Part shown: one piece after another, positions 1 to 64,000 of the stretch | Position numbering within the stretch: position 1 is the stretch's first letter | Layout of the letters: every line of letters begins with the position of its first letter | Sequence record: PZ445526.1 | Strand: one strand, 5' to 3' | Source: a phage | Length of the DNA stretch: 64,000 bases | The notes under the pieces: generated by a model | The model's database searches: none | What the model saw: the letters and a program-made list of their open reading frames with translations, nothing else | What the model was told of the DNA's origin: nothing | Made by a program: the position numbers and the translations under genes

Positions 1-1836
<1,836 letters not shown>

Positions 1837-1864
1837 TATTAAAGCATATTAAAGAGGATTAAAA

Positions 1865-3844
1865 ATGACTTTATTATCTCCGGGCATTGAGCTCAAAGAA
1901 ACTACGGTTCAAAGCACCGTGGTTAATAACTCTACTGGTACAGCAGCTTTGGCCGGTAAATTCCAGTGGGGTCCTGCTTTTCAGATTAAACAGGTTACAA
2001 ATGAAGTAGATTTAGTTAATACTTTTGGTCAACCAACCGCTGAAACTGCTGACTATTTTATGTCTGCGATGAATTTCTTGCAGTACGGAAATGACTTACG
2101 AGTAGTTCGTGCTGTTGATAGAGATACCGCTAAAAACTCATCGCCAATTGCTGGTAATATTGAATACACAATTTCTACCCCAGGTAGTAACTATGCGGTT
2201 GGAGATAAAATCACGGTCAAATATGTTTCAGATGATATTGAAACTGAAGGTAAAATTACCGAAGTAGATGCTGATGGAAAAATTAAGAAAATTAATATTC
2301 CTACCGCAAAAATTATCGCTAAAGCGAAAGAAGTCGGTGAATATCCAGCACTAGGTTCTAACTGGACTGCGGAAATTTCTTCGTCTTCCTCTGGTTTAGC
2401 TGCAGTAATAACTCTTGGAAAAATTATTACTGATTCTGGTATTTTATTAGCTGAAATTGAAAATGCTGAAGCTGCTATGACAGCGGTTGACTTTCAAGCA
2501 AATCTTGAAAAATACGGAATTCCAGGAGTAGTAGCTCTTTATCCAGGTGAGTTGGGCGATAAAATTGAAATTGAAATCGTATCTAAAGCTGACTATGCAA
2601 AAGGAGCTTCTGCATTACTCCCAATTTATCCAGGCGGTGGTACTCGTGCATCTACTGCTAAAGCAGTGTTTGGATATGGACCACAAACTGATTCACAGTA
2701 CGCTATTATAGTTCGTCGTAATGATGCTATTGTTCAAAGCGTTGTTCTTTCAACTAAGCGTGGTGAAAAAGATATTTACGATAGTAACATCTATATCGAT
2801 GACTTTTTCGCAAAAGGCGGCTCAGAATATATTTTTGCAACTGCACAAAACTGGCCAAAAGGCTTCTCTGGAATTTTAACTCTGTCTGGTGGATTATCAT
2901 CAAATGCTGAAGTAACAGCAGGAGATTTGATGGAAGCTTGGGACTTCTTTGCTGACCGTGAATCCGTTGATGTTCAACTGTTTATTGCGGGTTCTTGTGC
3001 CGGTGAATCTTTAGAAACAGCATCTACTGTCCAAAAACACGTCGTTTCAATTGGGGATGCTCGCCAAGATTGCTTAGTATTGTGCTCTCCTCCGCGTGAA
3101 ACTGTAGTTGGAATTCCTGTAACTCGTGCAGTAGATAATTTAGTTAACTGGAGAACTGCAGCAGGTTCATACACTGATAATAACTTTAATATCAGTTCAA
3201 CCTATGCAGCAATCGATGGTAACTACAAATATCAGTATGACAAATATAATGATGTGAATCGTTGGGTTCCATTAGCAGCTGATATTGCTGGTTTATGCGC
3301 AAGAACTGATAACGTATCTCAGACTTGGATGTCTCCAGCTGGTTATAATCGTGGTCAGATTCTTAACGTTATTAAACTTGCTATTGAAACTCGCCAGGCT
3401 CAGCGCGACCGTTTATACCAAGAAGCTATCAACCCAGTAACTGGTACAGGTGGCGATGGTTACGTATTGTATGGTGATAAAACAGCTACTTCTGTTCCTT
3501 CTCCGTTTGATCGTATTAACGTTCGTCGTCTGTTTAATATGTTGAAAACGAATATCGGACGTAGTTCAAAATATCGTTTGTTCGAATTAAACAACGCGTT
3601 TACTCGTTCATCATTCCGCACAGAAACTGCCCAGTACTTACAGGGAATTAAAGCTCTCGGTGGAATTTATGAATATCGTGTAGTTTGCGATACAACAAAT
3701 AATACTCCGTCAGTAATTGATAGAAACGAGTTTGTTGCAACATTCTACATCCAACCGGCTAGAAGCATTAACTACATTACCTTAAACTTCGTAGCAACTG
3801 CTACTGGTGCAGATTTCGATGAGTTAACTGGTCTTGCAGGTTAA
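1865..3844 (+). CDS. 18: Tail sheath protein gp18
   Basis: 659-aa ORF, same length as T4 gp18; late promoter and SD upstream; position between 17 and 19. Confidence 0.95.
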   Translation: MTLLSPGIELKETTVQSTVVNNSTGTAALAGKFQWGPAFQIKQVTNEVDLVNTFGQPTAETADYFMSAMNFLQYGNDLRVVRAVDRDTAKNSSPIAGNIEYTISTPGSNYAVGDKITVKYVSDDIETEGKITEVDADGKIKKINIPTAKIIAKAKEVGEYPALGSNWTAEISSSSSGLAAVITLGKIITDSGILLAEIENAEAAMTAVDFQANLEKYGIPGVVALYPGELGDKIEIEIVSKADYAKGASALLPIYPGGGTRASTAKAVFGYGPQTDSQYAIIVRRNDAIVQSVVLSTKRGEKDIYDSNIYIDDFFAKGGSEYIFATAQNWPKGFSGILTLSGGLSSNAEVTAGDLMEAWDFFADRESVDVQLFIAGSCAGESLETASTVQKHVVSIGDARQDCLVLCSPPRETVVGIPVTRAVDNLVNWRTAAGSYTDNNFNISSTYAAIDGNYKYQYDKYNDVNRWVPLAADIAGLCARTDNVSQTWMSPAGYNRGQILNVIKLAIETRQAQRDRLYQEAINPVTGTGGDGYVLYGDKTATSVPSPFDRINVRRLFNMLKTNIGRSSKYRLFELNNAFTRSSFRTETAQYLQGIKALGGIYEYRVVCDTTNNTPSVIDRNEFVATFYIQPARSINYITLNFVATATGADFDELTGLAG

Positions 3845-3860
3845 TACGGTGCATTCTAAA

Positions 3861-3878
3861 GGCCTGTTTCGGCAGGCC
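3861..3878 (+). terminator. GC-rich stem-loop downstream of gene 18
   Basis: GGCCTG-TTTCGG-CAGGCC inverted repeat. Confidence 0.5.
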
Positions 3879-3879
3879 A

Positions 3880-3887
3880 TATAAATA
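3880..3887 (+). promoter_or_regulatory. Late promoter TATAAATA (distal, gene 19)
   Basis: Exact TATAAATA right after the post-gene-18 hairpin. Confidence 0.5.
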
Positions 3888-3938
3888 CACTATATCCTTA
3901 ATTCTTTAATTCTATATGCCCTAGGTTAAACATAGGGA

Positions 3939-3946
3939 TATAAATA
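3939..3946 (+). promoter_or_regulatory. Late promoter TATAAATA (proximal, gene 19)
   Basis: Exact TATAAATA about 15 nt before the gene 19 ATG. Confidence 0.65.
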
Positions 3947-3960
3947 CTACAGAGGCTAAT

Positions 3961-4452
3961 ATGTTTGTAGATGATGTAACACGAGCGTTTGAATCTGGTG
4001 ATTTTGCTCGACCTAACTTATTCCAAGTAGAAATTTCTTATCTTGGACAAAATTTTACGTTCCAATGTAAAGCTACTGCTCTACCAGCTGGTATTGTAGA
4101 AAAAATTCCAGTCGGATTTATGAACCGTAAAATTAACGTAGCAGGCGATCGTACATTCGATGACTGGACTGTTACAGTAATGAACGATGAAGCTCATGAT
4201 GCTCGCCAGAAGTTCGTTGATTGGCAAAGCATTGCTGCGGGACAAGGAAACGAAATTACTGGCGGAAAACCTGCAGAGTATAAAAAGAGCGCTATCGTTC
4301 GTCAATATGCTCGTGACGCTAAAACAGTAACAAAAGAAATCGAAATTAAAGGTCTGTGGCCTACTAACGTGGGTGAACTTCAATTGGATTGGGATTCAAA
4401 CAATGAAATCCAAACATTTGAAGTAACTCTTGCTCTCGATTATTGGGAATAA
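3961..4452 (+). CDS. 19: Tail tube protein gp19
   Basis: 163-aa ORF, T4 gp19 size and position; two TATAAATA motifs upstream. Confidence 0.93.
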   Translation: MFVDDVTRAFESGDFARPNLFQVEISYLGQNFTFQCKATALPAGIVEKIPVGFMNRKINVAGDRTFDDWTVTVMNDEAHDARQKFVDWQSIAAGQGNEITGGKPAEYKKSAIVRQYARDAKTVTKEIEIKGLWPTNVGELQLDWDSNNEIQTFEVTLALDYWE

Positions 4453-4457
4453 AATGA

Positions 4458-4475
4458 ATGGGGAGAAATCCCCAT
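4458..4475 (+). terminator. Stem-loop downstream of gene 19
   Basis: ATGGGGA-GAAA-TCCCCAT with GNRA-type loop. Confidence 0.5.
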
Positions 4476-4484
4476 CCTGCTTAA

Positions 4485-6109
<1,625 letters not shown>

Positions 6110-6110
<1 letters not shown>

Positions 6111-6349
6111 TGGAAGGTTTAATTGAAGCTATTAAATCAAACGACCTCGTAGCCGCTCGTAAATTATTTGCTGAAGCCATGGCTGCAAGAACGATTGATT
6201 TAATTAAAGAAGAAAAAATCGCTATCGCTCGTAATTTCTTAATCGAAGGCGAAGAACCTGAAGACGAGGATGATGACGAAGACGAAGATAGTGATGATAA
6301 AGACGACAAAAAAGACGAAGACTCTGACGAAGACGAGGATGATGAATAA
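6110..6349 (+). CDS. 67: Prohead core protein gp67 (acidic C-terminal tail)
   Basis: 79-aa ORF, start overlaps gp20 stop (TAATG); Asp/Glu-rich tail; conserved position. Confidence 0.85.
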
Positions 6350-6774
6350 TGCTTCTGATCCCTGAAACTCATGAATTAGTTCTCGAGAATGTCGAAGCAC
6401 TTATTCCTGAAGCACAGGGTCGCTTTGACGAATTGTCTTCTGCTTTAAATAAAGACGATATAAATACAATTGTCGAGAATATGCTTGATGATGAAACTGA
6501 TTTAGCGGTTGCATTAGCTTCTATTAATGAAAATATGCCGTTAAATGAATTCATCGTTAAACATGTTTCCGCCCGTGGTGAAATTACTCGCACTAAAGAC
6601 CGCAAAACGCGTGAACGTAATGCATTTCAAACCACTGGGCTGTCTAAAGCAAAACGTAGACAAATTGCTCGTAAAGCTACCAAAACGAAGATTGCCAATC
6701 CAGCAGGTCAATCTCGTGCTCAGCGTAAGCGTAAAAAAGCTCTTAAACGCCGTAAAGCATTAGGATTAAGCTAA
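6349..6774 (+). CDS. 68: Prohead core protein gp68
   Basis: 141-aa ORF coupled by TAATG overlap to gp67 and to gp21; basic C-terminus. Confidence 0.85.
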
Positions 6775-7412
6775 TGAATGAACCCCAATTACTAATTGAA
6801 ACTTGGGGTCAACCTGGCGAAATTATTGATGGCGTACCAATGCTTGAATCTCATGATGGAAAAGACTTAGGTTTAAAACCGGGTTTATACATCGAAGGAA
6901 TATTCATGCAAGCGGAAGTCGTCAATAGAAATAAACGTCTTTATCCAAAACGTATATTAGAAAAAGCGGTAAAAGACTATATTAATGAGCAAGTTTTAAC
7001 TAAACAAGCTCTCGGAGAATTAAATCATCCTCCACGCGCTAATGTTGACCCGATGCAAGCCGCTATCATTATAGAAGATATGTGGTGGAAAGGAAATGAC
7101 GTATACGGACGAGCTCGTGTTATTGAAGGTGACCATGGTCCTGGAGATAAATTAGCAGCTAATATTCGTGCCGGATGGATTCCAGGAGTTTCTTCTCGTG
7201 GATTAGGTTCATTGACTGACACAAATAAAGGTTATCGTATCGTAAACGAAGGATTCAAATTAACTGTAGGTGTTGATGCAGTATGGGGTCCAAGTGCTCC
7301 AGATGCATGGGTAACTCCTAAGGAAATTACCGAATCACAGACGGCGGAAGCCGATACAAGTGCCGATGACGCCTATATGGCTCTCGCAGAGGCCATGAAA
7401 AAAGCGTTATAA
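6774..7412 (+). CDS. 21: Prohead core protease gp21
   Basis: 212-aa ORF, T4 gp21 size and position. Confidence 0.92.
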   Translation: MNEPQLLIETWGQPGEIIDGVPMLESHDGKDLGLKPGLYIEGIFMQAEVVNRNKRLYPKRILEKAVKDYINEQVLTKQALGELNHPPRANVDPMQAAIIIEDMWWKGNDVYGRARVIEGDHGPGDKLAANIRAGWIPGVSSRGLGSLTDTNKGYRIVNEGFKLTVGVDAVWGPSAPDAWVTPKEITESQTAEADTSADDAYMALAEAMKKAL

Positions 7413-7415
7413 ATA
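7408..7415 (+). promoter_or_regulatory. Late promoter TATAAATA upstream of gene 22
   Basis: Exact motif overlapping the gp21 stop, 28 nt before the gene 22 ATG. Confidence 0.7.
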
Positions 7416-7442
7416 TTATTATCTAAACAACAGGACTACAAA

Positions 7443-8252
7443 ATGCTTAAAGAACAACTGATTGCCGAAGCGCAGAAAATTGATGCTTCCGTTGCTCTTG
7501 ATAGTATTTTCGAATCAGTTAATATTTCTCCGGAAGCAAAAGAAACTTTCGGCACTGTATTCGAAGCTACCGTCAAGCAGCACGCCGTTAAATTAGCTGA
7601 ATCTCATATCGCTAAAATTGCTGAAAAAGCAGAAGAAGAAGTAGAAAAAAATAAAGAAGAAGCCGAAGAAAAAGCTGAGAAGAAAATCGCTGAGCAAGCT
7701 TCTAAATTCATTGACCATCTTGCGAAAGAATGGCTCGCTGAAAATAAATTAGCAGTTGATAAAGGCATCAAAGCCGAACTGTTTGAATCCATGCTTGGTG
7801 GATTAAAAGAGCTCTTTGTTGAACACAACGTTGTTGTTCCAGAAGAATCAGTTGATGTTGTAGCTGAAATGGAAGAAGAGCTGCAAGAACATAAAGAAGA
7901 ATCAGCTCGTCTGTTCGAAGAACTCAATATGCGCGACGCATATATCAATTATGTGCAGCGTGAAGTGGCATTGAGCGAAAGTACTAAAGATCTGACTGAG
8001 TCTCAAAAAGAAAAAGTCTCTGCTCTGGTCGAAGGTATGGATTATTCAGATGCATTCTCAAGTAAATTGAGTGCAATCGTAGAAATGGTGAAGAAATCTA
8101 ATAAAGATGAAAGCACTATTACTGAGGGTATAAATACTCCTGATACTGAAGCAGCCGGACTGAATTTCGTCACTGAAGCTGTAGAAGATAAAGCTGCACA
8201 GGGTGCAGAAGATATTGTAAGTGTATATGCGAAAGTCGCATCTCGTTTCTAA
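7443..8252 (+). CDS. 22: Prohead core scaffold protein gp22
   Basis: 269-aa acidic, coiled-coil-rich ORF; T4 gp22 size and position; late promoter upstream. Confidence 0.92.
   Translation: MLKEQLIAEAQKIDASVALDSIFESVNISPEAKETFGTVFEATVKQHAVKLAESHIAKIAEKAEEEVEKNKEEAEEKAEKKIAEQASKFIDHLAKEWLAENKLAVDKGIKAELFESMLGGLKELFVEHNVVVPEESVDVVAEMEEELQEHKEESARLFEELNMRDAYINYVQREVALSESTKDLTESQKEKVSALVEGMDYSDAFSSKLSAIVEMVKKSNKDESTITEGINTPDTEAAGLNFVTEAVEDKAAQGAEDIVSVYAKVASRF
8129..8136 (+). promoter_or_regulatory. Candidate late promoter for gene 23 inside 3' end of gene 22
   Basis: Exact TATAAATA about 135 nt upstream of the gene 23 ATG; nearest such motif. Confidence 0.45.
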
Positions 8253-8270
8253 TTTTAAAGGTTAACACAA

Positions 8271-9836
8271 ATGACTATCAAAACTAAAGCTGAACTTTTG
8301 AACAAATGGAAGCCATTACTGGAAGGTGAAGGTTTACCGGAAATTGCTAATAGCAAACAAGCGATTATCGCTAAAATCTTTGAAAACCAGGAAAAAGATT
8401 TCCAGACAGCTCCAGAATACAAAGACGAAAAAATTGCTCAGGCATTTGGTTCTTTCTTAACAGAAGCTGAAATCGGTGGTGACCACGGTTACAATGCTAC
8501 TAACATCGCTGCAGGTCAGACTTCTGGCGCAGTAACTCAGATTGGCCCAGCTGTTATGGGTATGGTACGTCGTGCTATTCCTAACCTGATTGCTTTCGAT
8601 ATTTGTGGTGTTCAGCCGATGAACAGCCCGACTGGCCAGGTATTCGCACTGCGCGCAGTATATGGTAAAGATCCAATCGCTTCCGGTGCTAAAGAAGCAT
8701 TCCACCCAATGTATGGTCCAGATGCAATGTTCTCTGGTCAGGGTGCTGCTAAGAAATTCCCAGCTCTGGCTGCTAGCACACAAACCACAGTAGGTGATAT
8801 CTATACTCACTTCTTCCAGGAAACTGGTACTGTATATCTGCAAGCTTCTGTTCAAGTAACAATCGATGCTGGTGCGACTGATGCTGCTAAATTAGATGCT
8901 GAAATTAAGAAACAAATGGAAGCTGGTGCACTGGTAGAAATCGCTGAAGGTATGGCTACTTCTATCGCTGAACTCCAGGAAGGTTTCAATGGTTCTACCG
9001 ATAACCCATGGAATGAAATGGGCTTCCGTATCGATAAGCAAGTTATCGAAGCTAAATCTCGTCAGCTGAAAGCTGCTTACTCTATTGAATTAGCACAAGA
9101 CCTCCGCGCTGTTCACGGTATGGATGCTGATGCTGAACTGTCTGGTATTCTGGCTACAGAAATTATGCTGGAAATCAACCGTGAAGTTGTTGATTGGATT
9201 AACTACTCAGCTCAGGTTGGTAAATCTGGTATGACCCTGACTCCGGGTTCTAAAGCTGGTGTATTTGACTTCCAGGACCCAATCGATATTCGTGGTGCTC
9301 GCTGGGCAGGTGAATCCTTTAAAGCTCTGTTGTTCCAGATTGACAAAGAAGCAGTTGAAATTGCTCGTCAGACCGGTCGTGGTGAAGGTAACTTCATTAT
9401 TGCTTCCCGTAACGTAGTTAACGTTCTGGCTTCAGTTGATACAGGCATTTCTTATGCTGCACAGGGTCTGGCTACTGGCTTTAACACTGATACTACCAAG
9501 TCAGTATTTGCTGGTGTTCTGGGTGGTAAATACCGCGTATATATCGACCAGTATGCTAAACAGGATTATTTCACTGTAGGTTATAAAGGTCCGAACGAAA
9601 TGGATGCTGGTATTTACTATGCTCCATATGTAGCTCTGACTCCGCTGCGTGGTTCCGATCCGAAGAACTTCCAACCGGTAATGGGATTCAAAACTCGTTA
9701 CGGTATCGGTATCAACCCATTTGCAGAATCCGCTGCTCAGGCTCCGGCTTCTCGCATCCAGAGCGGTATGCCTTCTATTCTGAATAGCCTTGGTAAAAAC
9801 GCTTACTTCCGCCGTGTATATGTTAAAGGTATCTAA
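8271..9836 (+). CDS. 23: Major capsid protein gp23
   Basis: 521-aa ORF MTIKTKAELLNKWKPLLEGEG..., near-identical to T4 gp23 as recalled; strong codon bias; hairpin downstream. Confidence 0.98.
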   Translation: MTIKTKAELLNKWKPLLEGEGLPEIANSKQAIIAKIFENQEKDFQTAPEYKDEKIAQAFGSFLTEAEIGGDHGYNATNIAAGQTSGAVTQIGPAVMGMVRRAIPNLIAFDICGVQPMNSPTGQVFALRAVYGKDPIASGAKEAFHPMYGPDAMFSGQGAAKKFPALAASTQTTVGDIYTHFFQETGTVYLQASVQVTIDAGATDAAKLDAEIKKQMEAGALVEIAEGMATSIAELQEGFNGSTDNPWNEMGFRIDKQVIEAKSRQLKAAYSIELAQDLRAVHGMDADAELSGILATEIMLEINREVVDWINYSAQVGKSGMTLTPGSKAGVFDFQDPIDIRGARWAGESFKALLFQIDKEAVEIARQTGRGEGNFIIASRNVVNVLASVDTGISYAAQGLATGFNTDTTKSVFAGVLGGKYRVYIDQYAKQDYFTVGYKGPNEMDAGIYYAPYVALTPLRGSDPKNFQPVMGFKTRYGIGINPFAESAAQAPASRIQSGMPSILNSLGKNAYFRRVYVKGI

Positions 9837-9849
9837 TCTTTGACGATTT

Positions 9850-9880
9850 AAGGGACCTTCGGGTCCCTTTAGTTGTTTTT
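9850..9880 (+). terminator. Intrinsic terminator-like hairpin after gene 23
   Basis: AAGGGACC-TTCG-GGTCCCTT followed by a T-run. Confidence 0.65.
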
Positions 9881-9884
9881 ATGG

Positions 9885-9892
9885 TATAAATA
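9885..9892 (+). promoter_or_regulatory. Late promoter TATAAATA upstream of gene 24
   Basis: Exact motif 28 nt before ATG, just after the gene 23 hairpin. Confidence 0.7.
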
Positions 9893-9919
9893 AATCATAT
9901 AAACCAAAAGGAAAGCGCA

Positions 9920-11203
9920 ATGGCTAAAATCAACGAACTTCTGCGCGAATCAACCACAACGAATAGCAACTCAATCGGTCGCCCAAATCTCGTTGCTTTG
10001 ACTCGCGCTACCACTAAATTAATATATTCTGACATTGTAGCAACGCAAAGAACTAATCAACCTGTTGCTGCTTTTTATGGTATCAAATACCTTAACCCAG
10101 ACAATGAATTTACATTTAAAACTGGTGCTACTTACGCTGGCGAAGCTGGATATGTAGACCGAGAACAAATCACAGAATTAACAGAAGAGTCTAAATTAAC
10201 TCTCAATAAAGGTGATTTATTCAAATATAATAATATCGTTTATAAAGTATTAGAAGATACTCCATTTGCTGATATTGAAGAAAGCGACTTAGAGTTAGCT
10301 CTTCAGATTGCAATTGTTCTTTTAAAGGTTCGTCTATTTTCTGACGCAGCGTCAACAAGCAAATTTGAAAGCTCTGATAGTGAAATTGCGGATGCTAGAT
10401 TCCAGATTAATAAATGGCAAACCGCAGTTAAATCTCGTAAACTTAAAACTGGCATCACAGTTGAATTAGCGCAAGATTTAGAAGCAAATGGATTCGATGC
10501 TCCTAATTTCTTGGAAGATTTGCTTGCAACTGAAATGGCAGATGAAATCAATAAAGATATTCTGCAGTCTTTGATTACAGTGTCAAAACGCTATAAAGTT
10601 ACAGGAATTACTGATAATGGATTCATCGATTTGAGTTATGCATCTGCACCTGAAGCTGGTCGTTCATTATACCGAATGGTATGTGAAATGGTTTCGCATA
10701 TCCAAAAAGAATCAACTTATACAGCAACGTTCTGTGTTGCTTCAGCTCGTGCCGCTGCGATTCTTGCTGCATCAGGTTGGTTAAAACATAAACCAGAAGA
10801 TGACAAATATCTTTCACAAAATGCCTACGGGTTCTTAGCTAATGGTTTACCACTTTATTGCGATACTAACAGCCCATTAGATTATGTAATCGTTGGCGTA
10901 GTAGAAAATATCGGTGAAAAAGAAATTGTTGGATCAATTTTCTATGCTCCGTATACAGAAGGTCTTGACTTAGATGACCCTGAACATGTAGGTGCATTTA
11001 AAGTTGTTGTTGATCCAGAAAGCTTACAACCATCTATCGGTTTATTAGTTAGATATGCTTTATCAGCAAATCCTTATACCGTAGCAAAAGATGAAAAAGA
11101 AGCAAGAATAATTGACGGTGGAGACATGGATAAAATGGCGGGTCGTTCAGATTTGTCTGTTTTATTAGGTGTTAAGCTACCAAAAATTATCATTGATGAA
11201 TAA
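9920..11203 (+). CDS. 24: Capsid vertex protein gp24
   Basis: 427-aa ORF, T4 gp24 size; late promoter at about 9885; bidirectional hairpin downstream. Confidence 0.95.
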   Translation: MAKINELLRESTTTNSNSIGRPNLVALTRATTKLIYSDIVATQRTNQPVAAFYGIKYLNPDNEFTFKTGATYAGEAGYVDREQITELTEESKLTLNKGDLFKYNNIVYKVLEDTPFADIEESDLELALQIAIVLLKVRLFSDAASTSKFESSDSEIADARFQINKWQTAVKSRKLKTGITVELAQDLEANGFDAPNFLEDLLATEMADEINKDILQSLITVSKRYKVTGITDNGFIDLSYASAPEAGRSLYRMVCEMVSHIQKESTYTATFCVASARAAAILAASGWLKHKPEDDKYLSQNAYGFLANGLPLYCDTNSPLDYVIVGVVENIGEKEIVGSIFYAPYTEGLDLDDPEHVGAFKVVVDPESLQPSIGLLVRYALSANPYTVAKDEKEARIIDGGDMDKMAGRSDLSVLLGVKLPKIIIDE

Positions 11204-11233
11204 AACAAAGGGACCGAAAGGTCCCTTTGTTTT
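11202..11233. terminator. Bidirectional terminator between convergent gene 24 and rnlB
   Basis: 14-bp perfect stem AAAACAAAGGGACC-GAAA-GGTCCCTTTGTTTT with A/T runs on both sides. Confidence 0.75.
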
Positions 11234-11235
11234 AT

Positions 11236-12240
11236 TTAGCTCACCAACTCAATCCAAGCTGGACGAAGTACATCTTGCACCATTTTAACTAATTCCTTTT
11301 TAATCAAAGAAGGATTATCTGCTTGAGTTAAAGTAATACCTTCACGAGAAGTTTCTTCCAAAATATCTTGAACAGTTAGCCCCATCACCTTTCCAAAATC
11401 CTTTGGACCAATTTCGCCAATTTTAGAAATAACGTTATTTACCCGGTTCAGTGTAACGTAACAAGCTAAAATTCCCACCAATTTGTTATCAGCTTCTGAT
11501 AGTTCAACTTTAGCTTTAATAGGCTTATCGGACTTTTTCTTTTCACTAAATTTGGAATTCTTGCATTTAATTGCTACACGATTTCCATTATGAAGCCAAG
11601 AAGGATAACAAGGTTTCAATACATATCCTTCAGCAGTAAATACTTCGCCTTTTGCTTCGGCATTCCAAACGCATTTATTTGCATCAACTAATCCAGCATG
11701 GTCTACTGTAAAATTATAATCTTGGACGACAGAATCTAAATCATTTGGCAATTTAATAAGCTCTTCAAATTTACCGCGACCTAAAAGTGGAGCCATTTTA
11801 AATTTAAATGTATTACAGAATGATTCCATCATATAATCATCGACATAAGTCACATCACCACTTTCTGTAGTAACAATAATGTCAAATACATAAAAATCTT
11901 TATCACCATAATCGACATTCTTCTGAATGCCAGGTCCAGCGAATTCGCCAAAGACTTGATAAGATACAACCGCTGAGGTTTCCATAATATCTTGTACTGC
12001 TTTAATGGAATCAGCGTAATTCTTTAGAATAATTTCATACCCAAAGAAATCTTCAGCGGGAAGAATCGGTCCAGTACGTTTAGCGCAAGTTACTTTATCA
12101 CGCTCAATAATCAATGAGAAATTTGTGCCATGAATCTTTTCACGAGCTACCCATTCGCCGCCAGTCAATCCTAAACTGTAAAGTTTTTCAATGAATTTAG
12201 AATTGTAATGATTTTCAAGACTGCTATACTTTTTAAACAT
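11236..12240 (-). CDS. rnlB: RNA ligase 2 (RnlB)
   Basis: 334-aa ORF with ligase motif I KIHGTN; T4 Rnl2 size and position (convergent with gene 24). Confidence 0.9.
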
Positions 12241-12249
12241 AATTAATCC

Positions 12250-12528
12250 TCAAAATGTAATTTCTAACCAATCACCATCACGCTGATCACTATTGACTTT
12301 AAAGTTGAATCCTTCTTTTCTCAGCCAATCACCAATTTCTTCAGTAATCAATTTATCACGAGCAATACAATAATAATTAAAATGTGTTTTACCTTGTTCA
12401 GCTGCTTTATTAGCAAGTTCCGAAAAATCTTTAATAAAACACTCTAGCTTAAACTGTTTACTTTTGAATGCTTTTTCGCGTAATTGATTAGCAAAAGATT
12501 CATTTTCATAAAGATCATACTGTTCCAT
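12250..12528 (-). CDS. Hypothetical protein (24.2-like by position)
   Basis: 92-aa ORF with ATG start in the rnlB-hoc interval; no recognisable motif. Confidence 0.6.
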   Translation of the reverse strand: MEQYDLYENESFANQLREKAFKSKQFKLECFIKDFSELANKAAEQGKTHFNYYCIARDKLITEEIGDWLRKEGFNFKVNSDQRDGDWLEITF

Positions 12529-12730
12529 TTTTCACCTTTTTATTGATATGTCTTTTTCTATAGACAACTTTTTCTCGAGTTTCAAATTTATTCTTAGCAG
12601 TCATAGCTCGAGCCCATAATACAGCCACTTCTTTTGCCTGTAAGTTTAATTCACGAGCAATTTCAATGAATGACTTTCCAGACTCATGAAGAGTAAACAC
12701 CACAACCTCAGTTCTCATAATCAATCTCAT
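12515..12730 (-). CDS. Hypothetical small basic protein, possible helix-turn-helix
   Basis: 71-aa ORF overlapping the downstream ORF by 14 nt; segment SFIEIARELNLQAKEVAVLWARA is HTH-like. Confidence 0.55.
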   Translation of the reverse strand: MRLIMRTEVVVFTLHESGKSFIEIARELNLQAKEVAVLWARAMTAKNKFETREKVVYRKRHINKKVKNGTV

Positions 12731-12797
12731 GTTATCGAGTTGGTGCCATTATATACATCATTTTCTGATTGTGTTTTGTGTGCTTTCAAAATGAAGA

Positions 12798-12815
12798 AAG
12801 GGGCCGAAGCCCCTT
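12798..12815 (-). terminator. Stem-loop downstream of hoc
   Basis: AAGGGGC-CGAA-GCCCCTT. Confidence 0.55.
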
Positions 12816-12819
12816 ATGA

Positions 12820-13950
12820 TTATGGATAGGTATAGATGATACCAGTTTCTAAAGCAGTTTTATGAATGATGTATCCATTACGCGATTCTTGGACATCAAC
12901 TTCTGGATAATCTTTCATCATCTTCTGAAGAGTGTAACGATGCAGGTAGTATTTACTATCTGGATCTTCAGTTTTCCAATCTTTACCTTCTTCAGTCATT
13001 TTTTGGATTTCATCCATAACCCACCAACCGCACCAGATGTAAGCTGAGCTACGGTGTGGAAGAGGATGAACATAAGGTAATTCACCTTCTGGTTCTGGAG
13101 CAACTTTATCAGTTACCTGAACTTGACCTTCCGCCGTAATAGTTTTGCTATCATAATCAGCGGCAGTAACAGTTGCAGTAACTTCAATAGTTTGACTTCC
13201 AATAGATGAGGTATCAACTGTATATACATTAGTTGACCCTTCTACAGGAGAAGAATCTTTCTTCCATGAATATTCAATTTGCGCTTCTTCTGGAGCATCA
13301 GTGACATTAGCAGTAAATGTAGCCGAAGCATCTTGTTGAACGTTAATAGAAGGAGGAGTCAATGTAACCTGTGGATTCATTGTCTTCTTATTAACTGTTA
13401 ATGATACTTCATTAGAAGTAACTTCCTTTGCATCATAATCTGCCGCGGTTACTTGAGCCACACACTTAATTCTTTTTACCCCGCTTTCGGCAGGAGTGTA
13501 ATTGAACGTAGCGTTAGTTGCTTCGCCCATAGGAGAATCATCTACATACCATTGATAAGTAGCGTTTGCGCCCGATGGCTGCGAAGCTAAAGCGGCAGTA
13601 AATTCAATAGCTGTTCCGATTACTCCAGCGTCAGGGCTATTAGGAGTTACAGCTAAGGTGGTCGTTTGTGTCTTATTTTGAACTGTGATAGTTGTAGTAG
13701 CTTCTGCTGTTTCAGCTTCAGCTTCTGGAACTGTATTTGTTGCAACTACTTTAATAGTCTTTTGACCGGCAGGTCCTTTTAATACATAATTAAAAGTTGC
13801 TTCAGCTCCATCTTGTGGAAAATCATCTACAGTCCAAGCATAGGTAATAGTTCCACCTCCAGTTTCACCACTGGGTGTAGCAGTAAACTGCTGAGTCTGA
13901 TCTATAACTCCAGTAGGTGTTTTAGGAGTTATATCAACTGTAAAAGCCAT
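12820..13950 (-). CDS. hoc: Hoc, highly immunogenic outer capsid protein (Ig-like repeats)
   Basis: 376-aa ORF, same length as T4 Hoc; three Thr/Val-rich Ig-like repeats visible; C-terminal Trp-rich capsid-binding region. Confidence 0.92.
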   Translation of the reverse strand: MAFTVDITPKTPTGVIDQTQQFTATPSGETGGGTITYAWTVDDFPQDGAEATFNYVLKGPAGQKTIKVVATNTVPEAEAETAEATTTITVQNKTQTTTLAVTPNSPDAGVIGTAIEFTAALASQPSGANATYQWYVDDSPMGEATNATFNYTPAESGVKRIKCVAQVTAADYDAKEVTSNEVSLTVNKKTMNPQVTLTPPSINVQQDASATFTANVTDAPEEAQIEYSWKKDSSPVEGSTNVYTVDTSSIGSQTIEVTATVTAADYDSKTITAEGQVQVTDKVAPEPEGELPYVHPLPHRSSAYIWCGWWVMDEIQKMTEEGKDWKTEDPDSKYYLHRYTLQKMMKDYPEVDVQESRNGYIIHKTALETGIIYTYP

Positions 13951-13959
13951 AAGTTATCC

Positions 13960-14640
13960 TTATTTTAATGTTACGAAAGAAGAGTTGCGTGTTTCACGAA
14001 TTAAAACTGATCCGTCGCGGTTAATGTAATAAATTAAGCTAAATAAAGTTTGGTGTGCTGACGCATGTTCAAAACTAGTTGGGTGAGATTTCCAATCAGG
14101 AGTTTCAGCAATCCATTGATAAATCCACCAAGGAACAGTGCAGAATCCTGGATTTTTTCCAATCAGCTGAAGATTCGGACTAAAGTTTTCCGGAAGAGTA
14201 AATACAGACGGCTTTTCAGATTCAATAATCTCAGCTACAGCCTGTTCAAACTTTTCTTCAACAAAGGGAATATCTTCAATCAAAACATCGGTATTTTCAG
14301 GAATTTTATCCGTTTCTACTACTTCAATTTTAATGTCAGATTTAACCGGAGAATCAATCAGAAGTGCTGCTTCTGGATTGACTTCTTCATCGTCATATTT
14401 TAATCCCTCTGCGGCATCAGCAGCATCAATTAGGTCTTTAATAGATAACCCATCAGTCTCCGGCATAGGTTCACTAGCGAGCTTCTGGAGGGCTTCTTCA
14501 ATATCAACAACGATATTATCAAAAGATTTATTCTTTTTGACCTTTATACCAAACTGTTCAGCATATTCAGCTAATTTAGCTTTAGCTTCTTTATTATCAT
14601 CAAGAGCCTTCAGCTCTGCAATATAATCTTTATCTATCAT
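13960..14640 (-). CDS. inh: Inh-like acidic protein (inhibitor of prohead protease)
   Basis: 226-aa acidic ORF between hoc and uvsW, as in T4; identity by position and size only. Confidence 0.7.
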   Translation of the reverse strand: MIDKDYIAELKALDDNKEAKAKLAEYAEQFGIKVKKNKSFDNIVVDIEEALQKLASEPMPETDGLSIKDLIDAADAAEGLKYDDEEVNPEAALLIDSPVKSDIKIEVVETDKIPENTDVLIEDIPFVEEKFEQAVAEIIESEKPSVFTLPENFSPNLQLIGKNPGFCTVPWWIYQWIAETPDWKSHPTSFEHASAHQTLFSLIYYINRDGSVLIRETRNSSFVTLK

Positions 14641-14653
14641 AATATTTCCTCAG

Positions 14654-14661
14654 TATAAATA
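14654..14661 (+). promoter_or_regulatory. Late promoter TATAAATA upstream of uvsW
   Basis: Exact motif about 30 nt before the uvsW ATG in the inh/uvsW divergent gap. Confidence 0.65.
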
Positions 14662-14690
14662 TAGATATATTTATTACATGGTATTTAGAC

Positions 14691-16202
14691 ATGACTGACA
14701 TTAAAGTACATTTTTATGATTTTAGTCACGTGAGAATTGATTGTGAAGAAAGTACATTTCATGAACTCCGTGATTTCTTTAGCTTTGAAGCTGATGGGTA
14801 TCGTTTTAATCCGAAATACAAATATGGCCACTGGGATGGACGAATCCGTCTTTTAGATTATAATCGTCTTCTTCCATTCGGCTTAGTCGGGCAAATTAAA
14901 AAGTTCTGTGATAATTTTGGCTATAAAGCCTGGATTGACCCACAAATTAACGAAAAAGAAGAATTATCAAGAAAAGATTTTGATGAATGGCTTTCTAAAT
15001 TAGAAATCTATTCAGGAAATAAAAGAATTGAACCACACTGGTATCAAAAAGATGCAGTGTTCGAAGGATTAGTTAATCGTCGTAGAATTCTTAATCTTCC
15101 AACATCCGCTGGTAAATCTTTAATTCAAGCTTTGCTTGCGCGGTATTATTTGGAAAATTATGAAGGTAAAATTCTTATCATTGTTCCAACAACTGCTCTG
15201 ACAACTCAGATGGCTGATGACTTCGTTGACTATCGTTTATTCAGTCATGCAATGATAAAGAAAATTGGTGGCGGAGCATCAAAAGATGATAAATATAAAA
15301 ATGATGCACCAGTCGTTGTTGGTACATGGCAAACTGTAGTTAAACAACCGAAAGAATGGTTCTCACAGTTTGGAATGATGATGAATGATGAATGCCATCT
15401 TGCTACAGGAAAAAGTATTTCATCTATCATATCAGGTTTAAATAACTGCATGTTTAAATTTGGTCTATCAGGTTCATTACGTGATGGCAAAGCCAATATC
15501 ATGCAGTATGTTGGAATGTTTGGTGAAATATTTAAGCCAGTAACGACTTCTAAATTAATGGAAGATGGACAAGTAACTGAGCTAAAAATTAATAGTATTT
15601 TTCTTCGCTATCCCGATGAGTTCACTACTAAATTAAAGGGAAAAACTTATCAAGAAGAAATAAAAATTATTACTGGGCTCAGTAAAAGAAATAAATGGAT
15701 CGCTAAATTAGCTATTAAGCTTGCGCAAAAAGATGAAAACGCTTTTGTCATGTTTAAACATGTATCGCATGGTAAAGCTATTTTCGATTTAATTAAAAAT
15801 GAATACGATAAAGTTTATTACGTATCAGGGGAAGTTGATACCGAAACCCGCAATATAATGAAAACCTTAGCTGAAAATGGTAAAGGAATAATTATAGTAG
15901 CTAGTTATGGTGTATTTTCTACTGGTATTTCAGTTAAAAATCTGCATCACGTTGTTTTAGCGCACGGTGTTAAATCAAAAATCATTGTATTACAAACAAT
16001 CGGTCGTGTATTACGTAAGCATGGTTCTAAGACAATAGCAACCGTCTGGGACCTCATAGATGATTGTGGTGTTAAGCCAAAATCTGCTAATACGAAAAAG
16101 AAATATGTTCATTTGAACTATCTTTTAAAACACGGCATTGATCGTATTCAGCGCTACGCAGATGAAAAATTTAATTACGTAATGAAAACAGTTAATTTAT
16201 AA
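14691..16202 (+). CDS. uvsW: UvsW SF2 DNA helicase
   Basis: 503-aa ORF with Walker A PTSAGKS and DECH box; late promoter TATAAATA about 30 nt upstream. Confidence 0.92.
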   Translation: MTDIKVHFYDFSHVRIDCEESTFHELRDFFSFEADGYRFNPKYKYGHWDGRIRLLDYNRLLPFGLVGQIKKFCDNFGYKAWIDPQINEKEELSRKDFDEWLSKLEIYSGNKRIEPHWYQKDAVFEGLVNRRRILNLPTSAGKSLIQALLARYYLENYEGKILIIVPTTALTTQMADDFVDYRLFSHAMIKKIGGGASKDDKYKNDAPVVVGTWQTVVKQPKEWFSQFGMMMNDECHLATGKSISSIISGLNNCMFKFGLSGSLRDGKANIMQYVGMFGEIFKPVTTSKLMEDGQVTELKINSIFLRYPDEFTTKLKGKTYQEEIKIITGLSKRNKWIAKLAIKLAQKDENAFVMFKHVSHGKAIFDLIKNEYDKVYYVSGEVDTETRNIMKTLAENGKGIIIVASYGVFSTGISVKNLHHVVLAHGVKSKIIVLQTIGRVLRKHGSKTIATVWDLIDDCGVKPKSANTKKKYVHLNYLLKHGIDRIQRYADEKFNYVMKTVNL

Positions 16203-16216
16203 GGGCTTCGGCCCTT
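16201..16216 (+). terminator. Stem-loop between uvsW and uvsW.1
   Basis: AAGGGC-TTCG-GCCCTT overlapping the uvsW stop, followed by GGAG SD. Confidence 0.45.
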
Positions 16217-16227
16217 TGGAGAAAAAG

Positions 16228-16458
16228 ATGTTACTAGAATTTAAACAATTTCTTTATGAAGCTTCTATTGATGAATTTATGGGTAAAATTGCCTCTTGTC
16301 AAACATTAGAAGGTTTAGAAGAACTTGAAGCTTATTATAAGAAAAGAGTTAAAGAAACTGAATTAAAAGATACTGATGACATCTCTGTGAGAGATGCTTT
16401 GGCAGGAAAAAGAGCTGAATTAGAAGATTCAGACGATGAAGTAGAAGAAAGCTTTTAA
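16228..16458 (+). CDS. uvsW.1: UvsW.1 small acidic protein
   Basis: Track ORF begins at TTG 16216; first ATG at 16228 preceded by GGAG; 76 aa; separated from uvsW by a GC hairpin. Confidence 0.8.
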   Translation: MLLEFKQFLYEASIDEFMGKIASCQTLEGLEELEAYYKKRVKETELKDTDDISVRDALAGKRAELEDSDDEVEESF

Positions 16459-16513
16459 ATTAAAAAAGGCCCAACCAAAAAGGAAGGGCCAAAACTATAG
16501 ACTAAAGGTCACA

Positions 16514-16681
16514 CTATAGCAAAAGTTGTGTTTCATTTAATTGTTCTTCCGAACTTTCTGAAACTGGTAGTTCTTTAATGTAATTATAGCAAGGCCCAGG
16601 ATGTACAGGACCTTTGTCTGTTTCAACAACCAATGCAGAATCGATTGGAGTTTTACAGACAACACAAATCTTATCTGACAT
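16514..16681 (-). CDS. Small Cys-containing protein (uvsY.-2-like), 55 aa
   Basis: Not in the >=60 aa track; hand-translated ATG...TAG ORF MSDKICVVCKTPIDSALVVETDKGPVHPGPCYNY... with GAGGAG SD 7 nt upstream. Confidence 0.65.
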   Translation of the reverse strand: MSDKICVVCKTPIDSALVVETDKGPVHPGPCYNYIKELPVSESSEEQLNETQLLL

Positions 16682-16709
16682 GATTGTCTCCTCTGAATTA
16701 TATATCTAT

Positions 16710-16934
16710 TTATACAACTCTCATATGCATATCAATGCCCATATCTTTAGAATAAAAATATTCATCAAGATATCCGGCAAATTTTCCTTTAATATAAAGG
16801 ACATCTTCACCACACGGGTGGTCGGCCAGGATACGAATATCCTGACGCTTAAGATTATGCTTTTTCATTAAGAATTGAATCTCAGTTTCAAATTCTTCTT
16901 CATAATTAAAAGCATCATCAATGCTATATCTCAT
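16710..16934 (-). CDS. Hypothetical protein (uvsY.-1 by position)
   Basis: 74-aa ORF whose ATG overlaps the uvsY stop by 1 nt. Confidence 0.7.
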   Translation of the reverse strand: MRYSIDDAFNYEEEFETEIQFLMKKHNLKRQDIRILADHPCGEDVLYIKGKFAGYLDEYFYSKDMGIDMHMRVV

Positions 16935-17347
16935 TATTTTCCAGCCTCAAATGCTCGCATGTCTTGAATATGCTTAATAGCAAATCCACGTGATTTAATA
17001 GCATCAAGAGCTCCGCTACAGAAATCTAATAAAATCCCCCAATACTGTAACGAGGTATCAACCTTTAAAACATCCTTATCAGCTGATAGAACTGTTTTCA
17101 TTTCTGATTTCTCGTAACGATCCATACTAAATTCATCACCATCTCCTCGTCCCGAGTAGTAGTCTAATTTAGCTTTAAGAGCAACTTTTTTCTGTGCATC
17201 AATTCTAAGCATTTCCTTTTTAATACTTGAATGCTTATTAAGCCATTTACTATATAACATCACATTATTAGCTGCTTCATACTGTAATTTAGTCGAATCT
17301 ATAAACACATCTTTCTTCAATTCTTCTTGAAGATCTTCTAATCTCAT
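16934..17347 (-). CDS. uvsY: UvsY recombination mediator
   Basis: 137-aa ORF, T4 UvsY size and position; MotA-box middle promoter upstream. Confidence 0.9.
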   Translation of the reverse strand: MRLEDLQEELKKDVFIDSTKLQYEAANNVMLYSKWLNKHSSIKKEMLRIDAQKKVALKAKLDYYSGRGDGDEFSMDRYEKSEMKTVLSADKDVLKVDTSLQYWGILLDFCSGALDAIKSRGFAIKHIQDMRAFEAGK

Positions 17348-17387
17348 ATTGTTCTCTATTCAATTGTTATTGGATGGACTTAGATTC

Positions 17388-17413
17388 ATTATACCACGTT
17401 TATACGTGAAGCA
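17388..17413 (-). promoter_or_regulatory. MotA-dependent middle promoter upstream of uvsY
   Basis: On the minus strand TAATGCTTCA (MotA box) abuts the gp25 stop, followed 13 nt later by TGGTATAAT (extended -10). Confidence 0.6.
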
Positions 17414-17812
17414 TTATACTCTATTACTGGAAGCCAGTTGCAGTTTTATCTGCTCAATATCATCAGGGTTATCGATGACAGAAAAGCGTATTTCTACTAT
17501 CAGAGTATAATCATCATAAACGGGTATCACATTAACTGCTAATTTATCAATACGTGGCTCATAGTTTCTTACTGCGCTTTCGATATTGCGCTCAACTGTG
17601 TCAGCAGTAAGAGGAGTCATATTTTCAAAAAGCTGGTCTGATAAATCACATCCAAATTCAGGGTCAAACGGTCTTGAACCTTTTCTTGTTGTAATAATTC
17701 CCAAAAGACTGTTTTTAATTGACCTTAATCCAAGTGATCTGGAAACGTCTTTGTTCCAATCCATTTTCATTTCCGGGTCAATGTCAGAATAAAGCTTATT
17801 AATATTTGACAT
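17414..17812 (-). CDS. 25: Baseplate wedge protein gp25
   Basis: 132-aa ORF, T4 gp25 size; start overlaps gp26 stop. Confidence 0.9.
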   Translation of the reverse strand: MSNINKLYSDIDPEMKMDWNKDVSRSLGLRSIKNSLLGIITTRKGSRPFDPEFGCDLSDQLFENMTPLTADTVERNIESAVRNYEPRIDKLAVNVIPVYDDYTLIVEIRFSVIDNPDDIEQIKLQLASSNRV

Positions 17813-18438
17813 TATAGTAACTCAAAGAACTCTTTGAGGCCTCTTATTACGTGAGCATGGGTTTTTCCACACTCTGGACACTTAATTGGAACAGCCAAAT
17901 AAACAGTAGGCTTTAAAAGCATATCTTTTATAGCTACAATATCTGACTCTGTGATGATAGAATATAAATCTTCCAGTTCTTTTTCATTTAAGTCTTCAAC
18001 TGGAATGCTTTCCCCGTTAGCGTGAATCGTTTCTATGCATGATACTATCATGTGGGCTATATTTTTATCATCAAAAATTTTAGGGTATCGGAATTTAATT
18101 TTAATGTCACCCAGTGTATACCAGAGGTCTTCTGGTGCATCTATTTGTGTATGTAATAGATTTATATGGGTTGGTATTTCAGTTCCACAGGTGCACTTCC
18201 AGGAGTTTTCGTGATTAACTTCGCCGAGAGAATGTGCCCATAAATGAATCAACAATAGTTCTGATTCTTGGCGGTTTAAATCTTTTGCATTTGTGCAGTC
18301 TTTGATTAGCTTTTTAACAATTACTTCTACGGAACCATTATTTTTGGCAGTAATAAGTTCTAGATATTCTTTAAGCGTGAATGCGCGACAATTGATTATT
18401 TTAGAACCAACTCTCACATCAAATTTGTATTCATACAT
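17812..18438 (-). CDS. 26: Baseplate hub protein gp26
   Basis: 208-aa ORF, T4 gp26 size; divergent from gene 51 with shared late promoter region. Confidence 0.88.
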
Positions 18439-18459
18439 ATTTAGCTCCTTTATTTATCA

Positions 18460-18467
18460 TATTTATA
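18460..18467 (-). promoter_or_regulatory. Late promoter (minus strand) for gene 26
   Basis: Plus-strand TATTTATA is the reverse complement of TATAAATA, about 22 nt from the gp26 ATG. Confidence 0.6.
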
Positions 18468-18471
18468 AATA
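18464..18471 (+). promoter_or_regulatory. Late promoter TATAAATA for gene 51
   Basis: Exact motif 18 nt before gp51 ATG; overlaps the gp26 promoter in palindrome TATTTATAAATA. Confidence 0.65.
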
Positions 18472-18488
18472 GAATAAAAGGAGCATCT

Positions 18489-19238
18489 ATGGCAAACATT
18501 ATTCGTTGTAAATTACCAGATGGTGTTCATCGTTTTAAACCATTTACGGTAGAAGATTATCGAGATTTTTTGTTAGTTCGAAACGATATAGAACATCGGT
18601 CACCACAAGAACAAAAAGAAATAATTACTGATTTAATTGATGATTATTTTGGAGACTATCCGAAGACTTGGCAACCATTTGTATTTTTGCAGGTATTTGT
18701 AGGGTCAATAGGTAAAACTAAAGTACCAGTCACATTTGTATGTCCAAAATGTAAAAAAGAAAAGACAGTTCCATTTGAAATATATCAAAAAGAATTAAAG
18801 GAACCTGTTTTTGATGTAGCTAATGTTAAAATTAAATTAAAGTTTCCTTCTGAGTTTTATGAAAATAAAGCAAAGATGATTACTGAAAATATTCATTCTG
18901 TTCAAGTAGATGAAATATGGTATGATTGGAAGGAAATTAGCGAGTCTAGTCAAATAGAACTCGTTGACGCCATCGAGATAGAAACATTAGAACAAATTCT
19001 CGATGCAATGAATCCTATTAATTTAACTCTACATATGTCATGCTGTAATAAGTACATTAAAAAATACACTGATATAGTAGACGTGTTTAAGCTATTAGTT
19101 AACCCAGATGAGATATTTACTTTTTATCAAATTAATCACACACTAGTAAAAAGTAATTATAGCTTAAATTCAATAATGAAAATGATTCCTGCTGAGCGCG
19201 GATTCGTATTAAAACTGATTGAGAAGGATAAACAATAA
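18489..19238 (+). CDS. 51: Baseplate hub assembly protein gp51
   Basis: 249-aa ORF, T4 gp51 size and position; TATAAATA about 18 nt upstream. Confidence 0.88.
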
Positions 19239-20413
19239 TGAGTATGTTGCAACGCCCCGGATATCCAAATCTCAGCGTTAAATTATTTGATAGCTATGAC
19301 GCTTGGAGTAATAATAGATTTGTTGAATTAGCTGCTACTATTACTACATTAACTATGCGGGATTCTCTTTATGGCCGAAATGAAGGAATGCTGCAGTTTT
19401 ATGATTCTAAAAACATCCATACAAAAATGGATGGAAATGAAATAATTCAGATTTCTGTAGCTAATGCAAATGATATTAATAATGTTAAAACACGAATTTA
19501 TGGATGTAAGCATTTTTCCGTGTCAGTAGATTCAAAAGGTGATAACATCATTGCTATTGAATTGGGAACTATTCATTCTATAGAAAATCTTAAATTTGGT
19601 AGACCATTTTTCCCTGATGCAGGTGAATCTATAAAAGAAATGCTTGGTGTCATTTATCAGGATCGCACATTATTAACTCCAGCAATAAATGCTATAAATG
19701 CTTATGTTCCTGATATTCCATGGACTAGCACATTTGAAAACTATTTGTCATATGTAAGAGAAGTTGCTCTAGCTGTAGGAAGCGACAAATTTGTATTTGT
19801 ATGGCAAGACATCATGGGAGTTAACATGATGGACTATGATATGATGATAAATCAAGAACCATATCCAATGATTGTCGGTGAGCCATCTTTAATAGGTCAA
19901 TTTGTCCAAGAATTAAAATATCCATTAGCATATGATTTCGTTTGGTTGACTAAATCGAATCCTCACAAACGTGACCCAATGAAAAATGCTACTATCTATG
20001 CTCATTCATTTTTAGATTCTTCACTGCCAATGATTACTACAGGAAAGGGTGAAAACTCTATTGTAGTGTCAAGGTCAGGTGCTTATTCTGAAATGACTTA
20101 TAGGAATGGATATGAAGAAGCTATTCGTCTTCAAACTATGGCACAATATGACGGTTATGCTAAATGTTCTACTGTCGGTAATTTTAACTTGACTCCTGGT
20201 GTTAAAATTATTTTTAATGATAGTAAAAACCAATTTAAAACAGAATTTTACGTTGATGAAGTTATCCATGAATTATCCAATAATAATTCAGTAACTCATC
20301 TATATATGTTCACTAATGCAACGAAACTGGAAACAATAGACCCAGTTAAGGTTAAAAATGAATTTAAATCTGATACTACCACTGAAGAAAGTAGTTCTTC
20401 CAATAAGCAATAA
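19238..20413 (+). CDS. 27: Baseplate hub protein gp27
   Basis: 391-aa ORF, T4 gp27 size; TAATG coupling to gene 51. Confidence 0.92.
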
Positions 20414-20891
20414 AGAAGTTTCTATTCCTAAAATGGGTCTTAAACATTATAACATTTTAAAAGATGTTAAAGGCCCTGATGAAAATTTAAAACTTCTTAT
20501 TGATTCTATTTGTCCGAATTTGTCACCAGCAGAAGTTGATTTCGTTTCTATTCATTTATTGGAATTTAATGGAAAGATTAAATCTCGTAAAGAAATAGAT
20601 GGCTATACTTATGACATTAATGATGTCTATGTATGCCAAAGATTAGAATTTCAATACCAAGGAAATACATTTTATTTTAGACCTCCTGGAAAATTTGAAC
20701 AATTTTTAACGGTGAGCGATATGTTATCTAAATGCTTGCTTAAGGTCAACGATGAAGTTAAAGAAATTAATTTTCTTGAGATGCCAGCATTCGTTTTAAA
20801 ATGGGCAAATGATATTTTTACAACTTTAGCAATTCCTGGCCCTAATGGTCCAATAACTGGAATTGGCAATATTATTGGATTATTTGAATGA
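20358..20891 (+). CDS. 28: Baseplate hub distal protein gp28
   Basis: 177-aa ORF with ATG start overlapping the gp27 3' end by 56 nt in another frame; T4 gp28 size. Confidence 0.85.
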
Positions 20892-22660
20892 AAAAGCCAC
20901 AAGAAATGCAAACGATGCGTAGAAAAGTTATTTCAGATAATAAACCAACACAGGAAGCGGCTAAATCCGCTTCTAACACTTTATCTGGACTTAACGATAT
21001 ATCTACGAAATTGGATGATGCTCAAGCTGCTTCTGAATTAATTGCTCAAACTGTCGAAGAAAAATCGAATGAAATAATTGGAGCAATTGGTAACGTAGAA
21101 AGCGCAGTGAGTGATACTACTGCCGGTTCTGAGTTAATTGCTGAAACTGTCGAAATTGGCAATAATATTAATAAAGAAATCGGTGAATCACTCGGAAGTA
21201 AATTAGATAAATTAACAAGTTTACTAGAGCAAAAAATTCAGACAGCTGGAATTCAACAGACTGGGACTAGTTTAGCTACAGTTGAAAGCGCTATTCCTGT
21301 TAAAGTCGTTGAGGATGATACTGCTGAATCTGTGGGTCCTTTATTACCGACTCCTGAAGCAGTTAATAATGATCCTGACGCTGATTTTTTCCCTACCCCT
21401 CAGCCAGTTGAGCCAAAGCAAGAATCACCAGAAGAAAAACAGAAAAAAGAAGCATTTAACTTAAAATTATCTCAAGCTTTAGATAAATTAACAAAGACAG
21501 TTGATTTTGGATTTAAGAAATCCATTTCAATTAGTGATAAAATATCAAGCATGTTATTTAAGTACACCGTCAGTGCTGCTATTGAAGCTGCTAAAATGAC
21601 TGCAATGATATTGGCTGTTGTTGTTGGAATAGATCTGCTGATGGTTCACTTTAAATATTGGTCAGATAAATTTTCAAAAGCCTGGGATTTATTTAATACT
21701 GACTTTACTAAATTCTCTAGCGAAACCGGAACATGGGGTCCTTTATTACAGAGCATCTTTGATTCTATTGATAAAATTAAACAGCTTTGGGAAGCGGGAG
21801 ATTGGGGTGGATTGACAGTAGCTATTATAGAAGGGCTTGGAAAGGTTCTTTTTAATTTAGGAGAGCTTATTCAATTAGGTATGGCTAAATTATCTGCTGC
21901 AATTCTTCGAGTCATTCCTGGTATGAAGGATACCGCTGATGAAGTAGAAGGAAGAGCACTGGAAAATTTCCAAAATACTACAAATGCTTCTCTTAGCAAA
22001 GAAGATCAAGAAAAAGTTGCAAATTATCAATACAAAAGAATGAATGGAGACCTTGGTCCGATAGCAAAAGGGTTAGACAAAATTGCGAACTGGAAAACTC
22101 GCGCATCTAACTGGATTCGTGGTGTTGATAATAAAGAAGCACTAACAACTGATGAAGAGAGAGCAGAGGAAGAAGAAAAATTAAAGCAACTTTCTCCGGA
22201 GGAAGCTAAAATTGCTTTAATGAAAGCTAATGAAGCTCGTGCTGCTATGAATCGTTTTGAACAATATGCCGATTCAGCTGATATGAGTAAAGACTCAACG
22301 GTTAAATCAGTTGAAGCTGCCTATGAAGACCTTAAAAAACGGATGGATGACCCTGATTTAAATAATTCACCGGCAGTTAAAAAAGAACTTGCTGCTAGAT
22401 TTTCTAAAATTGATGCTACTTATCAAGAGCTCAAGAAAAATCAGCCTAATGCCAAACCTGAAACTTCTGCTAAATCACCAGAAGCGAAACAAGTCCAGGT
22501 GATTGAAAAGAACAAAGCACAGCAAGCTCCTGTTCAACAAGCATCTCCTTCGATCAATAATACTAATAATGTTATTAAGAAAAATACTGTCGTTCATAAT
22601 ATGACACCCGTAACGAGCACGACTGCTCCTGGTGTATTTGATGCGACTGGAGTTAATTAA
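20888..22660 (+). CDS. 29: Baseplate hub / tail length determinator gp29
   Basis: 590-aa ORF, ATGA overlap with gene 28; internal repeat ASELIAQTVE / GSELIAETVE; T4 gp29 size. Confidence 0.92.
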   Translation: MKKPQEMQTMRRKVISDNKPTQEAAKSASNTLSGLNDISTKLDDAQAASELIAQTVEEKSNEIIGAIGNVESAVSDTTAGSELIAETVEIGNNINKEIGESLGSKLDKLTSLLEQKIQTAGIQQTGTSLATVESAIPVKVVEDDTAESVGPLLPTPEAVNNDPDADFFPTPQPVEPKQESPEEKQKKEAFNLKLSQALDKLTKTVDFGFKKSISISDKISSMLFKYTVSAAIEAAKMTAMILAVVVGIDLLMVHFKYWSDKFSKAWDLFNTDFTKFSSETGTWGPLLQSIFDSIDKIKQLWEAGDWGGLTVAIIEGLGKVLFNLGELIQLGMAKLSAAILRVIPGMKDTADEVEGRALENFQNTTNASLSKEDQEKVANYQYKRMNGDLGPIAKGLDKIANWKTRASNWIRGVDNKEALTTDEERAEEEEKLKQLSPEEAKIALMKANEARAAMNRFEQYADSADMSKDSTVKSVEAAYEDLKKRMDDPDLNNSPAVKKELAARFSKIDATYQELKKNQPNAKPETSAKSPEAKQVQVIEKNKAQQAPVQQASPSINNTNNVIKKNTVVHNMTPVTSTTAPGVFDATGVN

Positions 22661-22668
22661 GGAATAAT

Positions 22669-23763
22669 ATGGCAATTGTTAAAGAAATAACTGCTGATTT
22701 AATTAAAAAGTCCGGTGAGAAAATTTCAGCCGGACAGAGTACTAAATCAGAAGTAGGAACTAAAACATACACTGCCCAGTTTCCAACTGGGCGTGCTAGT
22801 GGTAATGACACTACAGGGGACTTCCAGGTAACAGATCTATATAAGAATGGATTATTATTTACTGCATACAATATGTCATCTAGGGATTCTGGAAGTCTTA
22901 GATCGATGAGATCTAACTACTCTTCTTCATCTTCGAGTATTTTACGTACAGCTAGAAACACTATTAGTAGTACAGTATCAAAACTATCAAATGGATTAAT
23001 ATCAAATAATAATTCAGGAACAATAAGTAAATCTCCTATCGCAAACATTCTTTTACCGAGATCTAAATCTGATGTTGATACATCATCACATAGATTTAAT
23101 GATGTTCAAGAAAGCCTCATCAGTAGAGGCGGAGGTACTGCTACTGGTGTGCTAAGTAATATTGCTTCAACCGCAGTATTTGGGGCACTGGAAAGTATAA
23201 CACAAGGTATAATGGCTGATAATAATGAACAGATTTATACGACAGCCAGAAGTATGTATGGCGGTGCTGAAAATAGAACTAAAGTGTTTACATGGGATTT
23301 GACTCCACGTTCAACAGAAGATTTAATGGCTATTATTAATATCTATCAATATTTTAACTATTTTTCTTATGGTGAAACGGGTAAATCTCAATATGCTGCT
23401 GAAATAAAGGGGTATTTAGATGATTGGTATCGTTCTACATTAATTGAACCTTTATCTCCGGAAGACGCAGCTAAAAATAAAACACTATTTGAGAAAATGA
23501 CATCGAGTTTAACTAACGTTCTAGTGGTTTCAAACCCGACAATTTGGATGGTGAAAAACTTTGGTGCAACATCTAAGTTTGATGGAAAAACGGAAATATT
23601 TGGTCCATGTCAAATACAGAGCATTAGATTTGATAAAACACCTAATGGTAACTTTAATGGATTAGCTATTGCTCCAAACCTCCCTAGTACATTTACTCTC
23701 GAGATTACTATGAGAGAAATTATCACGTTAAACCGTGCTTCTTTATATGCGGGGACTTTTTAA
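22669..23763 (+). CDS. 48: Baseplate tail tube cap gp48
   Basis: 364-aa ORF, T4 gp48 size and position. Confidence 0.9.
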   Translation: MAIVKEITADLIKKSGEKISAGQSTKSEVGTKTYTAQFPTGRASGNDTTGDFQVTDLYKNGLLFTAYNMSSRDSGSLRSMRSNYSSSSSSILRTARNTISSTVSKLSNGLISNNNSGTISKSPIANILLPRSKSDVDTSSHRFNDVQESLISRGGGTATGVLSNIASTAVFGALESITQGIMADNNEQIYTTARSMYGGAENRTKVFTWDLTPRSTEDLMAIINIYQYFNYFSYGETGKSQYAAEIKGYLDDWYRSTLIEPLSPEDAAKNKTLFEKMTSSLTNVLVVSNPTIWMVKNFGATSKFDGKTEIFGPCQIQSIRFDKTPNGNFNGLAIAPNLPSTFTLEITMREIITLNRASLYAGTF

Positions 23764-24728
23764 TGTATTCTTTAGAGGAATTTAATAATCAAGCAATAAA
23801 CGCAGATTTCCAACGTAATAATATGTTTAGCTGCGTTTTTGCAACAACTCCATCAACTAAAAGCTCTTCGTTGATAAGTTCAATTAGCAACTTTTCTTAT
23901 AATAACTTGGGCCTAAATTCAGATTGGTTAGGATTAACTCAAGGTGATATTAATCAGGGAATTACCACGCTAATTACAGCTGGCACACAAAAACTGATAA
24001 GAAAATCAGGGGTTAGTAAATATCTTATTGGTGCCATGAGTCAACGTACAGTTCAAAGTTTATTAGGCTCATTTACAGTTGGTACATATTTAATTGACTT
24101 CTTTAACATGGCATATAACTCATCTGGATTGATGATATATTCTGTAAAAATGCCAGAGAATAGATTATCCTATGAAACTGACTGGAACTATAATTCTCCT
24201 AATATTCGTATAACTGGGAGAGAATTAGACCCTTTGGTTATTTCATTTAGAATGGACTCAGAAGCTTGTAACTATCGTGCAATGCAAGACTGGGTTAACT
24301 CCGTTCAAGACCCAGTAACTGGATTACGTGCTTTGCCACAAGATGTCGAGGCAGATATTCAGGTTAATCTTCATTCTCGTAATGGATTGCCTCATACTGC
24401 GGTGATGTTCACCGGATGCATTCCAATATCAGTGAGCGCTCCTGAGCTATCATATGATGGAGATAACCAAATAACTACATTTGATGTTACTTTTGCGTAT
24501 AGAGTCATGCAGGCTGGAGCAGTTGATAGACAAGCTGCGCTTGAATGGCTTGAATCTGCTGCTATAAATGGTATTCAAAGCGTTCTCGGAAATAGTGGAG
24601 GTGTTACTGGACTATCTAATTCGCTTTCACGACTTAGTAGACTAGGAGGAACCGCAGGAAGCATTTCAAACATTAATACTATGACAGGAATTGTCAATTC
24701 GCAAAGTAAAATATTAGGAGCAATATAA
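23763..24728 (+). CDS. 54: Baseplate tail tube initiator gp54
   Basis: 321-aa ORF coupled to gene 48 (TAATG); hairpin downstream. Confidence 0.9.
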   Translation: MYSLEEFNNQAINADFQRNNMFSCVFATTPSTKSSSLISSISNFSYNNLGLNSDWLGLTQGDINQGITTLITAGTQKLIRKSGVSKYLIGAMSQRTVQSLLGSFTVGTYLIDFFNMAYNSSGLMIYSVKMPENRLSYETDWNYNSPNIRITGRELDPLVISFRMDSEACNYRAMQDWVNSVQDPVTGLRALPQDVEADIQVNLHSRNGLPHTAVMFTGCIPISVSAPELSYDGDNQITTFDVTFAYRVMQAGAVDRQAALEWLESAAINGIQSVLGNSGGVTGLSNSLSRLSRLGGTAGSISNINTMTGIVNSQSKILGAI

Positions 24729-24730
24729 CA

Positions 24731-24760
24731 ATGGGGACCTTTCGGTCCCCATATTTTTAT
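24731..24760. terminator. Bidirectional terminator after gene 54
   Basis: ATGGGGACC-TTTC-GGTCCCCAT followed by ATTTTTATTT. Confidence 0.7.
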
Positions 24761-25047
24761 TTACGGAATGAAATGAAAGCAGAAACTGAAGCAACTAAAC
24801 TGTCTTCAATATAAACTTCAATTTTTACCGGAGCTTCTGACTCAAATTTACCTGTTACTACACCCTGAAAAATACTTTCAGTTTGTTCTGGCTTTGAAAA
24901 ATTTTCAGAAGGAAAAATTCCGAACTTTTTATCTGTTCCAAAAATTTTAATAAATTCATCGTAAACTGCTTCATTAAAAGCATTATCAGCAGGAATAACG
25001 CCTTCAACTACAAGTTCTTGACCTAAAAAGCGCAAAGAAGATTTCAT
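24757..25047 (-). CDS. Hypothetical protein downstream of alt
   Basis: 96-aa ORF with ATG start and GAGGA SD; sigma70-like early promoter immediately upstream. Confidence 0.65.
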   Translation of the reverse strand: MKSSLRFLGQELVVEGVIPADNAFNEAVYDEFIKIFGTDKKFGIFPSENFSKPEQTESIFQGVVTGKFESEAPVKIEVYIEDSLVASVSAFISFRK

Positions 25048-25078
25048 TTTGTGTTCCTCATGTTATGCCAGTAAGACT

Positions 25079-25107
25079 ACTATAACACAACATAAGGGAC
25101 TTGTAAA
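25079..25107 (-). promoter_or_regulatory. Sigma70-like early promoter (-35 TTTACA, 17-bp spacer, TGn, -10 TATAGT)
   Basis: Read on the minus strand; -35 directly follows the alt stop codon; drives the 96-aa ORF. Confidence 0.55.
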
Positions 25108-27165
25108 CTACATTTTGAACTTTTTAGACATTCCATTGATGTTAACCAAAGAAGCCAAGATTTGAGAAACTTCGTTTTCCTCTTCTTTTGATTCTTCTAC
25201 AAGGAATTGATTAAATCCAATCATTGGACGAACTTCACCAGTTTCCATTAGATGGTCGCCATCATATACTGATTCCTCTAATTGTTCAGAAGGAGGAACG
25301 ATTGTACCTTCGATTAGATACTTGTTATAAGCAGTTTCTTTCATAAAGTAAGTACTTACTTTATTAATCTTCAGTAAAATTCCACGCGGTAGAATAACTT
25401 CAGCTTCTGATGGAAATCCTGATAAATGACCCGGAACGATAACTTTAATTCGCTCAGCTCCTTTAATTACCATACCCACGCTAGTTTCAGCATCTTCATT
25501 AGCATATGTAGAATGACTACCCATATGCATCAAATCTTCTGCATCAACAGAACCTTCTCCTTCGCCAGAAAATACTGCACCGGAATCATCTAGAGCCATA
25601 TAGTTTTTACCATGCTCACCGAAGATATTTGGTTTAAGCGATGTGGATACGAAGTTCTTGAAATAGAACATTTTGTTTTCAATGTTATGACGCAAAGTTT
25701 TAAAGGTAACTTCTTGTCCACGGTAAAGTGTAGTTCCTGGAGGAAGAACTGAACCTTTAGCGAATGCAGAATCAAGCGTCTCAATATGTTTAATAGCTCG
25801 TTCCATATATTCTTCACGGGTAGAATCTGGTTTACCCAAAAGGAACGAGTTCATTTCAACATATGAATCTGCACAATAATCTTCAATTACATCAGATTCA
25901 GCTTGAGTTAATCCTTTTGGAGTTACTTCGGTGCTTGCGTATTCATATGCCTGGGCAGCAGATTCATTAATCAATTTATAAATGCCATTCATGACAAATT
26001 GAATAATAGCTGTCTTTTCATCTGGCGTAGCTTTAGAACCTTTAACTAAATCATTAATAATTTTCTTAATAACATCAAAGCTATTAGAAATATTAATGTC
26101 AGCAAGATCGCTTAAAATTTTATCAGTTTTATAATCAAAGAATTCTTTATTCTTTAAATATTCTTGAGAACCTTGATATGTTATATCGCTCTGCAACTTG
26201 ATGGATGGATCACGTAAACGTGCATGGGCTAATGCAATATGATTTCGGAAGTTTTCTAGTTCATAATCGCTAGATTTAAAACGAGAAGCACTCCTCATAC
26301 CACCGATAGCTCCTTTGTTGAAGTTTGAACCAATCTGAATAACGCCAGAGTTCATTGGTCCTTCTGCTTTATATACCGGAACTTTAGATTCAAACTCTTG
26401 ATATTTCTTGGCAGCGAAGCTATCACCCTGAAGTGAAGCATCGACAGTAGAATATTGAGCTTGTGCTGCTAATCGACGACTAATTTTAGTTTTCTGAATA
26501 ACCGCTTGGTCAGTACGTTTATCATTTTCTAAAGCAATAGAAGCAGCAACAGCGACAGCTTTAGGAACAGCATCACCTGTTTTAATGTCTACATAAACAT
26601 CACCAACCTTTGATTCAACTTTTGTGAATAACTCAGTTGAAATAGGAGGTACACCTGGAATGTCTTCTAAATTGGCATTTTTACGGTAAACCATAATATA
26701 TGCATACTTTTTATCATAGTCCCAGATTTCCTTTAAAAGAACATATCGACCTGCTCCTTTAGTACGTACTAAACGGTCAGCAATAACTTGCATTTGACGA
26801 GCAGCGCCATTTGTTTTACTTTTTAGTACGCGGAATAGGCATGCGTCAATTTTATACTGTTTCATTGTTTGAAGAGCAGTATCAAAAACAGCATTAATGA
26901 CGCCAATTGGATTTCCACCCAAGTTTCTAAGCTTAACCAGCGATAATTTCTCGTTGACACCTATCATTACGATATGCATCATTTTATCGCCTGGCTTAAC
27001 GTTTTTATTTGTATCACCACCAGAGGTGTATGTACAAAATCTAAATCCAGGAAGCACGCTTTCTTCGCCGGCTTGGATAGCAAAAATTTGTGGTATTTTA
27101 TGCTTAGGATTTAAGTTAACAACCGGCGCCGAAGCGCCGTCAAATAATTCTGTAATAAGTTCCAT
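25108..27165 (-). CDS. alt: Alt-family NAD-protein ADP-ribosyltransferase (685 aa)
   Basis: N-terminus MELITELFD; R-S-E ART motifs visible (YRGQ, FVSTSL, EAEVILPRG); size close to T4 Alt (682 aa as recalled). Confidence 0.85.
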   Translation of the reverse strand: MELITELFDGASAPVVNLNPKHKIPQIFAIQAGEESVLPGFRFCTYTSGGDTNKNVKPGDKMMHIVMIGVNEKLSLVKLRNLGGNPIGVINAVFDTALQTMKQYKIDACLFRVLKSKTNGAARQMQVIADRLVRTKGAGRYVLLKEIWDYDKKYAYIMVYRKNANLEDIPGVPPISTELFTKVESKVGDVYVDIKTGDAVPKAVAVAASIALENDKRTDQAVIQKTKISRRLAAQAQYSTVDASLQGDSFAAKKYQEFESKVPVYKAEGPMNSGVIQIGSNFNKGAIGGMRSASRFKSSDYELENFRNHIALAHARLRDPSIKLQSDITYQGSQEYLKNKEFFDYKTDKILSDLADINISNSFDVIKKIINDLVKGSKATPDEKTAIIQFVMNGIYKLINESAAQAYEYASTEVTPKGLTQAESDVIEDYCADSYVEMNSFLLGKPDSTREEYMERAIKHIETLDSAFAKGSVLPPGTTLYRGQEVTFKTLRHNIENKMFYFKNFVSTSLKPNIFGEHGKNYMALDDSGAVFSGEGEGSVDAEDLMHMGSHSTYANEDAETSVGMVIKGAERIKVIVPGHLSGFPSEAEVILPRGILLKINKVSTYFMKETAYNKYLIEGTIVPPSEQLEESVYDGDHLMETGEVRPMIGFNQFLVEESKEEENEVSQILASLVNINGMSKKFKM

Positions 27166-27168
27166 GAT

Positions 27169-29265
27169 TTATCCTTGAACGAACTTGTAAGGCATGTTTG
27201 TAATATCTATGCAAGACGCAATAATTCCAATAGATGATTCTACTTTCTGTTTAACATTTGATGAAACAAATGATGCAAAGTCAACTCTGTCTTCTATTTC
27301 AATATCATCTGTCATTGCAACTACTTCACCGGTTTCCATTAAACGGTCTCCGTCATAGATTACCGATTCGGTGAGTTCTTCTGTGGTCATAACTTCAGCT
27401 TGAATGAGTTTTGTATTGTTAGATGTTGTTCCGTCATTATTAGAAGCATCAGTTATTTTATTAACTTTGACCATCAATCCGCGCGGTAGAATAACTTCAG
27501 CTTCTGTTGCTATTCCGAGACTTCCTGGATATACAACATTAACTTTATGTGCGCCGTCAATTGCCCATCCTATTTGAACTTTAACGTATTCAGGATTTTC
27601 TTTATACGCTCTTATTTCGTTTGGATTAATAGTTATTCCTTCTTCATTTTTATCAACTGTTAATTCATTGCGAGCTTCTGGTTCTAAAAGACCAATACCA
27701 GCATGTGTAATTCCAAAACGTCCAAAAATGATAGGAGTTAAAGAAGTAGATACAAAATTTCTGAAATAGAACACTTTATTTTTAACTAGTGCTTCGTATA
27801 TAGGAGCAGTCATACTTTGAGCACGATAAACTGTAATGCCTTCCGGTATGCGGTCACCATTTTCAAAAGCTGAATCTAAATTATTTATAGCAGATTCAAT
27901 TTCTTTTTCACTCATTACATCATATCGTTCTGGATTGTAACGACCTAAAAGAAGATTATTAATGTCTGTATATCCTGAACCACAATACTCTCTAATACCG
28001 CGCTTTTGTGATGGAGTATATTTAGAACCATCACGGGCAATAGTAATATCAATCATTGGACCAGCACCAATTCCAGAAAAACTATAAATCATTCGTTTGA
28101 GGAATTTAGTTTTTGCTGCATTCCAGGCATTTTTAGTTATTTCTCCCCAGACTTCATCTGGTTGCCCTTTACGAGTTTTATTATGTTTATCAAGCCAATT
28201 ATCTTTATATTCTTCAAAGAATTTATTAATAGCTGCTGCGTATTTCTCTAAACATTTTATTGAAGTAGTTGGTTCATTTTTTATCGCGTTAAAAATTACA
28301 TCTTTAATTTTTTCGGAAACTTCATCAACCTCACTTTTTGAAAAGAATTTATAGTCATAGTGAAGTTCATTCGCAGTTCCTTCGGCAATAATTTTTGCTG
28401 CCTTAGTTTTAGAAGCTAATGAATTAATTCCAAGCTTCATTTCTTCTGCTTCGGGAATTAAAGGAGCGGTAGCAGGTTTATTGAAATTAGCTGCGGTAGA
28501 TTCATACTTCTGGAATAATTCACTTTCAAATCTAGAAGATTCCAATGACTGACTTTGTGCAATTGCTCTACGGGAAATTTTAACTTTAACGATTACAGCT
28601 TGATCAGAACGTTTATCATTTTCTTGCGCAATAGATGCTGCAATTGCCTCATTTTTAGTTACTTGAGCTCCAGTATCTTTATTGATATAAACATCACCAA
28701 CCTTTGATTCAACTTTAGTAAAGAGCTCGGTACTAATTTCCGGAACTCCTGGAATGTCTTCTAGTGATACATTTTTGCGATGTATAAGAATATATGCATA
28801 CTTTTTATCATAGTCCCAGATTTCCTTAAGAATGACGTATCTGCCACCTGAACGACTACGGATAAGTCTATCAGCAATAACTTGAATTTGTCGAGCTTGA
28901 CCAGCGGTTTTAGACTTAAGAATACGGAGCATACAAGCATCAATTTTATATTGACGCATTGTTTGCATTGCAACAGTAAAAACTGAATTGATATAATTAA
29001 TTGGGCTTGGACCAAGACCTTTCAATTTAGCAATTGAACCTTTAGCAGTTAATGTAAAAGGAACAATATGCATCATTTTATCGCCCATTTTTAAATCGCG
29101 ATTAGTATCACCTCCAGATGTATAGGTACATAAACGAAAGCCTGGTTGTTCAATTGCATCATCAACGTGAACTGAAAAAATTTGCGGTATTTTCTTCTTT
29201 GGATTTAAGTTTGTAATCGGAAGAGTAGTATCTTCGTCAAATAATTCTGTAATGAGTTCCATCAT
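27169..29265 (-). CDS. Second Alt-family ADP-ribosyltransferase paralog (698 aa)
   Basis: Same N-terminal MELITELFD...NLNPKKKIPQIF...CTYTSGGDTN and the same R / STS / EAEVILPRG motifs as the adjacent alt but diverged centrally; stop lies 3 nt before the alt start. Confidence 0.85.
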   Translation of the reverse strand: MMELITELFDEDTTLPITNLNPKKKIPQIFSVHVDDAIEQPGFRLCTYTSGGDTNRDLKMGDKMMHIVPFTLTAKGSIAKLKGLGPSPINYINSVFTVAMQTMRQYKIDACMLRILKSKTAGQARQIQVIADRLIRSRSGGRYVILKEIWDYDKKYAYILIHRKNVSLEDIPGVPEISTELFTKVESKVGDVYINKDTGAQVTKNEAIAASIAQENDKRSDQAVIVKVKISRRAIAQSQSLESSRFESELFQKYESTAANFNKPATAPLIPEAEEMKLGINSLASKTKAAKIIAEGTANELHYDYKFFSKSEVDEVSEKIKDVIFNAIKNEPTTSIKCLEKYAAAINKFFEEYKDNWLDKHNKTRKGQPDEVWGEITKNAWNAAKTKFLKRMIYSFSGIGAGPMIDITIARDGSKYTPSQKRGIREYCGSGYTDINNLLLGRYNPERYDVMSEKEIESAINNLDSAFENGDRIPEGITVYRAQSMTAPIYEALVKNKVFYFRNFVSTSLTPIIFGRFGITHAGIGLLEPEARNELTVDKNEEGITINPNEIRAYKENPEYVKVQIGWAIDGAHKVNVVYPGSLGIATEAEVILPRGLMVKVNKITDASNNDGTTSNNTKLIQAEVMTTEELTESVIYDGDRLMETGEVVAMTDDIEIEDRVDFASFVSSNVKQKVESSIGIIASCIDITNMPYKFVQG

Positions 29266-29285
29266 ATCCTCTCTAGTGTTTATTC

Positions 29286-29293
29286 TATTTATA
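29286..29293 (-). promoter_or_regulatory. Late promoter (minus strand) upstream of the second alt paralog
   Basis: Plus-strand TATTTATA about 21 nt from the ATG at 29265; follows a terminator hairpin. Confidence 0.55.
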
Positions 29294-29296
29294 AAA

Positions 29297-29318
29297 TTAA
29301 AGGCCCGAAGGCCTTTAA
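29297..29318 (-). terminator. Stem-loop terminating the ligase operon before the alt paralogs
   Basis: TTAAAGGCC-CGAA-GGCCTTTAA overlapping the stop of the 62-aa ORF. Confidence 0.55.
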
Positions 29319-29503
29319 TAATCTATTGGTAAGAGAGTACGATATATTTCAAACTTTGGACCTTTTTCATAAGCATCAAAAGTTTCTGTGAATTTATTAT
29401 AAGCATATGCATCGATAAATTCAATCATGATTTGTGATACAGAAGTAGAAACATCTCCACCTTCTTTTTGAGCCACGACAATTGTTTCTAAGTAAGCTTT
29501 CAT
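29315..29503 (-). CDS. Hypothetical small protein coupled to ligase
   Basis: 62-aa ORF whose ATG overlaps the gene 30 stop (ATGA); terminator hairpin overlaps its stop. Confidence 0.6.
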   Translation of the reverse strand: MKAYLETIVVAQKEGGDVSTSVSQIMIEFIDAYAYNKFTETFDAYEKGPKFEIYRTLLPIDY

Positions 29504-30963
29504 AAACCAGTTACCTCATGAAAATCACCAAATACATCCTCGAATGTATTAGCTTTAGTTTTATCTTCACGCAAACGAATCGCAATCGGAAGAAATAATT
29601 TAACGTAATCAGTGCGGCCATCAGATTTTAACCAACCGTTGCATTCGCACTCTAGAATTTTTCCAATATAATAATTTTGGTTTTCCATAATGCGAGTACG
29701 GTCAAGTTCATGCGATTTTACACCGGCTTTATCTTTTAAGCCTGAACCAGCATTTACTTTAATTTTTCCACACTCTGACTCAAGAATAAATCCACCTGCT
29801 TTAGTAGGGTCTTTACGGTGAGGATAAATTCCTACAATTTTTAAATCAACATCAATTACTTCTTTAAATTTATAGAGATTTTTTGAACGAGCATTTTCCC
29901 ATAATCCATCGATATTTTTGAGAATAATACCTTCAAGACCTTGGTCAATATACTTTTTATAAATTACCTTAGCTTCATCTAGGTTATTTACTACCTGGTT
30001 TTCAATTAAAATTACTTTATCATATCCCGATGTCATTTGTTCTAGTTTAGAAAAACGTACATCATATTTCAAACGAAATGCTGGAAGACCGTATATTTCT
30101 ACTAATGGAACATAATCCCAGACCTGAAACTTCATGCATTGTGCTTCTTTTTCAGAAATGGTTCCCTTTAAAGATTTATTGGCGATTCCATTAGAAGCAG
30201 TACGTGATTCAGCTACTTCGGCGAATTCTTTAACTTTACTGTTTTCAGGATGAGCATCAAAAAGAAAATCTAGGCCTTCTGGCTCCTTTTTAACTTGCTC
30301 ATGGTATACCAATTCGCCATCAATTAACACACCTTCTGGATGAATCTGGCGGGCTTCAGCGGTCATTTTGATTAACTCTTCCTTAAGAAGATCTAATCCT
30401 AGGTATTCATTACCAGCTCGTGATAAAAGACGAACATCATCTAATTCATCACCTCTGACTTCAGCAAAGCACCGAGCCCCATCAGCTTTTAACTGGGCAA
30501 AGGCTGGAAATTTGATATTCTTATTAATGCCTTTTTCATCATAAGAACTTGCAAGCATTTGAGGTTGTTCAGGAATTAAACCTGGCCAAACTTTGTTTGC
30601 AATAGATACTGAAGCACCGCATTCAAGGTCTCGCATCATCACTCGACGCAAAACTTCAACATCATCTTTTTTACCATCGGTGATATATCCAGTTAATTCC
30701 TCAATTGCCGCATTTCCGGTCAATTTCCGAGTAGCTAACGTGAATTCAATGAAGTCAAGCATATCGGTAAGAGTCAACATTCCAAAACTCTGGGTAGCAA
30801 TACCAGGTTTAGGCCATTTCTTGATATAATACTGTAAGCCACGAGAATAAGTCAGACGATATACTCGTTTAAGCAATTCATTATCTTTATTCTTTTCAAG
30901 AATTGCTTGCTTCTGCTTAGTTGAACCAATAGATGCTATTTCGTTCAGAATTTTAAGAATCAT
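29500..30963 (-). CDS. 30: ATP-dependent DNA ligase gp30
   Basis: 487-aa ORF MILKILNEIASIGSTKQKQAILEKNKDNELL...; adenylation motif KADGARC; T4 ligase size. Confidence 0.95.
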   Translation of the reverse strand: MILKILNEIASIGSTKQKQAILEKNKDNELLKRVYRLTYSRGLQYYIKKWPKPGIATQSFGMLTLTDMLDFIEFTLATRKLTGNAAIEELTGYITDGKKDDVEVLRRVMMRDLECGASVSIANKVWPGLIPEQPQMLASSYDEKGINKNIKFPAFAQLKADGARCFAEVRGDELDDVRLLSRAGNEYLGLDLLKEELIKMTAEARQIHPEGVLIDGELVYHEQVKKEPEGLDFLFDAHPENSKVKEFAEVAESRTASNGIANKSLKGTISEKEAQCMKFQVWDYVPLVEIYGLPAFRLKYDVRFSKLEQMTSGYDKVILIENQVVNNLDEAKVIYKKYIDQGLEGIILKNIDGLWENARSKNLYKFKEVIDVDLKIVGIYPHRKDPTKAGGFILESECGKIKVNAGSGLKDKAGVKSHELDRTRIMENQNYYIGKILECECNGWLKSDGRTDYVKLFLPIAIRLREDKTKANTFEDVFGDFHEVTGL

Positions 30964-31229
30964 TGTTCATCCTTTAGAGTTTGGTTTACAGCTCTATTAT
31001 AAATCAATTCATCATTAAGCTCAGTCAAAGACCTATGATATGTAGTTCTAACTTTATTTCCTTGCATCCAATGCTTGACGTAAATGAAACCTTGCTCTAC
31101 ACATTTTTTAAAAATTCGTTCGTCTTTTTGAGCTCGGAATTCTGGATTGCATCTAAAAAATTGATTTACGTGACCGTAATCACGTGTAGTATTACCTTCA
31201 TTTTCATAAATAGTGTGAACAACAAACAT
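30960..31229 (-). CDS. 30.1: Hypothetical protein (30.1 by position)
   Basis: 89-aa ORF; stop overlaps ligase start (ATGA). Confidence 0.65.
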   Translation of the reverse strand: MFVVHTIYENEGNTTRDYGHVNQFFRCNPEFRAQKDERIFKKCVEQGFIYVKHWMQGNKVRTTYHRSLTELNDELIYNRAVNQTLKDEQ

Positions 31230-32083
31230 TAGAATGCTCCTTGGAAAATATTATCACCACTACCACTAGTAAGTCTATTAAAATACCCTGCATCGCCAGG
31301 CTTAATATAACTCCACGTATGGAATGGATGCATCTGGTGTGAGTGCGTATAATATGGATGATATGGATTATAAGGATTAAATCCAGGAGTTCTCCAGGTA
31401 GTGTTCCAGCGAAAAGAATCGTTTTTAATCATCTTCTCAATTACATCTTTTATAGCTTTTTCACTATCAAAACTTTCTTTATTTTCCTTCAATGGAAAAA
31501 GCTTATTCTCTACATCATTCCATGTATAAACTCGCTGTGCAGTTTTTGGAATATTGTCACGCTCTCCTCGAGCCATCCAATACACAGGAACACTTAATAT
31601 TTCACTCGCATGATCGCAGTGGTGAGCAAGATCGTCAATATAACAAATTACGTTATATTTCTCTTTTGCCTTTTTGAACAACTCTTCTTTTGAAGAATCA
31701 TGACCACACATCAGTACTTCTGAGAAGGCACCAGGAAAAAGAGCATTCAAATTAAATTGACGATTTAATAGAGCGTCAATAGAATCACCCAATGCTGTAA
31801 CAGCAACAAAATTATAATCTTCTTTTAATTTGTTAATTACACACAGAGCATCTTTATATGGAGACAAGTAACGAATAAAATCTGATCGATTGTATTTTTC
31901 AATTAACTTGACACCAAGTTCTTCATCACAATTAAAGAGTTTACCTGGAGAAATAAATTTCTCATCTTGAATCATTTTTAAAATATGTTCCAACGGAAGA
32001 TTATATTTCTGGGCAAAATAAGGAAGGCCTGATTGCCAGCTTAAACATACTCCATCAATATCAGTCAAAATAGTAGGCTTCAT
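31229..32083 (-). CDS. 30.2: HAD-superfamily phosphatase-like protein (30.2 by position)
   Basis: 284-aa ORF with HAD motif I ILTDIDGV, motif II VAVTALG and Asp-rich motif YIDDLAHH; unusual aromatic/His/Pro-rich C-terminal tail. Confidence 0.75.
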   Translation of the reverse strand: MKPTILTDIDGVCLSWQSGLPYFAQKYNLPLEHILKMIQDEKFISPGKLFNCDEELGVKLIEKYNRSDFIRYLSPYKDALCVINKLKEDYNFVAVTALGDSIDALLNRQFNLNALFPGAFSEVLMCGHDSSKEELFKKAKEKYNVICYIDDLAHHCDHASEILSVPVYWMARGERDNIPKTAQRVYTWNDVENKLFPLKENKESFDSEKAIKDVIEKMIKNDSFRWNTTWRTPGFNPYNPYHPYYTHSHQMHPFHTWSYIKPGDAGYFNRLTSGSGDNIFQGAF

Positions 32084-32538
32084 AGAGAGTCTCTTAATAG
32101 GTTTAACACATCAATAAATTCAGCTTCGGTTAGTATTGTATCATCTTTTGTTAGACCACTAGCCATGCTGTGCTTCAAAACTTTTCCTTTCGAGGCTTGT
32201 AATGCATCACGAAAGCCCTTGTTTTGGATCGCTGCTTCAAAATATGCATTTGTGTATAATTCTTTCCACGCTGGGGAGTATCTTGAAAACGGAACTCCAA
32301 GCCAGAAGAGGGTCCCACGGTCCTGAGCTCTAGCATAAGACCTTCCAGCTTGTTGGGCGGCAAGCCCTGATAACCCAAATATACGACGTTGTTGTTCAAC
32401 ATTTTTCACCTTACACCCTTGGAGGAATCCTTCGAGACCTCCAAATTGAATACCATCCATAACGAAAGGCCAATGGGCGAAATTACTTAATGCACATGAT
32501 GGCCATCTAAAATTGCTTCTAATCTCTAACTCAGACAT
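32080..32538 (-). CDS. 30.3: NADAR/YbiA-family (DUF1768-like) protein (30.3 by position)
   Basis: Track ORF starts at TTG; ATG at 32538 gives 152 aa; SNFAHWPFVMDGIQF...EGFLQGCK resembles the YbiA/NADAR signature SNFA.WP..DG...E.YFQA.K; ATGA overlap with HAD gene. Confidence 0.7.
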   Translation of the reverse strand: MSELEIRSNFRWPSCALSNFAHWPFVMDGIQFGGLEGFLQGCKVKNVEQQRRIFGLSGLAAQQAGRSYARAQDRGTLFWLGVPFSRYSPAWKELYTNAYFEAAIQNKGFRDALQASKGKVLKHSMASGLTKDDTILTEAEFIDVLNLLRDSL

Positions 32539-32737
32539 TTTCAATGCTTATAATTTCAACATCAGCCCAATGACCATAGCAAGGAAGACGAAATTCAACT
32601 GGCCAGTTAGGGTCCTTTTCTAATATAATAGACTCAACTTGTGGTTCTTCATGTTCATCAGTATATGGATTTTTATCTGTTACTTTATATGTGACCTTAA
32701 TGTACTGAATTCCAAAAATCTTATTAATTATATTCAT
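32531..32737 (-). CDS. Hypothetical protein
   Basis: 68-aa ORF with ATG start, in the 30.x small-gene array. Confidence 0.55.
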   Translation of the reverse strand: MNIINKIFGIQYIKVTYKVTDKNPYTDEHEEPQVESIILEKDPNWPVEFRLPCYGHWADVEIISIENV

Positions 32738-32931
32738 ACTAATTCCTTTAATCCGTAAATAGGAGATAATTCATCACCCATACGAAGGTCTTCATTTCCA
32801 TCTACCCAGGAAACAATATAAGCCTCTTTTATTTGAATACCACTCCATTTAAATGGAGGTAGAACCTTAGAAATTAATCCAGGTATACCAACTCCCTTTA
32901 ATTCAACGGTTTGACCTAAAAAGAATTTCAT
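32734..32931 (-). CDS. Hypothetical protein
   Basis: 65-aa ORF, ATGA-type coupling to neighbours. Confidence 0.55.
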   Translation of the reverse strand: MKFFLGQTVELKGVGIPGLISKVLPPFKWSGIQIKEAYIVSWVDGNEDLRMGDELSPIYGLKELV

Positions 32932-33218
32932 TAAAACCTCATCTGAAAACCGTGCGATTTAACGTTACCGCCGCCAATATCAGAAATGTTAATTTCGCGC
33001 GCAATTGAAGGGTCAATGTCAATTTCACGATTGAGTTTAGTGATAGCTAAAGTATCGCGCCCATTTACAGTACGGAACTCTAAAGGACAAACCACATCAA
33101 CGTAGTTTTTAATCGATTCACTGGTAGGCTGCAAATGAGCAGGAAGGTCTTTAGGCGCCTTTGAGAAAACCACTTCACAGAAATTTTTGCGGGTATCAAA
33201 ATAAGTAGTCATAAACAT
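32931..33218 (-). CDS. Hypothetical protein
   Basis: Track N-terminus (MGLRP) is encoded by a GC hairpin; internal ATG with GAGGA SD gives about 95 aa. Confidence 0.55.
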   Translation of the reverse strand: MFMTTYFDTRKNFCEVVFSKAPKDLPAHLQPTSESIKNYVDVVCPLEFRTVNGRDTLAITKLNREIDIDPSIAREINISDIGGGNVKSHGFQMRF

Positions 33219-33235
33219 AATATTTTCCTCAGTAA

Positions 33236-33249
33236 GGGGCCGAAGCCCC
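33236..33249 (-). terminator. GC hairpin in the 30.x array
   Basis: GGGGC-CGAA-GCCCC. Confidence 0.45.
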
Positions 33250-33257
33250 ATTTTATT

Positions 33258-33623
33258 TTAAATATCAAATTCATTAAGAACTACATCAAAGATTGCTTCA
33301 AGATGCTCAGGTTTAGCTCTGTTACTCAGAATATGACGAATCCAAGTTTTAACCAAAAGCTTGCGATTAACGCCATTCCAGCAAGGATGAGTCCCTAAAT
33401 CGCGTTGACGGAAATCATCATCCAGAGCGATTTTGAAGTTGGAACCTTCCATTGTGATTGAAACCGTGATACCGTTTTCAAATCGCATATAAACGTAGTT
33501 AGGAGTCATATACTGTTCAATTTCGCATACTGATCCATTTTGATGTTTCCAAAGGCAAATAGTATCAATAGAACCTGCAATACCATTAGAAACATATTTA
33601 CGTTCAAAGTTGATGTAGTTCAT
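33258..33623 (-). CDS. Hypothetical protein
   Basis: 121-aa ORF with ATG start; hairpin downstream. Confidence 0.6.
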   Translation of the reverse strand: MNYINFERKYVSNGIAGSIDTICLWKHQNGSVCEIEQYMTPNYVYMRFENGITVSITMEGSNFKIALDDDFRQRDLGTHPCWNGVNRKLLVKTWIRHILSNRAKPEHLEAIFDVVLNEFDI

Positions 33624-33691
33624 TTTTATTCTCCGAGATGTTTAATTGCGGTACAGGTATATAATATCATATCCTGTACCAAAGTAAACAA

Positions 33692-34024
33692 TTATTTTAC
33701 TACTTTCCAATGCTGCATGTCAAGTTTACCAACTTTTTTCATCTTCTCAATTAAGCGTTCTGCACGTTGGCGAGCTGTAACATAATGCCATTCGCCTAAT
33801 TCATTTTGTTCAATTTTTCCAACGATTACTGTATTCAATTCATAAATCCAACCAGTAAAGAAATTATGAACTTGAATTGTAAAGGTGAAATCTGTTCCCA
33901 TACCTTCTGTTGTTTCTACTTCAATAATATCACCTTCAACTGCCATTAAGAACCACATAGTTTCATTATATTTACCATTGAAGCATTTAGTTTTAACTGC
34001 AGCGTTCAGATTAATCGTTTTCAT
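33692..34024 (-). CDS. Hypothetical protein
   Basis: 110-aa ORF; AAGGAG SD; sigma70-like early promoter upstream at about 34052-34080. Confidence 0.6.
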   Translation of the reverse strand: MKTINLNAAVKTKCFNGKYNETMWFLMAVEGDIIEVETTEGMGTDFTFTIQVHNFFTGWIYELNTVIVGKIEQNELGEWHYVTARQRAERLIEKMKKVGKLDMQHWKVVK

Positions 34025-34051
34025 TTTATTCTCCTTTGTTTGTGTAAGATA

Positions 34052-34080
34052 ATACTATCACAAAGGAACCATACTGTAAA
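34052..34080 (-). promoter_or_regulatory. Sigma70-like early promoter (-35 TTTACA, 17 bp, -10 TAGTAT)
   Basis: Minus-strand GTTTACA...17 nt...TAGTAT upstream of the 110-aa ORF. Confidence 0.4.
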
Positions 34081-34110
34081 CAACTTTATGCAATCTTTGG
34101 AAAATAAAAA

Positions 34111-34130
34111 AGGACTCCCGAAGGAGTCCT
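34111..34130 (-). terminator. Stem-loop downstream of the lysine-rich ORF
   Basis: AGGACTCC-CGAA-GGAGTCCT followed on the transcript by a U-run. Confidence 0.6.
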
Positions 34131-34134
34131 CAAC

Positions 34135-34353
34135 TTATGCTTTCTGCTTACCAAAACGAGAAGCATCATCTCGAAGAACCGCACGTGCTCGACACATGAT
34201 CTTCTCAACAGTTTGATTGATACGAGAGTTCGACCCACGCTTGTAGCCAGCGCGTTTAGAATCACCAACTTTCTTTTCAACTGCTTTCTTTGCTTTAGCT
34301 TGTTTTGCCATTATAAATTCTCTTTTAAATGAAAATGCAGGACTTATTGACAT
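34135..34353 (-). CDS. Hypothetical small lysine-rich protein
   Basis: 72-aa ORF (alternative internal ATG would give 58 aa); hairpin immediately downstream. Confidence 0.5.
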   Translation of the reverse strand: MSISPAFSFKREFIMAKQAKAKKAVEKKVGDSKRAGYKRGSNSRINQTVEKIMCRARAVLRDDASRFGKQKA

Positions 34354-34599
34354 TGCCTGCGCAAGCCCTCAAGGGGAACATAGGTTTTGAATATTTACCG
34401 ACAGGATAACCATAAACCTCGTCATCATACCACCAAGACTTACACAGATAACACTTTTCTGACGCATGATAGTAACATTCAAGAGGTACACCATAAAACT
34501 GCCGGGGTCTTAAAACTATAATGATTCGCAAATCATTAATCAGACAGTTCGATGGCTCCTCGATTTTAGCTCACACTAAGGCAGTGAATCTCCAATAAA

Positions 34600-34848
34600 T
34601 TACTTCAGTGTTACCACAAAGTGACGAACTGCTTTTCGTGCAGCAGAAGCCAAAGGCTTAGCATATTTAAGTTCATCTTTTTCCTGAAGCTCAGCAGCTA
34701 ATGCAGTTTGAGCAGGATTCAGATGTTTGAAATAACGCAGGATTTCAAGAGCTTCGGCTTCAACATCAATAGATGCGCCATAGTTTTCGTGACCACTATT
34801 CCATGCGTTTCGTTGCAGTTCAAGAGCGTGTTGTAATTGTTTAATCAT
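34600..34848 (-). CDS. rIII: RIII lysis inhibition accessory protein
   Basis: 82-aa ORF MIKQLQHALELQRNAWNSGHENYGASIDVEAEALEI...; T4 rIII size and sequence as recalled. Confidence 0.9.
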   Translation of the reverse strand: MIKQLQHALELQRNAWNSGHENYGASIDVEAEALEILRYFKHLNPAQTALAAELQEKDELKYAKPLASAARKAVRHFVVTLK

Positions 34849-34987
34849 TTAAAAATTCTCGTTAGAGATTAAAACTCGGTAGTCACGTTCTTCTGAATTT
34901 CATCTTCTTTCGACAGATCTCTCAGTTGTAGACTACCACATAGAATTGTTCGGTTGACTTATTATTCCGACACCCAATTCATATTAT

Positions 34988-34995
34988 TATTTATA
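34988..34995 (-). promoter_or_regulatory. Candidate late promoter (minus strand) upstream of rIII
   Basis: Plus-strand TATTTATA immediately after the gene 31 stop, about 140 nt before rIII. Confidence 0.35.
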
Positions 34996-35331
34996 TCACT
35001 TATAAAGACACGGAATAGCTTTATAGTGACAAGTAACGAATTTTTGTTTAATTTCTTTTGGCTGCTTAAGACCCAGAGCTACAAAAGGATGCGGAACATT
35101 TCGAATTTGACCAACTGGAAGAGAAGTCAAATCACCAACTTCGCAGAAACCTTCAGGAACATCAGGACCAACAGAGTGAACTACACACAGTTCAGGAACT
35201 TCACCTTGAACACGTTTACCGATAATAAGTCCTGATTCTGTGACTTCTTCATCACCAGCTTGTGCAGGTTCAGAAACTAAAATAACATATTCACCGACAG
35301 CACGAATTGGTAGCTGTTGTACTTCAGACAT
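34996..35331 (-). CDS. 31: Gp31 co-chaperonin (GroES-like)
   Basis: 111-aa [25 protein letters not shown]...; T4 gp31 size and sequence as recalled. Confidence 0.93.
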
Positions 35332-35387
35332 CGTTTTTCCTTTTTGTTAACAGATGAATTAATAATAACAAATAATTCTTAAAGCAT

Positions 35388-35696
35388 TTATTTACCAATA
35401 AATTGGAGCAAATGCTCAACTTTCATACCATTAACGGAAATCAATTTGTCAATAGAAAAACCTCGCCATGCACCAAGCTCAACATCAAACACTGGAATCA
35501 TGTCAGTAGATTCTTTCCGAGTAGATTCAGTCAATTTACCAGTTTGCATGGTTGGCATAAAGTCTGCATCACGAGTACCTTTCATAGTACGAATAGTACC
35601 ATCAGACTTTTCAAAAACTACGTTTGAAACACCCATGGACAGTTTAGTTTTCAAAATTTCACGAATTGCTACTTTCTGCTCAGTTGTCAGTTTCAT
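35388..35696 (-). CDS. Hypothetical protein
   Basis: 102-aa ORF with ATG start between gene 31 and cd. Confidence 0.6.
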   Translation of the reverse strand: MKLTTEQKVAIREILKTKLSMGVSNVVFEKSDGTIRTMKGTRDADFMPTMQTGKLTESTRKESTDMIPVFDVELGAWRGFSIDKLISVNGMKVEHLLQFIGK

Positions 35697-35933
35697 TTAT
35701 TTACCTATTACAGTTTTAATATGAGTTGTTCCACGTTCTTTAAGGGTGGAAAGTAATTTTTGGCATTTTTCTAAATCAGATTTCCAACTATATGGTCTAT
35801 CAATACTAGTCCAATCAGTTTTATAATACTGTTTCCATTTAGAGAAAAAATATTTCTTATACTCTACAGCAAATGAGATGTTCTCGTTAGAATAAGAACT
35901 AATTGCTGTGAGCTTTACCAAACGAAATTTCAT
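35697..35933 (-). CDS. Hypothetical protein
   Basis: 78-aa ORF, ATG start, abuts cd. Confidence 0.55.
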   Translation of the reverse strand: MKFRLVKLTAISSYSNENISFAVEYKKYFFSKWKQYYKTDWTSIDRPYSWKSDLEKCQKLLSTLKERGTTHIKTVIGK

Positions 35934-36514
35934 TATTCACCACAGAATTCGTTGATATTTTCCCAGTTTAACTTATTCAAGTTTTTCTTAGGAACATTAA
36001 ACACTTCAATACCTGCATTTCGCAGAATATCATCCCAGCCAGGTTTATTTTTATCGTATGTTTCACAATAAACCAGCTTTTTAATACCAGATTGAGCTAT
36101 CGCTTTTGCACAATCTGGACAGGGAGAAAGTGTTACATACATAGTAGCACCTTCAATAGAAGAACCATTTCGTGCAGCAAACAAAATTGCATTTAGTTCA
36201 GCATGAATTTCATTTTTAGATGACCATTCCGAGTGAGCACTACGATGTTCTTTCGCCAAAACAAAACGATCAGTTGAACCAAATGATACGCATTCAGGCT
36301 TATGACCTTGAATGATAGTATGTTTAGGCTTATTCAACAACCAACCTTGCTCAGCAGCATAATCACAACAGTTCACACCCCCTGCGGGTGAACCATTATA
36401 CCCAGTAGAAATAATACGTCCATTCTTTTCAATTACTGCTCCTACCTTCCAGGAGCAACATTTTGATTCCTGCGATACTAAATATGCAATTTGAAGTACT
36501 GTACTCGCTTTCAT
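35933..36514 (-). CDS. cd: dCMP deaminase
   Basis: 193-aa ORF with cytidine/deoxycytidylate deaminase zinc motifs HAE...PCPDC; T4 Cd size. Confidence 0.92.
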   Translation of the reverse strand: MKASTVLQIAYLVSQESKCCSWKVGAVIEKNGRIISTGYNGSPAGGVNCCDYAAEQGWLLNKPKHTIIQGHKPECVSFGSTDRFVLAKEHRSAHSEWSSKNEIHAELNAILFAARNGSSIEGATMYVTLSPCPDCAKAIAQSGIKKLVYCETYDKNKPGWDDILRNAGIEVFNVPKKNLNKLNWENINEFCGE

Positions 36515-36849
36515 TTCATAATCACCAGATAAGCAGATTTAGCAGTTTCAACACGATAAATTTCGTGACGAAGTTTAGTTATACTTTTAATAACAGAACT
36601 AATTATATTCTGCCCATCTTTAAAGCGGTTTTTCTTATCAATAAAAACTGCTCCAGTCATCTTTTTGTGAAGCTCAACCGGATACTTCGTCACAATAATA
36701 GCATCATACGCAGAAGGATGAATACTATTCACCAGAGTATCATTCATTAAAGTTATTCTAATGAACTGTGCTGTTTCAGAATCAAGCGCTCTATGATCGC
36801 CAGTATCATTTTCAAGACAATTATCAATTATATCAGTTAAATTCATCAT
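36511..36849 (-). CDS. Hypothetical protein
   Basis: 112-aa ORF, ATGA overlap with cd. Confidence 0.6.
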   Translation of the reverse strand: MMNLTDIIDNCLENDTGDHRALDSETAQFIRITLMNDTLVNSIHPSAYDAIIVTKYPVELHKKMTGAVFIDKKNRFKDGQNIISSVIKSITKLRHEIYRVETAKSAYLVIMK

Positions 36850-37085
36850 AGTACGCCATATACCCTTTGTGCTTCAACTAATCCATCAAAATCCAGTTTA
36901 AGATGCGATATTTGATCGCCATCACCTGGATTCACAATTACTAATACTGAACGAGGAGTTTCGGTAATAACACGAACCGATGTTTCAGGAAATCGTTCAG
37001 AAACCTTATTTACTAATTCCTGTGCAAATAGTTTAACTTTTTCTTGGAATTCTTTAACAGTAATCGGTTTTTCACTTAGTAGCAT
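36846..37085 (-). CDS. Hypothetical protein
   Basis: 79-aa ORF in overlapping array. Confidence 0.55.
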   Translation of the reverse strand: MLLSEKPITVKEFQEKVKLFAQELVNKVSERFPETSVRVITETPRSVLVIVNPGDGDQISHLKLDFDGLVEAQRVYGVL

Positions 37086-37606
37086 GTTGATCCCAGCTCC
37101 TTACTTTCAACGTTTTTAACTAATTTGACAGAAACTAATTCAGCATCTTGAGTAATCATTACCGGACCTTCTTCATACTCTTCAAGATATTCTAGAGCTT
37201 TCTTTTTAGCTTCTTCCTTCGTATCAGTTTGAGCATAGATATAAAACATACAACCAGTAATACCTACTACTTTCCACTTAATTTCTTTATCAGTTTTAAT
37301 TTCAAATTTACTGACGGAATCATCTTTTTGAACTTCTTCGAAAAAATAATATTCTGACATATAAGCAATTGAAAATAACGGGCTGTCTTTATAGCATTCA
37401 CCCATTACATCAACAGCTTTATACCAGCAATCGTCAATTTCACGTTTAATGCTAATAACATTCTTTGCAGGGTCAATTTTTACTTTAAATGAATTTTCAT
37501 CAATAAACTGGACGATTCGTTTATTAGCCCCGCAAGTTTCATTAAAAATATCTTTATATCCAGTTTTAAAGCGATAAACCTTATCTTCTTCAAACCATTT
37601 GCTCAT
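37076..37606 (-). CDS. Hypothetical protein
   Basis: 176-aa ORF with ATG start. Confidence 0.6.
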   Translation of the reverse strand: MSKWFEEDKVYRFKTGYKDIFNETCGANKRIVQFIDENSFKVKIDPAKNVISIKREIDDCWYKAVDVMGECYKDSPLFSIAYMSEYYFFEEVQKDDSVSKFEIKTDKEIKWKVVGITGCMFYIYAQTDTKEEAKKKALEYLEEYEEGPVMITQDAELVSVKLVKNVESKELGSTCY

Positions 37607-37667
37607 TTCAATTTCCTCGTTTGTTTGGTAGAGCTATAATATCACAACTCTACCGTAAAGTAAACCA

Positions 37668-37943
37668 CTAAATTGCTTTGAATTCTGCTGTCTGCGATTC
37701 AAAACGAATGTCGCCTTTGATAACTAGCTCAGCATCAAGACCGAATACAACAATGATATGCGCGGAACCTGGATACAGCGTAATGGCAATAGAATCCACC
37801 TGGTCTGGAAGCAAAGTGTTCAATACATGAGTCACTTGAGCATGAATTCGAAGCTCGGCTGCGTTATCAAGTTTTTCAAACATATTATTAGCGATAATTT
37901 GGCTAAACACTACTTCTACGATTTTAGAATAAGTTGGAAACAT
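37668..37943 (-). CDS. Hypothetical protein
   Basis: 91-aa ORF with ATG start. Confidence 0.55.
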   Translation of the reverse strand: MFPTYSKIVEVVFSQIIANNMFEKLDNAAELRIHAQVTHVLNTLLPDQVDSIAITLYPGSAHIIVVFGLDAELVIKGDIRFESQTAEFKAI

Positions 37944-38007
37944 ATTTACCTCACATAATTTTCTTCAAGCCAATTAATAATATCCCAAGTTTTATGATGC
38001 AAAGCCA

Positions 38008-39211
<1,204 letters not shown>

Positions 39212-39215
<4 letters not shown>

Positions 39216-39442
39216 TTATTTTTCTCAACCAATGATTGAATATAATCATGCAGGTCTTTAGATGCTTTGCCCCACTTATTTTGATATTCATTTTTAAGAT
39301 TAGCACGTGATTGAGCTAATAAAACATCATTAGTTGGAGGTAAAGATTCTAACCGCTGAATCTGGCGTCCATAAATCATTGCAGCCATCTCGGATTCATA
39401 AATCAATCCTTTGAGATGTTCAAATTGATGCCATGAAATCAT
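39212..39442 (-). CDS. Hypothetical protein
   Basis: 76-aa ORF in the overlapping pseT-alc array. Confidence 0.55.
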
Positions 39443-39738
39443 TTACATTTATCCTCTTTTAGCTCTTGACGATAATAACATATCATAGTTTTCTGATCAT
39501 GTACATATCGTTTTACATCATTAAGCCAAATACGAAATTCCTGAGAATCTTCAAATGGCATACCGACCCAAGCTTTACCATCGATAACTTTAACTTGCCA
39601 AGATAGTTTAGCTTCGTCATATGACTTTATTTGTACAGGCCAATTAGGATGAACTGTTTCTTTCTTTACTTCTAGAGGCTTTGTAGAACAACCAACTAGA
39701 AGACCAATAGATAATATTACTGCTGATAGTTTAATCAT
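39439..39738 (-). CDS. pseT.2: Outer-membrane lipoprotein, putative o-spanin
   Basis: 99-aa ORF with signal peptide and lipobox MIKLSAVILSIGLLVGC; C-terminal Cys residues; immediately downstream of, and overlapping, a membrane-anchored coiled-coil ORF. Confidence 0.75.
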   Translation of the reverse strand: MIKLSAVILSIGLLVGCSTKPLEVKKETVHPNWPVQIKSYDEAKLSWQVKVIDGKAWVGMPFEDSQEFRIWLNDVKRYVHDQKTMICYYRQELKEDKCK

Positions 39739-40088
39739 TTAGAAAGGTCCTGGATGTCTTCTGCGAACTTGTTGAAGGAGTTGTTGATTTGTTTTTCAAC
39801 CAATCCTGGCTTATGAGCCACCACATCCGCCTTCTTTGCATCTTTGCGCAGTTTTTCATTTTCACGCTCAATAGCAGCAATTGCCTCACGATTTTTAGTA
39901 TTCATCGCATCAATATAATTATACTGAATTCGCAAATTATTTAATGCTAAAGCGTTTTCATTGGCCGTTTTTGTAATTTCTACAACAGACGTTTCTAATC
40001 TTTCAATTTTATTTTTTAAAATTAAAGAAGTTCCGCCTAATGCAATTACAATTAATAGCAAACCTGCTGTCGTATTACTTAATTGCAT
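39735..40088 (-). CDS. pseT.3: Inner-membrane anchored coiled-coil protein, putative i-spanin
   Basis: 117-aa ORF with N-terminal TMD LLLIVIALGGTSLIL followed by coiled-coil-like periplasmic region; ATGA overlap with lipoprotein gene. Confidence 0.75.
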   Translation of the reverse strand: MQLSNTTAGLLLIVIALGGTSLILKNKIERLETSVVEITKTANENALALNNLRIQYNYIDAMNTKNREAIAAIERENEKLRKDAKKADVVAHKPGLVEKQINNSFNKFAEDIQDLSK

Positions 40089-40585
40089 AAAGTTTTAATA
40101 ACCTCTATAATATCGTCTTGAGAAAGACCGTTAATTAAAATATGATGTTCAGCTGGAGATTTAGAAATTTTAAAGCATGCCGCAACATCTTCTGCCATAT
40201 CTGATGCACTACGATTTGGATTACTAATTCCAAGACGATGCTTTCCAGTCAAAGGATTGACGATGATATAGCATTTGCAGCTATTGATATGAACATTAGG
40301 TTGAGTCTGATTAATGAATACTTCGCACTCATACTTAGCGAGTTGATTTTCTAAAAAGACTTTCATTTCCTCAACCGCATCAGGAAGCATATCACGGGCT
40401 TGCTCAAGACGACGATTTCGATATTCTTTAATGGTCGTTTTCCGCTTGACTTGCTTAGCTAAATCTTTCTTAAGATCGGTGATATATCCAACTCGACGAT
40501 TTCCTTTAAATACAGAAATCCCATCCGTAGTATCACCGTATGCTTCAACGACCATTTCAGTAGTAATAAGCTGTAAATCCATCAT
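40079..40585 (-). CDS. alc: Alc-like protein (host transcription shutoff) by position and size
   Basis: 168-aa ORF between the spanin pair and rnlA, matching T4 alc location and length; early promoter upstream. Confidence 0.7.
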   Translation of the reverse strand: MMDLQLITTEMVVEAYGDTTDGISVFKGNRRVGYITDLKKDLAKQVKRKTTIKEYRNRRLEQARDMLPDAVEEMKVFLENQLAKYECEVFINQTQPNVHINSCKCYIIVNPLTGKHRLGISNPNRSASDMAEDVAACFKISKSPAEHHILINGLSQDDIIEVIKTLCN

Positions 40586-40613
40586 AAAGTCCTCATGTTA
40601 TGTCAGTAAGACT

Positions 40614-40642
40614 ACTGTAACACAACATGAGGGACTTGTAAA
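40614..40642 (-). promoter_or_regulatory. Sigma70-like early promoter (-35 TTTACA, 17 bp, -10 TACAGT) upstream of alc
   Basis: About 50/53 nt identical to the element at 25056-25108; -35 lies 4 nt after the rnlA stop codon. Confidence 0.55.
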
Positions 40643-40646
40643 CAGC

Positions 40647-42234
<1,588 letters not shown>

Positions 42235-42241
42235 AATAAAA

Positions 42242-42263
42242 TGGGCCTTGCGGCCCACTCCTT
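42242..42263 (-). promoter_or_regulatory. Split ribosome binding site of denA: SD + 16-nt hairpin + start codon
   Basis: mRNA sense: UAAGGAG | UGGGCC GCAA GGCCCA | UUUUAUU AUG; SD and AUG are 23 nt apart unless the hairpin forms. Confidence 0.5.
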
Positions 42264-43440
42264 AAAAATATTTTTTAAAACTCATCATAACTTTATCATC
42301 AACATCATTATCAATCTGTGCAACAAGGTAAGATGACAGTTCTACTTCTTGTGGCGCGGATTGAACATTATCAGAATTAAGATATTCACGAATCCAAGGA
42401 TATGGATGTTTAACCGGAGCATCGGTAATTGGGCATGGAAGACCACACTGTTTCATACGAGATACAGTTAAGTAATCAATAAAGCTCCACATGCTATTTG
42501 TATTTAATCCAGGAACATCGCCATCTTTAAATAAATGAACTGCCCAATCTTTTTCTTGGCGGTTAACTTCCATGAAAATATCAACTGCTTCTTGTTCACA
42601 CTCTTGAGCAATTTTAACCCATTCATCGCCATCAGTGCCAAGTTGAAGTTGACGAATAATATATTGGGTGCCTTTAAGGTGAAGCTGCTCATCACGTGCA
42701 ATGAACTTCATAATCTTGGCATTACCTTCCATGATTTCCATGTTCTTATGGAAGTTAAAGGTACATGCGAAAGATACATAAAAACGAATAGCTTCCAATG
42801 CGTTGATTACATGCAAACAGAGGTAAAGAGATTTCATTAGCTCATGCTTCCAATATGTCTCATGCTCAATAGCATCTTCAATAACGTCTTCGTCTGCATT
42901 AATTTCTTTTTGGTATTCGATATCAGCTTTAGCGTTTTCCCAATAACGAGTTTTAATCAGAACATCATCATAATAACGTCCAATGGATTCAGCACGTTTC
43001 ATAATAGCTTCATCTAATACAATTTCATCAAATACCTTCGATGGATCAGTATAAAGATTTCGCATGATATGAGTATATGAACGACTGTGAATAGTTTCAC
43101 TAAAAGTCCATGTAGCAACCCATGTATCAAGGCTTGGGTCTGAAATTAATGACATAAGTACAGCAGACGGCGCACGACCCTGAATGCTATCCAAAAGTGA
43201 TTGATACTTCAGATTATTAGTAAAAATATTTTGCTGATACTGAGGAAGCTTATTAAACTGTGCAGCATCCATCATCAAGTTTACTTCTTCAGGACGCCAG
43301 AAAAATGATAATTGCTTTTCGGTTAAATCTTCAAATACTCGATGCCGTTGAATATCATAACGCGCAATACCAAGACCTGAACCAAAAAACATGGGTTCTT
43401 TTAAAACATCAACTGGATTTGTATTAAAAACTGTAGACAT
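42262..43440 (-). CDS. nrdB: Ribonucleotide reductase small subunit NrdB (uninterrupted)
   Basis: Continuous ORF; first plausible start MSTVFNTNPVDVLKEPMFF at 43440 (392 aa); no intron-like interruption. Confidence 0.9.
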   Translation of the reverse strand: MSTVFNTNPVDVLKEPMFFGSGLGIARYDIQRHRVFEDLTEKQLSFFWRPEEVNLMMDAAQFNKLPQYQQNIFTNNLKYQSLLDSIQGRAPSAVLMSLISDPSLDTWVATWTFSETIHSRSYTHIMRNLYTDPSKVFDEIVLDEAIMKRAESIGRYYDDVLIKTRYWENAKADIEYQKEINADEDVIEDAIEHETYWKHELMKSLYLCLHVINALEAIRFYVSFACTFNFHKNMEIMEGNAKIMKFIARDEQLHLKGTQYIIRQLQLGTDGDEWVKIAQECEQEAVDIFMEVNRQEKDWAVHLFKDGDVPGLNTNSMWSFIDYLTVSRMKQCGLPCPITDAPVKHPYPWIREYLNSDNVQSAPQEVELSSYLVAQIDNDVDDKVMMSFKKYF

Positions 43441-44171
43441 TAATTTTTCCTCTTTAAAATTCTGCCGCGTTTCCAACCTGGCGGTATAATATCATCTTTA
43501 CCTATAAGCGTGCATTCACTTCCATTATTAATCCATTTCTTACCGCGGATTCCTTTATAATCTCTTGGTTGTATTTTGTCAAACTTTGCATCAAGTTGAT
43601 ATGCCCATCTAAATCCATAGGCATATTGAAATTTACCCTCAGCACAATATTTGATATTTGACCCGTTTCCATTAACTGACCTGGACGCTGCTGCAATAGA
43701 GTGAAAGGTTTCTATGAAATCCCCATCTAATGAGAATTTATGTATTTCGATAGATGGGCATGCATACCTATTCACGTTTGATACATGTCGTTTAGTTTCG
43801 TTTTTATGATGCTTGCCTAACATTCCTCTAGGATGAGGATTATTTTTCCAATATTTCTTAAAGAAATCAGAATTAGCTTTAGCAAATAATTTTCTGTGCA
43901 AGCTATACAATCTGTTATTAATTCTATTACCAGCTTTATCTGTTGCCATTAACGTTAACGCAGAGGCAAGCCCAAAATGGCCTTCATTTATCTTACATAG
44001 TAATAGATGCGCTATAAAATGTTCTCTAGCTGTTAATTCAACTAAATTTTCTTTATCATCAGAACCTCCCATGCATTTAGGGACTATATGATGTGTCTCT
44101 TTATATTCGGATAAAGGTTCCCGAGCCTGAGCTCGGGAAATTAGGTCGTTATAGATTTTTTGATAATTCAT
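43440..44171 (-). CDS. mobE: Free-standing HNH homing endonuclease (MobE-like)
   Basis: 243-aa ORF with HNH motif HHIVPKCMGGSDDKENLVELTAREH and C-terminal GFRWAY-type DNA-binding repeat; inserted exactly between nrdA and nrdB. Confidence 0.8.
   Translation of the reverse strand: MNYQKIYNDLISRAQAREPLSEYKETHHIVPKCMGGSDDKENLVELTAREHFIAHLLLCKINEGHFGLASALTLMATDKAGNRINNRLYSLHRKLFAKANSDFFKKYWKNNPHPRGMLGKHHKNETKRHVSNVNRYACPSIEIHKFSLDGDFIETFHSIAAASRSVNGNGSNIKYCAEGKFQYAYGFRWAYQLDAKFDKIQPRDYKGIRGKKWINNGSECTLIGKDDIIPPGWKRGRILKRKN
43440..44171 (-). mobile_element. Homing-endonuclease cassette in the nrdA-nrdB junction
   Basis: Single HNH gene with 1-nt stop/start overlaps on both sides; free-standing HEG architecture typical of T-even phages. 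Confidence 0.6.
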
Positions 44172-46435
44172 TACAATTTACACGCTGCACAATCGTCGGC
44201 TTTAGGAGTTTCGATTTCATAATCATCAGTACCAGAACCATCGCGGGTATTATGATAATAGAAATTTTTAATGCCATAATACCATCCGTATAGCATATCA
44301 TCAATCATTATTGACATTGGAACCTTGCCTTTAGGGAAGATTTGGGGGTCATAATATGTATTTGCTGAAGCTGATTGACATACCCATTTCAGCATAATAG
44401 CTACCTGCGTAAGATAAGGTTTATTACCTTTCTTAGCTAATTTCCATGTATAATCATAGAGGTCTATGTTATGCTCAATATTGGGCACGACTTGATTAAA
44501 GGAGCCCTCTTTTGATTCTTTAACAGAGACTGGTCCACGTGGAGGCTCGATACCGTTTGTACTGTTAGAAACTTGGGAAGATGACTCACATGGCATAAGT
44601 GCTGATAATGTGCTATTACGGATGCCAAAGAGCTTAAGGTCTTCCCGCAGCGACGACCAGTCACAAACGTATTTTGGAGCTGCGATTTGGTCAATCTTTT
44701 TATTGTACCAGTCGATAGGTAATTCGCCTCGAGACCAACGAGTGTCTGAATAATATTCGCAAGGTCCTTTTTCTTTGGCGAGCTTAATGGATGCTTTAAT
44801 GAGTCCATACTGTAATCTCTCAAATAGTTCATGTGTTAAATCGTTAGCATCTTCATAAGAAGCAAAGTTACTTGCCAGCCAAGCCGCATAGTTGGTAACA
44901 CCTACACCAAGGTTACGACGCTTTTTAGCTTTTTCTGCTTCAGGAACTGGATATCCTTGGTAATCCAAAAGATTATCAAGAGCACGAACTTGAACTTCTG
45001 CCAATTCATTAATTTTATCTTGGTCTTGCCAATCGAAGTTATCCAACACAAATGCAGATAACGTGCACAAGCCAATTTCAGCATCAGGACTATTCACATC
45101 ATTTGTTGGAATAGCAATTTCACAGCACAAGTTACTCTGACGAATAGGTGCCTTTTCACGAATAAACGGAGTATAGTTATTTGTATTATCAATGAACTGC
45201 ACATAAATCCTTGCTGTTCCTGAACGTTCAGTCATGAGCAATTCAAATAGTTCACGGGCTTTAATACGCTTTTTACGAATATTAGGGTCTTTTTCTGCTG
45301 CTTCGTATAATTCACGGAAACGGTTTTGGTCTTTAAAATAAGAATAATAAAGCTCGCCACCCATTTCATGCGGACTGAACAAAGTAATGTAATCGTTCTT
45401 TCCGAATCGTTCCATCATCAAATCATTCAGTTGAACACCATAATCCATATGACGAATTCGGTTTTCTTCTACGCCTTTGTTATTTTTCAAAACGAGAAGA
45501 TTTTCAACTTCCAAATGCCAAATAGGATAATAAGCAGTAGCAGCGCCGCCACGAATTCCACCCTGTGAACATGATTTAACTGCAGTCTGAAAATGTTTCC
45601 AAAAAGGAATAACACCAGTATGACGTACTTCACCCATGCCAATCTTAGAACCTTCGGCACGAATCATACCAACGTTAATACCAATTCCAGCGCGTTTAGA
45701 GATATATTCAACAATTGAAGCGGAAGCCTTGTTGATAGACTTTAATGAATCACCTGCCTCAATAACAACACATGAACTAAACTGTCTAGTCGGAGTACGA
45801 CAACCAGCCATAATAGGAGTTGGCAGTGAAATCTGTCGAGTAGATACTGCTTCATAAAAACGGATAACATGTTTTAATCTATCAACAGGTTCATCTTGAT
45901 GCAGTGCCATTCCAATAGCCATAAATGCAAACTGTGGAGTTTCATAAATTTGACCAGTGGTTTTATCTTTAACTAGATATTTTTCTTTTAATTGCATCGC
46001 CCCGGAATAAGTAAATTCCATATCCCGCTCGTGCTTAATTTTTGATTCTAAAAATGTAATTTCTTCTGCTGAATATTTTGACAATAATTCAGGGTCATAT
46101 TTACCTTCATTTACACAGTAAGAAATATGGTCAATAAATGAACGTGGTTCATACTGCCCGTAAACATGCTTACGAAGAGCAAACATTAAACAGCGTGCAG
46201 CTACATATTGATAATCAGGTTCTTCAACCGAAATAGAATTCGCAGCGGCCTTAATGACAATAGTCTGAATATCGTCAGTTGTCATTCCATCACGGAGATA
46301 AGATTTAATATTTTCATATAATTCATAAGGATCTACTGATGTTCCCTCAGCTGCCCAAGATAAAACTTTAATAATTTTTTGTGGGTCAAAGCTCTGAGAA
46401 ACACCACTACTTTTGATAACATTAATTAATTGCAT
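44171..46435 (-). CDS. nrdA: Ribonucleotide reductase large subunit NrdA
   Basis: 754-aa ORF, T4 NrdA size; [18 protein letters not shown]...; C-terminal Cys-rich tail. Confidence 0.93.
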   Translation of the reverse strand: MQLINVIKSSGVSQSFDPQKIIKVLSWAAEGTSVDPYELYENIKSYLRDGMTTDDIQTIVIKAAANSISVEEPDYQYVAARCLMFALRKHVYGQYEPRSFIDHISYCVNEGKYDPELLSKYSAEEITFLESKIKHERDMEFTYSGAMQLKEKYLVKDKTTGQIYETPQFAFMAIGMALHQDEPVDRLKHVIRFYEAVSTRQISLPTPIMAGCRTPTRQFSSCVVIEAGDSLKSINKASASIVEYISKRAGIGINVGMIRAEGSKIGMGEVRHTGVIPFWKHFQTAVKSCSQGGIRGGAATAYYPIWHLEVENLLVLKNNKGVEENRIRHMDYGVQLNDLMMERFGKNDYITLFSPHEMGGELYYSYFKDQNRFRELYEAAEKDPNIRKKRIKARELFELLMTERSGTARIYVQFIDNTNNYTPFIREKAPIRQSNLCCEIAIPTNDVNSPDAEIGLCTLSAFVLDNFDWQDQDKINELAEVQVRALDNLLDYQGYPVPEAEKAKKRRNLGVGVTNYAAWLASNFASYEDANDLTHELFERLQYGLIKASIKLAKEKGPCEYYSDTRWSRGELPIDWYNKKIDQIAAPKYVCDWSSLREDLKLFGIRNSTLSALMPCESSSQVSNSTNGIEPPRGPVSVKESKEGSFNQVVPNIEHNIDLYDYTWKLAKKGNKPYLTQVAIMLKWVCQSASANTYYDPQIFPKGKVPMSIMIDDMLYGWYYGIKNFYYHNTRDGSGTDDYEIETPKADDCAACKL

Positions 46436-46752
46436 AAGTCCTCAACTTGAAAATCGTCTTTAAACAATCGGTTAACTATATGAGCTATTATATCACCATG
46501 ACACGGCTTTGGTTTACATGTGCATCCTAGCCTCATTCCACGTAAAGGCTCTAAATGTGCTTTAGTTATTTCTCCGGATTTAATTCGACGTATAAAATCT
46601 TTTTTGAATAATTCAATGGCAGCCTCCCGGCTGCCAGCATCTTTACCGACGTAATTTCCCCAAAATGTACCGCGGTGAATATTAACATCAAAGTCGGATT
46701 TGTATTTATTCACTACCCGGCATAGACGGCCCGGTTGGTAATAATTCTTCAT
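46426..46752 (-). CDS. nrdA.1: Hypothetical protein (nrdA.1 by position)
   Basis: 108-aa ORF with ATG start; overlaps nrdA start. Confidence 0.6.
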
Positions 46753-46969
46753 ATTGTTTTTCCGTTAAAACAGTAATATCGTAGTAACAGTCAGAAGAAG
46801 TTTTAACTGTGGAAATTTTATTATCAAAATACTCACGAGTCATTTTATGAGTATAGTATTTTTTACCATAAATGGTAATAGGCTGTTCTGGTCCTGGAAC
46901 TTCTAACTCACTTGGGTTAGGAAGTGTAAAAAGAACAACGCCAGAAGTATCTTTAAATCGTAAAATCAT
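46706..46969 (-). CDS. nrdA.2: Hypothetical protein (nrdA.2 by position)
   Basis: Track start 46981 is TTG; first ATG at 46969 gives 87 aa; start choice uncertain. Confidence 0.5.
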
Positions 46970-46989
46970 ATATCCTCGCAATAATAAAA

Positions 46990-47850
46990 TTACACCGCCA
47001 TCTTTCCTTTAATAGGAGGGTGTGATTCATAGTTGTTAAGAACGAAATCTTTAGGCCTAAGTTTAAGAACATATTTTAATTGTTCTTTAGTAGAAAGATA
47101 TCGGAATTTATAAGGTAGACCACTTATTACCAGCTCACAAAGCTCTTTAGGTTCACGCCTCAAAATTTCTTTACATTGTTCTACGTGATTCATATAGATA
47201 TGAGTATTACCACCAGAAAATATCAAATCTCCCGGAATAAGATTACACATCTTAGCTACAATATGAACTAACGTAGCATATGATGCAATATTAAATGGAA
47301 GACCGAGGAAAACATCTACCGAACGTTGATACCACTGCAAATCCAAATAGCCATTACGCACATTAAACTGATAGAACATATGACAAGGTGGTAATGCCAT
47401 CTGCTTAAGTTCTGCCGGATTCCACGCAGAAACAATTTGACGCCTATCATTTGGCAGTTTTTTAATACGATCAATAACTTCTATAATTTGGTCTACACCA
47501 CCAAAATCACGCCACTGTTTTCCATAAATTGGACCAAGTTCACCGCTATGGTATCCTAAATCTTTTGCTTGATTTTCGTAATTTTCATCCCAAACTGTTT
47601 TGCCTTGGATTAACGAATCATGTTGAATTAATCGCAAATCATTGACATTTGTGCTTCCCGATAAAAACCATATTAGCTCAGCAATGCAAGCTTTCCAGGC
47701 GAGCTTCTTAGTTGTTACCGCAGGAAAACCTTTGGTTAAATCCCAACGCAATTTAGTACCGAACAAAGCAATTGTTCCTGTGCCTGTTCGGTCATCGGTT
47801 TCATAACCATTTTCAAGGATGTTTTTAATTAAATCTTGGTATTGTTTCAT
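46990..47850 (-). CDS. td: Thymidylate synthase (uninterrupted)
   Basis: 286-aa continuous ORF with active-site PPCHMFYQF; no intron. Confidence 0.93.
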
Positions 47851-47865
47851 TTAACACCTATATAA

Positions 47866-48213
47866 TCAATACGGTTTAGCATCAAATTTTCTTTCAATTT
47901 CAGGCGTAAAATATAATTCTTTACCACGTTTGGAAAAGCGACCAATAATATGATAATTATTCTCATCAAACGTGATATTACCAATATCCATAGCTTTCAA
48001 CCAAATATCGATATTTCTATCCAGCTTTATGTCAAAATTCCAATACGGAGAAATATTACCGAAAATACTGCAAGCGGATTCAGTGAAACAACTGCTATAA
48101 ATCTTGTCTTTAGGAACTACTAATTGATAGACACCTTTAATAAACTGAGGACCTTGCCATTTTGGCTGTTTCACGTCTTTTTCTAATAAAATAGGGTAAT
48201 AATTAAAATTCAT
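47866..48213 (-). CDS. Hypothetical protein inserted between frd and td
   Basis: Track ORF begins at GTG 48225; first ATG at 48213 gives 115 aa; no recognisable motif. Confidence 0.5.
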   Translation of the reverse strand: MNFNYYPILLEKDVKQPKWQGPQFIKGVYQLVVPKDKIYSSCFTESACSIFGNISPYWNFDIKLDRNIDIWLKAMDIGNITFDENNYHIIGRFSKRGKELYFTPEIERKFDAKPY

Positions 48214-48233
48214 ATTTTCCGCCACGCGTTATT

Positions 48234-49060
<827 letters not shown>

Positions 49061-49070
49061 ATTATTTTCC

Positions 49071-49313
49071 TTAAACAGACTTTTTCACAATTTTCCAATC
49101 AGCTTTAAACTGTTCAACGTCAGAATGGTAAATCCAGAATCCTGCGCTTTCTCCGTCTTCATAAAGAGGACATCCATCACATTCATCTTCCCACCCCATA
49201 TCACGTAAAAGGTGTTCAGCTTTTTCAACAAGCTCAGAATCTTTACCGATGATATTAAAATACCATTTACCTCTAACTTCTGAATCTTTGATGCTTTGGC
49301 GTTGTAATCTCAT
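49071..49313 (-). CDS. Hypothetical protein
   Basis: 80-aa ORF; sigma70-like early promoter upstream. Confidence 0.6.
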   Translation of the reverse strand: MRLQRQSIKDSEVRGKWYFNIIGKDSELVEKAEHLLRDMGWEDECDGCPLYEDGESAGFWIYHSDVEQFKADWKIVKKSV

Positions 49314-49338
49314 TTTATTCTCCTCAGTTGATAGGGTA

Positions 49339-49367
49339 ATAGTATCACACTACTACCCTGTTGTAAA
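49339..49367 (-). promoter_or_regulatory. Sigma70-like early promoter (-35 TTTACA, 17 bp, TGn, -10 TACTAT)
   Basis: Minus-strand motif directly after the stop codon of the 126-aa ORF, upstream of the 80-aa ORF. Confidence 0.5.
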
Positions 49368-49748
49368 CTACTTTTTGAAAGTTTTTCGCAAAAGTTCAAT
49401 GATTTCATCTACATTGTTTTCATCTACAATGCAGTGAATTTTTGTTACGCCAGAAACCGGGTCTTTGACTTCGTCTTTTTCAGAAGTCGGTTCTTTATAC
49501 TCGCGAAAACAATGAAATTCGTCTTCGCAAATTTCTAAAAGTCTATCTTTGAGGTAAAAATGCTTTCCATTTGCGCATTCAATGTGTTTTACTGCTTTAT
49601 ATCCGTTAGCGACGGAAACTTCTTTAACTTCAAACCATCCGCCATTATCTCGAATGGCTTTAACTATTGATGAATTAGAACGTGGGCTATAATTAATAAA
49701 TGTATCAATAAGTCTTGGAACAAGTTCATACTTTTTACCGGTATACAT
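49368..49748 (-). CDS. Hypothetical protein
   Basis: 126-aa ORF with ATG start; hairpin upstream. Confidence 0.6.
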   Translation of the reverse strand: MYTGKKYELVPRLIDTFINYSPRSNSSIVKAIRDNGGWFEVKEVSVANGYKAVKHIECANGKHFYLKDRLLEICEDEFHCFREYKEPTSEKDEVKDPVSGVTKIHCIVDENNVDEIIELLRKTFKK

Positions 49749-49768
49749 TACGGTTTCCTCATTTTAAT

Positions 49769-49786
49769 AGGGGCTTGATAGCCCCT
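49769..49786 (-). terminator. Stem-loop between the 97-aa and 126-aa ORFs
   Basis: AGGGGC-TTGATA-GCCCCT. Confidence 0.45.
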
Positions 49787-49792
49787 TGATAA

Positions 49793-50086
49793 TTATTGTT
49801 CAATCAGTCCCATGTAAAATTCTGCGTCTTCAGAATCCATGCCATCGCAATATTCATTAGCCATAAAGCGGGTGAGGTCTTCAAGAGGACCTTCAATGAC
49901 AATAGAAAAATTGCAATAATTGGGATCATCGTGAATACTTGTGATACTAAGTTCAGGATAACGATTACGAATAATCTCTTCAATATATTCAAAATCAACG
50001 ATGTCAATATCAACTTTAGCCATATTATTTTCCTCTTTAATCATCAGCAGTATTGCCGATAGTTGTATAGTACCATGGAAGGACAA
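49793..50086 (-). CDS. Hypothetical acidic protein (start uncertain)
   Basis: 97-aa ORF between gene 32 terminator and the hairpin at about 49769-49786; internal ATG (MAKVDIDIV) also possible. Confidence 0.45.
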
Positions 50087-50127
50087 GGATGTAAACCGTT
50101 TTGTGAAAAAATTTTTGAAATAAAAAA

Positions 50128-50146
50128 GGGGACCTCTAGGGTCCCC
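50128..50146 (-). terminator. Gene 32 terminator
   Basis: GGGGACC-TCTAG-GGTCCCC followed on the transcript by UUUUUUAUUU. Confidence 0.7.
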
Positions 50147-50168
50147 AATTAATTAGTAATATAATCTA

Positions 50169-51077
50169 TTAAAGGTCATTCAAAAGGTCATCCAGGTCCG
50201 TGTCATCAGCACTAGATGAACTGCCAGAGCTTGAGCTCATAAAATCATCTTCAGTTTTTGTATTGAAGTCATCAACATTGAATGCATCCAAATCATCAGC
50301 AACTTTATCAGCTTTCTTAGCGGCAGTTGCTGCGGCACCGCCCATCACAGCAGTTCCCATAACTTGACTGAACTTAGTGCTCAGTTCTTCAAATGATTTG
50401 AATTTATCTTTAGAAGTCATTTCAGAAAGGTCAACCATTTGTTCGAACAGTTCTTTCTGGAAAGATTTATCGTCAATGTTTGGAATCGCAGATTGATTCA
50501 GGAATTTAGATTCGTCGTAGTTACTAAATCCAGAAACTTGTTTAACTTTCAGTACAAAGTTAGCACCTTCCCACGGACAAGTTACATCAACCGGAGTTTC
50601 ACCCATTTCAACATCAACTGCAATCATTGCATTGATTTTATCCCAGATTTTCTTACCGAAACGGTATTTAAATACTTTACCTTCATTTTCTGGAGCAGCT
50701 GGGTCTTTTACTACAAGAATGTTAGCCCAGTAAGAAGTTTTACGTTTAACAAGACTGTACTCTTTATTGTCAGTGTTGTACAGATCATTTTTACTGATGT
50801 ATTGACATACTGGACAAGAATCGTAATCACCGTGGGTAGATGAGCAATTTTCGATATACCATTTACCGTTTTTCTTGAAACCGTGATTTACAAGAATTGC
50901 AAATGGTGCCTGTTCATCATTTTTAGACGGAAGAAAACGAATTACTGCTTGACCGTTACCCGCATTATCGAGTTTCAGTTTCCACTCGCCTTTATCTTCA
51001 GAAGAAAAACCACCTTTATTTCCAGCCAGTTTAGCCATTTGTGCAGCGAGTTCAGCAGTAGATTTACGTTTAAACAT
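50169..51077 (-). CDS. 32: Single-stranded DNA-binding protein gp32
   Basis: 302-aa [27 protein letters not shown]...; Zn-binding Cys/His; acidic Ser-rich C-terminus; operator sequence upstream. Confidence 0.95.
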
Positions 51078-51150
51078 TTTTATTTCCTTTTTAATTTAAT
51101 TAACAGTTGGTGCTATGACGATGTATGACCTCATAGCTGGTCAGTGAGAT
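51078..51150 (-). promoter_or_regulatory. Gene 32 translational operator (autoregulatory 5' leader)
   Basis: mRNA-sense leader ends ...CUGUUAAUUAAAUUAAAAAGGAAAUAAAAAUG, the AU-rich repeated UUAAA region known as the gp32 binding operator in T4. Confidence 0.6.
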
Positions 51151-51160
51151 AATTATAATC

Positions 51161-51168
51161 TATTTATA
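51161..51168 (-). promoter_or_regulatory. Late promoter (minus strand) for gene 32
   Basis: Plus-strand TATTTATA in the 59-32 intergenic region; MotA-box-like TTGCTTA just upstream at the gp59 stop. Confidence 0.5.
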
Positions 51169-51176
51169 ATAAGCAA

Positions 51177-51830
51177 TTAATACTTGCAAGATTTCACAGT
51201 TTCAATGAAAACACTTTTAGCTTTCTGTGAATCAATATTTAAAATTTTTCTATAAGCCTTTAACTTTATAGAATAATTATTCCAGACTAAATTATCAGTC
51301 TGTTCATCATGTTTATCAATTATATTTAAAAATGAATCAAGCAAGATAAACGTCTCAAACGAAATTATGTTCGATTGCAGAAGTTTAAAAATATAACTTG
51401 ACTGAACCTTTGGATTATATTCAAAGATTTCTTTAAAAGCAGAAACTTCAACTTTTTTACTAAAATAATAAATGTTGCGAATATCTTCTTCAAACTTAAA
51501 TTTAATTTGCTTTAAGCGTCCGATATATTCACGATAAAACACAAGTGCATCAGCGTCAGAGATGTCACCAATCCAAGCATCTTGGTTAGCAACAAGATTG
51601 CTTATAAAGATTAAAGCAAGTTCCTTTAATTTATATTTTTCTGATAACTTCTGGAAAAAATACTTATCCCTTCGCTTTTGATAAGCGGCATCAGACACCC
51701 GCATGCACCAATTATACTTAATTACATCATACTTTCCATTCATATGCTGTTTTATCATTAAGTATAATTTATAAACTGATTTACCATCAATGTATCTTTC
51801 ACCACCAGCAGGCATGCGGAGTTTAATCAT
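51177..51830 (-). CDS. 59: Helicase loader gp59
   Basis: 217-aa ORF, T4 gp59 size; directly upstream of gene 32 with only about 100 nt between. Confidence 0.9.
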   Translation of the reverse strand: MIKLRMPAGGERYIDGKSVYKLYLMIKQHMNGKYDVIKYNWCMRVSDAAYQKRRDKYFFQKLSEKYKLKELALIFISNLVANQDAWIGDISDADALVFYREYIGRLKQIKFKFEEDIRNIYYFSKKVEVSAFKEIFEYNPKVQSSYIFKLLQSNIISFETFILLDSFLNIIDKHDEQTDNLVWNNYSIKLKAYRKILNIDSQKAKSVFIETVKSCKY

Positions 51831-52165
51831 AGCAGAAAATCTAATGTATTAGTTTTTTCACAACGAACAACAGAAGGACGTAAAAGATTTTCGTCAATAG
51901 CTTCTGACTGAATTTTTTCAATTATACCCGAAGGAATAAATTTAGCAAATTGAGTTTCAGGAATAGAATTTTCTTCCAAGAATGCTGTCGTAGCTTCAAG
52001 ATAACTCATTCCAAACTCTTCTACCATTTTTTCAATAATAAATCCGTTTTCTTGACGATCAAGAAGCTTTGCTATTTCATCCTTTTCTTTCTTAATTGAA
52101 AGTTCTTTTTCTGAAAGACCGGTCTCATCGACCGGACGAATATCATTTAGAGAAAACTGTGTCAT
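51827..52165 (-). CDS. 33: Late transcription co-activator gp33
   Basis: Track ORF starts at TTG; ATG at 52165 gives 112 aa (MTQFSLNDIRPV...); ATGA overlap with gene 59. Confidence 0.85.
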   Translation of the reverse strand: MTQFSLNDIRPVDETGLSEKELSIKKEKDEIAKLLDRQENGFIIEKMVEEFGMSYLEATTAFLEENSIPETQFAKFIPSGIIEKIQSEAIDENLLRPSVVRCEKTNTLDFLL

Positions 52166-52412
52166 AAAGTTCAACTACCTCTTCAGTTTCAGCTTCAAAC
52201 ACATCACGGTTATCTTTATGATACAGAGCTAATAGACGATTAAACATCTTACCATCAACGCCAAGTTCATCTTTAGCACGAATTCGAATATCTTTAATCA
52301 GTTCATTATAACCGGAAATTTTCAGTTTATGATCAGATGCTTCTTTAATAAATTTAGCCAAGTCTTCGCCATGGATAGCTTCATCAAATTCAACCATTTC
52401 TTTTTTAGCCAT
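52143..52412 (-). CDS. dsbA: DsbA double-stranded DNA-binding protein
   Basis: 89-aa ORF, T4 DsbA size and position. Confidence 0.85.
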   Translation of the reverse strand: MAKKEMVEFDEAIHGEDLAKFIKEASDHKLKISGYNELIKDIRIRAKDELGVDGKMFNRLLALYHKDNRDVFEAETEEVVELYDTVFSK

Positions 52413-52420
52413 TATTCACC

Positions 52421-53338
52421 TCAAAATTCATTAATGCTATTAGTTAATTTAGAAAGACCCGCTTTTACAAAATATGAATAAATTTTGCCACGCGGTGGTA
52501 ATTTATATGAATTATAGTAATTCACAATGTTTGAAGCAATATTATCAGGAATATAATCAAAATCAATTAGAACTAAATTTTCTTTATAACGATTATATTC
52601 AGATTCTGTGAGAAGCACCTTAGCTTGCTCACGGTCATTAGCAATAGCTTCAACGATTGAAGTTTTCATTGAAGGAGTTCGTTCACCTTCAACTCTGGTA
52701 AACCAAAAGTCAGAACGTACTTTAACTGAAGCAACGTTATCCTTTTTGTCACCCTTAAGAATTTTAGTCATACAATCAATTTCAGCAGAACCGCTTTTAA
52801 TTTTAACCCATTTCTTGTGCATCGGTGACCATTGCTTAACATTTGGATATTTGTGAAGCTGAGTAAAGTCACCATCAGATGAAATGATTAAAATCTTATG
52901 CCCTTCTAAAGAGAACTTTTTAACAAGAACAGCAATGTGGTCATCTGCTTCATACTTATCAATATCCATAACAATGTATGGCATATAAGCTTTCAATTCA
53001 TCTATAACTTTATGGCTGGATTCAAAATAACCTTCCCAGTCCCAAGTAGATTCTTCTCGTGCTTTTCCACGGTTTTTCTTGTAATAATACGCGAAATCAC
53101 GACGCCAGTATCCAGATTTCGCGTTATCAATACACAGTACAATTTTAGTGTATCCAAGCGTTTTTGCTTTTTTGACATTAAACTTAATTGAGTTCAATAT
53201 CAAATGACGAACCATTGATAAATTAATTTTTTCTTTATCTGGGAAGTTTACTAAAGCAGTTGAAAGCGCGATTTGACTAAAGTCAATAAAGCAAATTCCT
53301 TCTTTGTAATCTTCATCCAGCATCATTTCTAAATCCAT
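52421..53338 (-). CDS. rnh: RNase H (5'-3' exonuclease / flap endonuclease)
   Basis: Track ORF starts at TTG; ATG at 53338 gives 305 aa (MDLEMMLDEDYKEG...), matching T4 RNase H. Confidence 0.92.
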   Translation of the reverse strand: MDLEMMLDEDYKEGICFIDFSQIALSTALVNFPDKEKINLSMVRHLILNSIKFNVKKAKTLGYTKIVLCIDNAKSGYWRRDFAYYYKKNRGKAREESTWDWEGYFESSHKVIDELKAYMPYIVMDIDKYEADDHIAVLVKKFSLEGHKILIISSDGDFTQLHKYPNVKQWSPMHKKWVKIKSGSAEIDCMTKILKGDKKDNVASVKVRSDFWFTRVEGERTPSMKTSIVEAIANDREQAKVLLTESEYNRYKENLVLIDFDYIPDNIASNIVNYYNSYKLPPRGKIYSYFVKAGLSKLTNSINEF

Positions 53339-53400
53339 ATGAACCTCGTTCAATTAGTGAGATTTCTATTATATACCATCCAAATCTTAAAGTAAACAAG

Positions 53401-53408
53401 TATAAATA
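53401..53408 (+). promoter_or_regulatory. Late promoter TATAAATA upstream of gene 34
   Basis: Exact motif 35 nt before the gene 34 ATG in the rnh/34 divergent gap. Confidence 0.7.
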
Positions 53409-53442
53409 CTTATTATTGAAAACACAATAGGAGCCCGGGAGA

Positions 53443-56400
53443 ATGGCCGAGATTAAAAGAAAGTTCAGAGCAGAAGATGGTCTGGACGCAGGTGGTGATA
53501 AAATAATCAACGTAGCTTTAGCTGATCGTACCGTAGGAACTGACGGTGTTAACGTTGATTACTTAATTCAAGAAAACACAGTTCAACAATATGATCCAAC
53601 TCGTGGATATTTAAAAGATTTTGTAATCATTTATGATAACCGCTTTTGGGCTGCTATAAATGATATTCCAAAACCAGCAGGAGCTTTTAATAGCGGACGC
53701 TGGAGAGCATTACGTACGGACGCAAACTGGATTACGGTTTCATCTGGTTCATATCAATTGAAATCCGGTGAAGCAATTTCTGTTAATACTGCAGCTGGAA
53801 ATGACATCACGTTTACTTTACCGTCTTCTCCAATTGATGGTGATACTATCGTTCTCCAAGATATTGGAGGAAAACCAGGAGTTAACCAAGTTTTAATTGT
53901 AGCTTCAGTGCAAAGTATTGTAAACTTTAGAGGTGAACAGGTACGTTCAGTACTAATGACTCATCCAAAGTCACAGCTAGTTTTATTTTTTAGTAATCGT
54001 CTGTGGCAAATGTATGTTGCTGATTATAGTAGAGAAGCTATAGTTGTAACACCAGCGAATACCTATCAAGCACAATCCAACGATTTTATCGTACGTAGAT
54101 TTACTTCTGCTGCACCAATTAATGTTAAACTTCCAAGATTTGCTAATCATGGCGATATTATTAATTTCGTTGATTTAGATAAACTGAATCCACTTTATCA
54201 TACAATTGTTACTACATACGATGAAACGACTTCAGTACAAGAAGTTGGAACTCATTCCATTGAAGGACGTACATCTATTGACGGTTTCTTAATGTTTGAT
54301 GATAATGAGAAATTGTGGAGATTGTTTGACGGGGATAGTAAAGCACGTTTACGCATTATAACGACTAATTCTAATATTCGTCCAAATGAAGAAGTCATGG
54401 TATTTGGTGCAAATAACGGAACAACTCAGACAATTGAGCTTAAGCTTCCAACTAATATTTCTGTTGGTGATACTGTTAAAATTTCCATGAATTACATGAG
54501 AAAAGGACAAACAGTTAAAATCAAAGCTGCTGGTGAAGATAAAATTGCTTCTTCAGTTCAATTGCTGCAATTCCCAAAACGCTCAGAATATCCACCTGAG
54601 GCTGAATGGGTAACAGTTCAAGAATTAGTTTTTAATGGTGAAACTAATTATGTTCCAGTTTTAGAACTTGCTTATATTGAAGATTCTGATGGAAAATACT
54701 GGGTTGTACAGCAAAACGTTCCAACTGTAGAAAGAGTAGATTCTTTAAATGATTCTACTAGAGCAAGATTAGGCGTAATTGCTTTAGCTACACAAGCTCA
54801 AGCTAACGTCGATTTAGAAAATTCTCCACAAAAAGAATTAGCAATTACTCCAGAAACATTAGCTAACCGTACTGCTACAGAAACTCGTAGAGGTATCGCA
54901 AGAATAGCAACTACTGCTCAAGTGAATCAGAACACCACATTCTCTTTTGCAGATGACCTTATCATTACTCCTAAAAAGCTGAATGAAAGAACTGCTACTG
55001 AAACTCGCAGAGGTGTTGCTGAAATTGCTACGCAGCAAGAAACTAATGCAGGAACCGATGATACTACAATCATCACTCCCAAAAAGCTTCAAGCTCGTCA
55101 AGGTTCTGAATCATTATCTGGTATTGTAACTTTTGTATCTACTGCAAGTGCTACTCCAGCTTCTAGCCGTGAATTAAATGGTACGAATGTTTATAATAAA
55201 AACACTAATAATTTAGTTGTTTCACCTAAAGCTTTGGATCAGTATAAAGCTACTCCAACACAGCAAGGTGCAGTAATTTTAGCAGTTGAAAGTGAAGTAA
55301 TTGCTGGACAAAGTCAGCAAGGATGGGCAAATGCTGTTGTAACGCCAGAAACGTTACATAAAAAGACATCAACTGATGGAAGAATTGGTTTAATTGAAAT
55401 TGCTACGCAAAGTGAAGTTAATACAGGAACTGATTATACTCGTGCAGTCACTCCTAAAACTTTAAATGACCGTAGAGCAACTGAAAGTTTAAGTGGTATA
55501 GCTGAAATTGCTACACAAGTTGAATTCGACGCAGGCGTCGACGATACTCGTATCTCTACACCATTAAAAATTAAAACCAGATTTAATAGTACTGATCGTA
55601 CTTCTGTTGTTGCTCTATCTGGATTAGTTGAATCAGGAACTCTCTGGGACCATTATACCCTTAATATTCTTGAAGCAAATGAGACACAGCGTGGTACACT
55701 TCGTGTAGCTACACAGGTCGAAGCTGCTGCAGGAACATTAGATAATGTTTTAATAACTCCTAAAAAGCTTTTAGGTACTAAATCTACCGAATCGCAAGAA
55801 GGTGTTATTAAAGTTGCAACTCAGTCTGAAACTGTGACTGGAACATCAGCAAATACTGCTGTATCTCCAAAAAATTTAAAGTGGATTGCGCAGAGTGAAC
55901 CTACCTGGGCAGCTACTACTGCGATAAGAGGTTTTGTTAAAACTTCATCTGGTTCAATTACATTCGTTGGTAATGATACAGTCGGTTCTACCCAAGATTT
56001 AGAACTGTATGAGAAAAATAGCTATGCGGTATCACCATATGAATTAAACCGTGTATTAGCAAATTATCTGCCATTAAAAGCAAAAGCTGTAGATAGTAAT
56101 TTATTGGATGGTCTAGATTCATCTCAGTTCATTCGTAGGGATATTGCACAGACGGTTAATGGTTCACTAACCTTAACCCAACAAACGAATCTGAGTGCCC
56201 CTCTTGTATCATCTAGTACTGCTACGTTTGGTGGTTCAGTTTCGGCAAATAGTACATTAACTATTTCTAATACTGGAACGGCAACTCGTCTGATTTTTGA
56301 GAAAGGACCTCAGACTGGAACAAATCCTGCTCAAACGATGACTATCAGAGTTTGGGGAAATCAGTTTGGCGGCGGTTCAGATACAACACGTTCTACTGTA

Positions 56401-57312
56401 TTTGAAGTTGGTGATGAAACGTCTAATCACTTTTACTCTCAACGTAATAAAGCTGGGAATATAACGTTTAGTATCAATGGTACTGTAATGCCAATAAATG
56501 TTAATGCTTCGGGTTCTTTAAATGCGAATGGCGTTGCAACATTTGGTAGTTCAGTTACAGCCAATGGTGAATTCATTAGCAAGTCTGCAAATGCTTTCAG
56601 AGCAATTAGTGGTGATTACGGATTCCTTATTCGCAATGATGGCACTAATACCTATTTTTTGCTAACCCATCCAGGAGGCCAGACTGGTGGATTTAGTGGA
56701 TTACGTCCTTTAGCTATTAATAATGCATCTGGCCAAGTAACGATTGGTGAAGGCTTAATCATTGCCAAAGGTGCTACTATAAATTCAGGTGGTTTGACTG
56801 TTAACTCGAGAATTCGTTCTCAGGGCACTAAAACATCTGATTTATACACCCGCGCACCAACATCTGATACTGTAGGATTCTGGTCAATCGATATTAACGA
56901 TTCAGCCACTTATAACCAGTTCCCGGGTTATTTTAAAATGGTTGAAAAAACTAATGAAGTGACTGGACTTCCATACTTAGAGCGTGGTGAAGAAGTTAAA
57001 TCTCCTGGTACATTGACTCAGTTTGGTAATACACTTGATTCGCTTTACCAAGATTGGATTACTTATCCAACGACAGCAGAAGCGCGTACCACTCGCTGGA
57101 CACGCACATGGCAGAAAACTAAAAACTCTTGGTCAAGTTTTGTTCAGGTATTTGACGGAGGTAACCCTCCTCAACCGTCTGATATCGGTGCTTTACCATC
57201 TGATAATGCTACAATGGGGAATCTTACTATTCGTGACTTCTTACGAATTGGTAATGTTCGCATTGTTCCTGACCCAGTAAATAAAACGGTTAAATTTGAA
57301 TGGGTTGAATAA
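53443..57312 (+). CDS. 34: Long tail fibre proximal subunit gp34
   Basis: 1289-aa ORF, T4 gp34 length; internal repeats of about 30-40 aa; TATAAATA about 35 nt upstream. Confidence 0.95.
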   Translation: MAEIKRKFRAEDGLDAGGDKIINVALADRTVGTDGVNVDYLIQENTVQQYDPTRGYLKDFVIIYDNRFWAAINDIPKPAGAFNSGRWRALRTDANWITVSSGSYQLKSGEAISVNTAAGNDITFTLPSSPIDGDTIVLQDIGGKPGVNQVLIVASVQSIVNFRGEQVRSVLMTHPKSQLVLFFSNRLWQMYVADYSREAIVVTPANTYQAQSNDFIVRRFTSAAPINVKLPRFANHGDIINFVDLDKLNPLYHTIVTTYDETTSVQEVGTHSIEGRTSIDGFLMFDDNEKLWRLFDGDSKARLRIITTNSNIRPNEEVMVFGANNGTTQTIELKLPTNISVGDTVKISMNYMRKGQTVKIKAAGEDKIASSVQLLQFPKRSEYPPEAEWVTVQELVFNGETNYVPVLELAYIEDSDGKYWVVQQNVPTVERVDSLNDSTRARLGVIALATQAQANVDLENSPQKELAITPETLANRTATETRRGIARIATTAQVNQNTTFSFADDLIITPKKLNERTATETRRGVAEIATQQETNAGTDDTTIITPKKLQARQGSESLSGIVTFVSTASATPASSRELNGTNVYNKNTNNLVVSPKALDQYKATPTQQGAVILAVESEVIAGQSQQGWANAVVTPETLHKKTSTDGRIGLIEIATQSEVNTGTDYTRAVTPKTLNDRRATESLSGIAEIATQVEFDAGVDDTRISTPLKIKTRFNSTDRTSVVALSGLVESGTLWDHYTLNILEANETQRGTLRVATQVEAAAGTLDNVLITPKKLLGTKSTESQEGVIKVATQSETVTGTSANTAVSPKNLKWIAQSEPTWAATTAIRGFVKTSSGSITFVGNDTVGSTQDLELYEKNSYAVSPYELNRVLANYLPLKAKAVDSNLLDGLDSSQFIRRDIAQTVNGSLTLTQQTNLSAPLVSSSTATFGGSVSANSTLTISNTGTATRLIFEKGPQTGTNPAQTMTIRVWGNQFGGGSDTTRSTVFEVGDETSNHFYSQRNKAGNITFSINGTVMPINVNASGSLNANGVATFGSSVTANGEFISKSANAFRAISGDYGFLIRNDGTNTYFLLTHPGGQTGGFSGLRPLAINNASGQVTIGEGLIIAKGATINSGGLTVNSRIRSQGTKTSDLYTRAPTSDTVGFWSIDINDSATYNQFPGYFKMVEKTNEVTGLPYLERGEEVKSPGTLTQFGNTLDSLYQDWITYPTTAEARTTRWTRTWQKTKNSWSSFVQVFDGGNPPQPSDIGALPSDNATMGNLTIRDFLRIGNVRIVPDPVNKTVKFEWVE
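54840..55900 (+). repeat. Tandem protein-level repeats in gp34
   Basis: At least 6 copies of TP(K/E)xL...T(E/D)(T/S)..G(I/V)..(I/V)AT(Q/T)xE.. spaced about 30-45 aa. Confidence 0.7.
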
Positions 57313-57320
57313 GAGGTATT

Positions 57321-58439
57321 ATGGAAAAATTTATGGCAGAGTTTGGACAAGGATATGTCCAAACGCCATTTTTATCGGAAAGCAATTCAGTAAGATACAA
57401 AATAAGTATAGCGGGTTCTTGCCCGCTTTCTACTGCAGGACCACCATATGTTAAATTTCAGGATAATCCTGTAGGAAGTCAAACATTTAGCGCAGGACTT
57501 CATTTAAGAGTTTTTGACCCTTCCACCGGAGCATTAGTTGATAGTAAGTCATATGCTTTTTCGACTTCAAATGATACTACATCAGCTGCCTTTGTTAGTT
57601 TCATGAATTCTATTTCAAGCAATAGACTTGTTGCTATATTAACTAACGGAAAGGTTAATTTTCCTCCTGAAGTAGCATCTTGGTTAAGAACCGCCGGAAC
57701 GTCTGCCTTTCCGTCTGATTCTGTATTGTCAAGATTCGACGTATCATATGCTGCTTTTTACACTTCTTCTAAAAGAGCTATTGCATTAGAGCATGTTAAA
57801 CTAAGTAATAGAAAAAGCACAGATGATTATCAAACTATTTTAGATGTTGTATTTGACAGTTTAGAAGACGTTGGAGCTACAGGATTTCCTAAAAGAACAT
57901 ATGAAAGCGTTGAGCAATTCATGTCGGCAGTTGGTGGAACTAATAACGAAATTGCGCGATTGCCAACTTCAGCTGCTATAAGTAAATTATCTGATTATAA
58001 TTTAATTCCTGGCGATGTTCTTTATCTTAAAGCCCAGTTATATGCTGATGCCGATTTACTTGCTCTTGGAACTACGAATATATCCATTCGATTTTATAAT
58101 GCATCAAATGGATATATTTCCTCGACACAAGCTGAGTTCACCGGACAAGCTGGGTCTTGGGAATTAAAGGAAGATTATGTAGTTGTTCCAGAAAATGCTG
58201 TGGGATTTACGATATACGCGCAAAGAACTGCACAAGCTGGTCAAGGTGGCATGAGGAATTTAAGCTTTTCGGAAGTGTCAAGAAATGGAAGTATTTCGAA
58301 ACCTGCTGAATTTGGTATCAACGGCATTCGTGTTAATTATATCTGCGAATCCGCTTCACCTCCGGATATAATTGTACTTCCTACGCAAGCATCGTCTAAA
58401 ACTGGTAAAGTGTTTGGACAAGAATTTAGAGAAGTATAA
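57321..58439 (+). CDS. 35: Long tail fibre hinge protein gp35
   Basis: 372-aa ORF, T4 gp35 size; hairpin and late promoter downstream. Confidence 0.9.
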   Translation: MEKFMAEFGQGYVQTPFLSESNSVRYKISIAGSCPLSTAGPPYVKFQDNPVGSQTFSAGLHLRVFDPSTGALVDSKSYAFSTSNDTTSAAFVSFMNSISSNRLVAILTNGKVNFPPEVASWLRTAGTSAFPSDSVLSRFDVSYAAFYTSSKRAIALEHVKLSNRKSTDDYQTILDVVFDSLEDVGATGFPKRTYESVEQFMSAVGGTNNEIARLPTSAAISKLSDYNLIPGDVLYLKAQLYADADLLALGTTNISIRFYNASNGYISSTQAEFTGQAGSWELKEDYVVVPENAVGFTIYAQRTAQAGQGGMRNLSFSEVSRNGSISKPAEFGINGIRVNYICESASPPDIIVLPTQASSKTGKVFGQEFREV

Positions 58440-58444
58440 ATTGA

Positions 58445-58470
58445 GGGAGCCTTCGGGTTCCCTTTTTCTT
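58445..58470 (+). terminator. Terminator after gene 35
   Basis: GGGAGCC-TTCG-GGTTCCC followed by TTTTTCTTT. Confidence 0.65.
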
Positions 58471-58478
58471 TATAAATA
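58471..58478 (+). promoter_or_regulatory. Late promoter TATAAATA upstream of gene 36
   Basis: Exact motif 24 nt before the gene 36 ATG, right after the gene 35 hairpin. Confidence 0.7.
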
Positions 58479-58501
58479 CTATTAAAATAAAGGGGCATAC
58501 A

Positions 58502-59191
58502 ATGGCTGATTTAAAAGTAGGTTCAACAACTGGAGGCTCTGTCATTTGGCATCAAGGAAATTTTCCATTGAATCCAGCCGGTGACGATGTACTCTATAAA
58601 TCATTTAAAATATATTCAGAATATAACAAACCACAAGCTACTGACAACGATTTCGTTTCTAAAGCTAACGGTGGCACAAAGTCTCAGGGTTTCCAAAAAG
58701 AAGTAGAATTTAGAGAAGGCGTTAAGATTTCTGCAACGTTTTCTGGCGGTTCAGACCTGAACGGGTTATATTCTGGCAATGGAGATGGAGCTTCCAGAGA
58801 AAAAGCTAACATGGATTTACGTTCATGGTACGGCATTGGTATTTGGAACACATGTACGGGTGATGGGATCCAGGGACGCACAATCTGGTTTAATGCCAGG
58901 CGTGGTACAGTTGAAACAGTTGGCGATATTGTTTCAGACCGACAAGTTATTTCTAATGCTTCAGGACCGACCGGCCCAGCACACTTAACTCGTAAAGATT
59001 ATGTTGATGGAGCAATAAATACTGTTACAGCAAATGCGAACTCTAGAGTGTTGCGTTCTGGCGACACTATGACAGGTAACTTAACCGCGCCAAACTTTTT
59101 CTCGCAGAATCCCGCATCTCAACCCTCACATGTTCCACGATTTGACCAAATCGTAATTAAGGATTCTGTTCAAGATTTCGGCTATTATTAA
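58502..59191 (+). CDS. 36: Long tail fibre distal connector gp36
   Basis: 229-aa ORF preceded by TATAAATA; position between 35 and 37. Confidence 0.9.
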
Positions 59192-59199
59192 GAGGACTT

Positions 59200-62100
59200 A
59201 TGGCTACTTTAAAACAAATACAATTTAAAAGAAGCAAAATCGCAGGAACTCGTCCTGCTGCTTCAGTATTAGCCGAAGGTGAATTGGCTATAAACTTAAA
59301 AGATAGAACACTTTTTACTAAAGATGATTCAGGAAATATCATTGATTTAAGCATTTCCGCTGGCGGTAATATCAGTGGAAATGTAACTATTGATGGAACT
59401 TTACGCGTCAATGGACCAATAAACAATTTTGGAAATTTTTCCACAAGTGGCCAGATTACCGCTGGTAGTAGTATTTCAGCTCAAGTTTTTAGAGCATTGC
59501 AAGGTTCGTTTTATTCAAGAGCTTCAACCGGTGAAACAGCAAATGCCCATTTATGGTTTGAAAATGCCGATGGCACTGAACGTGGCGTTATATATGCTCG
59601 TCCTCAAACTACAACTGCCGGTGAAATACGCCTTAGGGTTAGACAAGGAACAGGAAGCACTACCAACAGTGAATTCTATTTCCGTTCTATAAACGGCGGT
59701 GAATTTCAAGCCAATCGTATTTTAGCATCAGATTCGTTAGTAACTAAACGCATTGCGGTTGATACTGTTATTCACGATGCCAAAGCGTTTGGACAATATG
59801 ATTCTCACTCTTTGGTTAACTATGTTTATCCTGGAACCGGTGAAACAAATGGTGTAAACTATCTTCGTAAAGTTCGCGCTAAAGCTGCCGGAACCATGTG
59901 GCATGAAATCTGTACAGCTCAGACTGGACAAGCTGATGAAATGTCATGGTGGACTGGTAATACTCCTCAGTCTAAACAATATGGTATTCGTAATGACGGA
60001 CGAATTGCTGGACGTAATAGCCTTGCATTAGGTACATTCACTACAAATTTCCCGTCTAGTGATTATGGTAATGTCGGTGTAATGGGCGATAAATATCTTG
60101 TTCTCGGTGACACTGTAACTGGCTTGTCATACAAAAAAACTGGTGTATTTGATCTAGTTGGCGGTGGATATTCTGTTGCATCTATTACTCCAGATAGTTT
60201 CCGTAGTACTCGTAAAGGTATATTTGGTCGTTCCGAGGACCAAGGCGCAACTTGGATAATGCCTGGTACAAATGCTGCTCTCTTGTCCGTTCAAACACAA
60301 GCTGATACTAACAATGCTGGAGACGGACAAACCCATATCGGGTACAATGCTGGCGGTAAAATGAACCACTATTTCCGTGGTACAGGACAGATGAATATCA
60401 ATACCCAACAAGGTATGGAAATTAACCCGGGTATTTTGAAATTGGTAACTGGCTCTAATAATGTACAGTTTTATGCTGACGGCAATATTTCTTCTATCCA
60501 ACCTGTTAAATTAGACAACGAATTATTTTTAAATAGTTCTAATAATACCGCAGGACTTAAATTTGGCGCCCCTAGCAAAGTTGATGGAACAAGAGCTATC
60601 CAATGGAACGGTGGTACTCGCGAAGGACAGAATAAAAACTATGTGATTATTAAAGCATGGGGTAACTCATTTAATGCCACTGGTGATAGATCTCGCGAAA
60701 CGGTTTTCCAAGTATCAGATAGTCAAGGATATTATTTTTATGCTCATCGTAAAGCTCCAACCGGCGACGAAACTATTGGACGTATTGAAGCTCAGTTTGC
60801 TGGAGAACTTAATGCTAAAAGTATTAATGCCGTCGAAAATTTTAAAGTTAATGGATTAAGCACTTTAGTCGGCGGAGTTACAATGAGCAATGGGCTTAAT
60901 TTAACCGGCGGTTCTTCTATTACTGGACAAGTTAAAATAGGCGGAACATATGATGCGTTAAGAATTTGGAACTCTCGTTATGGCGCCATTTTCCGTCGCT
61001 CAGAAACATCATTACATATTATCCCAACTAATGAAAATGAAGGGGAAAACGGTGCAATAAACAACCTTCGTCCGTTTAGTATTGAGTTAGGCACCGGCAC
61101 AGTTTCTATGTTACATGATGTTCATTTAGGAAATTCCGGATCTTCTACAGGATTATTACAAGTAAGTAATAGTCTTAAAACTATTAAAATGATATGTCCA
61201 GTGACTATTAATGAACGCAATGCAGCGCTTACCCTGGATTCTCCTTCATCTTCTTCTGCTAATTATTTACAGGGTTCTAAAGCTGGAACTAAATCGTGGT
61301 ATGTTGGTCTTGGTGGCGCTGGAAATGATTTATCGCTTTATAGCCAATCTTATGGACATGGTCTTGTTATAAGCGATAATTTCGTGTCAATTAGTAAACC
61401 TCTTAAAGTTGGAAATGCACAACTAGGAACTGACGGTAATATTACTGGTGGTTCTGGTAATTTTGCTAACTTGAATACCACGTTAAATCGTAAAGTTAAT
61501 TCTGGATTTATTACTTATGGAGCAACCTCTGGATGGTATAAGTTTGCAACAGTAACAATGCCACAATCCACTTCGACAGCCTTCTTTAAAATAGTTGGAG
61601 GTTCTGGATTTAATAGTGGATTATTCACCCAATGTAATATTGCTGAAATTGTTTTACGTACTGGTAATGAAAGACCTGCTGACTTAAATGCTGTATTATA
61701 CACAAGAACAATTGGAGCTGCATTTAAAAATATTGCAGTTAATAACGTCTCTGGAGATACATATGACATCTATGTTTATGCTGGAACATATTGTAATCAA
61801 TTAGCTTGTGAATGGGCATGTACTGAAAACGCTACTATTAGTGTTATTGGTATTAACTCATCTACACAATCACCTGTAGATGATCTTCCAGATACAGCAG
61901 TTAACGGTCAAGTTGCTAATGTTCTTAATAACTTGGTTGATAGCGGTAAAGGTAAGCGTTATGAAGCCGAGTCTGAAATAGCTATTAATAGCCAAACCGG
62001 TATTCGTATCAGAAGCAATGCCGATAAAACTGGTTCTGTAGCTACAATGTTACGAAATGATGGCGGTAGTTTTTATATTCTGTTTACAGATAAAAATGAC

Positions 62101-62931
62101 ACCGATGGCGCAGCAACTGTTAATGGTGAGTGGAATAGTAAACGTCCTTTCGCAATTAACTTAACAACCGGCGAAGTGATGATGAATAATGGCATAGCTG
62201 TTCGCAGCGCTGCTTTATTCTATAATAGCATAAACGTCAAAGATAATGGTTCTATTAACTTTGATAAATCAGGTGCTAACCCGAGAAATATGAGAATATT
62301 TCATGCTGGCGATGCTTCTCGCGGTAACCGTATTGAAATTGCCGATGAAACTAATTATATTGCTTACTTTGAAAAAGCTCCAGGTGGAGCTAACCGCTTT
62401 GTAGTAAATAATGCTACTGTATCTGGTGTTAATCAAATGAATTCATTTGGTGTCAATACATCAAATGCTCTCGGTGGAAACAGTATAACATTTGGTGATA
62501 CCGATACTGGTATTAAGCAAAATGGTGATGGATTATTAGACATATATGCGAACAACGCACAAGTATTCCGTTTCCAAAACGGCGATTTGTACTCATACAA
62601 AAATATAAATGCTCCAAACGTTTATATTCGTTCTGATATTCGTTTAAAATCCAACTTTAAGCCTATCGAAAATGCACTTGATAAAGTTGAAAAACTTAAC
62701 GGTGTCATTTATGATAAAGCTGAATACATCGGTGGAGAGGCAATTGAAACTGAAGCGGGTATTGTGGCTCAAACGCTACAAGACGTTTTACCAGAAGCCG
62801 TCCGTGAAACAGAAGACAGCAAGGGTAATAAAATACTCACTGTTTCTTCTCAAGCCCAGATTGCTCTTCTGGTTGAAGCTGTGAAAACGCTTTCTGCTCG
62901 TGTAAAAGAACTTGAATCTAAACTTATGTAA
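59200..62931 (+). CDS. 37: Long tail fibre distal subunit gp37 with C-terminal intramolecular chaperone (peptidase S74-like) domain
   Basis: 1243-aa ORF; Gly/Ser/Asn/Thr-rich fibre sequence; last about 98 aa contain [13 protein letters not shown]...LNGVIYD motif typical of auto-cleaving chaperone domains. Confidence 0.9.
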
Positions 62932-62932
62932 A

Positions 62933-62960
62933 AGAGGGCTTCGGCCCTCTAAGGATTTTT
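62933..62960 (+). terminator. Stem-loop between genes 37 and 38
   Basis: AGAGGGC-TTCG-GCCCTCT then AAGGATTTTTA before the gp38 ATG. Confidence 0.55.
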
Positions 62961-62961
62961 A

Positions 62962-63744
62962 ATGGCAATTGTAGGTGTTCCTGGCTGGATTGGTGAATCT
63001 GCCGTGAATGAAACTGGACAACGCTGGATGGATGCTGCGATGAGAGAAGTTCGTGTTTCAGTTCCCGGTTGGATGAGTTCAATGGCTGGGCAATCTAAAG
63101 AGATTCATTATAGCATTGGTGCTAGCAATTCTTACAATAAAGACACACTAATAAACTGGATAAAAGCCCAAGGAAGCACTCCTGTTGTTATTACTATTAC
63201 AGGAAATATTGTTTCTCAATCTACTGGTGTTCCATGCTTAGATTTTCCTAGCTCATTAACTAATGCATATGTTACGTTGATCATTAACTCAGGTGTGACT
63301 GTTTACGGACGCGGTGGCAATGGTGGTAGTAACGCTGCTGGTGCTGCTGGTGGTAACGCAATTAATAATGGCATCGGTACACGCTTGCGTATTACGAATA
63401 ATGGTGCAATCGCTGGAGGTGGCGGCGGCGGCGGCGGCGGTAACAGGGGTAAACTAATATTTGGTGGTGGCGGTGGTCGCCCATTCGGTGCTGGTGGGTC
63501 TTCCTCTCATATGAGTTCCGGTGCAACTGCTGGCACCATTTCCGCTCCGGGTAAAGGATCTGTTGGTGAGGGGTCTCTTAGCGCATATACAGGCGGCGCG
63601 GGCGGCAACGTTGGTGCTGCTGGAGGAAGATGTAATACTCAAGGTAACGGTACAGAATATAACGGCGGCGCAGCAGGTAAAGCTGTTACTGGTAATGCTC
63701 CAACTTGGACTAAAGTTGGTACAATATACGGTTCAAGAGTATAA
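62962..63744 (+). CDS. 38: Receptor-recognising adhesin gp38 (T2-type, glycine-rich motifs)
   Basis: 260-aa ORF with conserved N-terminal MAIVGVPGWIGESAVNETGQRWMDAAMREVR and multiple poly-Gly motifs separating variable segments. Confidence 0.88.
   Translation: MAIVGVPGWIGESAVNETGQRWMDAAMREVRVSVPGWMSSMAGQSKEIHYSIGASNSYNKDTLINWIKAQGSTPVVITITGNIVSQSTGVPCLDFPSSLTNAYVTLIINSGVTVYGRGGNGGSNAAGAAGGNAINNGIGTRLRITNNGAIAGGGGGGGGGNRGKLIFGGGGGRPFGAGGSSSHMSSGATAGTISAPGKGSVGEGSLSAYTGGAGGNVGAAGGRCNTQGNGTEYNGGAAGKAVTGNAPTWTKVGTIYGSRV
63415..63441 (+). repeat. (GGN)9 glycine tract containing perfect (GGC)6 inside gp38
   Basis: ggaggt ggcggcggcggcggcggc ggt encodes GGGGGGGGG; second shorter GGTGGTGGCGGTGGT tract about 25 nt downstream. 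Confidence 0.9.
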
Positions 63745-63776
63745 TTTTGAATAAATATCCTTAAAAGGAGGGTCTA

Positions 63777-64000
63777 TGGCAGCACCTAGAATATCATTTT
63801 CGCCCTCTGATATTCTATTTGGTGTTCTAGATCGCTTGTTCAAAGATAACGCTACCGGGAAAGTTCTTGCTTCCCGGGTAGCTGTCGTAATTCTTTTATT
63901 TATGATGGCGATTGTTTGGTATAGGGGAGATAGTTTCTTTGAGTACTATAAGCAATCAAAGTATGAAACATACAGTGAAATTATTGAAAAGGAAAGAAAT
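63777..64000 (+). CDS. t: Holin T (5' part; continues beyond window)
   Basis: ATG at 63777 with AAGGAGGG SD; MAAPRISFSPSDILFGVLDRLFKDNATGKVLASRVAVVILLFMMAIVWY... has the single N-terminal TMD of T4-type holins. Confidence 0.85.

Follow-up and report, generated by a model that had tools for sequence, protein, structure and literature searches.

Two tandem alt genes of a T4-like phage represent an old and common arrangement from which T4 has lost most of the second gene

Alt of phage T4 is packaged in the head and injected, and RNA polymerase alpha is among the host proteins that it modifies (PMC5512222; PMC9026906). A 64,000-nucleotide stretch of phage DNA (sequence record PZ445526.1; the window) carries two alt-like genes in tandem. 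This raises the question of whether the second gene was gained by the window phage or lost by T4, and whether both products could act as injected enzymes. The pair lies between DNA ligase (gene 30)/alt.1 and alt.-3/gene 54, downstream of a late promoter (Table 1).

Table 1. Positions of the two alt genes, their predicted domains and processing sites, and the signals and repeats around them.
Feature	Position in window	Strand	Remarks
T4-type late promoter box TATAAATA	29286..29293	-	20 nt upstream of first alt ATG; no other such box is positioned to serve both genes
Hairpin AAAGGCC-TTCG-GGCCTTT, then T-rich run	29299..29316	-	Terminator-like; parts alt.1 from the late promoter; read directly
alt (upstream paralogue)	27169..29262	-	697 aa from second ATG; alternative ATG at 29265
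alt N-terminal domain, residues 1-240	28543..29262	-	ITE-6 codon 29245-29247; alpha/beta domain, PF26846 Tevenvirinae_ADPRT
alt ART catalytic domain, ~residues 410-628	27379..28035	-	R480, S505-T-S507, E587-A-E589
Predicted gp21 site LTE-632 of alt	27367-27369	-	After ART domain; aligned with T4 LTE-619
Shine-Dalgarno AAGGA of second gene	27172..27176	-	6 nt before ATG, directly before alt stop codon (27169-27171); read directly
Second Alt paralogue (downstream)	25108..27165	-	685 aa; full-length form of T4 alt.-1 + alt.-2; named alt.-2 in RB32
Second gene N-terminal domain, residues 1-240	26446..27165	-	ITE-6 codon 27148-27150; 55-75% identical to that of alt
First 9-bp direct repeat CTAAAAAGT	26818..26826	-	Codon 114 of second gene; 5' breakpoint of T4-type 1699-nt deletion
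Second gene ART catalytic domain, ~residues 416-625	25291..25920	-	R482, S507-T-S509, E587-A-E589
Predicted gp21 site LEE-631 of second protein	25273-25275	-	After ART domain; aligned with T4 LTE-619
Second CTAAAAAGT copy	25119..25127	-	Codon 680 of second gene; 3' breakpoint of T4-type deletion

The list of open reading frames gives two minus-strand frames of 698 aa (27169..29265) and 685 aa (25108..27165) separated by 3 nt (27166-27168), so that the tandem, nearly abutting layout described in an earlier note on this DNA is correct. The 685-aa size also stands. The 698-aa frame begins ATGATG, and because the Shine-Dalgarno sequence GAGAGGA (29267-29273) suits the second ATG (29262), alt was taken to begin there as MELITE..., giving 697 aa and matching the RB32 annotation. 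The two proteins are 41% identical over 719 columns (BLASTP, E 9e-157), which is far beyond chance and identifies them as paralogues. Identity is 55-75% over residues 1-240, 12-25% over residues 241-440 and 40-47% in the ART core, with 7% in an insert at residues 521-560. The shared N-terminus and differing central region claimed previously are both evident in this alignment.

A late promoter was correctly assigned to the upstream gene, and a conserved terminator upstream of alt has been reported (Nolan 2006, PMC1524935). From the 3-nt gap alone we infer that the pair would be co-transcribed. The AAGGA next to the alt stop codon fits a translation start of its own for the second gene, possibly a coupled one, together with co-transcription. 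The other minus-strand TATAAATA (27882-27889) was considered as a separate late promoter of the second gene but rejected, as it lies inside alt, 724 nt upstream of the second gene's ATG. In the 697-aa allele these letters code for Ala-Ile-Asn-Asn, and the T4-type allele lacks them.

Both proteins match Pfam family PF03496 (ADPrib_exo_Tox), alt with E 2e-37 and the second protein with E 6e-20, and their scores of 128.8 and 71.9 bits compare with a curated family cut-off of 23.4 bits. PF26846 and PF03496 are also precomputed on close homologues of the pair. PHROG 802 spans the full length of both (alt residues 1-696 at 2.5e-271; second protein residues 1-685 at 3e-255), and no NCBIfam model matches either. 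A search by sequence returned no solved structure for the second protein, and a profile search reached only C3-like toxins. The ART fold was recovered for both proteins, and the best structural match is the arginine-specific toxin Vis. The arginine, Ser-Thr-Ser and Glu-x-Glu motifs occur in the proper order as YRAQ-479, STS-505 and EAEVILPRG-587 in alt and as YRGQ-481, STS-507 and EAEVILPRG-587 in the second protein, and they are invariant across 18 homologues. Neither copy lacks the catalytic Glu or Arg, which upholds the claim that both catalytic sites are intact. These results suggest that both are arginine-type (R-S-ExE, C3/VIP2-like) mono-ADP-ribosyltransferases, and both look functional. 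The pair shares its fold, Arg, Ser-Thr-Ser and Glu-x-Glu with the C3-like/VIP2-like R-S-E toxins (Vis, C3bot, CDTa, iota Ia, Certhrax; PF03496). Unlike these toxins, the Alts have a phage-specific N-terminal part of ~400 residues, predicted gp21-cleaved propeptides at both ends and an insert of ~40 residues after STS, for which AF2 model confidence is low in both proteins.

The window alt is the positional orthologue of T4 Alt (NP_049811; 682 aa) and is 69% identical to it overall, with 95-100% identity at residues 1-240, 85-94% at the C-terminus and 15-53% over residues 241-400. It is the RB32-type allele of 697 aa with E-A-E, whereas T4 Alt has E-M-E. The two share the late promoter context, the ITE-6 and LTE sites and R/STS/ExE. 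The second protein has the same architecture as T4 Alt and 42% identity with it but is without a full-length T4 counterpart.

Divergence between the paralogues is greatest in the helical middle, the ~40-residue insert that follows STS and the loop that leads up to ExE. In C3-like enzymes substrate choice is set by the loop behind STS and the one ahead of ExE, so the two Alts probably differ in their targets. Judged from loop divergence alone, the sets of host proteins that they modify are probably different but may overlap, and the divergent regions could plausibly change the targets. ModA and ModB of T4, which are only ~200 aa long and expressed early, are also tandem diverged paralogues with different targets and provide a precedent for divergence after duplication. 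They belong to the Alt/VIP2 ART clade and, unlike Alt, are not packaged (PMC5512222).

A scan of IMG/VR with the second protein gave only 5 loci, and the GenBank phage collection was used instead. In this collection 402 phage records, including T2, T6 and RB32, carry the part of the second gene that is absent from T4, and 91 records have the T4-type deletion junction. A few phages, such as Yersinia phage PST and ECML-134, have one hybrid gene (alt::alt.-2). The second open reading frame is intact at 8/8 loci checked and has a dN/dS of 0.025-0.050 at dS up to 0.27, indicating strong purifying selection; dN/dS of alt is 0.05-0.08 within its allele type. Between the paralogues dS is 1.0-1.4 in every segment. 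Since synonymous divergence is saturated, the duplication is old. Recent gene conversion between the window paralogues was rejected because even the conserved N-terminal segment has a dS of 1.4, though hybrids are known in other phages.

The second gene might be a redundant back-up that is being lost, its product making the same RNA polymerase alpha modification as Alt and contributing dosage only. The T4-type phages have lost it without losing alt, and the PST/ECML-134-type phages lost the catalytic half of alt instead, so that either catalytic module appears dispensable. Alt itself is non-essential (PMC9026906). Because T4-type phages, wild isolates included, lack the second enzyme and Alt is non-essential, the contribution of the second enzyme may be small or host-specific. 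Against redundancy, a dN/dS of 0.03-0.05 is not the signature of decay, the frame is intact wherever it was checked and its distal part persists in the 402 records. The ART cores have also diverged, most of all in the post-STS insert and the pre-ExE loop. Such old divergence makes pure redundancy unlikely, and two enzymes with probably different targets remain the preferred reading.

T4 Alt is cut by the gp21 protease at ITE-6 and LTE-619, as mapped by mass spectrometry (PMC5694885). Each head contains ~40 copies of T4 Alt, and the protein is ejected into the host cell (PMC5694885; PMC9026906). Both mapped sites align in both window proteins, and E6 and E631/632 are invariant across 18 homologues. 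The earlier note had pointed to (L/I)xE motifs at the N-termini. ITE-6 is indeed kept in both proteins, but the bare motif is weak evidence because it occurs 10 times in alt and 7 times in the second protein. The C-terminal L-x-E site lies ~55-65 residues from the C-terminus in both, and the propeptide features YDGD..ETGE and ..KF behind it are conserved. YDGDxLMETGEV had been read as part of the ART catalytic signature. Since it sits directly beyond the site aligned with LTE-619 of T4 Alt, it belongs to the conserved C-terminal propeptide instead.

By analogy with T4 Alt, we infer that the second protein would also be packaged and injected. Alternatively, it could be made late and left unpackaged, acting in the producing cell, for instance on late host or phage proteins. 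A literature search found no experimental work on what the second paralogue does or whether virions contain it, and its N-terminal 20 residues are somewhat unlike those of alt past position 9. On the other hand, MELITELFD and the E6 site are identical in the two proteins, the N-terminal domains are 55-75% identical, and the C-terminal site and propeptide are conserved. Because the conserved E6, L-x-E and propeptide make sense mainly for a gp21-processed prohead-core protein, an unpackaged second protein is quite improbable, and packaging of both Alts is the reading followed here.

The T4 locus itself answers the question of gain or loss. T4 retains the first 348 nt (~350) of the second gene at ~95% nucleotide identity, and near-identity (~95%) extends to the 3' flank and alt.-3. 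T4 alt.-1 (NP_049810) corresponds to residues 1-54 of the second protein and alt.-2 (NP_049809) to residues 62-116. A 1-nt frameshift interrupts the stump, and 1699 nt are deleted between two 9-bp repeats (CTAAAAAGT). PHROG 23015 (61 positions) and PHROG 15247 (67), whose lengths are those of T4 alt.-1 and alt.-2, match the second protein at 2e-40 and 1e-37 compared with 1e-21 and 2e-19 for alt. The T4 record describes the stump as the first part of alt, duplicated long ago, whereas our comparison identifies it as the remnant of a complete paralogue. RB32 alt.-2 (YP_803136) is the same 685-aa gene as the second gene (dN 0.004). The second gene is therefore the full-length form of T4 alt.-1/alt.-2, and T4 has lost most of it. 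The earlier note's statement that T4 carries a single alt holds for full-length genes only, as T4 also has this stump with its frameshift and 1.7-kb deletion.

The lineage-specific event is the loss in T4, not a gain in the window phage, and the two-gene state is the old and common one. A recent lineage-specific duplication of alt in the window phage, new relative to T4, was proposed in the earlier note and draws on the one full-length alt of T4 and the similar N-termini of the pair, but it is next to impossible given the saturated dS, the same pair in 402 records, the 95%-identical stump that ends in T4 at a repeat-mediated deletion, and the paralogous alt copies in other T4-like phages (dhaeg, vB_EcoM-E33, Aeromonas avDM phages and Acinetobacter ZZ1; cf. 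PMC1524935). The novelty of the two-gene arrangement, which had been put forward beforehand as refutable, has essentially fallen as well, since the pair is the majority state in Tequatrovirus and is annotated in reference phages. RefSeq names both genes "Alt-like RNA polymerase ADP-ribosyltransferase" in T2, T6, RB32 and many others. Nolan 2006 (PMC1524935) mentions alt paralogues, and a 2026 Sextaphag phage paper mentions them too and offers the same idea of diverged targets. The gene pair is real, ordinary and already known.

Taken as a whole, an account in which alt and an old tandem paralogue encode two packaged and injected ADP-ribosyltransferases with probably differing targets, one of which T4 lost, is likely to be right. 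The single TATAAATA promoter in front of alt would drive late transcription of both genes, and the second protein would be translated from its own ribosome-binding site beside the alt stop codon. In each protein a short predicted capsid-targeting propeptide at the N-terminus ends at ITE-6. It is followed by a conserved alpha/beta domain of ~200 residues, a variable helical region, the ART domain and, behind the L-x-E site, a conserved C-terminal propeptide of ~55-65 residues. Both would enter the prohead core, where gp21 would trim both ends to leave ~70.1 kDa (Alt) and 69.2 kDa (second protein). Both would then pass into the cell together with the DNA and modify host proteins by ADP-ribosylation during the first seconds of infection. 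T4 has lost the second enzyme by frameshift and repeat-mediated deletion, and a few phages have fused the two genes into a hybrid.

More tentatively, the second Alt may have specialised separately as an injected effector that acts on host targets of its own and perhaps serves in counter-defence. It may have been overlooked because T4 deleted its gene and because its mature form would co-migrate with Alt. The three states of the locus (two genes; alt and a stump; an alt::alt.-2 hybrid) and the mix-and-match alt alleles might then reflect host-dependent selection on injected ADP-ribosyltransferase modules, parallel to the variable internal proteins Ip1-Ip3.

Because the pair is in RefSeq and in print, its value as a discovery is small and what remains is practical. 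T4 is the exception among T4-like coliphages because most of its second gene is deleted. Experimental knowledge comes nearly all from T4, which has one Alt, whereas the majority of natural T4-like coliphages encode, and probably inject, two different Alts. The clean deletion between repeats in T4 and the hybrid genes found in nature offer ready genetic contrasts for the role of the second enzyme. In work on host takeover, ADP-ribosylation targets or phage defence in T2, T6 and therapeutic Tequatroviruses, the T4 complement should not be assumed.

The region examined here is a T-even phage alt locus. As the earlier note described, two adjacent, co-oriented Alt-family genes are present, alt and a downstream second gene, separated by 3 nt in the ORF list. 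Their products are 41% identical (BLASTP, E 9e-157). Over 4.85 kb, the locus shares 98.1% identity with RB32 and RB33 and 97.5-97.7% with T2 and T6. In RB32, T2, T6 and many other phages, both genes carry the RefSeq name 'Alt-like RNA polymerase ADP-ribosyltransferase'. Paralogues of alt, including T4 alt.-1/alt.-2, were catalogued by Nolan et al. [quoted passage not shown] The tandem Alt pair is real and was previously known; a literature search turned up no experiments on the second enzyme. Where gene 54 (+) and alt.-3 (-) converge, a GC-rich hairpin with a 9-bp stem (24731-24752) separates them and is flagged as terminator-like on both strands.

Features of the alt locus and of hybrid genes elsewhere (window coordinates unless another record is named)
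Feature	Coordinates	Strand	Remarks
DNA ligase, gene 30	29500..30963		upstream of pair
alt.1 homologue	29315..29503		upstream of pair; 62 aa; Pfam 'Phage blade protein'
Terminator-like hairpin	29299-29316		3' of alt.1
Late-promoter box TATAAATA	29286-29293		after the hairpin
alt ORF	27169..29265	-	698 aa; ORF list
alt C-terminal propeptide	27169-27366		~55-65 residues; by alignment with T4 Alt
Second gene ORF	25108..27165	-	685 aa; ORF list
Second protein C-terminal propeptide	25108-25272		~55-65 residues; by alignment with T4 Alt
CTAAAAAGT 9-bp repeat copies	26818-26826 and 25119-25127		at T4 breakpoints
alt.-3 homologue	24757..25047	-	downstream of pair; 96 aa; DUF5498
Baseplate genes 54 and 48		+	downstream of pair
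Hybrid gene, Yersinia phage PST (L012, NC_027404)	1501-3561
Hybrid gene, L011	5001-7055		metagenome-derived
Hybrid gene, ECML-134 (NC_025449)

The earlier note suggested a lineage-specific duplication, on the grounds that T4 has a single alt. The direction of that inference is wrong, and T4 does not simply have one alt. The gene order in the T4 reference (NC_000866) is alt (682 aa), alt.-1 (61 aa), alt.-2 (67 aa), alt.-3, and the record comment likens alt.-1 and alt.-2 to a duplicate of the beginning of alt. Alignment with the window shows that this T4 stump (L001 4066-4451) is collinear with the first ~350 nt of the second gene at ~95% identity, and that a 1-nt deletion in an A-run divides it into two small ORFs. 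After codon ~116, the T4 sequence resumes only in the final 11 nt of the gene. The breakpoints in the window bear the two copies of CTAAAAAGT, one of which T4 retains; the T4 event thus removed 1699 nt by deletion between short direct repeats. When translated, the small ORFs correspond to second-protein residues 1-54 and 62-116, and alt.-2 crosses the junction in a shifted frame to end 28 nt beyond the native stop. PHROG 23015 (61 positions) and 15247 (67 positions), equal in length to T4 alt.-1 and alt.-2, give much stronger matches to the second gene than to alt. Together the collinear stump, the repeat-flanked deletion and the ORF and PHROG matches indicate that T4 is the derived state, the lineage event being a loss in T4.

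The survey of phage records for one versus two copies was run on the GenBank phage collection, with duplicate and lab-derivative records included in the counts. The portion of the second gene missing in T4 (25108-26440) was found at ≥80% coverage in 402 records with 93-98% identity, among them T2, T6, RB3, RB27, RB32/33 and many Escherichia, Shigella, Yersinia, Citrobacter and Salmonella isolates. The intact T4 deletion junction occurs in 91 records, which include T4 strains, RB55, RB59 and the wild isolates HY03, SG1 and slur03. In a third state, found in Yersinia phage PST, ECML-134 and vB_EcoM_SCS4, one gene takes the place of the pair between alt.1 and alt.-3 and joins the alt N-terminus to the second gene's catalytic half, together with its middle in PST, ECML-134 and the metagenome-derived L011. 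The hybrid looks as if the tandem paralogues had recombined unequally. The crossover in L011 is near codon 180; the longest exact word common to the two window genes is 39 nt, in the KEIWDYDKKYAYI region (nt 436-474 of alt and 433-471 of the second gene). Other T4-like phages can have extra Alt copies as well (PMC1524935).

At least two alleles of alt exist, the RB32 type of 697 aa and the T4 type of 682-684 aa, and both can be found whether or not the second gene is present. They are near-identical at residues 1-240 and the C-terminus and 15-53% identical over 241-400. RB32-type alt has E-A-E, whereas T4-type alt (T4, L001 4455-6503; pSs-1, L009 5662-7716) has E-M-E. Among five Tequatroviruses dN/dS is 0.05-0.08 for alt within allele type and 0.025-0.050 for the second gene, with dS up to 0.27. 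Because dS between the paralogues is saturated in every segment (1.0-1.4), the duplication is old, and no recent gene conversion has taken place in this genome.

The late promoter attributed to the upstream paralogue was located. Its box is followed by GAGAGGA and then ATGATG, and the spacing from GAGAGGA favours the second ATG (29262) as the alt start. This start agrees with the RB32 annotation and gives MELITE... as in T4. The second gene has AAGGA 6 nt 5' of its ATG; no late-promoter box of its own was found on the minus strand near the pair, so the simplest reading is that both genes would be co-transcribed from the alt late promoter. The other minus-strand TATAAATA (27882-27889), 724 nt upstream of the second gene, encodes Ala-Ile-Asn-Asn near residue 458 of alt. 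Because it is kept in the 697-aa allele and missing from the T4-type allele, it is probably just coding sequence. Directly past the second gene stop, a sigma-70/T4-early-like promoter sequence (TTTACA, 17 nt, TATAGT, with TG; 25079-25107, minus strand), retained in T4, is positioned so that alt.-3 could be expressed separately from the late alt genes.

Both proteins match Pfam ADPrib_exo_Tox well over cut-off and PHROG 802 'Alt-like RNA polymerase ADP-ribosyltransferase' at full length. The catalytic motifs are intact in both: Arg (R480 in alt, R482 in the second protein), Ser-Thr-Ser (505-507 and 507-509) and Glu-x-Glu (E587 and E589 in each) are invariant in an 18-sequence alignment with homologues down to 42% identity. 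By sequence and predicted fold, both are ADP-ribosyltransferases (ARTs). Between the aligned paralogues, residues 1-240 are 55-75% identical, the catalytic-domain core 40-47% and the C-terminal tail 30-35%. The central regions differ as noted earlier, with 12-25% identity over residues 241-440.

In T4 heads, mass spectrometry shows Alt without six N-terminal residues, removed at ITE-6, and 63 C-terminal residues, removed at LTE-619, both cuts being made by the gp21 prohead protease (PMC5694885). A head holds about 40 copies of Alt, which is ejected into the host (PMC5694885; PMC9026906). Both window proteins start with MELITE|LFD, matching the mapped ITE-6. At the position of the T4 C-terminal site, alt has LTE-632 and the second protein has LEE-631; neither E6 nor E631 varies across the family in the 18-sequence alignment. 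We infer that the second protein is packaged and cleaved. The predicted mature masses are 70.1 kDa (alt) and 69.2 kDa (second protein), and the two would be hard to tell apart on a gel. YDGDxLMETGEV, previously assigned to the ART signature, directly follows the C-terminal site and so belongs to a strongly conserved propeptide outside the catalytic core. The propeptide residues YDGD, E..GE and K-F near the end are among the most conserved in the family and invariant in 18 homologues. Such conservation suggests a role for the propeptide in targeting, tethering or activity control.

Most likely both are prohead-core proteins made late, which gp21 would trim and which would be injected along with the DNA to ADP-ribosylate host proteins on arginine. 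Two sharp differences between the paralogues lie inside the ART domain. An insert of ~40 residues after Ser-Thr-Ser (residues 521-560) has 7% identity and low model confidence in both proteins, and the loop preceding Glu-x-Glu reads PGSLGIATEAE in one paralogue and PGHLSGFPSEAE in the other. Their counterparts in C3-like enzymes are the PN and ARTT loops, known in that family to govern substrate recognition, and PN and ARTT loop mutants are present among the structural matches. Because the ART-domain loops also diverge, a difference in targets can be argued more specifically than from the divergent middle regions, and it is plausible that the two paralogues modify different sets of targets.

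Follow-up and report, generated by a model that had tools for sequence, protein, structure and literature searches.

Gene layout between alt and 30.7

The window, which is the whole 64,000-nt stretch of DNA analysed here, derives from a T4-like phage (Tequatrovirus) and matches Tequatrovirus genomes at 97-98%. It shares with the T4 record the gene map alt, alt.1, 30, 30.1, 30.2, 30.3, 30.4, and all of the features described below lie on the minus strand. Gene 30.3 (32080..32538) encodes a 152-aa protein that is assigned as AdfN (anti-DarT factor NADAR) on the basis of its PF08010 match, identity to T4, and fold. Its reading frame starts at the ATG at 32538; an alternative TTG start would extend it to 32080-32544 and 154 aa. 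Gene 30.2 (31229..32083) encodes a 284-aa protein assigned as an NT5C-like HAD-superfamily phosphatase from its motifs, fold, and relatives. The stop of 30.3 and the start of 30.2 overlap as ATGA, as originally noted (32080..32083, read as TCAT on the plus strand). Further along, gene 30.1 (30960..31229; DUF3045, Pfam PF11243 E=3e-64; 88/89 residues identical to T4) overlaps the 30.2 stop by 1 nt, and gene 30 (29500..30963) encodes an ATP-dependent DNA ligase with 484/487 residues identical to the T4 ligase. Two Alt-like ORFs (27169-29265 and 25108-27165) follow about 2 and 4 kb from the pair on the same strand, in line with the nearby Alt transferases noted at the outset. Both members of the pair are real genes rather than chance ORFs: tblastn matches number 1511 phage records for the 152-aa protein and 1453 for the 284-aa protein, with genus counts that run parallel.

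The best sigma-70-like promoter match in this region lies upstream of 30.7 (33694..33723; TTGACA-18-TAAAAT, 11/12) and is a candidate start for a polycistronic unit running from 30.7 to 30, a call that is a consensus match only, from a class of sites whose total does not exceed the shuffled expectation. Overlapping genes are the rule here: between 25.1 and 37.9 kb, 11 of the 21 same-strand junctions overlap, including all seven consecutive junctions from 30.6 to alt.1. The ATGA overlap of 30.3 and 30.2 is not distinctive in this setting, and translational coupling is therefore rejected as evidence of a shared function.

gp30.3 and the NADAR fold

The product of gene 30.3 is identical to T4 gp30.3 (AdfN) at 150/152 residues (98.7%), differing by Q22H and I125M only, and occupies the same place between 30.4 and 30.2. 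It matches the Pfam family Phage_30_3 (PF08010) over profile positions 1-138 of 138 (E=7e-70; 233.6 bits, cut-off 36). The original prediction called this protein NADAR-like from a signature, SNFAHWPFVMDGIQF...EGFLQGCK, which is indeed present at residues 18-43. The HMM route to that assignment did not bear it out directly, as the Pfam search of gp30.3 matched only PF08010, with no NADAR (PF08719) match at E<=0.1. The link to NADAR is instead made through family members and the fold. PF08719 is matched by 20 of the 45 gp30.3 family members, with a best E of 1.5e-7, and the gp30.3 family profile matches E. coli YbiA (2b3w) at E=0.006 in an alignment that pairs the catalytic Glu and Lys of the two. 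Among the 45 aligned homologues, E36 and H123 never vary and K43 is conserved in >=90%, so the expected catalytic residues are conserved.

Structure prediction agrees with this assignment. The AF2 model of gp30.3 has a pLDDT of 94, and its top three Foldseek matches are all solved NADAR structures: YbiA 2b3w (E 5.6e-5, TM 0.68), PnNADAR 8bau, and the Geobacter lovleyi NADAR 8bat. These three were returned at probability >=0.99, and every other match at <=0.04. We place the 152-aa protein among the NADAR-fold enzymes, in the gp30.3/AdfN family. Its third catalytic-site position, H123, sits in the last strand, where DarG1 has Asp and YbiA has Glu; a His at this position marks the phage branch of the NADAR superfamily (PMC11543638, PMC11125620). 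The YbiA structure and the DarT1-associated (DarG1) antitoxin represented by 8bat share the fold (Foldseek 0.99-1.00) and the Glu/Lys catalytic pair with gp30.3, and DarG1-type NADARs, YbiA, and phage AdfN all hydrolyse guanine-ADPr (PMC11543638, PMC11125620). In contrast to DarG1/YbiA-type NADARs, gp30.3 lacks an N-terminal extension and has diverged in sequence beyond a direct Pfam NADAR match, and unlike the DarT1-associated antitoxins it counts as an orphan, having no toxin next to it. T4 AdfN has the same E36, K43, and phage-specific H123 and the same minimal NADAR core without extensions.

The function of T4 AdfN was worked out in experiments of 2024-2025, which identified a NADAR-fold DNA ADP-ribosylglycohydrolase that removes guanine-linked ADP-ribose (PMC11825919, PMC11125620). 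AdfN is necessary and sufficient against DarTG1: T4 and T2 phages deleted for adfN no longer plaque on DarTG1, the effect of the deletion is specific to DarTG1, and E36 and K43 variants were built to ask whether catalysis is required (PMC11825919). Purified AdfN takes ADPr off DNA alone in vitro (PMC11825919, PMC11125620). The T4 NADAR removes G-ADPr and leaves T-ADPr and C-ADPr, its reported substrates being guanine-ADPr in DNA and RNA (PMC11125620, PMC12945103). The RB69 protein is inactive through loss of the C-terminal helix, and RB69 is rescued by ectopic adfN (PMC11825919). The window protein retains this helix intact, with the full 152 aa, residues 138-151 modelled as a helix, and no frameshift. 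Nothing suggests a functional difference between the window protein and T4 AdfN, and we infer that guanine-ADPr glycohydrolase activity carries over from its 98.7%-identical counterpart. As a minimal NADAR-fold glycohydrolase, gp30.3 would use E36, K43, and H123 to cut the guanine N2-ADP-ribose bond in phage DNA, undoing the modification made by the host DarT1 toxin so that replication could proceed in DarTG1-carrying hosts. The counter-defence against DarT-type systems suggested at first sight has thus already been shown in published work on the T4 orthologue (PMC11825919; in vitro, PMC11125620), and for this reason the adfN finding adds no new biology.

gp30.2, a predicted capped phosphatase

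The HAD assignment of the 284-aa protein, also proposed originally, holds on motifs and fold. The segments ILTDIDGV (residues 5-12), VAVTALG (92-98), and YIDDLAHH (148-155) are present and the four HAD motifs are conserved: D8, D10, and K132 are invariant among 38 homologues, with T96 and D150-D151 in >=90%, and the same three residues are still invariant in 32 remote family members. The model has a confident core with a Rossmannoid HAD fold. This HAD core takes up residues 1 to about 195, a C1 helical cap is inserted into it at about 14-88 (cap helices 16-86, roughly 70 residues), and a helix follows the core. By fold and motifs, gp30.2 is a predicted HAD-superfamily phosphatase. Profile searches of the protein itself did not yield the same answer, as gp30.2 falls below every Pfam and NCBIfam HAD or NT5C threshold. 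Across Pfam, NCBIfam, PADLOC, and single-sequence PDB searches, the two proteins returned only PF08010, DUF3045, and unnamed PHROGs. A weak PHROG match of gp30.2 to polynucleotide kinase (E=0.003) was also seen.

Since the window protein passes no HAD or NT5C threshold, its nucleotidase assignment is drawn from relatives and fold. NT5C (PF06941) is matched at E<=0.01 by 7/38 near and 13/31 remote relatives, with a best E of 4e-10, and one relative (P0346) scores above the NT5C cut-off (29.0 vs 24.8 bits). The best PDB match of the family profile is mouse cdN (2jao, E=0.049). The closest structural neighbour, cap included, is a deoxyribonucleotidase-like NT5C family member, and 163 of 168 core residues align to the deoxyribonucleotidase-like S. 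epidermidis 3bwv. With the NT5C enzymes (human and mouse cdN and mdN, 3bwv), gp30.2 shares the HAD core, a motif I of the form DxDGV with an aromatic residue after it, motifs II-IV, and the C1 helical cap. It differs from them in its low identity (about 15-20%), in a conserved signature of its own family after motif II (NRxFNLNALFPGAF), and in a C-terminal extension of roughly 90 residues, including a disordered repeat-rich tail, that has no counterpart in canonical NT5C enzymes. These comparisons suggest a sister or divergent branch of NT5C rather than a demonstrated member.

A C1 cap over a HAD active site is typical of small-molecule phosphatases, and Pnkp-type polynucleotide phosphatases have no such cap. 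Because the active site appears to be capped, a small phosphomonoester is the expected kind of substrate for gp30.2, most probably a (deoxy)nucleoside monophosphate. As a C1-capped phosphatase of the 5'(3')-deoxyribonucleotidase-like branch, gp30.2 would use D8 as the phosphoryl-accepting nucleophile, D10 as the acid/base, T96 and K132 to bind phosphate, and D150/D151 as Mg2+ ligands. Literature searches on gp30.2, also under NP_049815 and gene 30.2, turned up nothing relevant and no biochemical data; the NARP3 paper, considered as gp30.2 literature, turned out to be unrelated. The gp30.2 family comprises >1400 cluster representatives. None of its long members P0255, P0319, P0206, P0244, and P0083 has a recognisable extra domain, nor did the gene neighbourhood of P0255 offer a functional clue.

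The odd Pro/Tyr/His-rich tail that caught the eye originally (NPYNPYHPYYTHSHQMHPFHTWSY) is there at residues 236-259, within a disordered region of the same composition spanning about 229-284. A 9-bp tandem repeat of 3.1 copies (31352..31379, minus strand) encodes NPY/NPY/HPY in this tail, and the segment is indel-prone: relative to T4 gp30.2 the tail carries a 5-aa insertion and other indels, whereas the core is nearly identical. The tail is probably a disordered, repeat-driven, dispensable appendage.

Gene neighbourhoods and the case for separate jobs

If 30.3 and 30.2 formed a conserved two-gene operon, they would be expected to travel together, and across divergent relatives their adjacency is not kept. 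In 22 of 80 gp30.3 loci gene 30.2 is no more than 6 kb away, and the other 58 have no 30.2 nearby; viewed from the other side, 30.3 is within 6 kb in 37/78 gp30.2 loci. In at least eight complete genomes the two genes are 54-69 kb apart. By comparison, DNA ligase adjoins 30.2 in 72/78 loci and is still no more than three genes away in a relative of 39% identity. Ligase is a far more consistent companion of 30.2 than 30.3 is, which, together with the generic overlap, leaves the functional pair that had been proposed from translational coupling without support. An Alt gene lies near ligase and 30.2 in 56/78 loci; this proximity is ordinary T4-type synteny and is rejected as module evidence on that account.

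The two genes might nevertheless form a two-enzyme anti-ADP-ribosylation module in which gp30.2 either serves AdfN as its T-even factor or disposes of released ADP-ribose or its breakdown products, a reading that we consider unlikely. ATGA coupling would give co-expression in Tequatrovirus and relatives and the phyletic spread is nearly parallel, although this co-occurrence may merely mirror the wide distribution of both genes in T4-like phages. RB69-type contigs (L086-L088) have 30.2 beside 30.3, and phage UGJNEcP4 speaks the other way by keeping a gp30.2 of 212 aa, spanning the HAD core, beside only a 91-aa gp30.3 fragment. The ability of purified AdfN to work alone in vitro, the 58 loci without adjacency, the genomes with distant copies, and the ligase linkage all count against a module. 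What lends the idea some substance is that AdfN-T4 requires a further T-even factor for full in vivo activity: RB69 is rescued, whereas uninfected cells and T5/Bas25 are not (PMC11825919), and AdfN-T4 is unable to neutralise DarT1 in uninfected cells (PMC11825919, PMC11125620). Given this requirement, a functional link between 30.2 and AdfN may exist. The specific proposal that gp30.2 is that factor, either as a physical partner or as a processor of a phosphorylated intermediate or product of de-ADP-ribosylation, strikes us as quite doubtful, and the synteny data argue against it. It would fit that RB69-type infections supply gp30.2 whereas uninfected cells and T5/Bas25 are not rescued, and it would also fit the translational chaining in T-even phages and the near-identical phyletic spread.

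The ligase linkage raises another alternative, that gp30.2 is an end-healing 3'-phosphatase, a second Pnkp-like activity preparing nicks for the adjacent DNA ligase. The strength of that linkage, its persistence at 39% identity, and the weak polynucleotide-kinase match all favour this assignment, and the structure makes it improbable: the helical cap covers the active site in the gp30.2 model, only 126-131 core residues align to Pnkp as against the 163/168 for 3bwv, and the sequence-profile matches are to NT5C, not to Pnkp families. T4-type phages moreover already encode PseT, whose 3'-phosphatase is uncapped, kinase-fused, and acts on polynucleotide ends, whereas gp30.2 is capped and stands alone. 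The nearby Alt genes had further been read as the writers of a writer-plus-eraser module in which gp30.3 reverses their ADP-ribosylation. Both enzyme types handle ADP-ribose and the genes are 2-4 kb apart on one strand, but 30.3 is far from alt in half of the lineages and alt is on the opposite strand in several loci. Alt targets protein arginines, and the T4 record annotates it as a capsid-borne mono-ADP-ribosyltransferase directed at host RNA polymerase. The guanine-ADPr substrates reported for the T4 NADAR (PMC11125620, PMC12945103) and the DarTG1-specific deletion phenotype (PMC11825919) add to the mismatch, and we find the Alt module highly improbable. Among the papers cited here, PMC11543638 included, none reports a test on protein Arg-ADPr, and the Alt-eraser idea is therefore better described as unsupported than as formally disproved.

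We therefore judge it quite likely that 30.3 is adfN, that 30.2 encodes an NT5C-like HAD phosphatase linked to ligase, and that the two have separate jobs. They would be neighbouring early genes, co-transcribed and translationally chained with their neighbours, and the conserved chromosomal partner of gp30.2 would be DNA ligase, not adfN. Should gp30.2 prove to be the AdfN factor after all, 30.3-30.2 would be an anti-DarT1 system of two components, the second of which has so far escaped notice. About 1450 sequenced phage genomes carry the gp30.2 gene, nearly always beside DNA ligase, and identifying the substrate of gp30.2 would close a gap in the otherwise well-charted nucleotide and DNA metabolism of T4.

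Position and conservation of the 30.3-30.2 pair

The ORF listing of the window shows a series of minus-strand genes between 25 and 38 kb, and the pair lies among them. Gene 30.3 (adfN) occupies 32080-32538 on the minus strand and encodes 152 aa when counted from its ATG, or 154 aa from an alternative TTG start two codons 5′. Gene 30.2 (284 aa) follows on the same strand at 31229-32083, with the 30.3 stop falling within its start codon (ATGA on the coding strand; TCAT at plus-strand positions 32080-32083). Both ORFs, their overlap, and all of the protein sequence motifs cited in the original prediction are present in the window, as are the two same-strand Alt-like ORFs that it placed nearby (27169-29265 and 25108-27165, downstream of the pair). 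A 1.9-kb segment around the pair matched 686 phage records, the top ones being Tequatrovirus genomes at 97-98% identity. The T4 record is annotated in the identical order: alt, alt.1, 30 (DNA ligase), 30.1, 30.2, 30.3 (with 30.3′ embedded), and 30.4. Protein identity to T4 is 150/152 for gp30.3, 263/285 aligned positions for gp30.2, 88/89 for gp30.1, and 484/487 for ligase. The locus is already known, and the original prediction read it correctly. The embedded 30.3′ candidate that is annotated in T4 (32175-32402, minus strand, +1 frame within 30.3) would encode 75 aa, 71 of them identical to T4. Among 13 relatives, 12 have this frame open over 76 codons, even where gp30.3 identity is as low as 84-86%; the ATG is missing from some relatives, and one has an internal stop.

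gp30.3 as the anti-DarTG1 enzyme AdfN

The gp30.3 protein belongs to Pfam PF08010 (Phage_30_3, E=7e-70) and has no direct Pfam NADAR match even at E<=0.1, so the HMM test proposed with the original prediction would have failed. Despite the missing match, the kinship with NADAR is solid. All 45 aligned homologues have E36 and H123, and K43 is nearly invariant; the family profile matches Escherichia coli YbiA (2b3w) over the SNFA...E...K segment (E=0.006); and 20 of the 45 members match Pfam NADAR PF08719, the best at E=1.5e-7. The AlphaFold model (pLDDT 94) finds credible Foldseek matches only in three solved NADAR structures, namely YbiA, the Phytophthora enzyme (8bau), and the Geobacter lovleyi enzyme (8bat), all with a probability of at least 0.99 and the remainder at 0.04 or below. 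Schuller et al. 2023 (PMC11543638) describe a group of phage NADARs in which the Glu or Asp of the last strand is replaced by His.

The function of this protein has been published. Purified T4 gp30.3 removes ADP-ribose from guanine and not from thymidine, and it gives uninfected cells no protection from DarT1 (Toxins 2024, PMC11125620); in its methods, that study describes the T4 NADAR construct as "gp30.3; residues 1-208", which is longer than the 152 aa encoded by the ORF in T4 and in the window. Cytidine-ADPr is likewise left in place by the T4 NADAR (Toxins 2026, PMC12945103). Johannesman et al. renamed the gene adfN (Nat Commun 2025, PMC11825919) and reported that adfN deletions of T4 and T2 form no plaques on DarTG1, that RB69, whose own adfN is frameshifted, is restored by ectopic adfN, and that ADP-ribose is taken off DNA by purified AdfN but not by a catalytically inactive variant. 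E36 and K43 variants were built in the same work to test the need for catalysis. The window gp30.3 is this anti-DarTG1 enzyme, and the proposed counter-defence against DarT-type toxins is therefore correct and had already been demonstrated. In many T4-like phages, gp30.3 is reduced to a fragment of 86-126 aa that is truncated or fused (P0107, P0113, P0116, P0117, P0114, and P0115), in some cases to domains of neighbouring genes; these fragments suggest repeated natural inactivation of adfN beyond the published RB69 frameshift.

gp30.2, a HAD protein near NT5C

Pfam and NCBIfam returned no match for gp30.2; PHROG 420 is labelled "unknown function", and no mention of the protein was found in the literature. 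Its assignment to the HAD superfamily was borne out by motifs and fold. An alignment of 38 homologues shows all four HAD motifs, D8-x-D10-G11 (I), T96 (II), K132 (III), and D150-D151 (IV), with D8, D10, G11, and K132 invariant and T96, D150, and D151 nearly so, together with a family-specific block, NRxFNLNALFPGAF. AlphaFold models residues 1-195 with confidence (pLDDT >90), and this model gave 107 Foldseek matches at E<=1e-3; among the matches listed, all have the HAD fold. The top PDB match of the family profile, mouse cytosolic deoxyribonucleotidase 2jao, covers the cap as well as motif I, at an E value (0.049) that would not be significant by itself. Pfam NT5C is matched by seven of the 38 close homologues. 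An exhaustive profile search yielded 1421 cluster representatives, and 13 of 31 sampled remote relatives match NT5C (best 4e-10), one clearing the curated cut-off. Because of these motifs, the fold, and the NT5C matches of relatives, we read gp30.2 as a predicted HAD phosphatase with a cap and a small substrate, placed on the NT5C branch or next to it. As the protein encoded in the window falls below the NT5C HMM threshold, it is not filed as a proven member; it is an uncharacterised NT5C-like HAD phosphatase. One distant T4-like contig with a gp30.2 relative (L161) also encodes a Tad2-like protein (PF11195, anti-Thoeris family; 7258-7524) near uvsW.

The Pro/Tyr/His tail is disordered in the model (229-282 unstructured) and is absent from about half of the homologues, those of ~200 aa. 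Relative to T4, the core is almost identical and the tail carries indels, including a 5-aa insertion (YTHSH). A 9-bp tandem repeat, ATATGGATT (3.1 copies, 31352-31379), specifies the NPY-type repeats that make up part of the tail. The tail looks like an evolutionarily labile appendage, and the insertion is consistent with repeat slippage.

Neighbourhood, Alt genes, and a possible role for gp30.2

The pair had been proposed to act together, possibly with Alt as writer and NADAR as eraser. The ATGA overlap is uninformative on pairing because 11 of the 21 same-strand junctions in the region overlap, seven of them (by 1, 4, or 8 nt) in an unbroken chain from 30.6 through 30.5, 30.4, 30.3, 30.2, 30.1, and 30 to alt.1 (29500-33251, minus strand), which suggests one long translationally coupled block. 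The best sigma-70-like site (11/12 consensus; 33723-33694, minus strand) lies within the 3′ end of 30.8, upstream of 30.7, a strong hairpin and T-run resembling a terminator follows 30.9 directly (34131-34110, minus strand), and no terminator-like site was found on the coding strand from 33.7 to 29 kb. This arrangement is consistent with 30.7 to 30 forming one putative polycistronic unit; the count of promoter-like sites is not above shuffled expectation. Functional coupling of the two genes is not supported by synteny. A gp30.2 relative lies within 6 kb in only 22 of 80 gp30.3-relative loci from IMG/VR, and eight complete genomes present in both scans carry the genes 54-69 kb apart. In 72 of 78 gp30.2-relative loci, DNA ligase is directly downstream or separated only by 30.1, with an Alt gene in 56 and gp30.3 in 37; at 39% identity, a gp30.2 relative still has ligase three genes away. 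In phage UGJNEcP4, a 212-aa gp30.2 spanning the HAD core adjoins a 91-aa gp30.3 fragment. Thus, 30.2 and ligase stay together, and 30.3 is the neighbour that shifts position.

The Alt-ligase-30.2 order is ordinary T4-type synteny. The writer-plus-eraser reading is unsupported because Alt is annotated in T4 as a capsid-borne mono-ADP-ribosyltransferase acting on host RNA polymerase, whereas the reported T4 NADAR substrates are guanine-ADPr in DNA and RNA (PMC11125620, PMC12945103); no published test of Arg-ADPr proteins as AdfN substrates was found (PMC11543638 searched). The second Alt paralogue (25108-27165, minus strand) is full-length at 685 aa and shares 40% identity with the Alt-like gene upstream of it and 42% with T4 Alt. 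The short T4 ORFs alt.-1 and alt.-2, described in the T4 record as relics of an old alt duplication, match its N-terminus; the duplicate is kept intact in this phage. The other copy, upstream (27169-29265), matches T4 Alt at just 69% identity, although ligase, which flanks it, matches its T4 counterpart at 99%.

AdfN is fully active only in T-even infections (PMC11825919), which implies a further T-even factor. Co-expression with AdfN in T-even phages and an almost identical phyletic spread (1511 records for gp30.3 and 1453 for gp30.2) make gp30.2 a candidate for this factor. Given the synteny data, the candidate is weak, and we consider it very improbable that T4 AdfN needs gp30.2 in vivo.

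Follow-up and report, generated by a model that had tools for sequence, protein, structure and literature searches.

How does a ribosome find the start codon of denA, a gene for a nuclease that degrades host DNA, when the only recognizable Shine-Dalgarno (SD) sequence lies on the far side of a stable hairpin? The question arises at the nrdB-denA junction of a 64,000-nt stretch of DNA from a T4-type phage (record PZ445526.1, analyzed at full length and referred to here as the window), where minus-strand positions 42264..42232 read TAAGGAG, TGGGCC, GCAA, GGCCCA, TTTTATT and ATG in succession, a sequence identical to that in phage T4. The upstream gene, nrdB (42262..43440), encodes the 392-aa small subunit of ribonucleotide reductase and is intron-free here; it was taken from the ORF list and identified by a Pfam Ribonuc_red_sm match (E = 1.7e-36), with further backing from the GenBank annotations of 99%-identical phages. 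Its stop codon TAA (42264..42262) supplies the first three bases of the SD UAAGGAG (42258..42264, with GGAG at 42261..42258), which is a perfect 7-nt complement of the 16S rRNA 3′ end and forms a duplex of −7.8 kcal/mol with ACCUCCUUA. Next come the hairpin UGGGCC-GCAA-GGCCCA (42242..42257), which combines a 6-bp stem containing five G-C pairs (arms 42257..42252 and 42247..42242) with the GNRA tetraloop GCAA (42251..42248), and the 7-nt tail UUUUAUU (42235..42241), which is at once the spacer between hairpin and AUG and a terminator-type U tract. The denA coding sequence (41824..42234) then begins at ATG 42234..42232 and encodes endonuclease II, a GIY-YIG protein of 136 aa; all of these features lie on the minus strand. 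The original prediction had placed the GGAG 23 nt from the AUG, with the SD overlapping the nrdB stop, and had called this too distant for initiation; the sequence bears out the geometry, and 23 nt compares with a limit of about 15 nt.

The distance matters only if the ATG is the start. An in-frame GTG (42256..42258) would instead give a 144-aa DenA, with the hairpin inside the coding sequence and devoid of any role in initiation. This codon yields the longest ORF and is the one chosen by mechanical ORF calling, as had been remarked of the ORF track; it is also annotated in T4 records AF158101.6 and NC_000866.4, and the 144-aa form is found on 92 contigs in public collections. The T6 and G50 records use the ATG. 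The first G of the GTG is the last G of GGAG, so that its spacing from the SD would be zero, and the codon is locked within a stem of −12 kcal/mol. Just three of 21 junction variants offer any in-frame upstream start and the other 18 have none, the frame relation shifts with stop-to-ATG distances of 26, 27 or 28 nt, and the stretch evolves through compensatory base-pair changes rather than as codons. In the relatives, the ATG and the N-terminus are conserved throughout, with protein conservation starting at M-K-(E/D)-I-A. The ORF matches Pfam GIY-YIG as a 136-aa protein, and all 136 aa align with the EndoII chain of PDB 2WSH with two differences, one of which is the engineered E118A. The crystallographers' construct carries a His-tag followed by MKEIATEY, and UniProt entry END2_BPT4 is likewise the 136-aa form. 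The evidence therefore favors ATG 42234 and a 136-aa protein, as first proposed, and makes a GTG start very improbable. In AF158101 and NC_000866, the reference records of T4, and in many annotations derived from them, denA starts at the GTG inside the hairpin, which calls for correction.

The proposed hairpin between the denA SD and AUG is strongly predicted. Folded with its GNRA loop, the 6-bp Watson-Crick stem has a dG of −12.2 kcal/mol, and in a 48-nt context the fold has a z-score of −3.9, with none of 200 shuffled sequences as stable. The minimum-free-energy fold adds four weak pairs in which GGAG contacts UUUU through G-U and A-U pairing, for a total of −16.4 kcal/mol, and in the T-even sequence this weak pairing leaves GGAG with a predicted probability of being unpaired of 0.01–0.3. 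The pairing between SD and U tract had not featured in the original prediction. An Rfam search of the element returned sub-threshold noise only, the best hit, L20_leader, scoring 23.8 bits where the gathering score is 58.7. Chance occurrence was ruled out by the fold shuffles together with the pattern-scan null and the covariation given below. A DNA-level palindrome, or bidirectional terminator, was also rejected: the G-U pairs make the structure sense-strand-specific, and the plus-strand copy is then A-rich, not T-rich.

Conservation in relatives, named at the outset as a check on the hairpin, was examined in 26 distinct nrdB-denA junctions with the SD 5′ of the hairpin, drawn from at least seven Tevenvirinae genera (Tequatrovirus, Mosigvirus, Kagamiyamavirus, Gelderlandvirus, Winklervirus, Kanagawavirus and Gaprivervirus, plus Klebsiella phages); 21 were aligned and computed, and five were read directly. 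Within the 21 aligned junctions, compensatory changes occur at five of seven pairs (25 cells), a result equaled in 0 of 500 shuffles and clearly reduced when the partners were slid. Judged by this covariation, the hairpin is real and selected. Among the relatives it mostly comprises 5–7 bp with a UUCG or GNRA loop, a minority having UUUG, UUAG or 5-nt loops and one a 4-bp stem. The sole SD match lies 5′ of the hairpin and adjoins the nrdB stop in 26 of 26 junctions, with an A(A)GG(A) equivalent directly after the stop in every one (21 computed, five by eye). None of the 21 computed tails holds an SD match (dG ≥ −0.1; +2.8 for UUUUAUU in the window). With the hairpin folded, the effective SD-AUG spacing is 6–9 nt in 20 of the 21 computed variants and 12 nt in L014, and the distance from stop to ATG is 26–28 nt in 20 of 21 junctions measured and 32 nt in the remaining one. 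SD position covaries with tail length: the tail measures 6–10 nt in each of the 26 junctions whose SD precedes the hairpin, and the first ATG stands 16–32 nt past the stem where a canonical SD lies 3′ of it (Krischvirus and Karamvirus CkP1). A degenerate-pattern scan of IMG/VR for within-species stem variation returned only the same five contigs and was uninformative. RegB cleavage of the GGAG was considered in passing; the motif itself is not conserved, relatives having GGAC, GGAA, GGAU or GGU.

These regularities suggest that the hairpin probably folds the distant SD and AUG together. The stable 16-nt hairpin, with its 6 bp and GNRA loop, would loop out the bases between UAAGGAG and ATG, shortening the gap to a computed effective spacing of about 7 nt, close to the 8 nt or so first estimated. 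About 7 single-stranded nt would then lie between the SD-anti-SD helix and the AUG on the ribosome's 30S subunit, and we infer that the 30S would use an SD bridged in this way. A pattern scan of all 440 ATG-initiated ORFs of at least 60 aa, covering both strands of the window and requiring an SD, a hairpin, 4–11 nt without an SD, and an ATG, recovered two sites only, compared with 0.05 from shuffled upstream regions. One was denA and the other was the published gene 25 site, the recovery of which is a positive control for the scan.

The original prediction had likened denA to structure-dependent initiation in T4, and its geometry does match the proven split initiation regions of genes 25 and 38. 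The gene 25 region, at the gene 26-25 junction, was described by Nivinskas et al. (1999) and Malys & Nivinskas (2009); as recounted in PMC3014915, the hairpin shortens the SD-AUG spacing from 27 to 11 nt for gene 25 and from 22 to 5 nt for gene 38. The gene 25 site in the window, UAAUAAGAGG-C-hairpin-UUACUAUA-AUG, is nearly superimposable on that of denA. In both, the SD comes directly after the upstream UAA (UAAUAAGAGG versus UAAGGAG) and is followed by a tetraloop hairpin of 16–18 nt, an SD-free tail of 7–8 nt and the AUG, with linear spacings of 27 nt for gene 25 and 23 nt for denA, and each site is conserved among T-even-type phages. Gene 38 of T4 relies on the same principle, its 22 to 5 nt comparing with 23 to 7 nt for denA. 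The T4-type gene 38 is absent from this phage, in which an ordinary AAGGA SD comes after a UUCG hairpin at the gene 37-38 junction. By analogy, denA is likely a third case of the mechanism proven for genes 25 and 38. The proof for gene 25 came from mutational analysis and DMS probing. Full-text literature searches found no paper describing the nrdB-denA element, though an older mention is possible, and the papers that could be searched yielded no experiments addressing either denA initiation or transcript 3′ ends at the junction.

Several observations speak against a bridge. In gene 25 the hairpin is weak (−6 to −7 kcal/mol, z-score −0.5), rich in A/U and free of any terminator-like U tract; that of denA, at −12 kcal/mol, is much more stable, and its G/C-rich stem, GNRA or UUCG loop and U tract make it terminator-like. 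We know of no demonstration that the 30S subunit tolerates a hairpin as stable as −12 kcal/mol. Two lineages, L031 and L032, keep the hairpin despite a weak SD (−1.7 kcal/mol) and a lost U tract. Finally, folding predicts that the T-even GGAG is for the most part paired with UUUU, which would be an obstacle to initiation and not an aid.

This last point raises the possibility that the hairpin is chiefly a repressor, its lower GGAG:UUUU stem hiding the SD until a ribosome finishing nrdB melts the stem base, so that DenA output would be strictly tied to NrdB translation. The low probability that GGAG is unpaired, the −4.2 kcal/mol contributed by the extension in both the window and T4, and the similar weak pairing between SD and tail predicted in about half of the relatives are all consistent with such a gate. 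The pairing is not conserved, however: its outermost pair is found in only 11 of 21 junctions, and the SD is free in several lineages (L012, L019, L028-32 and L035). An extension of about −4 kcal/mol is also weaker than the −7.8 kcal/mol available from SD-anti-SD pairing, and sequestration as the main role of the hairpin appears improbable.

A stronger challenge to the bridge comes from transcription. The hairpin and its UUUUAUU tail look like a classical intrinsic terminator at the end of nrdB: on the transcribed strand, a G/C-rich stem-loop begins 4 nt past the nrdB UAA and runs directly into a U tract. This resemblance was overlooked in the original prediction. The tails are rich in U (63% in the 19 tallied versus 32% in 42 canonical SD spacers of the window), and GenBank records G50 and WFK carry a "putative transcriptional terminator" on the hairpin (−15.3 and −12.4, respectively). 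A simple consensus terminator scan of the window did not flag the denA hairpin, a miss that we tentatively attribute to the scan having extended the stem with G-T pairs that consumed the T run. Intercistronic hairpins of T4 with C(UUCG)G or GNRA loops were reportedly described by Tuerk and colleagues in 1988. Like the denA element, T4 terminators and intercistronic hairpins combine a G/C stem with an extra-stable tetraloop and a U tract, immediately downstream of a stop codon; relatives of the denA junction carry the C(UUCG)G loop itself. As with those terminators, termination at denA is expected to be leaky, so downstream genes would still be expressed. What sets denA apart is that the next AUG is only 7 nt past the stem, with its SD on the other side.

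If the hairpin terminates, it would probably stop, or stabilize at the 3′ end, a fraction of nrdB transcripts. The 1.3 kb upstream, from the 3′ half of nrdB through the gap between hairpin and ATG, yielded no late, MotA-type or early promoter consensus, and a separate denA promoter in either place was rejected on this basis. Since denA has no recognizable promoter of its own, DenA would be made only from read-through transcripts, on which the folded hairpin would render the initiation site competent. A mapped intrinsic terminator of T4 is formed by a hairpin inside mobE (Wilson & Edgell 2009, PMC2790892). In T4 omics tables, which give temporal classes only, denA RNA is "middle", like that of mobE behind its mapped terminator, and nrdA, nrdB and rnlA are "early". 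The difference in class between denA and nrdB is an indirect hint of termination between the two genes.

The hairpin might then be a terminator or 3′-protective element of nrdB and nothing more, with denA translated without structural help: ribosomes would re-initiate after terminating at the nrdB UAA, 27 nt before the ATG, or the A/U-rich region would support weak initiation, and the AAGGA that follows the stop would retain terminating ribosomes rather than serve as a bridged SD. The classical shape, the U-rich tail of most lineages and the annotators' predictions agree with this account, as do an SD that always adjoins the stop codon and a GGAG predicted to be masked by UUUU in T-evens. So does the retention of the hairpin in Krischvirus and Karamvirus, where a normal SD follows the hairpin, which is then not needed for bridging. 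Because the hairpin is kept in these relatives, bridging is not its sole role, and perhaps not its original one. In hairpin-less lineages, moreover, the stop codon of the upstream gene and the start codon of denA overlap: such coupling through ATGA or TAATG serves denA in Yersinia phage fHe-Yen9-01, in L098 and in Aeromonas phages, which suggests that denA is habitually coupled to its upstream gene. Since fHe-Yen9-01 and L098 are viable, the hairpin is dispensable in the presence of such an overlap, and coupling alone can serve denA. The window junction, like these overlaps, would make DenA output depend on the gene before it, but it differs in having a stable hairpin in a 27-nt gap between TAA and ATG, with neither overlap nor near-contact, and 27 nt is long for coupling. 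A pure terminator also has no need for a tail kept at 6–10 nt, a limit confined to junctions whose SD precedes the hairpin, nor does it explain L031 and L032, where hairpin and spacing persist without a U tract. For gene 25, proof exists that this identical geometry works as a bridged SD. A role restricted to the nrdB 3′ end is thus a serious alternative that we nevertheless regard as unlikely.

We consider it, overall, somewhat more probable than not that the junction is a bifunctional RNA element, in which one hairpin bridges a split initiation region and also acts as a leaky terminator or 3′ stabilizer of nrdB. To our knowledge, an intrinsic terminator inside a functional initiation region, between SD and AUG, has not been described. 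The further suggestion of the original prediction, that denA depends on ribosomes terminating at nrdB, is plausible in view of the stop/start overlaps of the hairpin-less lineages. Ribosomes terminating at nrdB would occupy the SD together with the stem base and may add a coupling component to the bridge, by briefly opening the weak GGAG:UUUU pairing and then re-initiating at denA. A more elaborate version joins the two functions in a transcription-translation switch: the terminator would set read-through from nrdB, the same hairpin would be the obligatory bridge for denA, and the ribosome at the nrdB UAA, covering the SD and the first stem pairs, may both hold back the folding of the hairpin behind RNA polymerase, thereby suppressing termination, and pass on to initiation at denA. 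We offer this combined switch tentatively, and think it rather unlikely in its full form.

If bridging is confirmed, denA would be the third natural hairpin-bridged SD site of phage T4, far surpassing the other two in stability and in breadth of conservation, with a presence in at least seven Tevenvirinae genera. The site also bears on how the 30S subunit could accommodate a −12 kcal/mol tetraloop hairpin placed between SD helix and P site. It also calls for caution with automated annotation: programs that call starts and those that annotate terminators read these 16 nt as one feature to the exclusion of the other, although here the two probably coexist. Were the switch to operate, the translation status of the gene in front would determine how much of a toxic nuclease is made. 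More generally, the placement of the denA start site behind and around a terminator may be a way for these phages to limit the production of a toxic nuclease.

The junction lies on the minus strand, in the gene order nrdA, a mobE-like HNH gene, nrdB, denA, rnlA. The phage is a T-even of the genus Tequatrovirus, and over this stretch it shares 99% identity with T6-like phages and numerous other isolates. Upstream lies the ORF for the ribonucleotide reductase small chain; the ORF downstream encodes a GIY-YIG protein matching the endonuclease II (EndoII) chain of PDB 2WSH across its whole 136-aa length, with two differences, one of which is the engineered E118A. Unlike T4 nrdB, which is split by a group I intron carrying I-TevIII, the copy in the window (42262..43440, minus strand, 392 aa) is uninterrupted. 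The mRNA at 42264..42232 reads UAA GGAG UGGGCC GCAA GGCCCA UUUUAUU AUG, exactly as first described, with 23 nt separating GGAG from AUG and six Watson-Crick pairs in the core of the GNRA-looped stem (ΔG −12.2 kcal/mol). Folding of the 48-nt context around the hairpin beat 200 of 200 dinucleotide shuffles (z −3.9). The nrdB TAA and denA ATG (42232..42264) share a frame, 27 nt apart, and read-through of the stop would fuse NrdB to DenA. Because this relation is not kept in relatives (26 or 28 nt), it is probably meaningless.

The GTG used by the ORF track (42258) lies, as pointed out in the original prediction, within the stem, its first G being shared with GGAG. Two T4 records, AF158101.6 and NC_000866.4 (137517..137951), also begin denA at this GTG inside the hairpin, yielding a 144-aa form found on 92 contigs in public protein collections, as against 214 contigs for the 136-aa form. 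UniProt END2_BPT4 is the 136-aa form, and the ATG start also appears in the T6 record and in PDB 2WSH. Just 3 of the 21 variants of the junction have an in-frame start 5′ of the conserved ATG, and the nrdB-denA frame relation differs from junction to junction; the stretch evolves via paired substitutions, not as codons, and protein conservation begins at M-K-(E/D)-I-A. Initiation at the GTG is highly improbable; as read from these sequences, the start of denA is the ATG. The enzymologists expressed a His-tagged MKEIATEY... protein and report no effect of a 31-residue N-terminal leader on activity, so activity data do not settle the native N-terminus. In the protein collection clustered at 90% identity, DenA shares a cluster of 787 members with 374-aa RnlA proteins, under a representative of RnlA length, evidently a clustering artefact and not biology.

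To place the arrangement within the genome, every ATG opening an ORF of 60 aa or more on both strands of the window (n = 440) was scanned for an SD (duplex ≤ −5 kcal/mol), a Watson-Crick hairpin (≤ −6 kcal/mol), 4–11 nt without an SD, and the ATG. Only two sites were returned, denA (42234) and gene 25 (17812), compared to 0.05 matches per pass after shuffling the 50 nt upstream. Gene 25, whose published split ribosome-binding site (17810..17850, minus strand) served as a positive control, has a junction with gene 26 reading UAAUAAGAGG-C-CUCAAAG-AGUU-CUUUGAG-UUACUAUA-AUG, comprising GAGG (17843..17840), the hairpin (17838..17821), the tail UUACUAUA and the AUG (17812). In both junctions a stop codon and SD are followed by a hairpin of ∼16–18 nt and a 7–8-nt tail, with the denA hairpin being about twice as stable. 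In T4, RNA structure between SD and AUG shortens the 22-nt spacing of gene 38 to 5 nt and the 27-nt spacing of gene 25 to 11 nt, and destabilising mutations lower initiation (Uzan and Miller review, PMC3014915); the likeness to structure-dependent initiation in T4 proposed originally is supported by this review and by the gene 25 site in the window. The window's gene 37-38 junction (62933..62964, plus strand; T2/T6-type adhesin gp38) has the reverse, 'normal' order, with a UUCG hairpin (AGAGGGC-UUCG-GCCCUCU) directly 3′ of the stop, then an ordinary AAGGA SD and the AUG.

DenA relatives gathered from IMG/VR and GenBank fell into three junction kinds. Class A comprises 26 distinct sequences with DenA 60–100% identical to that of the window, from Tequatro-, Mosig-, Kagamiyama-, Gelderland-, Winkler-, Kanagawa- and Gaprivervirus as well as Klebsiella phages, in the order nrdB TAA, A(A)GG(A)(G), hairpin, 6–10-nt tail, ATG. 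The hairpin has 5–7 G/C-rich pairs in every junction but one (L014, 4 bp), with mostly C(UUCG)G loops, GNRA in T-evens, and a few UUUG, UUAG or 5-nt loops. Of 21 junctions measured, 20 place the ATG 26–28 nt from the stop and one places it 32 nt away. Across the 21 junctions computed, no anti-SD match was found in the tail (ΔG ≥ −0.1), and the 5′ flank pairs with the anti-SD at −3.5 to −7.8 kcal/mol, weakly (−1.7) in two loci (L031, L032). In an alignment of 21 distinct junctions, both sides had changed in five of seven stem pairs (25 cells), and the covariation score of 0.46 vs 0.20 in shuffles (0/500) was lost when partners were slid. Its G-U pairs tie the structure to the sense RNA. Conservation of the hairpin, one of the checks proposed originally, therefore holds across class A, and the hairpin has been under selection as an RNA structure.

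Class B, consisting of Krischvirus (RB49-like, upstream gene not nrdB) and Karamvirus CkP1, retains a terminator-like hairpin followed by a canonical SD (GAGGAAAGGA or GAGG), with the first ATG 16–32 nt past the stem. The hairpin is thus also kept where bridging does not need it, and class A tails are 63% U vs 32% U (and 49% A) in 42 canonical SD-to-AUG spacers taken from the window, which together point to a second selected property. The obvious candidate, from sequence, is an intrinsic terminator or 3′-protective hairpin for nrdB mRNA. GenBank records of phages G50 and WFK annotate a 'putative transcriptional terminator' on the hairpin; a simple terminator scan did not flag it, perhaps because the T run is absorbed by the G-T-extended stem. 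That the hairpin is solely a terminator, with denA translated by coupling only, is a less likely though sizeable possibility: the short tail is confined to junctions in which the hairpin separates the SD from the ATG, as predicted by a bridged SD but not by a mere terminator.

A search of the 1.3 kb 5′ of denA gave no promoter consensus of the late, MotA or early type, so denA must be read from transcripts passing through the hairpin. In a T4 time course (PMC9697503 supplementary tables), denA and mobE RNAs belong to the 'middle' class and those of nrdA, nrdB and rnlA to the 'early' class; this pattern is compatible, weakly, with attenuation at the hairpin. T4 mobE sits behind a terminator mapped by 3′-RACE (Wilson & Edgell 2009, PMC2790892), and a 9-bp hairpin, UUCCCGAGC-UCAG-GCUCGGGAA (44118..44139, minus strand), ∼30 nt past the AUG of the window's mobE-like ORF, agrees in position with that internal mobE terminator. 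This ORF (44171..43440, minus strand, 243 aa), between nrdA and nrdB, exceeds the 141 aa of T4 mobE in length and seems to cover the T4 genes mobE and nrdB.1 together. The denA-rnlA spacer (41798..41823, minus strand) contains a MotA-box-like TGCTT, then TACTAT, and a small inverted repeat, CCACA-TGGAG-TGTGG; rnlA may have its own promoter or element here, which would fit the 'early' rnlA and 'middle' denA RNAs.

In the minimum-energy fold predicted for the T-even sequence, four weak GGAG:UUUU pairs extend the stem (−4.2 kcal/mol, total −16.4 kcal/mol) and leave GGAG mostly paired (P unpaired 0.01–0.3). Gating of denA by such SD sequestration is improbable, as the outer pair is present in 11 of 21 junctions, several lineages have a free SD, and the anti-SD duplex (−7.8 kcal/mol) should outcompete this pairing. 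Ribosomes terminating at nrdB may still contribute, since they would open the stem base. The SD (42258..42261, minus strand) contains GGAG, the tetranucleotide that the T4 endoribonuclease RegB cuts in SDs of early mRNAs (review PMC2988021). The denA mRNA could thus be open to inactivation by RegB; beyond T-evens and a few other lineages, GGAG is not conserved.

The observation of a hairpin-separated SD was correct as a whole. The most economical explanation of the conserved SD-stop fusion, hairpin and ∼7-nt SD-less tail would be a split initiation region, in which the hairpin would bring the stop-fused SD near the AUG, its accommodation by the 30S subunit being supposed. By analogy with genes 25 and 38, we lean modestly toward such a region built around an apparent leaky nrdB terminator or stabiliser. 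Class C (Yersinia phage fHe-Yen9-01, contig L098 and Aeromonas phages) lacks the hairpin, and the denA start overlaps the upstream stop as ATGA or TAATG, so coupling alone can serve denA. No description of the denA hairpin-SD element was found in the literature searched, and an earlier mention in older T4 papers is possible. The split-site principle is already known; a terminator-like hairpin between SD and AUG is an added feature of some novelty. The 33-nt junction has the same sequence in T4, so anything that applies here applies equally to the model phage.

What the first reader, a model, noticed from the sequence alone, without database searches (positions are those of the whole stretch)
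47866..48225. Extra ORF of unknown function at the frd-td junction
A 115-119 aa ORF sits between dihydrofolate reductase and thymidylate synthase, two genes I recall as directly adjacent in T4. It has no recognisable motif and an ambiguous start (GTG at 48225 or ATG at 48213 with a weak SD). It lies in an otherwise conserved nucleotide-metabolism operon.
Basis: partly seen in the sequence, partly recalled or inferred. Interest (0 to 1): 0.5.

Follow-up and report, generated by a model that had tools for sequence, protein, structure and literature searches.

The report
Conserved small gene between frd and td
The ORF is a real, conserved small phage gene of unknown function that most T4-like phages carry just after their dihydrofolate reductase gene; T4 is the unusual phage that lacks it, so the finding is ordinary.

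Summary
The ORF is there, on the minus strand at 47866..48213 (115 aa, ATG start), between frd (48234..48815) and an intronless td (46990..47850). T4 does lack it: its frd and td overlap by 4 nt. But "extra" is the wrong frame. About 360 phage records carry this gene at over 90% identity, including T2, RB18, RB32 and RB51. Only 32 records, mostly T4 itself, have the direct frd/td junction.

More distant homologues sit directly after frd in every locus examined, across more than a dozen genera of T4-like phages. A paralogue (Y) often follows, and sometimes a 68-aa gene (Z). All X and Y members fall in PHROG 1928, "unknown function".

dN/dS of 0.06-0.13 shows it codes for protein. T4 differs from the window by exactly 387 bp, bounded by an 11-nt direct repeat, AAATGAAA(T/C)AA.

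My best guess is a dispensable, non-enzymatic binding partner co-expressed with Frd and Td. This is an already catalogued hypothetical gene. Interest is low.

The parts
47866..48213 (-). Gene X: 115-aa CDS (ATG 48213..48211, TGA 47868..47866), 13.7 kDa, pI 8.5, member of phrog_1928.
   Evidence: Orthologues are annotated at this length. dN/dS is 0.06-0.13.
48223..48225 (-). Probably not used.
   Evidence: There is no SD sequence upstream. It is out of frame in phage REP1 because of a 1-nt deletion. Orthologue L027 starts at the ATG.
48229..48239 (-). Left copy of the direct repeat, AAATGAAATAA. It spans the frd stop codon (48236..48234) and a relic 2-codon mini-ORF, ATGAAATAA (48237..48229).
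47842..47852 (-). Right copy of the direct repeat, AAATGAAACAA, containing the td start codon (47850..47848). It lies 387 bp from the left copy. T4 equals the window minus exactly this 387-bp interval.
47851..47865 (-). 15-nt X-td spacer holding the td Shine-Dalgarno AGGTG (47859..47855). Of the three relatives aligned, teqsoen and AugustSocin carry an extra 30-33 nt promoter-like segment here; the window and REP1 lack it.
   Evidence: A 'promoter' feature is listed alongside the X homologue in phage Lutter (H62); its position was not checked.
48234..48815 (-). frd (dihydrofolate reductase, 193 aa), the upstream neighbour. A phrog_1928 gene follows it immediately in every locus examined.
46990..47850 (-). 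td (thymidylate synthase, 286 aa, no intron), the downstream neighbour.
   Evidence: In T4, td is split by the I-TevI intron.

Best explanation
SHOWN.
- The ORF is a genuine protein-coding gene (here called X, 115 aa, start ATG 48213) inside the early/middle frd-td-nrdA transcription unit.
- It belongs to a small family found only in T4-like phages (PHROG 1928). In every locus examined, the members lie immediately downstream of the dihydrofolate reductase gene, usually with overlapping stop and start codons.
- Different lineages keep X+Y+Z, X+Y, X alone (this window, T2, RB18, RB32 and others), Z alone (Sf21, JS10), or nothing (T4, F1, Mosigvirus).
- The T4 state differs from this window by one 387-bp indel bounded by the direct repeat AAATGAAA(T/C)AA. 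The repeat is formed by the frd-stop and td-start junction motif. Recombination between the two copies removes or adds the whole gene and leaves frd and td translationally coupled.

INFERRED.
- The protein is predicted to be a compact beta-barrel with a single helix between strands 3 and 4, an OB-like topology.
- Family-wide conserved residues are W19, G27, Y29, G91, (R92), F93, K95, G97 and F102. No catalytic motif is recognisable.
- I think it most likely acts by binding rather than catalysis. It would be a dispensable accessory partner made in step with Frd and Td, contacting the dNTP-synthesising enzymes and/or single-stranded nucleic acid.

CONFIDENCE.
- About 0.9 that it is a real, conserved, frd-linked accessory gene that T4 lacks.
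- About 0.3 for the binding-adaptor mechanism.
For: Coding status:
- dN/dS is 0.06-0.13.
- 11 of 14 substitutions among four close orthologues are synonymous.
- 580 phage records hold a homologue.

Family membership: phrog_1928 matches X (E 1.9e-35), Y (1.5e-37) and distant members. X and Y are paralogues (hhalign probability 99.4%, E 5e-21).

Synteny: X lies directly after frd in PEi20, JD18, Melville, Moon, EcS1, F48, 12 IMG/VR contigs, 2 Logan contigs, and Providencia, Morganella, Proteus, Erwinia and Serratia phages.

Junction states and their counts.

The 387-bp indel and its flanking repeat.

Operon context:
- No excess of sigma-70 promoters and no terminator in the operon.
- No late-promoter box nearby.
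- No Rfam family.

Structure:
- AF2 pLDDT 78.9 with 28 sequences and 90.9, pTM 0.84, with 61 sequences. Both have the same topology.

Family size: only 50 representatives at E<=1e-3 among 1.84 billion proteins. All genuine ones are 95-148 aa with no fused domains.
Against: The functional part has no direct support.
- No interaction, expression or phenotype data exist, and I found none in the literature.
- T4 and Mosigvirus do without the gene, so any role in nucleotide synthesis is non-essential.
- Presence/absence polymorphism among close relatives is equally typical of host-interaction or anti-defence accessory genes.

The direction of the indel is not resolved.
- The relic ATGAAATAA at the frd stop would also fit insertion of X into a T4-type junction.
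- X of contigs L027/L028 is 63-66% identical to the window's X, while their Frd is only 48% identical. This hints at lateral transfer of X.
Confidence: 0.55

Rival explanations
1. X is an anti-defence or host-takeover accessory protein. It inhibits a host factor and has no functional link to folate or thymidylate metabolism. It is simply carried in a permissive slot of an early operon.
For: It is small, an orphan, and restricted to phages. Three alternative alleles (X, Z, none) segregate among closely related Tequatrovirus genomes. The gene can be lost outright (T4, Mosigvirus). There is a possible lateral-transfer signal.
Against: In every locus examined the position is the same, immediately after frd, usually with overlapping stop and start codons, across more than a dozen genera. 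That is unusual for rapidly shuffled counter-defence cargo. There is no match to PADLOC models, though that library holds defence proteins, not anti-defence proteins.
Confidence: 0.25
2. X is a single-stranded nucleic-acid-binding (OB-fold) regulator. For example, it could act as a translational or RNA-stability regulator of the frd-td-nrd mRNA, or as an auxiliary ssDNA-binding factor.
Against: All structural scores are below the usual significance thresholds. There is no sequence or profile similarity to gp32 (hhalign probability 1.2%) or to any PDB chain. Net charge is only about +2.
Confidence: 0.12
3. X is a mobile element: a free-standing homing endonuclease or its remnant, as annotated in BASEL phages Bas38 and AlbertHofmann.
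For: The product is named 'putative homing endonuclease' in MZ501052 and MZ501047. The gene shows a presence/absence polymorphism flanked by a direct repeat. The neighbourhood is rich in homing endonucleases (I-TevI, mobE, segG).
Against: No GIY-YIG, HNH, LAGLIDADG or other nuclease family matches at Pfam E<=10, and none is consistent across 61 members. At 115 aa it is shorter than the homing endonucleases annotated nearby (I-TevI 245 aa, MobE 141 aa). The fold is a beta-barrel. The position is fixed after frd in every locus examined, spanning more than a dozen genera. It is under strong purifying selection, not decaying.
Confidence: 0.03
4. The ORF is spurious: a non-coding spacer that happens to be open.
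For: Antisense ORFs of similar length occur by chance in this AT-rich sequence, for example 134 aa opposite gene 32. The Shine-Dalgarno sequence is weak.
Against: dN/dS is 0.06-0.13. The reading frame and motifs are conserved down to 26% identity across genera. The AF2 model is confident.
Confidence: 0.01

Closest known systems
PHROG 1928 / 'RB32ORF229c' hypothetical proteins of T4-like phages (e.g. teqsoen_200 QHR64077, AR1 ar1_242, RB51 RB32ORF229c)
   Same: 96-99% identical orthologues with the same length and the same frd-X-td position. The HMM match has E 1.9e-35 and covers the whole profile.
   Different: Nothing of substance. In the window the X-td spacer is 30-33 nt shorter than in two of the three relatives aligned, and td is T4-like rather than teqsoen-like.
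Paralogue Y (e.g. PEi20 ORF-252, Melville gp166, Moon253, EcS1 ORF254)
   Same: It shares the same family and predicted fold, and the motifs LLxxDxxQKxW, HG(I/L)Y and GRFxKxGxE(I/L)xF. It lies in the same frd-td interval.
   Different: Y has a roughly 19-residue insertion (ALVIxGxxPTIxxYKRxP) after the conserved Trp. It occupies the second slot and is absent from Tequatrovirus, including this window.
OB-fold binding domains (SSB, PriB, RPA14/32, Teb1, HIN)
Other small unknown ORFs of the T4 gene 32-frd-td-nrdA region (frd.1, frd.2, frd.3, nrdA.1, nrdA.2)
   Same: Short, dispensable genes of unknown function, co-transcribed with the nucleotide-metabolism genes. Their presence varies among T4 relatives.
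   Different: They are unrelated in sequence. Those ORFs have Pfam families (FRD2, Phage_FRD3, DUF5417, DUF4326), whereas X has none.

Membership tests
PHROG 1928 (phage protein family, unknown function) | A significant full-length match to the family HMM. | tested here: met
   E 1.9e-35, residues 8-115 on profile positions 2-125 of 126. Y and the distant members match the same family.
PHROG 1928 as delineated here | Conserved core residues W19, G27-x-Y29, G91-(R)-F93-x-K95-x-G97 and F102. | tested here: met
   These residues are invariant or at least 90% conserved in the 61-sequence alignment A7, and all are present in the window protein.
PHROG 1928 as delineated here | The gene lies immediately downstream of the phage dihydrofolate reductase gene. 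| tested here: met
   In the window, the frd stop is at 48234 and the X start at 48213. The same order holds in all 25+ loci examined.
OB-fold nucleic-acid/protein-binding domains | A five-stranded closed beta-barrel, b1-b2-b3-alpha-b4-b5, with significant structural superposition on known OB folds. | tested here: inconclusive
   [not shown]
OB-fold nucleic-acid/protein-binding domains | Demonstrated ligand binding (ssDNA, RNA or a protein partner). | not testable with these tools
   This needs EMSA or pull-down experiments.
Homing endonucleases (GIY-YIG, HNH, LAGLIDADG, His-Cys, PD-(D/E)xK, EDxHD) | A catalytic nuclease motif or domain recognisable by a profile. | tested here: not met
   No Pfam family matches at E<=10, none is consistent over 61 members, and there is no NCBIfam match.
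Dihydrofolate reductase (label given to this ORF in some records, e.g. HMD-9, JLBYU22, APTC-EC-2A) | A match to DHFR_1 (PF00186). | tested here: not met
   There is no Pfam match. The true DHFR is the adjacent 193-aa gene.
T4 reference gene set | A homologue is annotated or encoded between frd and td in NC_000866. | tested here: not met
   T4 frd and td overlap by 4 nt. tblastn with X finds nothing in T4 136-148 kb. The rest of the T4 genome was not scanned directly.

The most novel reading that the evidence does not exclude
The X/Y family (PHROG 1928) is a previously unrecognised, OB-like subunit of the T4-type deoxynucleotide-synthesising complex. It would bind the phage dihydrofolate reductase and/or thymidylate synthase, as X alone or as an X-Y heterodimer, and tether them to single-stranded DNA or gp32 at replication forks. 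T4 lost this subunit, which would explain why decades of T4 biochemistry never saw it.
Probability: 0.12. Interest if true: 0.55.

Novelty: already known. Interest (0 to 1): 0.2.

Why it matters
The gene matters little in itself. It is one of many conserved small phage genes without a function, and it is already annotated in hundreds of genomes.

Two points are useful.

1. T4 is not a good reference for this operon. Its famous overlapping frd/td junction is a minority state (32 records). Most relatives carry one to three small genes there.

2. PHROG 1928 is unusual among phage "hypotheticals". It keeps the same position after the DHFR gene, usually with overlapping stop and start codons, in all 25+ loci examined across more than a dozen genera. 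That makes it a reasonable candidate for a missing accessory component of phage nucleotide metabolism. It could be tested cheaply by knockout or pull-down in T2, RB32 or BASEL phages.

The work also corrects misleading database labels on this ORF ("putative homing endonuclease", "dihydrofolate reductase").

Tried and rejected
- **Protein family libraries.** Pfam at E<=10 found nothing for X. A Pfam scan of 61 family members gave only scattered single weak hits with no consistent family. NCBIfam and PADLOC found nothing for X.
- **PDB sequence and profile searches.** Nothing better than E 0.19, a transthyretin-like chance hit.
- **Long hits in the 1.84-billion-protein search.** Three hits of 345-445 aa turned out to be PEGA/CarboxypepD_reg repeat proteins. 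They match the G-x-Y-x-hydrophobic strand pattern and were rejected as spurious.
- **gp32.** hhalign of the family against gp32 gave probability 1.2%.
- **RNA.** Rfam at E<=1 gave only sub-threshold noise, so the segment is not a known RNA element.
- **Transcription signals.** The sigma-70 promoter and terminator scan showed no excess. The nearest T4 late-promoter box TATAAATA is about 3 kb away.
- **Literature.** Searches for RB32ORF229c, phrog_1928, and frd/td with T4-like terms found nothing about this gene.
- **Link to the td intron.** I tested whether X is absent only when td carries the intron. X-positive, intron-positive phages exist (PST, G10400, FL34, ESCO58), so the idea is rejected.
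- **Structure searches that could not be run.** The afdb50 fold library was unavailable.

Full report
**1. The observation**

The window carries a T4-type nucleotide-metabolism operon on the minus strand:
- gene 32 (50169..51077)
- frd.2-like and frd.1 ORFs
- an 81-aa ORF (48815..49060)
- frd (48234..48815)
- the ORF in question (47866..48225 from a GTG, or 47866..48213 from an ATG)
- an uninterrupted td (46990..47850)
- nrdA.2 and nrdA.1
- nrdA

The T4 reference has frd and td overlapping by 4 nt and nothing between them.

The true start is almost certainly the ATG at 48213. All relatives inspected annotate a 348-nt CDS. The divergent orthologue in contig L027 starts MNFNYY at an ATG overlapping the frd stop. 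Phage REP1 has a 1-nt deletion between the GTG and the ATG, which puts the GTG out of frame.

**2. It is a real gene**

Pairwise Nei-Gojobori dN/dS is 0.06-0.11 among close Tequatrovirus orthologues. It is 0.09-0.13 against two orthologues that are 63-66% identical. Among four close sequences, 11 of 14 substitutions are synonymous.

tblastn finds a homologue in 580 phage records. About 363 of these are at 90% identity or more, including T2, RB18, RB68, RB32/RB51 ('RB32ORF229c'), AR1 and ime09. Another 217 are below 60% identity, in Klebsiella, Enterobacter, Edwardsiella, Salmonella, Citrobacter, Erwinia and other phages.

The protein matches PHROG 1928, 'unknown function', at E 1.9e-35. It has no Pfam, NCBIfam or PADLOC match.

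**3. What the locus looks like across T4-like phages**

I call the ORF X. In the following phages a homologue starts at or overlapping the frd stop codon:
- Kanagawavirus PEi20
- Jiaodavirus JD18
- Gelderlandvirus Melville
- Moonvirus Moon
- Kagamiyamavirus EcS1
- Marfavirus F48

The same holds in 12 IMG/VR contigs and 2 Logan contigs. Very distant members in Providencia, Morganella, Proteus, Erwinia and Serratia phages are also next to the DHFR gene.

Most of these genomes have a second 113-123-aa ORF, Y, right after X. Y is a paralogue of X (hhalign probability 99.4%, E 5e-21) and also belongs to PHROG 1928. Some have a third gene, Z (68 aa, PHROG 9550, unknown function), just before td.

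The frd-td interval therefore occurs in these states:

| State | Where found |
|---|---|
| X-Y | PEi20, Melville, Moon, EcS1, L014 |
| X | this window and most Tequatrovirus; JD18-like Klebsiella phages |
| empty | T4, F1, Mosigvirus JS09 |

Counts in the 50,697-record phage collection:
- X state: about 355-363 records
- Z state: 137 records
- T4-type junction: 32 records, from a 46-nt probe designed so that only a contiguous junction can match it in full. The full-length matches listed are mostly T4 records.

T4 is thus the minority state.

There is no second copy of the family elsewhere in the 64-kb window.

**4. How the T4 state relates to this one**

Aligning T4 with the window shows identity up to ...GTATATAAATGAAA, and again from AAATGAAACAATACC....

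The window has the 11-nt direct repeat AAATGAAA(T/C)AA at 48239..48229 and at 47852..47842. The copies are 387 bp apart, and T4 equals the window minus exactly that interval.

The left copy includes the frd stop and a relic mini-ORF, ATGAAATAA. The right copy includes the td start, ATGAAACAA.

In this cassette most gene boundaries are a stop/start overlap of the A-ATG-A type. Recombination between two such boundaries removes or adds whole genes and restores a coupled junction.

Which way the event went in Tequatrovirus is not settled.
- The wide, position-fixed distribution argues that X is ancient at this site and was lost in T4.
- The relic td-like start at the frd stop leaves room for re-acquisition.
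- So does the identity pattern in L027/L028, where X is 63-66% identical to the window's X but Frd is only 48% identical.

X presence is not tied to the td intron. Phages that are X-positive and intron-positive exist (PST, G10400, FL34, ESCO58).

**5. The protein**

X is 115 aa, 13.7 kDa, with pI 8.5.

An exhaustive HMM search of 1.84 billion representative proteins finds only 50 hits at E<=1e-3. All genuine hits are 95-148 aa and none has an extra domain. Three long hits are PEGA-repeat proteins and are spurious.

Across 61 diverse members, W19, G91, K95 and G97 are invariant. L9, G27, Y29, F93 and F102 are at least 90% conserved.

AlphaFold2 gives pLDDT 78.9 with 28 sequences. With 61 sequences it gives pLDDT 90.9 and pTM 0.84. 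Both models have the same elements:
- strand 6-12
- strand 27-34
- short strands at 38-40, 48-50 and 62-64
- helix 68-76
- strand 80-82
- a long hairpin, 86-96 and 99-104, that carries the GRFxKxG motif

This is the element order of an OB fold.

The fold class is therefore 'OB-like, not established'. No catalytic motif is recognisable.

**6. Expression context**

There is no sigma-70-type promoter excess and no intrinsic terminator in 46900..49400. There is no late-promoter box near X and no Rfam match. X is most simply read as part of the frd-td-nrdA transcript.

In most genera X overlaps the frd stop. Here an 18-nt spacer with a weak SD precedes it. td follows after 15 nt with a good SD, AGGTG.

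**7. Mechanism**

*Shown:* X is a conserved, selected, frd-linked small gene that is dispensable in some lineages.

*Inferred:* X is a non-enzymatic binding module made together with Frd and Td. Tight gene linkage of this kind commonly accompanies physical or functional partnership. I therefore favour an accessory or adaptor role in the deoxynucleotide-synthesising machinery, possibly with nucleic-acid contact through the conserved aromatic and basic residues. My confidence in this is about 0.3.

*Rivals:*
- an unrelated host-interaction or anti-defence protein parked in this slot (0.25)
- an ssDNA/RNA-binding regulator (0.12)
- a homing endonuclease or mobile remnant, as labelled in two BASEL records (0.03; no nuclease motif, fixed position)
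- a spurious ORF (0.01)

**8. Comparison with what is known, and novelty**

The gene is 96-99% identical to proteins already deposited as 'hypothetical protein' in hundreds of records. It belongs to an existing PHROG. It is therefore already known as an object and unknown as a function.

The labels 'putative homing endonuclease' (Bas38, AlbertHofmann) and 'dihydrofolate reductase' (HMD-9, JLBYU22, APTC-EC-2A) on this ORF are not supported.

I found nothing in the searchable literature about it.

**9. Verdict**

This is an ordinary conserved hypothetical gene. Interest is 0.2. The one mildly interesting aspect is the family's unbroken association with the phage DHFR gene in every locus examined, which makes a role in the nucleotide-precursor complex testable.

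Noticed in passing
window 46990..47850 (-): td is intronless, yet its protein is 98-99% identical to the T4 Td exons. The adjacent frd+X resemble teqsoen/REP1-type phages, whose Td is only 85-89% identical. This points to a recombination breakpoint between X and td, so the window is a mosaic. No phage record matches the 8-kb neighbourhood better than about 96%.
   Followed up: partly
window 48815..49060 (-): An 81-aa ORF whose stop overlaps the frd start (ATGA). It belongs to PHROG 3183 (unknown function). It has no counterpart in the T4 frd.1-frd interval. This is a second gene absent from T4 in the same operon.
   Followed up: partly
window 47851..47865 (-): The X-td spacer is only 15 nt. 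Of the three relatives aligned, teqsoen and AugustSocin carry an extra 30-33 nt (AGCTTCATAAAATGTATTATAATTTATATA) containing a TATAAT-like box; the window and REP1 lack it. A 'promoter' feature is listed next to the X homologue in phage Lutter, but I did not check that it coincides with this segment.
   Followed up: partly
[not shown]
   Followed up: partly
L027 4001..4345 and L028 4013..4357 (Logan contigs): X in these unclassified T4-like contigs is 63-66% identical to the window's X, while their Frd is only 48% identical. In other genera X (26-44%) diverges at least as much as Frd (43-55%). This is a possible lateral transfer of X.
   Followed up: no
window 48229..48237 (-): A two-codon mini-ORF, ATGAAATAA, overlaps the frd stop codon. 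It mimics the td start (ATGAAACAA) found at that position in T4.
   Followed up: yes
window 50439..50843 (+): A 134-aa ORF lies antisense to gene 32. It is presumably a chance ORF. It shows that ORF length alone is not evidence of coding in this AT-rich genome.
   Followed up: no

Follow-up and report, generated by a model that had tools for sequence, protein, structure and literature searches.

The 64,000-nucleotide stretch of phage DNA analyzed here (the window) carries a gene 38 whose product, identical to the gp38 of phage K3, is very probably a T2-type adhesin that caps gp37 and binds OmpA through a polyglycine-II (PGII) sandwich, where a tract of nine glycines (the Gly9 tract) forms a central helix of constrained length, and the (GGC)6 repeat found in the coding DNA of this tract would be accidental. 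In the arrangement proposed here, each long tail fibre would end in a gp37 trimer capped by a single copy of gp38, attached through its N-terminal three-helix domain, and the distal end of gp38 would be a PGII sandwich, built from glycine-rich motifs that take the form of extended helices with tight hydrogen bonding. The hypervariable segments between these motifs would be the loops that touch the receptor, here the OmpA of Escherichia coli, and the Gly9 tract (residues 152–160) would be the central PGII helix that runs out to loop B (NRGKLIF). Purifying selection would keep the tract at nine residues, and the (GGC)6 repeat would be an accident of synonymous drift between GGT and GGC in an obligatory run of glycine codons, rather than a hypermutable repeat maintained as such.

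The genes of the locus, in window coordinates, are as follows:

59200–62931, plus strand: gene 37, encoding the distal half-fibre subunit (1243 amino acids), the partner to which gp38 attaches (Pfam).
62962–63744, plus strand: gene 38 (ORF, Pfam GP38 and Gp38_N, exact match to P07876, AF2 model).
63776–64000, plus strand: start of gene t (holin), truncated by the end of the window (PF11031 Phage_holin_T, E = 2e-32).

Gene 38 begins with an ATG and encodes 260 amino acids, according to the ORF list and the sequence. By exact-sequence look-up, its product is identical in all 260 residues to the gp38 of Enterobacteria phage K3 (Swiss-Prot P07876, UniRef100_P07876, CAA29074.1), which is entered under the title "Receptor-recognizing protein gp38, Enterobacteria phage K3". 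The protein matches the Pfam families GP38 (PF05268, residues 47–260, E = 3e-71, 240 bits) and Gp38_N (PF21721, residues 1–42, E = 4e-18, 65 bits), both above the cutoff of 25, as well as PHROG 2056, described as "tail fiber protein; host specificity". Its matches in the PDB, by phmmer, are to the gp38 of S16 (6F45_D, E = 7e-50) and the receptor-binding domain (RBD) of PP01 gp38 (9V85, E = 3e-35), the latter aligning with residues 39–260. Glycine makes up 61 of the 260 residues (23%), including 50 of the 146 residues at positions 115–260, and the GC content is 36.4% in the window, 47.6% in gene 38, and 53.3% in the C-terminal half of the gene. Three other ORFs that overlap the GC-rich tract (63314–63457, plus strand; 63392–63526 and 63454–63642, minus strand) were rejected as by-products of the glycine-codon composition.

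Gene 38 is a full member of the family of T2-type gp38 adhesins, each of whose testable defining features was found in it. A T4-type gp38, the tail-fibre assembly chaperone, is ruled out by the presence of a Peptidase_S74 domain in gp37 and by the Pfam and PHROG matches, which are solely to adhesin or host-specificity families; the T4 protein has only its gene name and its position after gene 37 in common with the gp38 of the window, and is an unrelated protein, absent from the virion. The original prediction of an adhesin of the T2 type is thus borne out by PF05268, PF21721, PHROG 2056, 6F45_D, the structural similarity (TM 0.81–0.89), and the identity with P07876, and its proposal that host specificity resides in gp38 is backed by the adhesin families and the exact match to K3.

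The Pfam domains of gp37 include Peptidase_S74 (PF13884, E = 3e-15) at residues 1145–1202 (window 62632–62805), together with gp37_trimer and Gp34_trimer. This "chaperone of endosialidase" end implies autoproteolytic C-terminal processing, as in the fibres of the T2 type, and the presence of an S74 chaperone domain within gp37 itself agrees with the layout of the T2 type, with a processed gp37 and a fibre capped by gp38.

The order of the genes is g34-g35-g36-g37-g38-t, with spacers of 30 nt between g37 and g38 and 31 nt between g38 and t, and the start of gene t marks the g38-t junction of the T-even phages. PaulHMueller, 310Ecol104PP, and 236Ecol005PP likewise have an annotated holin there, and the surrounding 24 kb share approximately 94% identity with genomes of Tequatrovirus, among them FriedrichMiescher and RB18. 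The window is either K3 or a very close relative carrying the K3 gene 38. Among the other fibre proteins of the window that were looked up, gp36 had an exact match in the protein collection, and gp37 and gp35 had none. A search for the exact gp38 protein among assemblies found no encoding contig on record.

K3 is among the textbook examples of an OmpA phage, and its receptor is classical knowledge. The use of OmpA by K3 is stated in PMC3157838, and in PaulHMueller (Bas45), the closest of the sequenced relatives, infectivity is lost on an ompA mutant and fully restored by complementation (PMC8594841). More broadly, related gp38 adhesins share their receptor across Tequatrovirus, Mosigvirus, and Krischvirus, and the phylogeny of gp38 predicts the receptor (PMC12032242). 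Given the identity with K3 and the difference of a single residue from Bas45, OmpA would be the expected receptor of the gp38 of the window. For annotation, the window is thus predicted to carry a K3-type, OmpA-specific adhesin, which makes the host range predictable from the sequence.

The comparison with known gp38 proteins reflects this placement. Between the window and the K3 protein (P07876; OmpA-specific, Henning laboratory), there is no difference at the protein level (260/260), and the gene occupies the same place, between g37 and t. PaulHMueller gp38 has 99.6% protein identity, the sole change being E29A in the attachment domain, with the same 9-Gly tract and the same hypervariable loops, although the DNA of its gene 38 is only 95% identical. 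The S16 (6F45 chain D) and PP01 (9V85) proteins have the same attachment domain, beta-helix, and PGII sandwich (approximately 43% identity, TM 0.76–0.89), and a long central poly-Gly helix at the same place, but bind OmpC, and have other hypervariable loops and a central run of eight glycines followed by a non-glycine residue, rather than the nine glycines of K3.

In the gp38 of Krischvirus (RB49/JSE/Phi1), the similarity is confined to part of the gene, with 88% nucleotide identity over nt 133–771, a tract of nine glycines as in the window, and an NRG[RK]L[VI]F loop that is likewise shared, whereas the N-terminal attachment module is diverged and the gene lies away from the g37-t locus, following a 73-aa ORF (PMC3157838). 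When the window is aligned to JSE (L004), positions 63094–63732 are 88% identical to 301–939, and the first 132 nt, which encode the attachment domain, are strongly diverged. The receptor-binding module common to the window and Krischvirus looks like a case of cross-genus sharing.

Little of this is new. The sequence of K3 gp38 was presumably published in 1987. P07876 has long been in Swiss-Prot, the family is textbook material, and the folds were solved in 2018 (S16) and 2026 (PP01), so that the adhesin identity, family, fold, and receptor class are correct but already known. The glycine-rich motifs and hypervariable segments, and their roles, have also been described (PMC3157838, PMC6851490, PMC12892980).

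The domains and motifs of gp38, and the repeat within its coding DNA, are placed as follows:

62962–63087, plus strand: N-terminal attachment domain, residues 1–42, which docks on the gp37 trimer's tip (PF21721; role from S16, PMC6851490).
63100–63741, plus strand: receptor-binding region of beta-helix and polyglycine-II sandwich, residues 47–260 (PF05268).
63415–63441, plus strand: Gly9 tract, residues 152–160, called GRM2 where five GRMs are numbered and corresponding to the central PGII helix 3 of S16 (sequence, alignment to S16).
63421–63438, plus strand: perfect (GGC)6 within the Gly9 tract (sequence; in relatives, the nine codons are broken by GGT or GGA).
63442–63462, plus strand: hypervariable segment 2 (HVS2) or distal loop B, NRGKLIF, residues 161–167, a putative OmpA contact (between Gly9 and GGGGGRPFG).
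63463–63489, plus strand: next glycine-rich motif, GGGGGRPFG, residues 168–176, the return PGII strand (conservation).

The AF2 model of gp38, built on 54 homologues (alignment A2), has a mean pLDDT of 92.9. A Foldseek search with this model recovered 6F45_D (E = 1.6e-21, TM 0.81/0.85) and 9V85_C (TM 0.76/0.89), and no further PDB fold, the next match having E > 3. The predicted fold is the beta-helix and PGII sandwich of S16 gp38. The N-terminus of the model has helices at residues 10–18, 23–29, and 38–41, and the tryptophans of the attachment domain (W9, W22, and W37) are conserved, with W9 and W22 being nearly invariant in alignment A2. In the receptor-binding region, glycine-rich motifs alternate with hypervariable loops, and the invariant columns of the same alignment (54 homologues) are mostly glycines. 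The hypervariable segments of S16 gp38 make the distal receptor-binding loops (PMC6851490), and loop B of PP01 gp38, the equivalent of NRGKLIF, is needed for adsorption (PMC12892980).

The role of the Gly9 tract is best judged from the S16 structure. By phmmer, the segment AIA-GGGGGGGGG-NRGKLIF-GGGGGRPFG of the window aligns to WIC-GGGGGGGG-FRVGHTEA-GGGGGRPLG of S16 without gaps, the tract itself pairing with 151-GGGGGGGG-158 plus F159. These S16 residues (151–158) constitute PGII helix 3, a long helix central in the three-layered sandwich, with backbone CO and NH groups saturated by hydrogen bonds with the neighbouring helices (PMC6851490). Given the alignment to this central helix, the Gly9 tract is likely to be a core strand leading to loop B, and not a flexible spacer.

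In the gp38 model, residues 151–160 have a pLDDT of 98, and DSSP assigns them to neither helix nor strand. Among the 54 homologues, G152–G157 are invariant and G158 is nearly so, and in the GGGGGRPFG motif, G171, G172, P174, and G176 are invariant, with R173 and F175 being nearly invariant. In T6, the deletion of GRM2, GRM3, or GRM4 yielded no viable phage (PMC3157838). The seven-residue loop of the type N[RY]G[RK]L[IVS]F is preceded by a run of nine glycines in 105 of the 106 proteins that have it, and in the wider family (188 proteins parsed for the tract and the next motif), the run varies from six to nine glycines, paired with loops of differing lengths.

In the DNA, the tract reads GGA GGT (GGC)6 GGT, in frame, encoding Gly152–Gly160, and TRF reports the repeat at 63421–63440, with a period of 3, 6.7 copies, and 100% matches. 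It is the sole perfect non-homopolymer trinucleotide repeat of at least four units in the 64-kb window, and in mononucleotide shuffles, runs of four units or more have on average 0.64 start positions. The chance of at least six consecutive GGC among nine glycine codons is approximately 3e-4 when the gene-wide glycine usage outside the tract is considered (GGC 21%), and approximately 0.04 at the GGC frequency found inside the tract of the relatives (50%). The (GGC)6 repeat is thus real and locally unusual, yet it lies one synonymous step from the state found in 310Ecol104PP. The original prediction was accurate in every detail of the 260-aa ORF and of the repeat inside the nine glycines, and the description of the latter as unusually long for a phage of low GC content also holds for the window.

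In the five genes aligned (window, PaulHMueller, 310Ecol104PP, 236Ecol005PP, and JSE), there are nine glycine codons in each case, and the synonymous codons differ. The tract of 310Ecol104PP reads GGA GGT (GGC)3 GGT (GGC)2 GGT, from which the window differs by one T to C, and that of PaulHMueller reads (GGC)5 GGT (GGC)2 GGT. The longest perfect GGC run is six in the window, five in PaulHMueller, three in 310Ecol104PP, and two in the other relatives. In the NRG[KR]L subgroup, each of the 11 different DNA sequences has nine glycine codons, in a mixture of GGT, GGC, and GGA. The K3 protein cluster has exactly nine glycines throughout (10 members), and so do 110 of the 111 members with a readable tract in nine related clusters, and no allele of more than nine glycines, that is, no expansion, was found among the 188 proteins.

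A two-flank pattern allowing for 6–12 codons recovered six loci from IMG/VR, all with a 27-nt tract and no length variants, and a scan of metagenome and genome contigs with the 5' flank of the tract (20 nt, AAYAAYGGTGCWATCGCTGG) returned 37 matches, all of them due to chance and without a glycine run.

Gene 38 of the window is separated from that of PaulHMueller by 39 nt differences, which translate into 37 synonymous codon changes and one amino-acid change (E29A). From this comparison, it is clear that selection acts on the gp38 protein, with the DNA drifting freely. The (GGC)6 repeat is a mildly lucky outcome of drift, and not a conserved feature. A ratio of 37 synonymous changes to one non-synonymous change also amounts to purifying selection of unusual strength, in an adhesin regarded as "hypervariable".

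The constraint on the length of the tract is nevertheless not absolute, given the existence of four in-frame contraction alleles of the same tract elsewhere in the family: P0015 (−5 Gly), P0032 (−3), P0041 (−3), and P0223 (−2). Across 771 nt, P0032 matches P0029 at every base apart from 9 nt deleted between GGCGGT repeats, and P0041 has a single mismatch to P0040 and has lost one copy of the GGTGGCGGT tandem pair. P0223 is 6 nt shorter than P0217, and P0015 has four glycines rather than the nine of its relatives (−15 nt). By locus, the contractions are −9 nt in L022 (versus L024), −9 nt in L023 (versus L026), −6 nt in L065 (versus L066), and −15 nt in L021. All four, which are independent of one another, belong to gp38 genes of the RB49 (Krischvirus) type that are located away from g37, and come from different samples (ERR689735, SRR21291524, ERZ27280761, and GCA_047674915.1), each allele coming from one or two contigs of a single sample. 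They are absent from the K3-type cluster, and all arose in interrupted tracts, between short direct repeats. The absence of length variation, which the original prediction had named as evidence against itself, is thus found in the K3-type cluster, but not in the family as a whole.

In addition to these alleles, P0097, P0092, and P0120 have the central glycine run fused straight to GGGGRPFG, with the whole HVS2 loop missing. In T6, an HVS2 deletion was not recovered as viable phage (PMC3157838).

It is possible, though rather unlikely, that the contraction alleles are sequencing or assembly artefacts or defective genomes, and that the length of the tract is effectively invariant in viable phage. 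The recovery of each variant from one or two contigs of a single sample would be expected of such errors, to which GC-rich, low-complexity DNA is prone. However, both the deletions (6–15 nt) and the tract (27 nt) are shorter than the typical assembly k-mers, so that the collapse of repeats would not be expected, and all four deletions are in frame. The contigs of P0041 (162 kb, genome-length), P0015 (60.7 kb), and P0223 (49 kb) would also carry the consensus genotype of a phage abundant in the respective sample, which suggests that these three alleles belong to replicating phage.

Oligoglycine-coding DNA has reportedly been seen as a recombination linker, with shuffling at conserved motifs, an idea attributed to Henning and Krisch and to papers from the Henning laboratory. 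A reading in which the glycine-codon DNA acts mainly as a microhomology "recombination linker", for the swapping or deletion of hypervariable segments between and within g38 genes, is unlikely to apply here. It would account for the imperfect direct repeats that link the tract and the next glycine-rich motif, TGGAGGTGGCGGCGG at 63414 and TGGTGGTGGCGGTGG at 63462 (87% identical), for the loss of HVS2 from P0097, P0092, and P0120, and for the C-terminal 640 nt being 88% identical with Krischvirus JSE next to a different N-terminal module, and exchanges at or near conserved motifs have been reported (PMC3157838). The boundary of the module shared with Krischvirus, however, is near nt 133, with every GRM lying downstream of it, and no crossover fell between GRM1 and GRM5 in any of the 14 selected chimeras of RB5 x RB32/33 (PMC3157838), the same study in which the HVS2 deletion of T6 failed to yield viable phage. 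If real, moreover, a linker role would add to the structural role of the glycines, rather than replacing it.

The proposal that the (GGC)6 run is a slippage-prone repeat, in which the in-frame gain or loss of glycines shifts loop B and diversifies receptor binding in the style of a contingency locus, is highly improbable. Its attraction lies in the status of the run as the only perfect trinucleotide repeat of at least four units in the 64 kb, in the recurrence of in-frame contractions of exactly the Gly9 tract in public assemblies (P0032, P0041, P0223, and P0015), and in the requirement for loop B, which adjoins the tract, for adsorption in PP01 (PMC12892980). However, neither polymorphism of the repeat number among close relatives nor purity of the repeat across relatives, as would characterize a contingency locus, was found: the K3 cluster (10/10) and the nine clusters (110/111) are held at nine glycines, with no expansions among the 188 proteins, and the longest pure run of 6 units in the window contrasts with 5, 3, and 2 units in the relatives, whose tracts are interrupted by GGT or GGA, the opposite of a selected contingency tract.

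The contractions that do occur are deletions between direct repeats of 6–9 nt in interrupted tracts, rather than the slippage of units in a pure run, and the tract would be a hydrogen-bonded core helix, and not a spacer (PMC6851490). Single-strand folding of both DNA strands revealed no hairpin potential beyond that of the shuffled controls (z = −1.3, +1.0), which leaves no structural argument for the instability of the tract. In the papers on gp38 that were consulted, no Gly-tract length variants were found, and the reported changes in host range or escape are point substitutions in the hypervariable segments, such as D190G in T2 and the point mutation of Pet-CM3-4. The slippage that had been predicted is not supported in the K3 lineage, where the nine glycines are constant and the purity of the repeat is not conserved; for the phage of the window the mechanism lacks support, and it is only faintly suggested elsewhere in the family.

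A broader version of this proposal, in which the central poly-Gly helix of the gp38 adhesins is a recurrent natural hotspot for in-frame contraction through deletions between short GGN direct repeats, is just as improbable. Here, the shortened helices would be functional, with loop B retracted by approximately 3 Å per residue (our own estimate), offering T-even phages a cheap and coarse means of retuning to receptor variants or of escaping them, and the pure (GGC)6 of K3 would be the most mutable allele of the family. If the contraction alleles are real and viable, they would show the extent of shortening that is tolerated by the PGII sandwich, which is relevant to the engineering of gp38 adhesins.

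The two spacers that flank gene 38 also contain possible regulatory signals, the first of which is placed as follows:

62933–62950, plus strand: stem-loop in the g37-g38 spacer, with a 7-bp stem and a TTCG loop, AGAGGGC-TTCG-GCCCTCT (terminator-like scan).

This is the sole terminator-like site in the 62700–64000 interval, and the g38 Shine-Dalgarno sequence AAGGA (62951–62955) lies directly 3' of it, followed by a T-run (62951–62961 in all). The stem-loop could be a weak terminator or an mRNA-stabilizing hairpin, and is best considered putative. The g38-t spacer (63745–63775) contains AATAAATA, a 7/8 match to TATAAATA, the late-promoter consensus of T4, and the scan for promoter- and terminator-like signals also returned a sigma70-like TTGGTA-18-TATAAT site that overlaps the stop codon of gene 38.
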